The notes: a model not told the origin generated them from the sequence alone. A DNA stretch of 45,285 nt from Nemertoderma westbladi (GCA_032718475.1 JAUCBJ010008379.1:1-45285), one strand, 5' to 3'; positions 1 through 45,285 are shown, numbered from the stretch's first letter. Translations and numbers: made by a program.

Positions 1-16
1 ACAAAAGCTTTTACAT

Positions 17-47
17 GGGGTAAAAAAAAACAGGGTGATTCCTGCCG
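17..47. repeat. Terminus of a TIR-type element of the same family as the one starting at 2428
   Basis: ggggtaaaaaaaaacagggtgattcctgccg is an imperfect reverse complement of cggcctgatacacttgttttttttttacccc at 2428-2457; the rest of the element would lie before the window. Confidence 0.4.
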
Positions 48-237
48 TTTCACACTGTTGAACAATACAAGACTAAACTCAGCATACGTGAGGTGGCTAA
101 AAGTATAATAATCCGTGAATACTATATATATACGAGGTTACAGGTTTCAAAGGTTGCGTGTGATAGAAAACCAAGGCCTTCGCGCAGCACGAGGCTAAGA
201 TCAGAACAGAAACCAGTCGCCAGATCCGGTGATCCTG

Positions 238-842
238 TGTGACGGGATCCCTTGGCGAGGGAATCCCGACCGGGTGTGTTTCCCTTTGGGCTATACGCGT
301 CACCGCGTCCGTAGGCTGCTGAAAGGCTGGTAATATCTGAGTTCTAAGGCCGAGGGCCGTTTGAATAACTGAGTTTTAGTGGCAGTTGTTCGTAATGTCA
401 CAATATAATAATAGCACAATCAGAATATAATAGCACGGTTAATGACGACGGTTAAAAACCGTTCCGGATCCACAGCTCTACACATACCAACTGAACTATA
501 AGCAATAAATGCAACGGTTATATTATCAACACATATTGAATATTCCTACTGCTCTACGTGCGTGGCCTGGCTAATGGATGCACTCCAATCAAGTGGTATC
601 CTGTCCCATCATTGGCTAACCTATTAATCTCTCCCTGCTGCCATTGTCCCTTCTTGCTAGCCCCTTTGTCCCCCTGAGATGGCTTATGGCCTCTCATCTC
701 TACTTGTGACTGGCAATGTATATTGCCTTTGTTGGTTATTAGGTGACATTATGTTATTAATGTCACCTGGCCGATCACAATTGGTAAAAAGCCACTTTCT
801 CCATTTTCCGCTGGGCAGTGCAGGGAATTGAATCCGCTTACA
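238..842 (-). mobile_element. Solo LTR of the BEL/Pao family found at 21890-29688
   Basis: TG...CA ends (tgtgacggg...ccgcttaca); perfect 5-bp TSD tcctg at 233-237 and 843-847; colinear with the diverged LTR at 21890-22503. Confidence 0.92.
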
Positions 843-1000
843 TCCTGGCAGCCTAGTATGGGAACCACGTAGGACCACACTATTGTGCTTGGAGTAAAGT
901 ACTGGTCCGAACATTTTCGCATAAATTGTTAGATTCTATTTCCTCATGTATATTTAATAAATAGCAGCTGCGGAGAGGGGGGGGGGGGGGGGGGGGGGGG

Positions 1001-1915
1001 GGTACACGAACTTAGGCGAACTTAGTTCGAATAAACTAGAGAAAAACGAAAACTAATTTAGTTCCAATGCATGTGAATTTAGTTCCAATGGATGCGAATT
1101 TAGTTCCAATGGATGCGAACTTAGTTCCAATGGATGCGAACTTAGTTCCAATGGATGCGAACTTAGTTCCAATGTTTCAGGTGTGGGGCGAGCCTCGTAG
1201 TTTGGCGAAGAATCTGTTTAATGCCACTACTAGAGGTGGATGGTTAAATAATAATTGTAAATAAAAAATAACTAACCCAAAACGCCTAACCTCCTAATCA
1301 ACACAATCTTATCCCAAACTACGCCCAACCTCTTAACCCAAACAATTCAATTAAATTCATTTATATTTAATCATTTAAAATGATATTCATTGTAAAAAAA
1401 CAACGCCCAAGCTCTTAACCCAAACAACGCCCATCCAACTAAACCGAAACAAGTGGTAAATATTGTATTTGGTGTGGAAATGGCACAATGTGCATGACTT
1501 CAGTATATTACTGTATAATATTACAACTCAGTCAGTCAGTATCAGTATACTCGTCATTAATATATATTTACAATTACGGTTGACCCTGACCCACCCCAAA
1601 TAGTGGCAATACGCAAAAGGCTTCGCCTACTACGTGGCTATCCCCACGATTAAACATTGGAACTAAGTTCGTACCCATTGGAACTAAATTCGCTTCCATT
1701 TGAACTAAATTCGCATGCATTGGAACTAAATTCGCATCCATTGGAACTAAATTCGCATGCATTGGAACTAAATTCGCATCCATTGGAACTAAGTTCGTTT
1801 TGATATTCTGGGATTGGAACTAAGTTCGCCTCAATTGGAACTAAGTTCGCTTTGTAAAATTTATTTTGGAACTAAATTCGTTTCAATTGGAACTAAGTTC
1901 GCATTTTAAAATGTA
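1001..1915. mobile_element. Non-autonomous foldback/MULE-like element with TIRs built from 21-bp tandem repeats
   Basis: Array of gaacttagttccaatggatgc at ~1054-1173 and its inverted array at ~1656-1901; inverted similarity continues inward (1174-1231 vs 1600-1655); aacccaa/cctaac-rich core; exact ends and TSD not found. Confidence 0.75.
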
Positions 1916-1939
1916 CGATTGGTTTGATTGGATTGTTAC

Positions 1940-2354
1940 TGTGTCAAGTACAATCAATGCACACATCTCCAACGAGACACTAAATAACAATGGAGATGTC
2001 TCTTTTGTTCCCCCAAGCTTGACACTCAAATAAAGCCGCATCCGCTTTGCAGGACATTGCTTTCGCCGTGAGGACCAGGTTGTGCACAATCATGTGCTTT
2101 TGCAGCCCAATGGAGAAAATAAGCATGGTGGACAGCCCATGGCTTTCTTGAGACACCTCTTGAAGGACACTATGGCCTTGAAGATGCGGATAATCTCTCG
2201 AAAATCATTGGTGATAAGCAGTTGTGGCGGCGCAATTTTTTCGATAAGCCGGCATACCATTCTTAATGCACGCTGCATTGGCCAAAATATTTTTGTTAAG
2301 CCAGCATAACATCTCAATGTGCTGCTTCAATGCAGGAAGCCTATTATAGTAGTA
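1940..2354 (+). mobile_element. Decayed 3' fragment of the RTE LINE family
   Basis: Aligns with 33833-34200 (ccccaagcttgacact, cgctttgcaggacattgctttcgccgtgaggaccag, ggacagcccatg) and ends in a tagtagtag tail. Confidence 0.9.
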
Positions 2355-2427
2355 GATTGAATTTTCATTCAACCGATTCAACACAGAGCATTCAGCACCT
2401 CAATCACCGAAATCCATGTCAGATATG

Positions 2428-2645
2428 CGGCCTGATACACTTGTTTTTTTTTACCCCATTTTGGGGTAAATAAAAAACATCACTTTTTTACCATAATTTA
2501 TTTAAATATATGTTAGGTAATGTTGTTTGATGATCATTAAATGACATATTGGATTAGCTTTCAGACAATACCAAATTTATTTAAATCCATGGAATATTAA
2601 TAATTTTATTGACAAAAAACGGAAAATTGTTTTTTTTTACCCCCA
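2428..2645. repeat. End fragment of a TIR-type non-autonomous element
   Basis: Starts with the reverse complement of the motif at 17-47; repeated ttttttacc(cc) subterminal motifs; other end not found. Confidence 0.4.
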
Positions 2646-4245
2646 ATGACTATATATATATATTCCACTCTAAAATTTAACTTGCAAAAAGCAAGTTCAT
2701 CTTTACATCTGTACCTATAAGCTTACGTTATTGTCACTCCATTCATTGAAGATAAATACTAAGGGAGCAGAAGCCCTACCGGTATCTTCTAATGGCCCAT
2801 CCAAATAGTTATTGAACTGATCCTCTATGATTTACGAACTGCATTGTCTGCTGTAAGAACTCTAGTTTTTTGGAGAAGTTGCCATAAACGGACGTCGTTC
2901 TTTAAGAATCCCCCCATACCCCAAGTGCGATTTTAGAAATATTGCTGATATTTATGTTGTTAAAACTTTAAAAGTATTAACTGTATGTAATTTTATAGAA
3001 CATATTGAATAACACGATTTTTGTAGATGTTTTAACTGTATAACTGTAGAGTTACAATTAATAATCAGGACCCGTAATAATATATAATAGCAATTTAACA
3101 ACCTAGCGTTTTTTGACACTCCACCCTATGCAAAGTAACGTTAATTAATAGGCCGCCACTATTGAATTAATTGCATCCAATTATTATGTAATAGCGTACC
3201 GGTACCGTGTTTGTATATCGCCTCCTGTATGTACGTAGAATTAACTACTCGCTAATTTCCATCGCATGGTAGATGCAGTTACAAGAATGCGCGGATAACG
3301 ATTTGGAGGGGGCTTCAGACCATCTAGACCTCCCGAGAGATAGAGGTGGATCCAGGAGGGGGTCTATTGTCGGAGACTATATGGCCTTGCCCAGGTATAA
3401 TTAGTAGACATTTGTGAAGTAACCCCATGGGGAGTGTAGTTAGTATGAGAATAATGTTGTTGGTGTGTGTTTTCCTAAAAAGTAATATTGACATTTCGGT
3501 TTAAAAAAATACGTTTTTCAGATAAAAATTATACTAAAAGATATTTTCATTAAATAATGATTAATTCTCAGAAAATAAGAAAAATAATTTGTATTTCTAT
3601 AAAATGGATGATTCCTCGACTTAATATAATAATAATAATTGCAAATAGAAGACACTACGCTACATCGAAAAAGTATATTTTAGAATCTATATTCTCAGAA
3701 AATATATAAATAACAATGAGTTTGAGTCTGCCGACATTTTTATGATGGAGTCCATGACATATAGAATCGAAAGTTGTAGCCGCATATACCAATAATGTTT
3801 TCCGTACTCACAGCCTCTCCAATGGGTTTATTTTACAATTGCACCAAATCTAGTTATTTCTATTTTGTATTATTTATTTATTTTTTTACGCTATTTAGGA
3901 TTTGGATATTGATCGTAAGAGGGGCTCTGTGATGGCCAATTACTTACCAAACGCGGGGTACAGTTCATTAACTAATTAATTAATTAATAACTTTAGAGCC
4001 ATTTCTTACGATGTATCATATTTTAGTCATTGGATGAAATTCCTTGGTGTGTTATAACGTCCATTATAAGTGTATAATGTTGTTCCCAGACTTTTGGTTT
4101 CTTTAATATCATTGCTATATGTCTATTTCGACCTTATTAACATCATAATATAACTTTCCATCTTACAGTAGAAAAGCCAACAAGCTGGCTGTAAACGAAA
4201 CTTCCGATACTTTAAATCCAAATTTAAGATTAAATTAAACAAAAA

Positions 4246-4320
4246 GACACCCGATCAGGAATCGAACCCATTACTTACACACCTTTAGTCTGGCGCTTTT
4301 CCGAGTGAGATAAATAACCC
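4246..4320 (-). pseudogene. Degenerate tRNA-like sequence (tRNA pseudogene or SINE head)
   Basis: Minus strand reads gggttatttatctcactcggaaaagcgccagactaaagg...gggttcgattcctgatcgggtgtc: degraded A box, good B box at tRNA spacing, stems broken. Confidence 0.6.
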
Positions 4321-5514
4321 CAACAACAATTTCTTTAGTAGAATATTGAAAGTTCTCTCTAGTTTGTAATTTGGCTACACCATGTGTTTACATTTCATTT
4401 CATTTCATTGTTTTAATCAAATAAAATTGACATAAAATTGCACAAGAACATATAATAAAAGTGCACAAGATTGACACATATTAAAATCGGTATAAGACAT
4501 TCAGAGATATTGCACAGCATAGATTAAAATTGACAATAAGATGTCATAGGCGTATATATACAATAAGTGTGCAAATATAAGTATAACATAATCAGTAGAT
4601 TGTGTTTATTATTGGTTTGGTATGATTTGGGCTAAGTTAAATAAGAAACAATAGTTGAAATAACATTAAGATTGACATTAATTATGAAGCAAAAAGAGAC
4701 AATTATTTATAAATTATGCAGTTCATTAGTTCGGTTCACAGACATCAAATGAAGCGATAGTAATGTAATAATGATTTGATTGATATAGAAATTAATTACC
4801 GGTAGGGTCAGGGTGAAAGCAAGCAGGACTACGATTTGAATGGTTAATAACAAGACTAATCTAATCACATGACAGCCAGTCGACGGTAGTTGGTTTGATA
4901 GCATAGTGGTAGTATTTAATAGCTGCACAGAATAAAATTGGTGACTAAGTCACCCAGTCACGAGAGCACAGCTAAACCGTTATGTTGATGTAAGTGATTC
5001 ATCTCAATATACACAATACAATTTTTATAACTTTAATTTTGAAAGTCACTAATCCAGCATTAAAGTAAAATAACGAGTGTTAGTACCAATGATCTGTATG
5101 TGTGTGGTGTGGTATTATGGTTTACTGGAAAAACAGCCACTGGAATAACAGCCAATGTCAAAATGAATCAAAACTGGAATAACAGCCACTGCCACTTATG
5201 CTGGAAAAACAGCCACTGCCAATTATGCTGGAAAAACAGCCACTGCCAATTATGCTGGAAAAACAGCCACTGTCGTTTATGCTGGAAAAACAGCCACTTT
5301 GATTAGCTCTCACAAAACAGTTATTATCATTATAAACAGCTCATTATTCATTATTACCATTCATCATAATATTATTCATTATTGAACAGCTACCATTATT
5401 AATATTCCGAATAACTGTATATTCCGAGAAGAATAAGACCAACTATTATTAGTTTTAAATCCATGTTAATTGCATTTACAGTTACAGTTTGCAATACCCG
5501 GTACTGGATTTCAG

Positions 5515-6935
5515 TTACAAAGCAATATTGAGAGGGTTACTGAATAGAACGGACATTTGGCGGCAGAAATCCAGGGCAATGAAATCAGGCACATCAGCAT
5601 AGCGCTGCGTGAGGACAGTAATAGCACGATTGATTTTTTCGTATTTCGCATTTCGGCGATTCACCTGCTGTCCTTGTTGAATCTGTTGCAACTCCGTCTC
5701 CACCCGGCCTTGCTCCAGACGAATAAATGAAAGAAACTCATAGGAATTTGGATGATTCTTTGCGATAGCCTTGGTCATAGCAGAATGCCATCCTTCTACA
5801 TTATTGTTTGTGCGCCGTCTGCGGCCATGCATACGTGCATACTCATTGTTTAGCCACTGACCTTCGAAATACTGGAACAGTTGGTCGAATATGATATGGG
5901 CGGAGCAAACTCGATGAGTTGCTGAAAGCCAGCGTCAATGTCTTGTGGTGGCAGAAAGACAACGGTCATCAAGCAGCGAACAACCAAACGAACAGGTACA
6001 TTCTGGTCGGGGTCGGCATATGCGACTGCCAAACCGAGTTCCTGTATCTTACGGTAAATAGCCTGACACATTGGAAGTGGCATCCGCAGATTTGGGAAGC
6101 TGGTAACTCTGCAAGCAGAGCAGGAATAAGTCCAGTTTCAAAGTCAATTGATATTCTCGCTGGATTGAACTGCAGTTGTATTTCTGCTGCAAGATCTTTT
6201 AGAATGCGTAAAATTCTGACGTATGATTTGCGATCCTTGTGCATCATGAGAATGTACACCATCGGCTGGCACCTGTCACCATTAAACGCATGAATAGTGA
6301 ACAGTTGCTGCCACAACTCAGGAACGATTTTAAATGTTCCGTCCATAGCTACATCTGTGGCCGCGCACAAACGACGGAAACACCCATCGGTCATGTAAAT
6401 CACAATATCAGCAGTATCGCTACAGTAGAAAAGGAACTGATGTCCAGAGATTGTGCGTCGAAGCTGGTCAGGGAAGGATTCGGGATCATCGGGAGGTTTG
6501 TTGATCGCAGTTGCAAACTCTTCCAATGTCTGAGGAACGTGAGGAAACTGACTCTTTCTAGCTTTGTACAAACTTGATTCCATGCGACGCAAAGCAGGAA
6601 GCTGCCCAGCAGCCACTGGATTAGCCGATAATACAGCTGCGTTTTCACGGTAAATAGCAGGCATTGGCCGAAAAGTCTTCTTACATTACACATCGCGTAT
6701 TTTCAACTAATCGACGCTCGGGTTGAGGCGCACAGTTTTCGCCGTGCTCACTCCGAATTTCGCGATAATTGTTCTGATCGTCAGTCCACAATCGACCCTT
6801 GCAACCGGTTTGGCGACAACGCCAAGATTTGTTCAATGACACAGGATTCACAGGAGCACTAGGATTGCACAAACGGTATGAATATCCGTTATGCTCGAAA
6901 CACTCCTTTTCTTTGTTAGTTTTGTACGTGGTCAT
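5515..6935 (-). pseudogene. FLYWCH-type MULE transposase, disrupted
   Basis: N-terminal GYSY..WRC..CKGR..H finger; MULE core DGTFK..QLFTIH, IDFETGL, GCHF(H)/MCQAIYRKIQELGL, RTNNNVEGWH; one in-frame stop and at least two frameshifts. Confidence 0.92.
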
Positions 6936-7259
6936 CTAGAATACAGTATAGATTGTACGAATACGGGTACTGCTAGCAGTAATGTATAATGCGCAGAGGC
7001 ATAACTGCTGTAGGTAAGTACCATTATTTAGGACGCCTTGGTCAGCACACAATACTACATTTTACATATATTTTATTAGGAACCGGAAGTTACTTTCTGT
7101 AAAAATTTGTTGTAATAGTAATAATATTTCAAGCAAAATAGCTTAAAAACGGCTCTAACGATTTCGTTAATATATATTACACTGTAGTAGGTACAGTAGT
7201 AGCAACAGTGGCATCAAGTATACAGTAGGTACTGTAAACCCTGTTACAGATAATAATTA

Positions 7260-7372
7260 ATGAACACACATAATTATATGTAATGAACACACATAATTAT
7301 ATGTAATGAACACACATAATTATATGTAATGAACACACATAATTATATGTAATGAACACACATAATTATATG
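7260..7372. repeat. 23-bp tandem repeat, about 5 copies, just inside the MULE TIR
   Basis: Unit atgaacacacataattatatgta repeated head to tail. Confidence 0.95.
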
Positions 7373-7557
7373 AGCGGTAACTTTGAATGGCTGTTTTTCC
7401 AGCAAACCCACTGGCTGTTTTTCCAGTGGCTGTTATTCCAGTTTTCACAGTGGCTGTTTTTCCAGCAAAATTAAACAACTTTGTAACTTTGACTGGCTGT
7501 TTTTCCAGCAAACCCAGTGGCTGTTTTTCCAGTGGCTGTTATTCCAGTTTACCGGTA

Positions 7558-10158
7558 TTATACATTAAAGTATTCCCTGATTCGTTGATTTTTAATGGAG
7601 AAGTGTTCTCTTCTGAGGGTGAATTCAGATGTGATGAAGTCAATATGTTGATCTTCAGTGTAACTTGTTGTGCCTTCACAGACGTATTTCATTAGAGACT
7701 TCTTGTTGTACACTGAATTTAAAAGTGAGTTGGTAGATGGAATTGCGTACTCCTGATTTGCTCTGTTATAAGTTCCACCTAGTCCCAAGTAATTGTCTTT
7801 AGAATTATTACAAGATTTCTCAAGGTTAATACGGAGGCAGTATTTGAGGGTGAGGCTATGGCAGTACTTCACTCGCTGGATATGTCTGAGCATACTCTTA
7901 AAAGCTTCGTTTGACAGATTTCCTGTGTTAAAGAGCCCTATTACAGTGCTGTTACTCAAGTACAGTAGTTGCCGACGCATAGTAGTCCCCTCAGATGTTT
8001 TCGGTAGTAAGCATCGAGTGACTTCACTTGGGTATCAGTAAGTGTGCCAATTTGGAAGGTAAGATTATAGAGTAGAGAAGGTAATGCGCATGAGTTCCAA
8101 ATTTTTCTCACGTCCTTTACCTCATGCTTACGCGAAGTCCATCCATTTCTGTGGAAAATCTCCGACAGCAACGTGATTTTGCAGATAACATCATGGTAAG
8201 CTGTAATGGGCTCATGAAATACCTTATAGCCGAGAAATGTGATGCTCCTACTAAAGGGAACAAGATCACCCATCAGGTTAAGGAAGCATGGTATATACTT
8301 GTTACTTCTAGGGGGCTTGCAGTACGTCCATTTAGTTTTATCAGTGGCTATGCCAAGTCCAATTTTTCTGAGTGACTCATTTAGGCGTGCACTCATCATT
8401 TCAATTTCACTGGATAATGTAGATAGATATTAGGAGTATGTCATCTGCATACGAAAGGCAGCCAAGCCATTGATTATTGATGAAGCACCCAAGTTTGATG
8501 CTCTCCATGTCTGTGAAGAGATCTCTTAGGAAGAAGTTGAAGAGGTGTGGTGAGAGGATCGAACCTTGAAGTATTCCAATTGTTACCTTGAACCCATCAG
8601 TGTCAATACATTGACCAAACTTGATGAACATATAGCTATTTGAGTAGTAATGCAGCAACATTCTACAAACATATGGGTTGATTTTATGTCTCAGTTTGTT
8701 GAAAAGTTTGCAATGATTCACCTCATCGAAGGCACTCCGTATGTCCATCTGACACACATATGTTCCTTGGTTTTTCTTTTCATTGTTGTGGATTAACTCA
8801 AGCAATGCTGCTACCACAATATCTGTTCCCAAGCCCTTACGTTAAGCTGTTTGGAGTTCAGCTGGAGCAATGTTGGTTAGGTAGTGTTTCAAAATTATCG
8901 CTTCCATAATTTTGGAGAAGATTACTAATTGTTGACACAGGCCTGAATGATTTTGGGCAGTAAGGATCCTTTCTTGAGCCTTTGTGTATGGTGTTTAATA
9001 ATGTTCTACCAAAAGAGTTAGGAACTTTTCCTAGCAGGAGGGCAGCTTGAATAACATTCCTTAAGCATACCGAAATTACTATTGGATCAAGATTTAAAAG
9101 GTGTTCGATAGTCAATGTGTCAAAATCTGGTGCCTTCCCTCGATTCAGAGAAAAGATCGCGCATTTTACCCACAATTCTGAGATCACCGGGGTACAAGAG
9201 CCATCACATTCATCATCTAGGTCTTTGTTGAGAGTGAGAAGGTCTTGAGTATTTGTGTTATCATTTTCACATCGAAATTTGTTTGAGAAATATGATTTTA
9301 TCCTTTCCTCAGTTGTTGGATCTACTGCTTTCGGAGTATTCTTTTTAGTGCTAAAGAATTTCCAATAGTCTTTTGGTGATGTGTTCTTGTTGCTTGTTGC
9401 CCTCGATACCTGATCCGCTGTCAGTTTGTTTGCCAACCAGTTTCTGAGTCTACGGCTATTCTTTTTGGACTCTTTAAAGGCCTCCCCAAGTGGGTCATAA
9501 GGCGACTTTCCATTACTGCACCATTGTTTATATAGACCTTTTGTTGTTTTGCTCCGAGAGTTGAGCTTCTTGTTTATTATTGTAAGGTTTTTGGTTTTCT
9601 TTCTGATTGTGATTTTCATGATAAACTTTGAAGCTGCTTGCTGAATGGTGTGTGTCACTTTCTCTAGATACACATTCATTTTTTTCTGTCCAGGTAATAG
9701 GGTTATTGCCATACTCTTCCTGGAGTTCTTTGAGATTGGTGTTCACCTCTATTTTATATTTGGATATATTTTCAGCCGATGTTTTGTTCCAATTAAGTAA
9801 CAGTTGTCTCATGGTGCATTTCATTCTCACTGTGGTGTTGCTTATGGCTTCCTCTTTAGGTTGGGTTGCTGGAGCTAAAATAGGATATAATTTAATTGAT
9901 ACTGGGCTGTGGTCTGATCCATTCCTGAGTTCGTCATGGTCATACACCTGACCTTCTGTGCAGAGTCGAAGTCCATTGAGGTTTGTGAGTACATGGTCAA
10001 TATAAGAATTTCCATGGCCCTGGAATGTATGACACCGGGCCATTGCATATTTCTAGGATATCAACAGCTGTAAGTTTGTTATCTGTGAGAAAATTTAATA
10101 GCATTTTACCACGCTTTGTTGGTTGTTGTTGGTGGTTGTTTGTTACAAAATTGAACTG
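7558..10158 (-). pseudogene. Disrupted LINE ORF2 (C-terminal APE endonuclease + reverse transcriptase)
   Basis: APE motifs SYIDHVL and SDHSPV; RT motifs GKAPDFD, FRPVS, DIRSAFDEVNH, GILQGSILSPHLF, SYADDILL, FLGY; split over five ORFs by frameshifts and stops. Confidence 0.93.
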
Positions 10159-10202
10159 CATAAAGTTATGATATATTTTCTTGTCTCATATACTGTAGTT
10201 AA

Positions 10203-11182
10203 GGGAGGAGTACCCCCCCCCCCCCCCCTCATGTCAAATTTTCAAATATCTGTTTTTTATTTAATCTATAGCAGAATTTAATGAGGATTTCAAATTTGAA
10301 AACCGCTTAGCGAAACCTCATTTAGTTCTCGAGTTATCGCTGTTTATCTCTACAGTATGATGGCCTGTCAGTCAAATTGTAAGACAGACAGACAACCGAC
10401 AGACAGACTGGATTCCACCAAACCTTAAAACTGACATCGGAAATGAAATCAGCGACCCCGAAAACCCCCTAATGAACATTTTAGCTCTTTGGTGTGGATC
10501 CTTCGTACCAGAAATAATTAACCAACCAGAACACAGACAGCCAATTTTGGCGGGAAGGTTTAAACTTTGAAGGCAATTAATTATCTTGGAATGACATTTT
10601 TCATTTTTCAAATCATTTTGTTCATTTCATTACTACTCCTCCGCCATTTTTTAACCAATTTTCTTTATTTTTGGCTCATTCGAAAGGGTTTTGGTTGTTC
10701 TTTAAAAGTTATCGGTTGAAATTTTTATATTTCTGCATTTACAGCCAATTTTTCAGATTTTTCAGCCAGATTTGGCCAAATATTAATAAATACAGTATTA
10801 ATTAATTTTCATCAAAAGGCTAAACTAAAAATTTTAACCGATTACTTTTGTCGAGCTCAGCTCCGTAATTCGAAAAAAATTGGTTTCAGACAGTTTCACC
10901 TAAAATTGAATGACTAGTAGCATTTTAACCGAAAATCTTGATTCATTCAATGGCCGCTAGAGGGCGAATGGAAATTTGCAAATTTTTCGAAAAAACAAAT
11001 ATTTTTTTTTAAACTGCGCCCCCACGCCCATTTATTTTGATTCACAAACAGTTTTTTGAAAAAACAAATGTTAGCCATATTTTAACAGCCCGATACTGTA
11101 TAAAATCAAAATATTTTAATTTCAGTCGAAATTGTAGACATTTGAAAAAATGTTTGGGGGGGGGGGGGGGTGCATTCCCCCC
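10203..11182. mobile_element. Non-autonomous TTAA-site element (Kolobok-like), possibly composite
   Basis: ttaa|gggaggagtac(c)n at left and (g)n-tgcattcccccc|taa at right form imperfect TIRs; 10260-10340 resembles the reverse complement of 41505-41595; internal (caga)n tract. Confidence 0.55.
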
Positions 11183-11464
11183 TAAGTTATTTTTTCTTTA
11201 TTCTTTATTTCACCAAAAAGGTAGCATAAAATTAATGTAATTTAGTATCTAATACCTTATAGATGCAATTATTTTTTTTTTATTTCCGAATTTTTGACTA
11301 ACACGGCAATTCAAAGATAAAGTTAATTAATTAAATATAAATAAATACTTTATTTAGAATCTACAGTACTTTTTGCATTTATATTATCAAACAGTTTTAT
11401 ATATGATGAAGGCCTATAATACATTCATACGGTATTGTATAGTAGTCTATTTTCATGTTTTCAG

Positions 11465-11662
11465 TGAAAATTCGAAACGATCAAGTTTGCGCGGAAATTT
11501 CTCAGAGGACGTTGAATGCGATGAAGAGATTGAGGAATTCGATATTCAACCGCAATTCGATGCGAAATTCGAGTTCGAACGGCGGAGAAACATGTTTCTA
11601 CAAAGTCAGGGGGCGACAGACTGGCAAAACGAACGGGTCACAGACCGAGAGTTACCAATAAG
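11465..11662 (+). CDS. Internal exon of large-Rab gene (linker upstream of the GTPase domain)
   Basis: tttcag acceptor and AG|gtttgt donor; open frame ENSKRSSLRGNFSEDVECDEEIEEFD...ELPIR; phase 2 end fits the next exon (AG+A = Arg). Confidence 0.7.
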
Positions 11663-12278
11663 GTTTGTTAGCAGATTCAATCCGCTATGCGCTTCAACCA
11701 AAATGGGGGGAGGGAGGGGGGGGGGGGGGGGGCAATTTACCAATATTGGCCGGAAGTGACATGTAATGTAAGCAGGAGAACCGAGAGATGATGTAGCTAG
11801 GGAAGGGCGAGCTGGTAGGTGGACCAATCAAGTATGCCGGGGCCAACAAAGCCCAAGGAATAGCTACGTGGCGTGATTTGTAGGACAGCCAATGTGAGTG
11901 GGGCAAACATTGGAGCGTTCGCCTAATGGCGGCCATTTTGTCACATATACAGTATATTAGCAAGGCATTAGCAGTCACTTGGCAAATTAACACCAACGGT
12001 GAGCGTATAGTTTTATACCGCTGCCGCTTCGCTAGGCTCCTTAACTACTGGTGCTACCGGTACAAGTGCAATCAGAACATCATCAAGAATATTACCGTAC
12101 TACTATACCAACACAAAAACAAACTCTAGTTATTATATCGGGCCTACGGCCAGCTAGTCCATCACTCAGGTACAAGCCGGGGCAGTGCGTATGTAAGACC
12201 CTCCCCTCACTACGAAAGTAAAACGGCCTTGGATCTGGGGCCAACACGGACGTAAATAGGCCTAAAAATGATACCCCA

Positions 12279-12419
12279 CTCCATAGCGAATATATCTTCT
12301 ACCGCCCTGGTAGCTCAGTGGTCTTAGGACACACACTCGGCTGATGATAACCGGAAGTTTGAAACCTAGGTACCGGGTTCGAGCCCCAATAGGGGCGGTT
12401 GATATTTTTCGCTATGGAG
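12279..12419 (+). repeat. tRNA-derived sequence enclosed in an inverted repeat
   Basis: A box tagctcagtgg and B box ggttcgagccc with an over-long spacer; flanks ctccatagcgaatatatc..accgccct and aggggcggt.gatatttttcgctatggag pair with each other. Confidence 0.7.
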
Positions 12420-13031
12420 ACCATTATCATAATGTACTATAACATATATATTTATTTGCCGTCACCCACCCCACAATAATTCATTTATAATTAACCAACA
12501 CGGATCCTGTCACAAGGTTGAGTAAAGTGTTATTAACATAGAATTAGCAATAACTACTGTATGATCTAATTATATCTGAAAAAATCAACTTTTTCTCACA
12601 AAAATTTGCAGAAATCAGTACTAGCACTAAATTAGTGGTAGGAAGTGCGAAAATTTGCGGAAAGTCGTAAGTCAGCTTTGTCTATTATTTACTGGGTTCG
12701 AGACTTGAGTTCGAGCTTGTAATTTCAATTATTTAGTAATTTGATCTGATGTGATCACAAATATAATAATACTGTATGTGTTTTTGTATTTGTAGTAAGG
12801 TCCTCTGAATAACATAGGTTTCATACAGTACCTACAGACCCCATGATAAGGTTATGTTGAAAAATGTTGTGTTTTTTAGACGTATATATTCGTAATTATT
12901 TAAATCATATTTGAATTTCAATTCGTAAAAATAATATATATTATTTTGAAAATTATAAATGTCAAAATTACATTTAATAATCAGTAACTTCCGGTAACTA
13001 TTTTTTATTAGCTTACTTTTGTTATTTACAG

Positions 13032-13222
13032 ACAGCCGCCTATTGGATTGGCTGCCGATGACTCATCGACTCGGACATTGGGAGTTCTCGACGAGAGGTC
13101 GTTGCGAGCACCCGAACGTGTCTTTAAGATTGTTATGGTGGGAGAGAGCGGAGTTGGTAAAACCAGTTTGATACATCGATTCTGTCACTCAACCTTCAAA
13201 ACCAATCTCAGTTCCACCATTG
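13032..13222 (+). CDS. Large Rab GTPase exon with P-loop (RASEF/CRACR2A/Rab44 family)
   Basis: ttacag acceptor, G|gttagt donor; translation QPPIG...APERVFKIVMVGESGVGKTSLIHRFCHSTFKTNLSSTIG (G1 and G2 motifs). Confidence 0.93.
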
Positions 13223-13524
13223 GTTAGTTACCATCATATTTTTCTGACACACCCACTAAGAACTTCGGGAAAACATCAATATTCCATGTTATTAAATAAT
13301 TAATAAACACTATATTCCAGAATATACAGGTCGTATGTGTTGTGTACACTAGAATATTATATACAAATCAAAAATTAACTCCTATCATATCTATAAACAC
13401 GACATTATTATCGAACATACAGATAACATTTATTGTTGTATAATTTTAAATTATTTTTATCAAGCAGAACCAATTCATAAAAATACGACTTCCTATAAAC
13501 GTTTTAATCATTCTTTTATTGTAG

Positions 13525-13721
13525 GTGTGGATTTTCAGACGAAGACATTGGTTGTTAGTGACCAGGTGATTGCGTTGCAGCTATGGGACACCGCTGGCCA
13601 GGAGCGCTTCCATTGCATTACCAGTCAGTACTTCCGTAAAGCGGATGGCGTGGCAGTTGTTTACGATGTGACAAACACGGCTAGCTATCTCAGAGTTAGA
13701 AACTGGATAACGCAAATAAAG
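13525..13721 (+). CDS. Large Rab GTPase exon (G3, switch II)
   Basis: ttgtag acceptor, AAG|gttagc donor; VDFQTKTL...LQLWDTAGQERFHCITSQYFRKADGV; RKADGV is typical of RASEF/CRACR2A/Rab44. Confidence 0.95.
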
Positions 13722-14451
13722 GTTAGCATCAGGTAAAAATCTGAAAGGACAAGGCAAGTAGGTCTTTAAGAAGCCGAACTATCTCTGGTTATGTTGCGGG
13801 TCACATCCTATGTGTGGCGATGGCCGAGTTGTTAGACCCAGGGGAGAGTGAACGACTCAGCCACTCAGCCGTACATTTATCGTCAAGAAAACCGAATTCG
13901 CGTCCAGATATTTTTCGACAAACGTCCGCAGAAACTACTAATTTTCCGAACAGATGTTCGCGAACACAATTATCAAAGATTTGGTTGACTCACCAGTAAT
14001 ATGTTCCCATAGTCACTTCAGAGATAAAATGAATCTTAAAATAACGAAATTAAACTATTCTACACACACAACACAATCTATAATTTATAGTACCAGCTAC
14101 TGGTACTAATTTGATAGGGCTGTTCAGCTGTGTGCCTGTGCAGTAGTAAATATGCGTTATCTACTAAGAATATTCTTAGACTTTAGTGGGCTGAAATATA
14201 CTTTATTAAGCTACCTGTTATATTTTTATATTTAAATAAAAAACCCCCTCATACTTCAGACGTCCGAATTTACAAACGAAAAAAGGTAAAATTTTTATTA
14301 TTATATATTATTACAGTTAATTATGATAATATTATAATTATAACATTCATCTCAAATTGCAGGGGGTACTTTATGGCCGAATATGGTCATTTAACGATAA
14401 AATAATATTATAGCATATAATATATGCTAAATACAAAAAAAAAAGGAAAAA

Positions 14452-14604
14452 ATCGGACGTCCTAATTTAGCACCCGCCCATCCCCCTGACCGAAGATGTC
14501 CTGATTTTGAAGACCCCCCCCCCCCCCTGATCTCGGACGTCCTTTATGGAAGACCCACCCCCCCCCCCCCCCCCCTGATCTCGGACGTCCTTTATGGACG
14601 ACCC
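14452..14604. repeat. Tandemly duplicated MITE end, PIF/Harbinger-like
   Basis: Two copies of (c)n-tgatctcggacgtcctttatgga plus degenerate ggacgtcc units; reverse complement agggtcgtccataaaggacgtcc resembles Harbinger MITE termini; partner end not found. Confidence 0.45.
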
Positions 14605-15025
14605 TCCCTTCAGTCCGACTCTTACTACCCTAATATGGAATCAAGGCATCAGTTGAGTGACGTGACGAGTGTTGAGGCATCAGTCTGAGTAGACTCAGAC
14701 TCAGTTTGAGTCTATAACTCTCATTATACTATAAAAAAAGGCCACTTCTCAAGAGGTAGATTGGTTGTCTACCAATACAAATTGTAGAAAAAATTACGTA
14801 TTTCAAAAAATGATCAACAAAAGTTATTTTCCTTTTATTACCCTTGTATAATGGATAAAATTCAACAAGTTGCAGCAAGATAATAACAATAACAATTTCA
14901 CTATTTATTCTTATACTCCAATCTGACATTATGCTAGGCTAGGCCCTCATAAACCTTCCCAAGTTTAGTTTCAAGTTCACATAGTTAATATGATTTATTG
15001 GGTTTATTTTGGCGGCGCTTTATAG

Positions 15026-15201
15026 GAGGAGGCCGGCGAACATTGTGTTATTATGCTAATTGGAAATAAATCCGACAAAGAACACAAAAGAGTTGGTGAC
15101 GAAGAGGCCAGGCGACTTTCTAAAGAACTCGATTCAATATTTTGGGAAACCAGTGCCAAGTTGGGCCAATCTGTGGAAGAAGCTTTTATGGAGATGGCAA
15201 A
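15026..15201 (+). CDS. Large Rab GTPase exon (G4, G5)
   Basis: ttatag acceptor, AA|gtaaga donor; EEAGEHCVIMLIGNKSD...FWETSAKLGQSVEEAFMEMA; phase 0 matches the previous exon. Confidence 0.93.
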
Positions 15202-15276
15202 GTAAGACACCAGCTTAGCAATGTATTCAATATCCATCGTATTTATTTAATAGACATTATATGGTACAATTAATAG

Positions 15277-15514
15277 TAACAGATGGCAAGGTAAAAAACC
15301 GCCAATGCAATGTAATAAAAACGATAATTCAACCATCGTGACCATGATAGAGCCAGAACAACACACAACAAAAAGTACCGTTTCGAGAAAAACGTCATTT
15401 ACGTCAAACCCATATCTCATTTACCTCAGTGTGGCTCCTGTCTTCTATTTTTTCACGGATATCTTGAAAGATACAATGACTAATATTAAAATATGGCCAA
15501 CGGTCAGAATATAA
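15277..15514 (+). CDS. Candidate last exon of the Rab gene
   Basis: taatag acceptor giving a 75-nt intron, phase compatible, open to TAA; no terminal prenylation Cys motif; an alternative acceptor at 15253 gives a different short tail. Confidence 0.35.
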
Positions 15515-16225
15515 TGTTTATTGAAAACAAAAAAAAAAACGGTGTGGGTTATTTTTCAGAAGCAGAACATCACATATTAATTAGTCTTCAACGGTGCGGG
15601 TTATTTTGCCTCAGAGATTTTGTCACTGACATAGAACTACCCACACAATTTCCACGACTTGTGTTTGAGTGGTTTGGTTTGCTTTACCTCTGATATTTTA
15701 CCACTTTAATGTTGTGTCGGTTGTTCTGATTCTCTTATTATTTAATTTATCTTCTAAATTAACCAATTAATTATTAGGATCTTGGATTTTAACATATGAT
15801 GCATAACGGCATCTTGCGTCATTGTGGTACAGTATACGTGTTGTTCTGGCTCCTATTGTCTCGAGATAATTGATGTGCTAAAGTATGGTCTGTTATAATG
15901 TTAATCAATTATGGTTCAACAGATATTAAATAAAATAGTAAAATTTAAATAACAAAAATTATGGTAAGTAGTAGAAGTGCAGTCTATTCGATTCATCATA
16001 TTTTATCAGGCTACTATTATTAATTTATTAAATATGAACAGTTAATCTATTAAACTAACGAGAAAATGATAATTTATGAAATTAATTAATTTCTAGTACA
16101 AAAACAAACATTCGTATATAAATTAGTTATTAAAAAAACTTAACAGGGGGTGCAGAGGGGGATCTTTAGTTATTAGCACCATAAGAAAAATCATTTTTTT
16201 TGTAAAATATTATCGGAATGTGCAG

Positions 16226-17485
16226 CTAAATAATGGGCCCGTTCCCTTCGTCTGACGACATCACTTTCATTTCTCTGACCCGCTTACCACCGGATTCCGG
16301 CGATGCTATTGGTCCGTCCGTCCCTCCGTCTAGACAACCGCTCTCATCGCCGGGGCAACCGGACTCAGACATGGTACTATAGTCTACCACTTCCTCGTCC
16401 AACAACCGTCGCCTGGCACCGCTGCTCCTACGCGCGTGGTTAATGTGGTCCGCCACGTCCCTACCAACGTCACTGACGTCACACAGCGTCACTATGGCCG
16501 CATACCAAGGAGGCGACTCCACGGTCACGTTGATAAACTCCGTGTAGCTGAAGGCGTAGTGATGCCCGATAGCCGCGATAAACATCTCGATACAGACGAG
16601 GAAGTCCTGTAGACTCGCTGCGACTATCTTAGGATCGAAAACCCAGACCTTCTGTATGACTCCGGTGGCAACGAGGATAGACAAGACAAAAGATTGCCAG
16701 AAGGAGAAGAACACCACAAACTTAATGCAAATAAACTTGCCTATGGGACGGAGTGGGCGGAGTTCGTGTCTGGTGGTCCTGTAGAAGAGAACCAGACAGT
16801 AGAAGGCCCATATCTGGGTGGCGTTGTTAACCAGAGCCAAGTACATCCACGGGGAGTCTGCGGTGAACTCCCCGTCCTTGTAGACACCGGCGGTGACAAG
16901 GATAAGAGAGAGCACCGTAGTGGCGGGTCGCACCACGGTGTACAGCAGCACGCCTTGCTGACAGCGGCGTACGAAAGTGTCCCCCATGGGCCACGCTCGC
17001 AGACAACAGAAAGGGATTAAATGTTTTCTGTTTGCGCTGTAATCTTTGAGACAAGAGTCTAAATCGTATTCGTGGTTCAAATAATTTAACAGAAGCATCA
17101 TAAAGTTATATATTACGTAGGCTTCGTAACACTCGCGACAAGTGTCGAAGTATATCGCTGCGTTAGGGTATCGTAGACCTAGCCAGGCGTCTAGACTATA
17201 TATGGGCACCATCCAAAGGATACGAATTATATGCCGTTGTAGGTATGGCCTCGTGTAGTGGATCAGGTGCTGTAGGATAGTCCACAATGAGATGGGAAGT
17301 GTTAGAGCTAGGAATATTGCTGCGGCTGCCCAGGCCTCTACATGGGAGCTGGCTCCCTGCTCTTGTAGTGTTATAATAAGGAAAGGGAGGCCAACACACA
17401 GACTGATAGCGTAGACGGCCACTACGATAGATCGAATCCACGAGCGCCACAAACCAAATACACCATAACGACTGGTAGAAGGCAT
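16226..17485 (-). CDS. TMEM184C: Transmembrane protein 184C-like (OST-alpha/TMEM184 family), 419 aa, single coding exon
   Basis: Intact ORF with family motifs ILQHLIHYTRPYLQRHIIRILWMVPIYSLDAW, DTCRECYEAYVIYNF, PIGKFICIKFVVFFSFWQ, LQDFLVCIEMFIAAIGHHYAFSY; N-terminal WRSWIR + TM segment is typical of the C paralog. Confidence 0.95.
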   Translation of the reverse strand: MPSTSRYGVFGLWRSWIRSIVVAVYAISLCVGLPFLIITLQEQGASSHVEAWAAAAIFLALTLPISLWTILQHLIHYTRPYLQRHIIRILWMVPIYSLDAWLGLRYPNAAIYFDTCRECYEAYVIYNFMMLLLNYLNHEYDLDSCLKDYSANRKHLIPFCCLRAWPMGDTFVRRCQQGVLLYTVVRPATTVLSLILVTAGVYKDGEFTADSPWMYLALVNNATQIWAFYCLVLFYRTTRHELRPLRPIGKFICIKFVVFFSFWQSFVLSILVATGVIQKVWVFDPKIVAASLQDFLVCIEMFIAAIGHHYAFSYTEFINVTVESPPWYAAIVTLCDVSDVGRDVADHINHARRSSGARRRLLDEEVVDYSTMSESGCPGDESGCLDGGTDGPIASPESGGKRVREMKVMSSDEGNGPII

Positions 17486-17947
17486 ATCTTCTGTCGTGTA
17501 GGCGTAGGCCTACCGCTATCTCACTGCATCGGTTGACAGAAGCGGGAAATAGAACCAGGCGGTTTTAATTCAGTAATCACTGAATCAGGATTACAGATTA
17601 AGTGAGGTTGATGCCTGTGCCTGGCACCTGGGATACCCAACTCAGATACCATTAACACTGTAACAGAAAATAGCTATAAATCTAACAACATTTAAAACAG
17701 AAAAACACCAACCAATCCAGATAGGCCTACCAGTCATCTATCATCTGTCAGTCAGCTGGTCAGTCATCAGTGATCAGGTGATACTGTAATAGTGGCTTAA
17801 ACCTGCTCCATGCTTAAACCAACCAAGGCCTACTAAAACTACTGTTACACTGTAGCAGCAGCACTCTTAAAAAAAAGTCGGTCCATAAGATTTTCAGTCA
17901 GGCAGTCGGCTGCCAGGCCTGTCTTTTAGTTTTTAGTACATAGTACT

Positions 17948-19703
17948 GGGGTGCATGTAAAGAGCGGACTGCGGACTGGCGGACTACGGACTGGGGATTG
18001 CCAAAATCCGCGCGGGCAATTTGAATTATCGACTTCCAAACTAAGAATCCGCTCTTTGTTGTCTGGACAAATGGCGGACTGAAGCCGGTAAATTGTAACC
18101 TGATTGGCTCAATCATGTACGTAGGCTGAAGCTGAAAGGGGACTTAAAGAATGGATCATCCCATTTGGCTTTTAAATGTTTACCATTGTGCAACACTGTA
18201 ATACAGGATATAATTATCCTATACAGTAATTACGTGGACTGTTGATTAAGGGCCTACTATATAATCAACAATCTACGGATATTCAGATTATTTATTTCAA
18301 TAAATATTTTTATATACTTCATGCCTTTAGAGTTTATGTCACAGTTGTCTGTTCGCAAATATAAAAGAGCGAATATTCGGACATCCTAAGCGCAGGAGCT
18401 GGGGGAAGATCTTCTCTGTGCTGGGGGTAAGAGAGCGTAAGAAAAGGGGGAACAGGGGCAAAGAAAAGGGGTGTGGATCTATAAATAGCATCCAATAGGA
18501 CGCATCTAATTACTGGCATTTAATTCTGTCCAAATTTTTATGACAGCCTTAAAATGAAAACCACGAACACCTGATCGGCTAGTGCTTTTTTTAATGCTTT
18601 TTTAGTGTGGGCTGTGATATCCTACATATCTGACATGCGATTAACTGGGCCCATGTGAAGTATACCAGACTTTCTGCCGTTATATTTCACTTTGCAGTTA
18701 CCCCCATGTGAAGAATACCATGTTTTCACCAAAAATACAGGTTACAGAAGGGCTGAATCTAACCAAAACAATAAACAAATTAGTATATGTACAGGTTATA
18801 AGACAGAAATTAGCGATATAAAACACTTAATAAAGATAAATTAAAAAAAATAAAAAATCTTCATATATAAAATTCCAATAAAAAGTCGACCGAAAAGTGA
18901 AATCCTGGTATTCTTCACATGGGCGATTAACTGTGGGGCGAGCAACGTAAGTCCAGGTGAGCCTTAGCATATGGGTAGAAGTGGTGGACCCGTCTGTTGT
19001 TGTCATCGTCGGAAATGTTTCAACGCTAATAAGTCGGTCAATCTTGGAAAAATAATGTTTCACTACTAGTACTGTATGTACGACTAATATGTTTCAATTA
19101 TGTTTCAATTTTGTTTCAACTAACAGAGACATAATAGTGGCAGTACGAGCCAACCTCCACCACCCCCCCCCCCCCCCCCCTTTTTTTTTTGGACCCCAAC
19201 GTAAAAACTTTTAATTTAAGTAACAAGCAAACAAGGAATATCTTATAAGGTCGCGGTTCACACCTTTAAGCAATAAGCATAACTCTGCTTCGGCAGCAGA
19301 AGTACATACTACAGTAGTCCCAAGGTCTTCATCCAAAGTAGAGTTACGAATGAATCATGCTTAAAAGAGTGAACCGGCCTTAACCTGAGAGATTTTATTG
19401 AAAGTTCAAGAGTTCTTCCTACTGCCTACATAATAGGTTTTCAAAATAATAGGTTTCCATCTCTGTGTCACAATGAAAACATTTAAGCCAATAAGAGGAT
19501 TCAAGAAAGTTCCCTTTGGGCCTCTATGTAAATGATTGAGCCAATCAGGTTAAAATTTTCTGGCTTCAGTCCGCCGTTTGTCCAGACAACAAAGAGCGGA
19601 TTCTTACATTATAATGCTATAATTCAAATTGACCGCGCATATTTGGGCTTTTAATTGACAATCCGCAGTCCGTAGTCCGCAGTCCGCTCTTTACATGCAC
19701 CCC
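17948..19703. mobile_element. Non-autonomous MULE-like element with ~170-bp TIRs
   Basis: ggggtgcatgtaaagagcggact...tggctcaatcat (17948-18116) inverted at 19533-19703; flanking duplication atagtact (8 bp; 10 bp catagtactg if termini are GGG/CCC). Confidence 0.9.
18651..18850 (+). repeat. Interspersed repeat, copy 1
   Basis: ccatgtgaagtatacc...actttgcagtt...agaagggctgaatctaacc, shared with 44872-45070. Confidence 0.85.
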
Positions 19704-20521
19704 ATAGTACTGTACACTGTAGTAGGCCTTGGCTTCCTAAACCCAACTGTACTATAATGGTTGATCGTGTTGTTGTAGTATGCCTTGACCCTGCTACCGG
19801 TACTGCTATCAGGCTATGTGGGGCTATTTGTACTAGTTTTTTGTAGAAATAAGTCTTGGCATTTGCAGTGCTGCAGTCTTCTCTTCATAGTGCTGTAGTG
19901 TAAGTGTATTGCGTTGCGTACAGTTCTTGTCCTGGATGTTGCCTTGACTGGTATCATAGGTATAGTAGCGGACCGGTAGCCGCAGCCGGATACCGAATGT
20001 ACGTACAGTAGTATTGTTCGTAGAACAGTAGGCTCTATGCCTATATTTCAAACTGAAACAAAGAATCAGCAACTTGTTTTCCGATTTGTCTGAAGTCTGC
20101 TAAATGTCAGGACGTACTGTACTGTCTGGATTTTAGTGCAGTTCTTTGGTGAGTCAGGTCTTCAGTGGTCTTCAGTGAGTCAGGCAGGTCTTCGATTGGT
20201 CATTGGAGATATTGCTGGGGTGTAATGGGTTGAGGGTTGGTTCTTGCTAGGGTTGTGTCGAGCTCTATTCCGCTATACTTGTAGAGAGAGATTATATTGT
20301 TTGCATCCGCATAAATCAGTAGTGATGGTCTGGTCATGTTAGTTGGTTTTCTGTCGGACAGAAACCCGACGGCCAAGTACAGTAGGATTGAGCACAGTGA
20401 CATGTGATGGTATTGATTATTGACAGATGAGAGGCCATGAGGAGGTAAATTGCGGTCATACGAGGTAAATTGCGGTCATACAAGGTACCAGGTAGTATTT
20501 CCAGGTCTATCTTTTACCTGA

Positions 20522-20713
20522 GTCGATAACTGAATGGTTTGAGCGTCAGACTTCCAACCCAGAGGTCACCAGTTCGATCCCATCTGGACGTCATTGCCGA
20601 CTTTGCAAACGCAAAGCTGTGCCCAACAAAAGTACAAAGACCCTTGCTCTCTATGTTTGCCGCAGGTATCTCAGCAAACAATGCTGAGATTTAGTAATAA
20701 ATTTAAATTTAAA
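20522..20713 (+). mobile_element. Probable tRNA-derived SINE
   Basis: A-box-like taactgaatgg, gagcgtcagact, B box cagttcgatccc; ~110-bp body with small hairpin atctcagca..tgctgagat; AT-rich tail aataaatttaaatttaaat. Confidence 0.6.
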
Positions 20714-21889
20714 TATTACTAGCTAAGAGCAGAAAACGACGTTGTTCTATGCACTCTGTATTATAACATTTACAAAAAAATTACAATCGAATGTGCCGAT
20801 GAGATTGTGCAATTAGACCTATTTATTCAACCTACTCAACCTATTTATTGAAAAACTACCTCATTTGTTTTAGAAAACTGCAAGAAAGAGAGGACAAAGA
20901 AATTGAAATGGCTTTGACATTAACTCCAATGGGCAAGAAGAAGAAATGTTGCTCGTAGGTGTTGATATAGACGTCCTCAACTTCGGTTAATGTCAATAAC
21001 TCCGTGGTGTGCATGCAGTTGTTTCGCACGCAAGCGGATACTTTTACAATCATCCTAAAGATTCCCCTGATTGCACTTTTAGTGCCTTTTTAATCTTTCT
21101 AATTTATTATAATTTCTGCATTTTGTTGGACTTTGAATGTTACGAATGTCAATTAGTAGGTCTATTTTCGGTGATGGATTTGTATAATTTAAATGCGTTT
21201 AAAATTATATTAATGTAATTGGTATCCATTCGAGGATGTCAGATTAATTTGATTCGAGGAATAATTAAGAAATTAACTGTTTTTTACATTGTCAGTTATT
21301 ATTTTTCTTACCTATTTCATGGTTCAGTGTTAGTTGTACATAGATTGACACTTTTGAGCAACAATTTTCCGAATTCTTGCAGAAAAGGGATGATATTGAT
21401 TTATTTTAATATTGCATTGTTTATTTAGGCTATCTGTTTGTACTTTAGTTAATTTCCCTTTCATTTATCGTAAGTTCGCTGCATTTCTTTTCTTTTATTT
21501 ACGTGTTTTCCTTTTATCTTTTTGTTATACTGGATTTAATTTAATTTGCATGATTTTACAGCTCATATTTTATGGCAATTATTTTTTACTTAATTTATTA
21601 CTTTCATATCATTAATTTTATTCAAAAATTCCAACATTATTATACAGTTTATACCTGTACTCCAGCGACTAGTTGTTGATATCGCGTTGCAATATACACT
21701 ACTACAGCATAAAGTAATCTCATTTATCATAAAGTTGCACTTTATGGTCTGATGATTGGTTTTGATTGGATGTTTTATGACAATACACAATTAGTGATTG
21801 TAAATAATTACAGCGGAATTACCAAATTCAATTATATTTCATGATAAAATCCAGCCACGTTGCTGTTACAGCATGTATACCGCGGCCAT

Positions 21890-22503
21890 TGTGACGGGAT
21901 CCCCGAGTTGGCGAGGGAATCCCGACCGGTGTGTTTGTGTTTTGGAAAGTACGCGTCGCCGCGTCCGCTGGCTGCTGAAAGGCTTGTGGTTTCAGAAAGG
22001 CCGAACGAATAACTGAGTTTTTAGTGGCAGTTGTTCGTAATGTCAGAATACAATAATAGCACAATCAGTTTACAATAATAGCACGGTTAATGACGATGGT
22101 CTAAACCGTCTTGCTTCCACACTCGGTATAAACCAACTAAACGACAGGTAATAAAGACAACGGTTATATTACTAACACATATGGAATATTGCTACCTACT
22201 GTTTGGCCTGGCCAATGAATGCGCATTAATCAGATGGTAAGCTGCCCCACCATTAGCTACTCTGTTCTTAACCCTCTGGCAATCCCTAATCTCTGTGTGC
22301 ACGTGCTAGCTTTCTCACAACCCCCCCCCCCCCCCCCCCCCCCGAGATGGCTTGTAGCCTCTCCTTGTGGCTGGCAGTGTATATTGCCTCCGTTGGTTGG
22401 TAGGTGACATTATATTGGTAATGTCGCCTAGCCAACTATAATTGGTAAAAAGCCACTTTCCCTATTTCCCGCTGGGTGGTGCAGCGAATTGGATCCGCTA
22501 ACA
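21890..22503 (-). repeat. 3' LTR of BEL element 1
   Basis: tgtgacgggatcc...ggatccgctaaca with imperfect terminal inverted repeats; homologous to solo LTR 238-842; abutted by a PPT. Confidence 0.92.
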
Positions 22504-22510
22504 CTCCCCC
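22504..22510 (-). other. Polypurine tract
   Basis: Minus strand GGGGGAG directly before the LTR start TGTTAGCGG. Confidence 0.8.
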
Positions 22511-23262
22511 ATGCTATCTTCCCGGTGAGAAGATAGCATCAACCTTTAGTGCGCTCCAATTCCGCTGGAATCCAATCTAGTATTGGATGTGGGGTAGAAT
22601 TCTTTTCTCGGGGTCAGCTTTCCAGGCTGCCCCCCCTGGGTCTGTTTTCACTACCCATCCTTGGCACATCTGCGAGCTAAGCTGCACCAAGGTATCTGGC
22701 GTCTCTATTTTAGATGATCGCCCTCTCTCCTCACACAATTTTATCTCGGACTCCATTGTCCATTCTCCTCGCTCACCAGTCCCATAGGACTCATCCCTCT
22801 CTCTGCTCGCTCCCCACACTTGGATCTTGCACTCCTCACTTTCTCCCAAATCCTAGCACCTTCTCCCCACGCTTCTCTCTAACTTAAGCCGTTTCATCAT
22901 CACTCCACACTTTCGTCGGGTCTCACATTCCCACTTCGTCCTCCTGTTTCAGTCAATTAGTCCACAGTCCCAGTAGCTAATTGGAAAAGGTTATATCTGA
23001 CTATGGTACGTATATTATATTTCTTTAGCACTGATTGATTATGTACATACGTACTGATTGCACTTATATTAATTGCACTTGTGAGTTATTTGTACTTATG
23101 TCCATGCGGTGCCTTCCAGGCACATTATCACCGCCCGTAATCAGTTCTAGAGTCCTAGAGTTCTCCTCCCGTATCCTCCGGAAAACATCTCATCTCTTTG
23201 CCTCTATCATCGTCCTGCTTTGGTCGTTTTCTTCCCTTCTGTTTGCTCTTGAGGCTACTCAT

Positions 23263-25447
23263 TCATGCTGATACCGTCTTGCCGAGCCCCGTTTTTGGAT
23301 CCTTGGGTGTGGGCGTTATCAATTCACGGTATCGCTTCGCAGGTGGTCCCACTGAGTGCCCCTCCTGCTTCCCTCTGGTAGCGTCCCACAAGATCATCTT
23401 CATCCCACATGGCACATGCTCCGCCAGAAAGTTCCTGAATTCCATCCTGTTCTCTGGTGACCATCTGTCTAGATATTTTTGGGTGTTAATAGCCCCTCTA
23501 TATGATGCCGCTGTCGCTACCTCCTGATATGTGAATGGTAGTCTCCTCTTAGTAATCTCCTGGTGGGCCTGCAGGTTGATGTTGAAAAAAACCCACCAGA
23601 ACTCCTGGGCCTTCATCCTTTGCCTTGTCATGACTCCGACGTTGGCCCAATCCTCGAAAATACAGAACTTCTCCTCATCGTCCATCCAGTCGCACTGGCG
23701 CTCAAAATGCCCCCTAAACTTACACTTGGAACACCTGTGGTGCAACCTTGGGCATGCGCCCATCCTATGGGTAGACTCGTGGCAATATAGACATGTCGCA
23801 CCTTTCTGGTAGCGATACAGACAATTCTTCTGCTGATGGATTAGTCTCCCACAGTAGTCGCAACCATCTATAACTGTCTCTCGCCTCAAGTCGTCCTTGG
23901 CTCCGCGTAGCCTCCTGGGTCTATGGAGCCGCTGATAGGTGAACATTTCAACCCTGTCCTCCCTACCCATGTTGACGTCCTCCTCCCCCCTCAGCATCAT
24001 TTCCCCAAACACTACTTGTGGTGCCGTCCCCAGTTGCTCGCCCAGCCGAATTATGTTCACCAGGAAGTCCGTCGCTTGCTCCCAGGCTCGCTTGCTGGGT
24101 GTGTCCCAGGAGGCTCTCGCCCCGCTGGCTGTCACCACTCTCCCGTCCACCCAGTCCGTGTCCAACCGGTCGATCCTCTCTACCAGCGGCATCTCCCCGA
24201 ACTTGTCCTCCTCTACTTCCTCTGCCACGAACGGCTCCAAACCCGGGATCCCAGTTGATCCACCATGTCCCTTCCCAGCCTGGTACTCGCCCGTAACCTT
24301 CCACTCTTCCATCGCTCTCGGTATCTTCCTTCCAAAGTCGCCCTCAGACCCCCCAGGTATCGGCATTCCCTGCAGTCCAGATGTAGACTGTATCAGTGTC
24401 TCATCCATCCAATCCACCTCATCCCCTTGCCGAAACTCGCCCGAGGTCTCCGATCCCCACCTCAACTCATCCAAGTCTTGGGCTTCAAAATCATACTCCC
24501 CTCCTCTTATATCTGCCTCTCTGCCTGCTGCCTCCCTCCTCTCTTTCCTGGCGACTTCCTCTAGCTTTCTTTCCTCCTCTCTATCCATCTCACATTTCTT
24601 CCATCACCTGTACTGGTGTGTCTACTTCTCCATCCACCAGGTGTCGGGTATCATAATACACAGACTCGTCCTGCTGTCCCGGGTGGTCTACAAGACCTTC
24701 TAGGGCTACCTTAAAGGCTCTCCTGTGGTTCAACCACGACCCATTGCCACGGCTCCGTATTGTCCCATGTTGTCCACCAATCCCAATCCATCCAATTTCA
24801 TCATAGCCATGTAGACTACCTGCATGTCCAGAAGATTTGGGGTGCCTGGTCCAATAATCCTCTCCGCGTCGTCCGTATCGCTGATGCAACCTTGATTGTA
24901 GTCTTCAACCTTACTAGCTTCTGCACCGCATTCGGTAGATGGTTCAACTTCGGCCCGCTCCTCTTACCGTAGGTCCCTAGGTCAAATAGAAAAATATCTC
25001 CGTTCGGCGCCGCTAAATGCAGCAATATAGTTCTACCCGACCCTCCTGACCCCCTCATCTGCCCTTCATCATCCTCTACAGTCCTCTCGTCATCTAGGAC
25101 CATGTATCCGCCCCTCTCCACGGAATCTACAAACCTCCTCCATTCCGTTCTAGGAGTGGTTCCCTCGTGTACTTTGGTATCCCAAAAGTACCCTCGTCCC
25201 CCTTTACAATGTAGTGAAGATGCTCGTTGATCGCATTATCCAACGACGGCATTCCATAGGTCCCGACCAGTCGTCGCTCGTGAATCTCGCTAAACTGATC
25301 TTGCAGCGGGTGCGCTTTCTGACTCTTTGGAAGTCGTTTATAGTATGCCCTCGTCTTATTCTCCAGATGTCTCAGCATGAAATCCACTAGTAATTCCTTC
25401 CCGCTCTTCTCCGACTTCCCCTTCTTCACTAGTTTCTCCACCATCAC
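23263..25447 (-). pseudogene. Accessory ORF of BEL element 1: DEDDy-like 3'-5' exonuclease domain + acidic linker + three CCHC zinc knuckles; frameshifted
   Basis: Joined frames give YMVLDDE..ILLHLAAPNGDIFLFDL..LPNAVQKLV..IKVASAI/DDAERII..NLLDMQ; the open 441-aa part has CDYCGRLIHQQKNC, CLYCHESTHRMGAC, CSKCKFRGHFERQC (each Cx2Cx4Hx4C). Confidence 0.8.
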
Positions 25448-26454
25448 GATTCTCCTCTCTCACCAGACTGGTGGTGCCTTAGAAAGGCTCAGTAGGGCAA
25501 GAGATAACTAAGTATGGTCTTAATTAGTTTAGATCAGTTATGGCCTACCTCCTATCTGCTCTTTTGCCAATGTTTTGTATAAATATTCCCCCTATGTGCC
25601 AATTTTACTCCTAATTCGTAATTTTGTCCATTACTTTTAATAGTGCTTCTAGAATTTTTTAACTCCCAGTTGCTACAATTTTTTGTTTTGTTATTATTTT
25701 ATATTCTTCAACCTATGTGCTATTATTCTACCCTCTACTCAATTATTATATAAGTAATTCATCACTACTTGTCTACAGAAAAGACTAGCTAAAATTTTCT
25801 TATTGTTGTACTACAGTAGCTTCCAACCAGACAGCTTTCTGGCTCTGTAATAATACTCTAAGTCTGTACTACGGGCTATGCGCTACAGTAGTCTAGTTCG
25901 TGCAGCCTACACAGTCTATTCTACTACGCCTACATACCCCCTTCAACTCCTCATGTGGCGCCCTCAGTGCCCACTGTAGTACGTATTACGTACTATTATT
26001 GGTCCAATTGACCCAGCATGTTTGTATTTATTACGTACGTTGGCAAATTGTGCCAATCAGAGGTACGCAATGTATACCCTCCTGATCCCCACTATGGTAC
26101 TATGTTCCCTTCTAATTCTACTGTACATATCTTATACTGATATTGGTCCCATTGACACGGCATTCTCCCGTATGTAAATTATATACATTGGTACATTCGT
26201 ACCCATCCAACGTACGTAATTATAACTACCTATACCTAAATATTATGTATGTTGATACGTCCGTACCCATCAGACATACATAATGCCTACCTAAACTAAT
26301 TATATGTACCTTGGTACACTACTACTCGACTAACTCATGTATCTTACTTTCTTCACATATTATTCTCACTTTTTATTTCTATTATTATCGTGTGGGAAGG
26401 GCGTCTCGCCCTCATTCCCAACCTCAGTCCAATTTATTGGACAACTCAACTTAA

Positions 26455-29400
26455 TTAGGGCGTTCCCTCCAATAGGCAACACTTCCCTACCACCCTCCTG
26501 TAGGTCTTCCTATCTTTTGCCCCAATCTTTCCTCCAATTCTGACCTCCATGGATCTGATCTTTCCATCCTCACTGGGGTAGCATTCGACTACCCTCGCCA
26601 ACCTACAGTGGTTATTGATAATCGTGTCATTGGTCATGATTATCAAGTCACCCTTCCTAAGCTCCCTCTGATTATTCCTCCACTTGCTTCTCTTGTGCAG
26701 CGTTGGTAGGTACTCTTGGATCCACCTTCTCCAATACTCTGCAGAGACTGCACCTATCGCCTTAGCCACCTTCCAGCTCTGACGCGAGTTTATATCGTCT
26801 GGGTTGATATTTCGCATGTCGATCGTCGATAGTCTCTCCATTAATAGATGTGCTGGTGTCAAAACGTCCAGCGATTCTGGATCATCATTCTTGGGATACA
26901 GCGGTCGGCTGTTGATAATCCCCTCACACTTCGCCAGCACTCTCCTGAATACATCCTCGGTCACCATGTGATTGTTCATGAGTTTGGTCATCAGCTGCTT
27001 GGAGCTTCCGACGAGGCGTTCTACGCAGCCCAGCTTATGTGGTGCGTATGGCATCCTCCTTTCCCATTTAATCAGGTGCTTTCTCATCACTGTCTTAATA
27101 TCTCCGCCCTCCAAGATGTCAAAGGCCTCCGCTAACTCGTTTTCTGCACCAATGAAGTTAGTCCCATTGTCGGAGTATAATATTTCGACCGTCCCTCCTC
27201 TGCGGGTCACGAATCTCTCCAAGGCATTGATGAATGCTGACGCCGTAGTGTCCTGAGCCAGTTCTATCCCCACGGCCCTCGTATTATTACAAACGAAGAT
27301 AATGCCGTAACGCTTCTCTGTGTGGCGCATCACTTTGATCTTAATCACCCCAAACATGTCCACGCCACAGTGTGTGAATGGTGCGTCGTGATGCCTCACC
27401 CTGTTAGTTGGCAGTGGAGCCATCTCCTGCACGGCCCTCTCCTTCTTCGTCCGTCAGCATGTCTGGCATTTCCCCACTACCACCTTCACCATCTTACTAA
27501 GTTGAATTACCCAATATCTCCTTCTGATCTCGGTTAAGGTTTGGTTGGTATCGCCATGTAATATGGCCTTATGGGCATCCCATATGATCTGGTGGACTAT
27601 AAGTGACTTATTAGGGATTATTATTGGTTTCTGCGGAATTAAGGCACTGGTGTTATTAACCACCCTGGAGTTCATGACCAGGATTCCATCCTCATCCAGT
27701 TGCAGTGACAGCGCGTTGATCTCGCTGTCCTGATGAAGATGTTGCTGTTTCCTAACCCGGTCTACTTTGTCTCCGTATCCCTTCCCTTGTTCGTATCGTA
27801 TCATGGCTTTAGCCGCCCCTTCCAGATCGATGGTGGGTTTTATCTTACTGGCCGTACCAGCCCTCCTAAGGAATTATCCGTAAGCCCTCAGATATGCCAC
27901 TAGCTTCTTCGTCTTATACCAACTAGAGCTGTAACTGAGCAACCTATCTGTTGGACTATCGCACGACTCTATCATCTTAGATTGTGGTGGTGCCTCCTTA
28001 ATCTCCCTCACTAACTGGCTAAATATTTCTTCCCCCTCCTTCCGATTTCTTCCCTCTACTACTACTTCCTCTCCACTTGGATCTACCTTCCTCATCAGTA
28101 GCCACTTCGACCTGTCGTTGAAGAAGTGTGGACCATGCTGCCACAACTCCTGCTTTCTCGAGAAAGCAGGAGTTGAGTACACCCCTCGATAGCAAGTCTG
28201 CCGGATTGTCGTCAGTTGGGCAGTAGTGCCACTTGTCCAAGTCCATTATTGCTCTTATCTCGTCCACTCGATTCACTACGAATATGGGATAACGCGTCTT
28301 TTCTTTATGCAACCATTCCAATACGCTTCCAGGGATGCATCGGAGAACATATGTAGTTCTAATTCACTCATGTCTCCATCCGGGAAGTACACACGTGGCA
28401 TACTGTAGGTTCCCATATCTTCTAGGCTCCCTGTGTATTTCTCCCACTATTTACTTATCTCTATCGGGACCTCCACGTCCCAATCATCTTTGATCTTGTA
28501 AACCTTCTTAAGTATTTGCTTCCCCGTGACTAATAACAGGGATGCTAATCCTAGTGGATCGTAAATCCTCGCCATGTATGACACATAGCCTCGCTTGGTA
28601 TAGATCCCGGCACACTCCTGACTCAGTTGATATTCCAACTCATCTGTCTACCGGTTCCATACGATCCCTAGTGCATTCTGCTGCGATTCCTACTCTCTTG
28701 TCCACCATAATTTGTTCCTTTACCGTCATAGGTTTATCTAATTTTACCTCCGGTTGTTTATACTCTATGGCTTCCATGAATTATTTAGAGTTTGACTGGA
28801 ACTTCGTCAAGTTGAATCCCGATATCTTCAGGATGACGCAAACTTCGGCCCCATCGCGACGATCTCCTCAATGGAGTTTCCAAAACCCATCCCATCGTCC
28901 ATGTAGAACCAGCGTCGAATCATATTGATCGCCTCTTCGCTATACTCCCCCTCTTTGCCCTCCACTGTTTCTCTTACGGCTGTGGTCATGGGGAATGAGG
29001 ACGACTTGGCTCCCATATTCTGCACCACCATCTTGTACATCAGTATATCTGACGGTTCTTCGTCACTGTTGTACCATAGGACGCGTTGACTTTCGCTATC
29101 CTCCTCAGTTACCTGCACTTGGTTAAACATGCCCTCTATATCGCATGTGAAGGTGTGATTTCCATTCCTAAACCTCAACAGAACTTATATCCCCGAGTTG
29201 TAAATATTGGGGCCTTGTAGTAGGTAATTGTTTAAGCTTTTGCCGTTTGTCTTGGCAGAGGCATTGACCACCATCCTCAGTTTGCCCTTCTTGGGGTCTA
29301 GGGCCACATGAAGTGGCAGATAGTAAGTCCTGTCGGTATCTGGTTCATCTACTGGTAGCTCCACGGCCCTCCCCCTGATCTACATACTTCTTGATGGTCT

Positions 29401-29688
29401 TATGTATGTAGTCGTTCTTCTCCGGACTCCCCCTAAGCGTTTGTTTTAATTTCCGGAGTCTCGTTCGACCATTCTCTTATTATTTGGTAGGGGCACCTTT
29501 GGCTCCTTCCATACCATTCCTATGGTATACCGCCCCCCTTCATACTTCATCGATCTCCTTACTCTCTCCTGCGCCTGCTTGTCCTCTACCGAGGTTCCTA
29601 CCCCTGTCTCATTTAATCCCTCAAAATCCTGCCATAGCAGCCTTTTGAGTTGTTCCTCCGCTCCATTGTCCTTATTCATCTCTCTCAT
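26455..29688 (-). pseudogene. BEL/Pao pol (RT, RNase H, integrase), disrupted
   Basis: RT FTCDIEGMFNQV and FYMDDG; RIYDPLG; RNase H LHMFSDAS; HYCPTDDNPADLLSRG; integrase HxxxxH..CQTC, GVDMFG, YSDNGTNFIGA, ERLVG, INSRPL, WRRWIQEYLPTL; many frameshifts. Confidence 0.96.
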
Positions 29689-30277
29689 CGTTCCTGCGAA
29701 CATGCACCCTGAGGATTCGGACACGCTAAACGGGAAGAAGGAAATGAAATGATTTATTTATATTGAGTAAAAGAAGACGCCATGGATGTTGGACATCAGC
29801 TCTACATTATAGTAAACTTTAGATACAGTAGTAAACTGGAAAACTGTATGTACTGTAATATAGCCTAAATATACGTGTATAATATATATATATAATTTAA
29901 TATTACTGTATATTGTTCTAATGTTATCGCCTATTACTGTGAATTATTTCTGAGAGGGCTTTTTTGGGGTGGGGTATAGTAAAAAAAGAGATGCTTAGTG
30001 TTTTGGGGGAAGATTAAAAATATATTATTATTGATAATTTATATTACCATATGGGTAAATAAAAACATTGAATAAACGGAAAATGCACGAAAGAGAGAAA
30101 GCTCAGTCTATGATTATTGGCGAAGAAGTTACGTGCTGTTATTGTTTTATTGTAATAATTGTTACAATTTGTCAAGGCTTTTACGGGAGGCTGACCTACA
30201 AACGCCACTAAGAGTCTTTCTGTAATTCTTATGAGTGTTATCAAGTGCCTTGTGGTACCTGCCACACAGCAGGAACA
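29689..30277 (-). repeat. Candidate 3' LTR of BEL element 2
   Basis: Inverted ends (c)gttcctgc...gcaggaaca; 589 bp, similar to LTR 1; minus-strand AATAAA near 29755; no second copy in the window and PPT not intact. Confidence 0.45.
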
Positions 30278-32476
30278 CTCACGAAAGTGTGGGGGTATAT
30301 ATATATTATCTAATATATATATCTAACTGGATGTAGAATTAATTACTGTAAGTATAAAGCCTCGGCGCTTACAAACTGCTTCAAAGGGTGTGATAGTTAT
30401 GTGTAAACCGTTCCGTTATGTTGTGTTGTTGGCTAGTAAATGTACATATGACTTATATATATTACAGGTAGGACACTATGTTGACTCAGTGCGTGGTAAG
30501 CGCACAGTTCACTCGTGTTGCTTGCATAATATTAGTAGATGATATTTACTAGTTGGGGAATAATATTGCAGTACTATGGACACACACACTCGCACTAAAT
30601 GAACCGAATCTATTACAGACAGGGCGCAATATGCACTAACCGTGTGGAAATTGAGTTGGTTTGATCTCTGGTCCTGTATATTTATTAACAAAGCAATGCA
30701 ATAATAGTAATAAACAACAAAGCAACAAGTTGCAAGTAACAAGATGTTAAATGAATGCAACAAGGTGAAATACTACGAGTCCAATAATTAACGTGACTCG
30801 TACGGCGGTAAAATTGATGTAAAGGTTACGTCTATAGGAGTAGGATGGACATCGGCTATATAAAGGCACAGTAATGCTTATAAAATAGAACAGCCAATAA
30901 GATGCAATAATGCCGGCTTCGGTAGTTACCAATGAGAATTCAGTAATACCACAACTGCTGCTAGGCAACATATAAACAGATTTATGGAGCTATTCAACAC
31001 GAGTTAGGCATAAATGCTATGCGCACTGAAATTGAATGATAATGTGTTAAAAATATAAGATTTCTGTATGCAGTTAGCCCGTGCAGCAACACCATTTCCT
31101 AAAATCACGTAGAAGTTCATAACACAATGTGTTAAATAACACAATATTGAGTTTTTTCTGAAATTTACATTGGAAAGGGTATATACAATCTTGCAACAAT
31201 CAAAGGTTACGTCGATATCAAATACTCGCTACATACAGTTGAATGTGATAAACAATCTAACTAAATTAAACAAAATTAATTAAGGGTAGGTCAACTCCCT
31301 CATATAAAACAATAAAGTTCGTTGAGTCACTTCCGGTAAGACTAAATAAGTATTAAACAACCTTTCAAACAGTATTAGAGTTGGATATATTTACAAATAT
31401 GGTAGGTCAGTAAATTAATCGACGTAAGTAGGTAAATATTGAGTAATATTATCCTTCAAATATAAAAATACATAAATTCAACCAATATATTGAGTTTCAA
31501 TCTTACGGTAAGAAATACATATCGTTCATTGTTTACAAATATAATAGTTTTACGGCGTACTTAATCGTTGGCAAATGAGTATAGGGATTTTATAAAGTTT
31601 GACAGGCTAACTAATAGTAATCTAATATTATCGCTTTCGTTTGGGGTGTTTGGGAGTATTGCGCATAAAGAGTCGTTTCCTCTTCTTTGCGGGCGTCTGG
31701 GGCGCGGGTAACGCTAGGTCGTCGCTCGAAAGCGTTTCGTCGGGACCCGGGTGTATATCTACCGCATCAGGTATTGGCAAACTCGGACGATCGGTGTACG
31801 TTCCAGTAGAGGTGCCGGGCAAGGACAGGAACTCAGCCAGTTTCGTTGCGCACGAGTCGACAACCGGTCAACGGATCTCCAGCTCCGGAGGGGCAGCTAA
31901 GCGCTTCCGCACAGCGGCCTGTACTGGTCCGGAGGGGATGGTTTGAGTAGTGATACCAAACTAGGACTGCTGGCCGAGGAAAATTCTCGGAGGCACAGCA
32001 TGGGGAACTGGTCCTTCACGATGAACGTGTTCACAGAAAACTCGATGCTGTGGGAGCAGCTCGGGATGTCTCTCCAGGAACTGGGAACCATAGAATGGGG
32101 AGTCTTTAATGAATTTTATTATATCATAGGACGTCGCGTGCTCCGGATGTATTTCACGAAGAAAGCATCGGACGAAACAGGTATTGGTGCAGGAAGCTAC
32201 ACAGTTGAGGAGCTCGTAGCTCGGTAGCCAAGCACGTCGAACATCGGTGGCGCAGGTAAGGGGGCAACTGTGTACACTCCGAGATGAGCTTTCGCTGCGG
32301 CGTTTCGGGACATAGCGATCGCGTTGAGGTCTGCGCATCCTTCCCATGACTGGATGTATCGTGTAACGCTTGGCTCGTCTTCTATTTCTATGTCATGGCC
32401 GAAGGGGCAGTTTGAACTACTGTGTCCCTTGAGCTTGTCCCCCCTCGCACTGGGTGGCAAAGACTATACATGAGAA

Positions 32477-34120
32477 TTACCAGCCGATCGCCTCAATGGT
32501 TGGAAAGCCCACTTTGAAAAGCTCCTCAATAATGACAGGGTATTGCCTGATAACTTTATAGAAGTAAAAGTGTCTGAGTCTGTACTCCCAGATATTCCCA
32601 TTGGCGATATCTCCTTTGCAGAAGTGAAGACTGCTGCAAAGAGCATTAAGACCAATCGTGCCAGTGGAGTAGATGGTGTTCCCCCTGAGGTCTTTAAAAT
32701 ACCCGAGTGTTTAAAGCTCATCTATCCCATCATAGTAGAAATGTACCGAACAACAAGAGTCCCACAAGAAATGAAAACAAATAAGTTGGTGCCTGTTCCC
32801 AAGAAGGGCAACCTAACACTCTATGGTTCTTTTCGGGGAATCTCATTGATCTCGATTGCTGCAAAGCTATACAATAGGATTCTATTAAATCGCATCAGGG
32901 ATCCCATTGAGAGACTGCTCCGTGGAAATCAGAATGGGTTCCGTAAAGGTCGTGGGACCATGGAGCCCATTTTGGCACTTAGAAGGATAATTGAAGAGTT
33001 ATCAAAAAAGAAAGACAGGCATCTGGCTGTTATCTTTGTTGACTTCTTCAAGGCCTTTGATTCAGTCTCTCGCTCACGTATGTTCAGCATACTTTCATTA
33101 TATGGGATTCCTGATGAAATTATTGCAGCAATCAGATCAGTATACGATGGTTCGACAACATTTGTGTCTACTGTTGATGGTGACACAGAACCATTTGAAG
33201 TGTTATGGGGCGTCCTCCAAGGAGACACACTTGCACCATTCTTGTTCATTATTGTGGTTGACTATGTTCTACGCATGTCCTTAGATCATTATAATGATGA
33301 TGGGGTGATGATAACTCCACCTACTGGCTCCAGAAGTCGAGGAAATCCTGCCAAGTACCTAACTTATCTAGACTTTGCTGATGACTTAGGAGTACTCTCA
33401 GAATCATTAGAGGGAGCCCAACGGCTCCTCAGCTCATTAGAACATGCTGCTTCTAGTGTTGGTCTTTTTATTAACTCCAGAAAGACCAAAATTCTGACAG
33501 TTAACTTTGAAAGTCCTCAGCAAGTCTCTGATCGGATGAGCATAAGCTCAAAGGATGGTATGCTTGAGCATGTGGACGACTTCTGTTACCTGGGATCATG
33601 GATCCGGAAGTCAGGTGAGGACCTTCGAATACGTAAGGGAAAGGCATGGGCAGCCTTGAATAGGCTTTCCAGGATTTGGAAGTCACCGAGAATTAATCGG
33701 AAACTTAAGGTCCGATTATTTAGAGCAGCAGTAGTTCCAGTACTCCTCTACGGGAGTCCATGCTGGGCTCTAACTGCTGAGGACACCAAATCTCTGGATG
33801 GCACATTCACAAGAATGCTACGCCGGGTTCATTGTGTCAAGTACAATGCACACTTCTCCAACCAGACACTATATAACATTGGAGGTGTCTCATTGGTTCC
33901 CCCAAGCTTGACACTAGAACAAAATCGCCTCCGCTTTGCAGGACATTGCTTTCGCCGTGAGGACCAGCCAGTGCATAATCTTGTACTTTGGCAGCCTCAT
34001 GGAGTGAATAAGCATGGTGGACAGCCCATGACTTTCTTGAGACGCATCTTAAAGGACACTGGCCTTAAAGATGCGGATGATCTAGCAAATGTCATGGGTG
34101 ATAGGGAGTTGTGGCGGTGA
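32477..34120 (+). CDS. RTE reverse transcriptase (5'-truncated, frame intact)
   Basis: ASGVDGVPPE, PKKGNL..FRGISL, QNGFRKGR, FVDFFKAFDSV, GVLQGDTLAPFLF, LDFADD, FCYLGS, RLRFAGHCFR; frame open from the insertion boundary. Confidence 0.93.
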   Translation, partial: LPADRLNGWKAHFEKLLNNDRVLPDNFIEVKVSESVLPDIPIGDISFAEVKTAAKSIKTNRASGVDGVPPEVFKIPECLKLIYPIIVEMYRTTRVPQEMKTNKLVPVPKKGNLTLYGSFRGISLISIAAKLYNRILLNRIRDPIERLLRGNQNGFRKGRGTMEPILALRRIIEELSKKKDRHLAVIFVDFFKAFDSVSRSRMFSILSLYGIPDEIIAAIRSVYDGSTTFVSTVDGDTEPFEVLWGVLQGDTLAPFLFIIVVDYVLRMSLDHYNDDGVMITPPTGSRSRGNPAKYLTYLDFADDLGVLSESLEGAQRLLSSLEHAASSVGLFINSRKTKILTVNFESPQQVSDRMSISSKDGMLEHVDDFCYLGSWIRKSGEDLRIRKGKAWAALNRLSRIWKSPRINRKLKVRLFRAAVVPVLLYGSPCWALTAEDTKSLDGTFTRMLRRVHCVKYNAHFSNQTLYNIGGVSLVPPSLTLEQNRLRFAGHCFRREDQPVHNLVLWQPHGVNKHGGQPMTFLRRILKDTGLKDADDLANVMGDRELWR

Positions 34121-34201
34121 AATTTTGTTGACAAGCCGGCACAGCATTCTTAAAAATGCAGCTGCAATGCAGCATGCCGATCCTAGTAGTAGTATTAGTA
34201 G
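32477..34201 (+). mobile_element. 5'-truncated RTE-clade LINE, recent insertion
   Basis: Perfect 12-bp TSD tatacatgagaa (32465-32476, 34202-34213); (TAG)n-like tail; uninterrupted RT frame. Confidence 0.96.
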
Positions 34202-34729
34202 TATACATGAGAAAAAGATATGATCATTGCTAATACGGCAGTAGGGGCAATAGAGTTTGATGTTACTATCGGCAAGACGCTCACAAAGAACTCCAGGTTG
34301 GGTGGGAGCCTTGTGCGTGCGGAGACCGCAGTGCTCGCAGTGGATATGTTTACGAAATGACGCGTAATATAAACCTCGGATGGTGAGCCGCTCAGTCCCG
34401 CGATACCAGTCTATTAAAGCGGACTCATTATCATGAGCAGATACGACAGTGGTAGCTACTGAGGTCGCTTCTAAATGGATTGGCTCTTCCGTTTGTTCCG
34501 GGGCGTCCACAATATCAGTCTGCATTTGCCCAACAAAGAAGCCAGGTTTGATGATGGGTCTCTCGATCACCGATGGGTGTAGGTTTGAAACGCACACATT
34601 CCGGAATATGGCAAAGCCACCGCTGGCTAGCTCATCCATGGCGGAACGACGTAACTCTCATTGAGACAACAACTTTACGCGGAACTGACTGTCAATGTTA
34701 GCGAAAGGGGTCAGGAAACGTCGAAAGCA

Positions 34730-35380
34730 TTCGAAATTCCTTATAGTACTTTGTCTCAATGGTAGATTGCCAATGTTTCATTATCCCAGATAATGTTAGT
34801 TTCATGTCATGGCCCTGTTCCCTGGCGAACAAGGATTCTGCTAACTCTGCGTCTATGAAGGTGCCCGTACTTCCGGTGTCCATTAAGGCGTTGACTACGA
34901 AGCTATTGCCTCCCGCGTGGAGCCGGACTTTGAGCACTGGAAACTCTCTGACTCCGATATCCTGAAATGACCGGGTGCTGGGATTGCTCTCTATTTTGAA
35001 ACAATCTTCCGATGCGGGTTCCTCATAGGTAAAGGCTTCATACACACTAACATGGTTACAGCATTCGTCGTCGTCAGTAAACTCTCCAGGTAGGAATGCG
35101 TCTGGTCCCTCGTCAGATGAGTCTGTCACGTAGTCGGTGAAATGTACACGTTGGTCTGGCTCTTCCTTCGGGGTCCGGTCTAGATGCAGTAAAGGGTGAT
35201 GGGAGCCTTGACATACCGGACATGTTTTTACGTTCACTAGTCTACACTTACGTCGCAAATGTCCTGGTCTAAGACACAAAAAGCATGTCGACAAGTCTAA
35301 AACCGTCTGTCGTCTCTCCTTTGGTGTCATTTTTAAGAAGGCATTACATTTCGCAAGCGGATGTGAGTCTGTTTTACAAA
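34730..35380 (-). pseudogene. BEL/Pao gag C-terminus and aspartic protease remnant
   Basis: Three BEL-type fingers (LCKTDSHPLAKC, CFLCLRPGHLRRKC, CPVCQGSHHPLLH) and protease NALMDTGSTGTFI; the N-terminus of the 285-aa ORF is repeat read-through. Confidence 0.9.
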
Positions 35381-35540
35381 GGTTGTGTACAAAACACAGA
35401 CCCAAGACCCCAGACCCCCAGGTACAAAACACAAACCCCCAGGTACAAAACACAGACCCCCCCCCCCCCCCAGGTACAAAACACAGACCCCCCCCCCAGG
35501 TACAAAACACAGACACCCCCAGGTACAAAACACAGACCAC

Positions 35541-35679
35541 AGACGAAAATTTCATAGATTGTTAAAAAACGAAACGAAACGAATATTTGATCATAATGGT
35601 AAAAACAAAACGAAACTAAATTAATGAAAACGAAACGAAATTGAAATGTCTTTCGTTTCGTTTCGTTATGCCATCCCTA
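35541..35679. repeat. End fragment of a hAT-like MITE
   Basis: Reverse complement begins tagggatggcataacgaaacgaaacg; repeated aacgaa subterminal motifs; other end absent. Confidence 0.5.
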
Positions 35680-35681
35680 CC

Positions 35682-36181
35682 TTAGGTTGGAATTGGAATG
35701 TCAATATCGAATTCGTTCTTAAGTTAAAAGACATGTGAAGCAGCCAATCGGGGATGCAGTTCTTCACCTTCCTGCAGGAGTGATAACTGATCACTGACGT
35801 ATGGAAATCGCTTAAATATGCAGTCCCACCTTACGCAGTAAAACTTCTTAGTAAGTTTGTTCGATGGTATGTTAGTAGAGGGAATCGATGGATGGGGATC
35901 ACATCCATCTTTCAAAGTGATCAGAACACTATATCATATGGCCGAATGAGCTGCCGCCGTGGAAAGTTTAGTTTACATTGTTGACAATGAAGGGCTGATG
36001 GTTCATCAGTTAGGAAACACAATGTAATGGGCAAGTCATTATGATAGACTTCAGTAAATGGACGCCCTGGCAATGACTGTATATCATCTGTGCTACTACC
36101 ACTTGGTGGAATAGCATTTACTGACTGTGGTCTCCAAGCCGTCTTATGTCGACCTCCCTTTTTCCCAGCAGCGGGAGGACC
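35682..36181 (-). pseudogene. Cys/His-rich ORF remnant, probably the C-terminus of the foldback element's protein
   Basis: Manual translation across frameshifts: AGKKGG..LHCQQCKLNFPRR..PYDIVF/HFERWM/..KKFYCVRWDCIFKRFPY..RLAASHV*LKNEF. Confidence 0.55.
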
Positions 36182-37832
36182 GCTGCTGGGTACCTGGGGG
36201 GGGGGGGGGGGTCTGTGTTTTGTACCTGGGGGGGGGGGGGTCTGTGTTTTGTACCTGGGGGGGGGGGTCTGTGTTTTGTACCTGGGGGGGTCTGTGTTTT
36301 GTACCTGGGGGGGGGGGTCTGTGTTTTGTACCTGGGGGGGTCTGTGTTTTGTACCTGGGGGTCAGGGGTCCTGGGTCTGTGTTTTGTACACAACCCATGG
36401 CGATATACTACAGTACAGTTATGTGTTACAAAATAAATTGAACTGCAGTATTTGACTATATTGCTTCCATAGTTACTGTTACTGCTATTCAAATTAATGC
36501 ATTCTTCAACTCCTGATGCTGCCTTAGTCTGTGTTAAATAATTTAATGTTCTCGAATATTTATTACATAACTAGAGAACCACTTAACTACATAAACCAAT
36601 ATTGGATATTGAGTTCCGTTTTGGAGTTCGCCACGCAGACACTAAAGTTGCAATAACTTTTGAGTGTGTTAATGGATTTTGCTCAAATGACTTTCAAACC
36701 TTTTCTACGTTGATGCTCTTTTACCACATGTAATAAAATTTAAAAAATGTCACCAAAAATATTTTACTTTTGTTAAAATCAATGCATTCCTATTGATTAC
36801 TAACTCCGTACGGCCACATTAACTATCAGTTTATGTAGATAGAAGGCCAATATATCATTTCGATTTGTAATTTTTCTTATGAAGTAAGTTTGGTGATTGT
36901 CTTATATACTTTTTAATTTACTTTCCAATAACAGTTTATAAGAGGTCCCTTCTACGTTTTGGACACTTTTTTTGGATCGAGTAATCCTTTTGGATTGCTC
37001 GGTTGCGTAGTTCGTTTTCTTCCAGGCCCGGATAGATAGATAGAGCACATAAACGACTCGATTACAAAAAGTCATCAAATTATTATTATTATTATAATGA
37101 ATTTATTGGTATAATATATTATAAACACTAAACTAAAGCTGTACACAATATTAGCTACTGATTATAGAAGCACAGAACAGGCACGTGGCACGAATACTAA
37201 ACAACCACGATAGACAATACGATTATATCGAAAAACAGAAGCTGTAAAACTAATGTAACAGCAGCGGGTCGGGATTAGGTTGAGAGATCACCCAAAAAAA
37301 TGTTTCACTAAAGGAAATTTCAGGAAAAGTATTGATTAATTTACCAGTAATTTCTTGTTCTAGAAGAATAGAGAGGGCAGTTGAATATGGCATACATTTT
37401 ATTCGATAGTGATTTAACTGAACTTGCAGCGAATTATTACGCTTAAAATTGAATTTTAGTGCGCATAAAATAATTATTACACGCAAAAGTAATTATTACG
37501 CGCAAAAATAATTATTACTCGCAAAAATAATTATTACTCGCAAAATTAAAACGTAACAAGAGTGAGCGTTCTCTCAAACAAACAGTGTAAAGCTGCTTTA
37601 CTTTGCAGGTATCTTTATAAGGCTTGTATGTTGTATGATAGTTATCATATGTAGATATCACTTCCAAAGGAATACAAACAATAAAATATTGGGGGAAGGT
37701 TAAAACAGTCAGACAGTCGCTGCAAAGAATCAACTCTAAAGAATTAAAATGGACCAAAATGAGTAAAATTGCAGAGAATTTAGAGAACAAGCCAGTATAA
37801 TTTCATAATATTTCACAATCTTGAATAAGTAA

Positions 37833-38180
37833 TGTGGGGCGAGCGACGAAAGTAAGCGAGCTTAGCATACAGGTAGCACTAACTCAATCGGTGTGTTTGT
37901 TGCTCTGTTGTGGGGCGAGCGACGAAAGTAAGCGAGCTTAGCATACAGGTACCACTAACTCAATCGGTGTGTCTGTTGATCTGTTGTTCTGTTGTGGGGC
38001 GAGCGACGAAAGTAAGCGAGCTTAGCATACAGGTACCACTAACTCAATCGGTGTGTCTGTTGCTCTGTCGATCTGTTGTTCTGTCGATCTGTCGTTCTGT
38101 TGTGTCCAATTTTAAACGTCAATAACTCAGCCAAATGTTAATGAAATTTAACCAAACTTGGTACACATGTAGTCTGGTAA
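37833..38180 (+). repeat. Triplicated 76-84-bp head followed by (ctgt)-rich tract; resembles a Helentron-associated (DINE-1/HINE-like) element
   Basis: Units tgtggggcgagcgacgaaagtaagcgagcttagcatacagg... start at 37833, 37909, 37993; then microsatellite and aaacttggtacacatg. The repeat is certain, the family is inferred. Confidence 0.65.
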
Positions 38181-38679
38181 AAGTTTAGAAATTTTCCAAG
38201 TTGAATTTTCGCGTGGCCTTCGAGAAGCTAAGATAATAGCAGTTAATTAGTTAATTAAGTTGATTAGGGTAACAACATCAATTTCAACCTGCCTCCTTAA
38301 AGGATATTAATTATTTTCTAGTATAAGATTTAAATAATTATACTTAAAAGTTATACAGCTGTAATCCCCATACAACATTCCATTATAGTTTTTAATTAGT
38401 TCAAGTGATTTGCTTTAATAAATGTGTCTTTAATTGATCTAAACGTAATTAAAGCGGCACAATTATTGAGTACAAATTTAATCCTTCCCATTATTGGTCA
38501 ACATAGTCTCTGTGGGGGTGTAGAGCTGCTAGCTGGCTGGGAGATGTTTGTGTAGCCTTACCAGTACTGTACTGTAACTTGTACTGTAATAGACAGCTAG
38601 TAGTATTGCTATAGCAACACAGACATCACTCCAACCATATGCTGTTTATTCTATTGACCTGATACGTTGTATTATTATT

Positions 38680-40160
38680 CTATCTCAGTTGACAGAAATC
38701 ATAATCCATGTCTGAAATAGTTTATTCCACAATGTATATGTCTGGTTATTTTTTAATTGAATTTTTGCAAAGTAGTAAAATTAATGTTCTTAAAAATAAT
38801 ATTATTATTTTATATGTAACCTAGGAAATTAGCTACATTTTTTCGCTGCAGCTTTAAGAGTGTACATTGATTTAATATTATTTCAATACCCATATTACTA
38901 CATCGGCATAAGATGCGTTGGCGTTGTATCACACATCTCCACATATCACACATCTCCACATAGATGTATCAACAGTTACTCGCACAGTTTCGAAACTTCG
39001 CATAGTTATAACTGTATAAAGATCGTCAGTCTGCGTTTAGGAAAAATATTTTATGACAAAACAGGACAAGCGACGAGCGCAACGAGGCATATAAAGAAGA
39101 CGAGTACTGCGTTGACTAAATTATTATATAAACCACCTGGCTTCACATATTGATCGCATCCCTAGTTATTATTATTATAAAGATCGTCCTAGCCTGCGTT
39201 TAAGAAATATATTTAAATACAAAACAGGACGAACGCAAAGAGGCTTATAATGAAAACGAGTACTGCGTTTATTATATTCCTATAAACCACCTGGCTTTGC
39301 ATATTTAACGTGCGATTGGAAATAAGTTCGTGCTACCCTTCCGTGGGTGGTAGATGTCGCGGTTATGTATTGGTGGTTGGGAAGGGTGGGGGGGGGGGGA
39401 TTAAAAGGGGTGAACACGTACTGTCCACCTTTCTTTGATTGATTGGTGGTGTGGGTAAATTTCTCAAAACCTGATTTTGTGATACAGTCGCTGCATTTTA
39501 ATTTGTATATAATAACTAGGCCTCGTGCTGCGCGAAGTCCCCACGAACGTGTAAATGTTGTATTACTTACTATCTCAGGTGACAGAAGATATAATGCCAT
39601 GTCTGAAATAGTTTATTCCGCAATATATTTGTCTGGTTATTTTTTAATTGAATTTTTGCAAAGTAGTAAAATTAATGTTCTTAAAAATAATATTATTATT
39701 TTATATGTAACCTAGGAAATTATCTACATTTTTTCGCTGCAGCTTTAAGAGTGTACATTGATTTAATATTATTTCAATACCCATATTACTACATCGGCAT
39801 ACGATGCGTTGGCGTTGTATCACACATCTCCACATAGATGTATCAGCAGTTACTCGCACAGTTTCGAAACTTCGCATAGTTATAACTGTATAAAGATCGT
39901 CAGTCTTGGTTTAGGAAAAATATTTTAATGCAAAACAGGACGAGCGACGAGCGCAACGATGCATATAATGAAGACGAGTACTGCGTAGATTATATTCCTA
40001 TAAACCATACCTGGCTTCGCCTATTGAAGGCATCAGTAGTATAAATATCGTCAGTCAGTCTGCGTTTAGGAAATATGTTTAAATACAAAACAGGACGAGC
40101 ACAACGACGTTTATAATAATGAAGACGAGTACTGCCTACTGCGTTGAAGGCATCGGTAGT
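38680..40160 (+). repeat. Direct duplication of ~600 bp (38680-39310 and 39570-40160) with internal sub-repeats
   Basis: Near-identical catgtctgaaatagtttattcc...gtttcgaaacttcgcatagttataactgtataaagatcgtcagtct in both copies; aaaacaggac...gacgagtactgc sub-unit occurs four times. Confidence 0.9.
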
Positions 40161-40735
40161 TATAAATTACTGGGCATAATAATTATTTTTTGCGTGTAAT
40201 GGTTATTTTTTGCGCGCTAAAATTTATTTTTTACGGGTAATAAACCGCTGTAAAGTTCAGTTAAAATAATTATTGAATGAAAACACCAAATGTATGCCAT
40301 AGTTGAATCCCGGTCGCGGATACTGCGAAAATAAATAAATATCAACATATTGCAAATATGTTAGTTTAATTTAATCTCAACCACAGCCATAGAATAATTC
40401 AATTAAAATTACTAATTAAAGCAAAAAGTACAAAAATTTAGAAAAATTAGTCCATCAAATACAACATCACCTATAAAACCCAAACCTCTTACAGTAATCT
40501 ACGACATTTTTCGTTAAATAATTATAATTTAGCTAGACGATTAAAGTAACTGTATTTCAACAGTCATATAATTAAATTAATGCCTCAAAATATGCGATCA
40601 ATGAATATATAAAAAAATTAAAATGACTGGACCGCTGTACAGGGCGGGTGTTAGACTAACTTACTAACTAATTAATGAAACAAAGTTATACCAAAGTGTT
40701 TCAATATATTTGTACTTGAATGGTTGGTTTATTAA

Positions 40736-41651
40736 GGGGGGGGGGGGGGGGGGGGGCACACATAACTTGAACCTTACATTTTTGTGTCTTTGGACCCTAA
40801 AATTGGGTGAAAATTATTTTTTGTGCTACTAAACATCGTCGGATTATGTAAGAATAACCAAACAACACATTTTTAAAATTGGCCCCAAAATGGCTCCGTA
40901 ATGGCCAAAAGTGCCTTTTTGCGCCAAGGGCTATTTCTCCACTAATATTTGTTGAAATTTGTAGAAATTTGGAATATAAGTTCAGAAGAACCCTGCATCC
41001 AATCCTTCTGAACAAATTTTGTCTCAAATGTTCTGGAGCCTTTTTAGAACAAAAAGGCCCCAAAAAATGTTTTTTTTTACCTTTTTGATATAAAAAGGCT
41101 CCAGGGCACTTCCAATCAAATTTGTCCAGAAGAAGTATGGAGAAATGTATTCTTAACACGTGTACCAAATTTCAACTCATTTCCGTTGAAATTGGCGGAG
41201 AAATAGCCTTTTTCATGATAAAACGTCATTCTGAGATATGGGTGTTTAAAGATTGAGGAACAATTCAAACTTTCCCGTTATTTTAGATAATACCAATTTT
41301 CTATGTTTGTCAATAACTTTGTCAAAAATGAATGAAATTCAACGGAATTTTTCCTGCTTGCTAAACATATAACTAGTAAAACAACGTTTTAGCAATTTTA
41401 TTAATATCTGTAACGTGAGAGCTTTTTTTATGAAAAGGGCCCCGTACAATTGTAAAATATAGTGCTGCTCGAAGGCTTGTCAAACATCATACTACCTACG
41501 TTTTGGGTGATATCTTGAGTTTGAGAAAAGATATGAGAAAACGGCTTGCAGATTTGAAATCTTCATTAAATTTGGCACATGATAGAATAAAATTTTTTTT
41601 TTGTCCATTTCCAAAATAGGGGGTGCTACCCCCCCCCCCCCCCCCCCCCCC
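40736..41651. mobile_element. Non-autonomous TTAA-flanked element (Kolobok-like)
   Basis: ttaa|(g)n gcac...gtgctac(c)n|ttaa; TTAA at 40732-40735 and 41652-41655; internal direct and inverted sub-repeats. Confidence 0.75.
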
Positions 41652-42320
41652 TTAAATATATTCTAGCAAACAATAATCTCAAATATGCAGACACTGTAAA
41701 GCAATAAAATTAAGGCAAAAATAATTAACAACGTTAAAATTTCGATTACGGCCAATTTTATTTGGACCAAAAGCAACAGCTGACAGATATGAAGGGCATT
41801 GCCCTTTTTTACTGCACTGGAAATAACTATGTCGAACTTTAGTAAAATCTTATCTAATAATATAATGTGGCAAGTTAATTTAACTGAAAGGTACTAGTTT
41901 GACATCAAAGCCGCTGATAAAATTAATACACCAGAAAACAAAAAGCAATGCATCAGTATATAAAAAATTATAGGTGTCCAGTTGTTGATAAATAATTCCA
42001 CAGGGTACATGTGAAACTTAATTGGTAATAATAGAGAACGGGCCCATTAGTCGTTGATTGGCTAATATCATACAATAAGTAAGGATGCTGATTGGCTAAT
42101 ATCAACCAATAAGGATCCAACTAAAAGGTCGCCATTCTAATAATATTATCTTGCCTGTTGCCAGTGTCGGGACCTCTCCGAAATATCAGTTTATTTTTAA
42201 ACTTTTTAACAATTTGATGGTCAAAATGTGTTTTTTTGTACGACATATTGTGAGAGGCTGGCAGCAAACTAACGAAGTAATTATAACAAGGGGATACGAT
42301 TCACTCAGCCCACAAATATA

Positions 42321-43233
42321 CACCATGACCCGTAATATAGTGTCAGTTTCTGATGACACGGACCCCCCCCCCCCCCAGATTTTTCTACAAATTTTTATCA
42401 TATTGCTTGAAATTTGAAACACAACTAGTTCAACTCACCGTGGTTGTTACCATGAAGCCGGAATTTTCGATTTCGCCTTTAAATTTTATTTATAAGCGTT
42501 TTAAAAAAGTGTCTTTGCGAAATCATACCCCGTATCGTGGCCATTCTACACATTAGTCGTAATTTTTTCACATCAATAGAAAGCTTGCGTTGCAAGGATT
42601 CCAAATTGTAACAATATCTGAATTTCGTTGAGAAACAGCTGAGATATAGGCGTTCAAAGATTGCAAGAATTATTGTTCGCTGCAGGCCATTTATTCTATT
42701 TTATAAATACACAAAATTCTAGAACGTGATATTTATTTTATGTTTATTTATTTATTTATTTACACAATGTTCTGGAACAATTTGTTTATGTATGATTAGC
42801 TAAGGCAATATAGATATTGTATAGGCATACCGCTGTTGCCTACCAACTCGAATAAATGGCCTGCAGCGAACAATAATTCTTGCAATCTTTGAACGCCTAT
42901 ATCTCAGCTGTTTCTCAACGAAATACAGATATTGTTACATATTTGGAATCCTTGGACCGCAAGCTTTCTAATGATATCTATAAAGCGAAGTTAATGTGAA
43001 GAATGGCGATGATAGGAGATGTGCAATTTCGCAAAGACACTTTTTTAAAACACTTATAATAAAAAAACTTTAAGGCAAAATCGAAAATTCCGGCTTCATG
43101 GCATGGGGTCAACCACGGTGAGTTGAACTAGTTGGGTTTCAAATTTCAAGCAACATGATAAAGATTTGTAGAAAAATTTGGGGGGGGGGGGGGGGTGTCA
43201 TCAGAAAATGACACTATATTACGGGACACGGTG
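42321..43233. mobile_element. Long palindromic Tc1/mariner-like MITE
   Basis: ta|caccatgacccgtaatatagtgtca...tgacactatattacgggacacggtg|ta; arms 42321-42696 and 42850-43233 are inverted; TA TSD. Confidence 0.9.
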
Positions 43234-43632
43234 TAATAAATTAATCAAAAATTTAAGTGAGTCATATTGCTACAAATCTTTACAGGATTGCAAATAAATA
43301 TAAATAACTGAGTAACTAAGAGTATATTTAAACAGCGCTGCGAAGCTCCAAATTTTATGGACCACAGAACAAATTACATTTGAAAAGTTTTGATTGGAAT
43401 AATAATTTATCTTTCAATACAAAGTTCTTCAGCAGTAAATGTTGTCGACTTGTACAAATTAGTATAACATATCGTCGGTTTCTTCTAAACATCCCAAAAA
43501 TAACTGTCGGTAACGTTATTTTTTTTCTAATTCCGAAACCAAAATGTACTTTATTTACTTTAGATGTTCAAATAAATTGCAAGTTTATATCAAGTGTATG
43601 TAAATCACTGCTGGCATTAAACAGCTTCTCTG

Positions 43633-43951
43633 AAGGTTAAGTTTATTTGGGGCAGCAGTAGAGTCTGTGCTGCAATATGGTGGTCCCAGATGGACAGCCC
43701 ATGACTTTCGTGAGACGCCTCCTAAAGGACACAAGCCTTGAAGATGGGGATAATCTCGCGAAAGTCATGGGGGATAGGGAGTTGTGGCGGAGCTACTTTG
43801 TTGATAAGCCGGCATATCATTTTTAATGTACGCTGCATTGTGCTTGCCAATTGTGGATTGCATGGTGGTGACAAAATGTTATTGTTAAGACGGCAGAGCA
43901 TCTCAATGTGCAGTTTCAATGCAGCAGGCCGATTATAGTAGTGTAGTAGTA
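43633..43951 (+). mobile_element. Decayed, internally deleted 3' fragment of the RTE LINE
   Basis: Matches ~33707-33765, then jumps to ggacagcccatgacttt (34019 onward); ends in a tagtagt tail. Confidence 0.85.
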
Positions 43952-44380
43952 TAAGTGTAGGGTTCATGGCAATAAAAACAAAGGAAGTTGGAGCTTGGGA
44001 TATTTATTTTTATCAGTTTAAAATTGAAATGAGAAATATACATAAATCCAAACCGTTTAAGAACCATAAGTATTAAATTTTAACAGGAGAATTGAATTTT
44101 TCATAAGTATGTTTCTGGAAATTTTGAGTTTGGGATATTTTGAAAAAACCTGTCGATATAAAGCTGAAAAAAAAATGTTCAGGCTACTGAAGCCGGCGTC
44201 AGACACCCGTAGTTTTTACTAGATTTAGTTTCAGTTCGCAACTACGATTACAATATGGAAGATCAAAAACACCAAGAATAGATGCATCATGGCCCAACCA
44301 ATCACCGCGATCCTTACAGGATAACCGCCATGGCGACATTAACCAATCACAAGCACGGGATTCAACCAATGATACGACGA

Positions 44381-44662
44381 TTACTTGGAATGACTGCGGA
44401 AGATCTGGTCGTCCATATCTATGATCCCGACGCCCATAACTACGTCGTCATGGATACCGTACTCCTGACCCCGGTTGCCTAGGTCCGCAGGCTCGTCGTC
44501 GGTGGTTGTCCCGCCATCATCGGCGCCCCGCGACGTCGTGTTCAATCTGTCGTCGTCGTCGTCGGACCCGCTGTCGCACTCTGACGTCATCGACTTGAGG
44601 GGCGGCGGAAGCGCGCAGTCGTAACACGGGCCTTCGGTGTTGGCCCGACGACGGGATTTACG
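44381..44662 (-). CDS. Probable terminal coding exon of an unidentified host gene (acidic, low complexity)
   Basis: Strong acceptor gtttttttttacttcag; GC-rich 94-codon frame RKSRRRANTEGPCYDCALPPP..SDDDDD..QIFRSHSK* in an AT-rich background; no family recognised. Confidence 0.6.
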   Translation of the reverse strand, partial: RKSRRRANTEGPCYDCALPPPLKSMTSECDSGSDDDDDRLNTTSRGADDGGTTTDDEPADLGNRGQEYGIHDDVVMGVGIIDMDDQIFRSHSK

Positions 44663-44871
44663 CTGAAGTAAAAAAAAACAGACAAGTTTCACTTTACAAC
44701 AAGACGATCAGAGAAACACATATAAATAAATATAGAGCAAACAATAATAAACTTACTAGAAAATAATAAAATAATGAACAATTATTACAGTTACCAATGT
44801 GATTTAGTCGTTAGAACAAATTTGGCGACAAATTTCTCACTTTGATTAATTTACTTTGCTAGTTAGTTGGT

Positions 44872-45070
44872 CCATGTGAAGTATACCCGACTTTATGTCG
44901 AAATATTTTACTTTGCAGTTTGAGTTTACCCCCTTATGAAGAATACCAGGTTTTCACTAAAAACCCAGATTAGAAGGGCTGAATCTAACCAAATCAATGA
45001 AAAAATTAGTATCTTACACGTTAAAAGATAGAAATAAAATGTAAAAAATACAAAATAAATTATTCATATA
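44872..45070 (+). repeat. Interspersed repeat, copy 2
   Basis: Diverged copy of 18651-18850. Confidence 0.85.
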
Positions 45071-45285
45071 AGAATGTGAGAAGCTCTTACTAGGCTTCTT
45101 AAGCCAAGGAATGGCTGTTCATCATTATGGGAGAAGTATGTGATTGGTTGGCTCGGTGACAGATGGACCTAACTTCTTCCACATTAAACTCTTCAACTTT
45201 GTTTCCCAAGTTGCTTTGGTTCCTATTTATCGACCAGTCTGGGATGAAAGCCAGGGTTGGGCTAGACTGCAACAATTAAAGCACT

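Follow-up and report, generated by a model that had tools for sequence, protein, structure and literature searches.

The LTR retrotransposons Juno, Vesta, TelKA and Mag are of the Ty3/gypsy type, and the third genes of BEL/Pao retrotransposons have, to our knowledge, been assumed to be envelopes. In bdelloid rotifers, Juno, Vesta and the Athena/Terminon elements carry an ORF3 coding for a DEDDy exonuclease, as set out in the available part of Rodriguez, Kenefick and Arkhipova (2017; PMC5408684), and the precedent that the original prediction for the present locus had named, extra DEDDy genes in bdelloid LTR retrotransposons, is thus borne out. No BEL/Pao element with an exonuclease gene was found in the open literature, the word exonuclease being absent from the available main text of PMC3118150, PMC13524379 and PMC2774666; Repbase, Dfam, GyDB and subscription journals may already annotate such elements. 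Two further systems are described, in the available parts of the respective papers: EXD2, whose action on DNA and RNA varies with the metal and which crystallises as a swapped dimer (PMC6648332), and the soybean Copia element SIRE1, which has an in-frame stop between pol and an env-like gene (PMC2194720).

The locus analysed here lies in a 45,285-nt stretch of DNA from Nemertoderma westbladi (GCA_032718475.1 JAUCBJ010008379.1:1-45285), referred to below as the window. Read 5' to 3', its minus strand holds a pol remnant (29733-26455), a 1007-nt spacer, ORF3 (25444-23263), a 760-nt 3' region, a polypurine tract (PPT) and a 3' LTR, with the following features:

26455-29733, minus strand: BEL/Pao pol remnant, truncated at its 5' end and interrupted by stops and frameshifts (reverse transcriptase, RNase H region, H2C2, integrase, DUF5641)
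25448-26454, minus strand: non-coding spacer from the pol stop (TAA) to ORF3, 1007 nt, 38% GC, 28-32 stops per frame
23263-25444, minus strand: ORF3, in five pieces with breaks at about 25150, 24880, 24735 and 24600
24738-25151, minus strand: N-terminal part of the EXD2-like DEDDy domain, with ExoI D-x-E at 25094-25086, the ExoII region at 24873-24853 and LD at 24831-24826
24732-24738, minus strand: site of a loss of ~220 nt relative to other copies, most likely including ExoIII
23900-24603, minus strand: acidic low-complexity linker, read from the sequence; its counterpart in the relative P0018 has a pLDDT under 50
23344-23900, minus strand: triple CCHC zinc-knuckle region (23862-23692) followed by a conserved helical block, detected with a profile of 87 relatives (E=1.1e-19)
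22504-22510, minus strand: PPT, read from the sequence
21890-22503, minus strand: 3' LTR, TGT..ACA, 614 nt, read from the sequence

Pfam matched the pol remnant with RVT_1 (weakly), H2C2, rve and DUF5641 (E=8.6e-21), and the remnant, whose integrase frame stops with TAA at 26457-26455, aligned in order to the intact relatives described below, in the PR-RT-RH-IN arrangement of BEL/Pao. The 5' LTR and gag of the element are absent from the window, and beyond 29733 the summed depth of contigs drops from thousands to 11-15. As in Belpaoviridae, whose LTRs measure 0.2-1.2 kb with a PPT before the 3' LTR, the window has a PPT next to a 0.6-kb LTR with TG..CA ends, and a 5-bp target duplication flanks a related solo LTR; the domain set also resembles that of Belpaoviridae/Semotivirus (Gag-PR-RT-RH-IN, Peptidase_A17, DUF1759, DUF5641, PPT; PMC8742986). 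The element is almost certainly a decayed copy, truncated at its 5' end, from an old lineage of BEL/Pao elements in which ORF3 joins a DEDDy domain related to EXD2 to a triple zinc-knuckle domain by way of a flexible linker.

Several other features were observed in the window. The solo LTR, of a related family, lies at 842-238 on the minus strand and is 73% identical to the 3' LTR by blastn. An apparent second, internally deleted BEL element occupies 35380-34700 and 34657-34212 / 32464-32200 on the minus strand, where it is split by a LINE; it shows gag knuckles and a protease followed by a diverged knuckle domain (10.1 bits; maximum of 40 shuffles 0.6), and no nuclease signal. The LINE reverse transcriptase (32474-34120, plus strand) is open for 548 codons and bounded by an 11-nt target duplication (34212-34202 / 32475-32465). 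A single-exon host gene with Solute_trans_a (TMEM184-type) at 16226-17509 on the minus strand apparently sits within an intron of a Ras-family gene that has an exon near 13500-13720 on the plus strand. Remnants of a MULE transposase and of a second LINE, and an inverted-repeat element by which the gag piece is cut off, were located at 5515-6685 and 7558-10052 (minus strand) and 35381-36395.

The first ATG of ORF3 is at 25444 (25447 being a GTG codon) and its stop at 23265-23263. The ExoI acids are D at 25094-25092 and E at 25088-25086, DDAERII follows at 24873-24853 in another frame, and the three Cx2Cx4Hx4C knuckles occupy 23862-23821, 23793-23752 and 23733-23692, all on the minus strand. Every motif quoted in the original prediction, from the integrase stop through ExoI, DDAERII, LD and the knuckles to the PPT and 3' LTR, was recovered at its minus-strand place, and the same-strand frame that it had described as broken by a few frameshifts resolved into pieces separated by four located breaks, the third being the ~220-nt loss. 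Its reading of ORF3 as having no signal peptide or transmembrane anchor agrees with the hydropathy profile, neither being evident because no 19-residue window in any of the five pieces rises above a Kyte-Doolittle value of 1.09. Pfam gave no match on the four ORF3 pieces of the window searched.

The prediction had also failed to find ExoIII (YxxxD) and suspected a deletion there; the first point held and the second is supported. No YxxxD occurs in the ORF3 pieces remaining after the third break, and a degenerate ExoIII surviving past that break was rejected, the profile gaining nothing over shuffles (28.2; shuffles 28.3). In contigs carrying the same organism label (three runs of two samples, one possibly the window's own source), 226 letters stand against 5 in the window copy at 24732-24738 in two contigs each of runs X1 and X3; among the contig rows listed, gaps also occur at the first and fourth breaks and none at the second. 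In 74 relatives the distance from LD to the ExoIII acid is 57-110 residues (median 88). Since the window copy keeps 30 codons before the loss, fewer than this distance, and ~220 nt are missing there, ExoIII most likely lay in the stretch lost at the third break, and the ORF3 of this copy is predicted from its sequence to be inactive.

To test the pairing of the two domains independently, a protein search was made with the knuckle half only (24186-23344) against 1.84 billion representatives, which gave 65 matches at E<=0.001; 24 long matches were examined, and the N-terminal regions of 21 were cut by eye and made into a profile. Among 1920 stop-free pieces this profile picked the window piece 25235-24816 with E=1.7e-6, the next having E=8.8, and the pairing of the two domains is therefore beyond chance, as a profile from relatives found by their knuckles picks the window's nuclease piece. 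Addition of the ExoII/LD piece raised the score by 7.5 bits, to 29.3 vs 21.8 (30 shuffles: mean 21.2, maximum 22.9; X at breaks). A profile of 24 domains with intact or near-intact ExoI matched EXD2 at E=2.9e-17 and WRN at 1e-3, with ExoI, II and III in register, making EXD2 the best profile match by 14 orders of magnitude. A phmmer search of PDB sequences with the window's nuclease piece gave no match, nor did word-index searches with window pieces or a search of a viral contig collection; the knuckle alignment found three unnamed proteins in the word index. An Atlas feature search with the nuclease piece put on top a cluster in which Rotifera is the most frequent phylum (score 0.94, PF01612 on 17% of its members), which serves as a lead only. 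One apparent relative with a repeated knuckle, P0002, was discarded as a spurious match.

The fold was examined on the predicted model of a natural relative, P0018 (727 residues), with a mean pLDDT of 66.7 and values mostly of 85-95 in both domains. The model has a DnaQ-like fold and matches Nibbler EXO (Z 16.5, rmsd 3.0, 204 aligned), WRN (14.4), RNase D and Rrp6 (14.3), and Foldseek placed EXD2 first by E-value; the window's own piece is linked to this DEDDy fold through the profile. The lower structural rank of EXD2 may be due to its swapped dimer. The domain thus shares its fold and ExoI/II/III motifs with EXD2, and also with WRN, Nibbler/MUT-7, Rrp6 and Egalitarian, and on the combined profile and fold ranking is best termed EXD2-like rather than EXD2 proper. 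Unlike EXD2, it shows no N-terminal membrane anchor, is borne by a retrotransposon and is fused to a zinc domain that has no library match.

That zinc domain consists of three Cys/His modules and a helical block, and its model is confident over the knuckles (pLDDT 81-93). It found no match in Pfam, PDB sequences or the Atlas, and a fold search gave a best Z of 5.0, to the helical tail only, with no viral fold at E<=0.001; the absence of a library match does not make it a new fold. The conserved knuckle motif, written as a DNA pattern that matched once in the window and never in 100 shuffles, was used to gather 120 metagenome loci out of ~250 estimated in the collection. As the loci were picked by a knuckle pattern, the invariance of the motif is by construction; in 88 of 105 loci the second module takes the form Cx4Cx4-6Hx4C, but in the window it is canonical. 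Eighty loci have flanks, and the other 40 (L081-L120, with 300-nt flanks only) were excluded from the context counts.

Where 4 kb or more of upstream sequence is available, the nuclease domain is present in 34 of 37 loci and a same-strand gag-pol lies upstream in 34 of 37; where it is 6 kb or more, gag-pol is found in 28/29. Peptidase_A17 scored above the cut-off in 15 of 19 upstream ORFs, the other four being partial pieces, and many relatives have a gag-pol that runs without interruption over 2000-2380 codons and, after it, an intact ORF3, which as a single ORF spans about 510-1590 codons. One of them (L072) has both LTRs (775 nt, 96% identical). Env-like features (signal peptide, anchor, fusogen fold) were not found, with any hydropathy window of at least 1.8 in 8 of 88 relatives and the fold being that of a nuclease. 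Pfam reported PF01612 for the ORF3s of 2/30 intact relatives, and annotation pipelines would therefore miss the gene. Under the same organism label the 751-nt nuclease stretch is covered by 512-674 contigs per run, mostly 80-95% alike (three runs, two samples), and ORF3 and pol have contig depths of similar magnitude, which is not a copy number. ORF3 is thus a real, conserved and lineage-wide cargo of BEL/Pao elements and not a one-off insertion, a concern raised in the prediction that the other copies settle; profile, fold and genomic context of the relatives together uphold its main proposal of a DEDDy nuclease with a triple knuckle in the env position. The cargo is apparently undescribed for BEL/Pao.

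Before gag, 13 of the 15 relatives examined carry TGGCGCCC(A/G)AC, and the TGGCGCCC- and TGGCGCCCAAC-type motifs in this place form a candidate tRNA-Lys primer site. Motifs of the TGGCGCCC type were seen 5' of gag in L024, L026, L030, L031, L041, L046, L053, L056, L057, L059, L075, L077, L080 and L072. The ICTV profile lists tRNA-Arg or Gly (PMC8742986), whereas the relatives have TGGCGCCC(A/G)AC. As a further difference, the third gene of env-carrying BEL/Pao elements is an env-like glycoprotein (PMC8742986, and the available parts of PMC3118150 and PMC13524379), and here it is a nuclease-knuckle protein. The likeness to the bdelloid ORF3 lies in a DEDDy 3'-5' exonuclease gene placed downstream of pol, replacing env and lacking a membrane anchor; the available part of PMC5408684 names Juno, Vesta, TelKA and Mag but no BEL/Pao element, and describes no fused triple-knuckle domain, dead clade or readthrough for the bdelloid ORF3, the first two of which were found here together with candidate readthrough.

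The relatives also vary in build. P0001 has two copies of the knuckle domain, and the ORF3s of L004, L044, L037 and P0001 have N-terminal low-complexity extensions of ~900 residues before the nuclease domain. L017:5172-10916 has terminal repeats, a gag piece, pol scraps only and ORF3, and is likely a non-autonomous derivative that keeps ORF3. Opposite-strand frames of 380-544 codons lie over ORF3 in L002, L013, L028, L031, L036, L053, L056, L057, L059 and L004. In several pairs pS is lower in ORF3 than in the integrase, which base composition or overlapping constraint may explain.

The cargo has descended with the element. In a comparison of 30 elements, the nuclease tree reproduced 15 of the 18 strong splits of the integrase tree (Mantel rho 0.85) and the knuckle tree 12 of the 18 (rho 0.78), with 0/999 permutations as high in either case; the window integrase forms a long, unplaced branch with 32% identity at best in a tree without outgroup. 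The comparison of substitution rates proposed with the prediction was run on the metagenome relatives, the contig variants of the same organism being kept out of it as mixed with the window copy's own decay. On protein-guided alignments pN was below pS in 22/22 nuclease and 23/23 knuckle pairs, and dN/dS was 0.11-0.53 for the nuclease (16 unsaturated pairs) vs 0.06-0.10 for the integrase (5 pairs). As the linker likewise has pN<pS and the alignments are protein-guided, these values speak for coding constraint only and not for function.

Of the 88 natural ORFs with 450 residues or more, 76 had the nuclease domain. All four catalytic acids were found in 37/76 domains, or 31 of 62 scorable ones after dereplication at 90%, and in these 31 the ExoIII aromatic position is Y (24), H (6) or F (1). 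The ExoII acid is D in 39/76 and E in 8/76, whereas the bdelloid motif is DEED in the available part of PMC5408684. Six relatives (L009, L038, L064, L065, L070 and L076) keep four intact acids with HxxxD for ExoIII, that is, DEDDy spacing with a DEDDh residue. On the integrase tree one clade (100/100) takes in all 13 of the altered members together with two broken ORFs, and nuclease dN/dS in pairs that lost catalytic acids is 0.19-0.51 (7 pairs). In a second strongly supported clade (L042, L050, L067) the zinc domain is kept and the nuclease domain is undetectable; the ORF3s of these three and of L052 combine the triple-knuckle domain with other N- and C-terminal regions. Cutting therefore appears dispensable, 31/62 having lost at least one catalytic acid and one clade keeping the zinc domain without the nuclease.

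The reading that we favour, at a probability of about 0.45, is that the ORF3 protein binds and trims RNA 3' ends and so blunts host small-RNA silencing of the element. The original prediction had suggested trimming or antagonism of host small RNAs or, alternatively, processing of element RNA or cDNA. It is preferred because the zinc domain is universal (in part through the selection of loci), the fold is kept when dead and ORF3 evolves faster than the integrase, which would fit a host-facing protein; a fold under selection where the catalytic acids are gone points to RNA binding as the shared job. The zinc domain, judging from knuckle chemistry, would bind RNA, and intact members, by analogy with DEDDy chemistry, would hydrolyse 3' ends with two metal ions, the likely substrates being small-RNA guides or sliced element RNA that feeds piRNA/siRNA amplification. 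In altered members these ends would be bound but left uncut. A cellular DEDDy enzyme, Nibbler, trims piRNA 3' ends (available part of PMC11347159); against a role in silencing, EXD2, the nearest cellular relative in sequence, is no known small-RNA enzyme.

Among the 40 loci whose pol end is readable, 16 have a UGA stop with C as the next base, and 11 of these 16 keep ORF3 in the pol frame, open over the 125-242 codons that lead to the nuclease domain, vs 1/24 of the others (Fisher p=2e-5, for loci that are not independent and mostly of one clade). The 11 open-frame loci (L006, L024, L026, L029, L056, L059, L063, L066, L068, L075 and L077) hold a candidate Pol-ORF3 fusion; in the other five the frame to ORF3 is closed. 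Three UGA-C loci read UGA CAA UUA, which we presume to be a readthrough signal of the tobacco mosaic type. A consistent stem-loop was not found after the UGA-C stops (z below -3 in 3/16), and the stop-to-nuclease stretch shows little conservation; a Met close to where the domain begins is conserved. On these sequence features, programmed readthrough in the UGA-C clade is moderately likely. An in-frame stop between pol and the third gene recalls SIRE1; unlike SIRE1, the element is BEL/Pao, the stop is UGA, the cargo has a nuclease fold and readthrough is deduced, and the window copy has TAA and a 1-kb spacer. Because of this TAA, the stop-rich spacer and its own ATG, the ORF3 of the window would be expressed separately; elements of the window type would thus make it from its own message, and the UGA-C clade likely also as a Pol readthrough extension.

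Pol readthrough would put the protein into the particle, which fits a particle-borne helper of replication at least as well as a protein against silencing. In such a helper the knuckles would act much as a second nucleocapsid and pack the protein with genomic RNA, and the EXD2-like domain would trim 3' ends of RNA, RNA:DNA hybrids or cDNA at reverse transcription or before integration. The 11/16 UGA-C loci whose in-frame ORF3 would fuse to Pol, the long co-descent of ORF3 with pol and the cutting of both DNA and RNA by EXD2 according to the metal (available part of PMC6648332) agree with it. However, UGA-C occurs in 12/14 altered-site loci vs 2/18 intact ones, so that the likeliest packaged form mostly could not cut, and the genes described for BEL/Pao elements are gag, pol and no more than an env besides (PMC8742986), so that replication goes without ORF3. 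We regard a helper of this kind as possible, if on the unlikely side.

The clade of 15 elements with altered or unscored sites (100/100), which keeps the fold under purifying selection, together with Egalitarian (Z 13.2) and EXD1 (Z 12.6) among the structural matches of the P0018 model, would suit an RNA-localising adaptor, an RNA-binding module as in those two proteins that carries element RNA to the germline site of transposition and in which catalysis is a relic. A relic, however, would not keep four acids in 31/62 members, and intact active sites span integrases only about 30% identical; an adaptor is quite improbable. A neutral passenger, be it a captured piece of a host gene without benefit or a one-off insertion in the window copy, would agree with the four breaks of that copy and with the single locus among 29 with at least 6 kb upstream that shows no pol, but it is contradicted by the intact ORFs that dozens of diverged elements keep, by the congruence of the trees, by pN<pS and by the hundreds of variant contigs covering the region under the same organism label, and hardly merits consideration.

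Returning to the 3'-end binder or trimmer, its fullest version is one that we hold as doubtful. An ancient, abundant and undescribed branch of Belpaoviridae would have captured an EXD2-type nuclease and joined it to a zinc domain without known fold to serve as a counter-silencing protein, and one sub-branch would make it, by programmed UGA readthrough, as a pseudo-nuclease tail of Pol that travels in the particle and shields element RNA in the next round.

We know of few animal retrotransposons with a protein known to act against host silencing. The knuckle domain, being without library match, is a target for structure determination, and the lineage itself provides a natural series of members whose nuclease is intact, naturally dead or missing altogether, and apparently two routes of expression.
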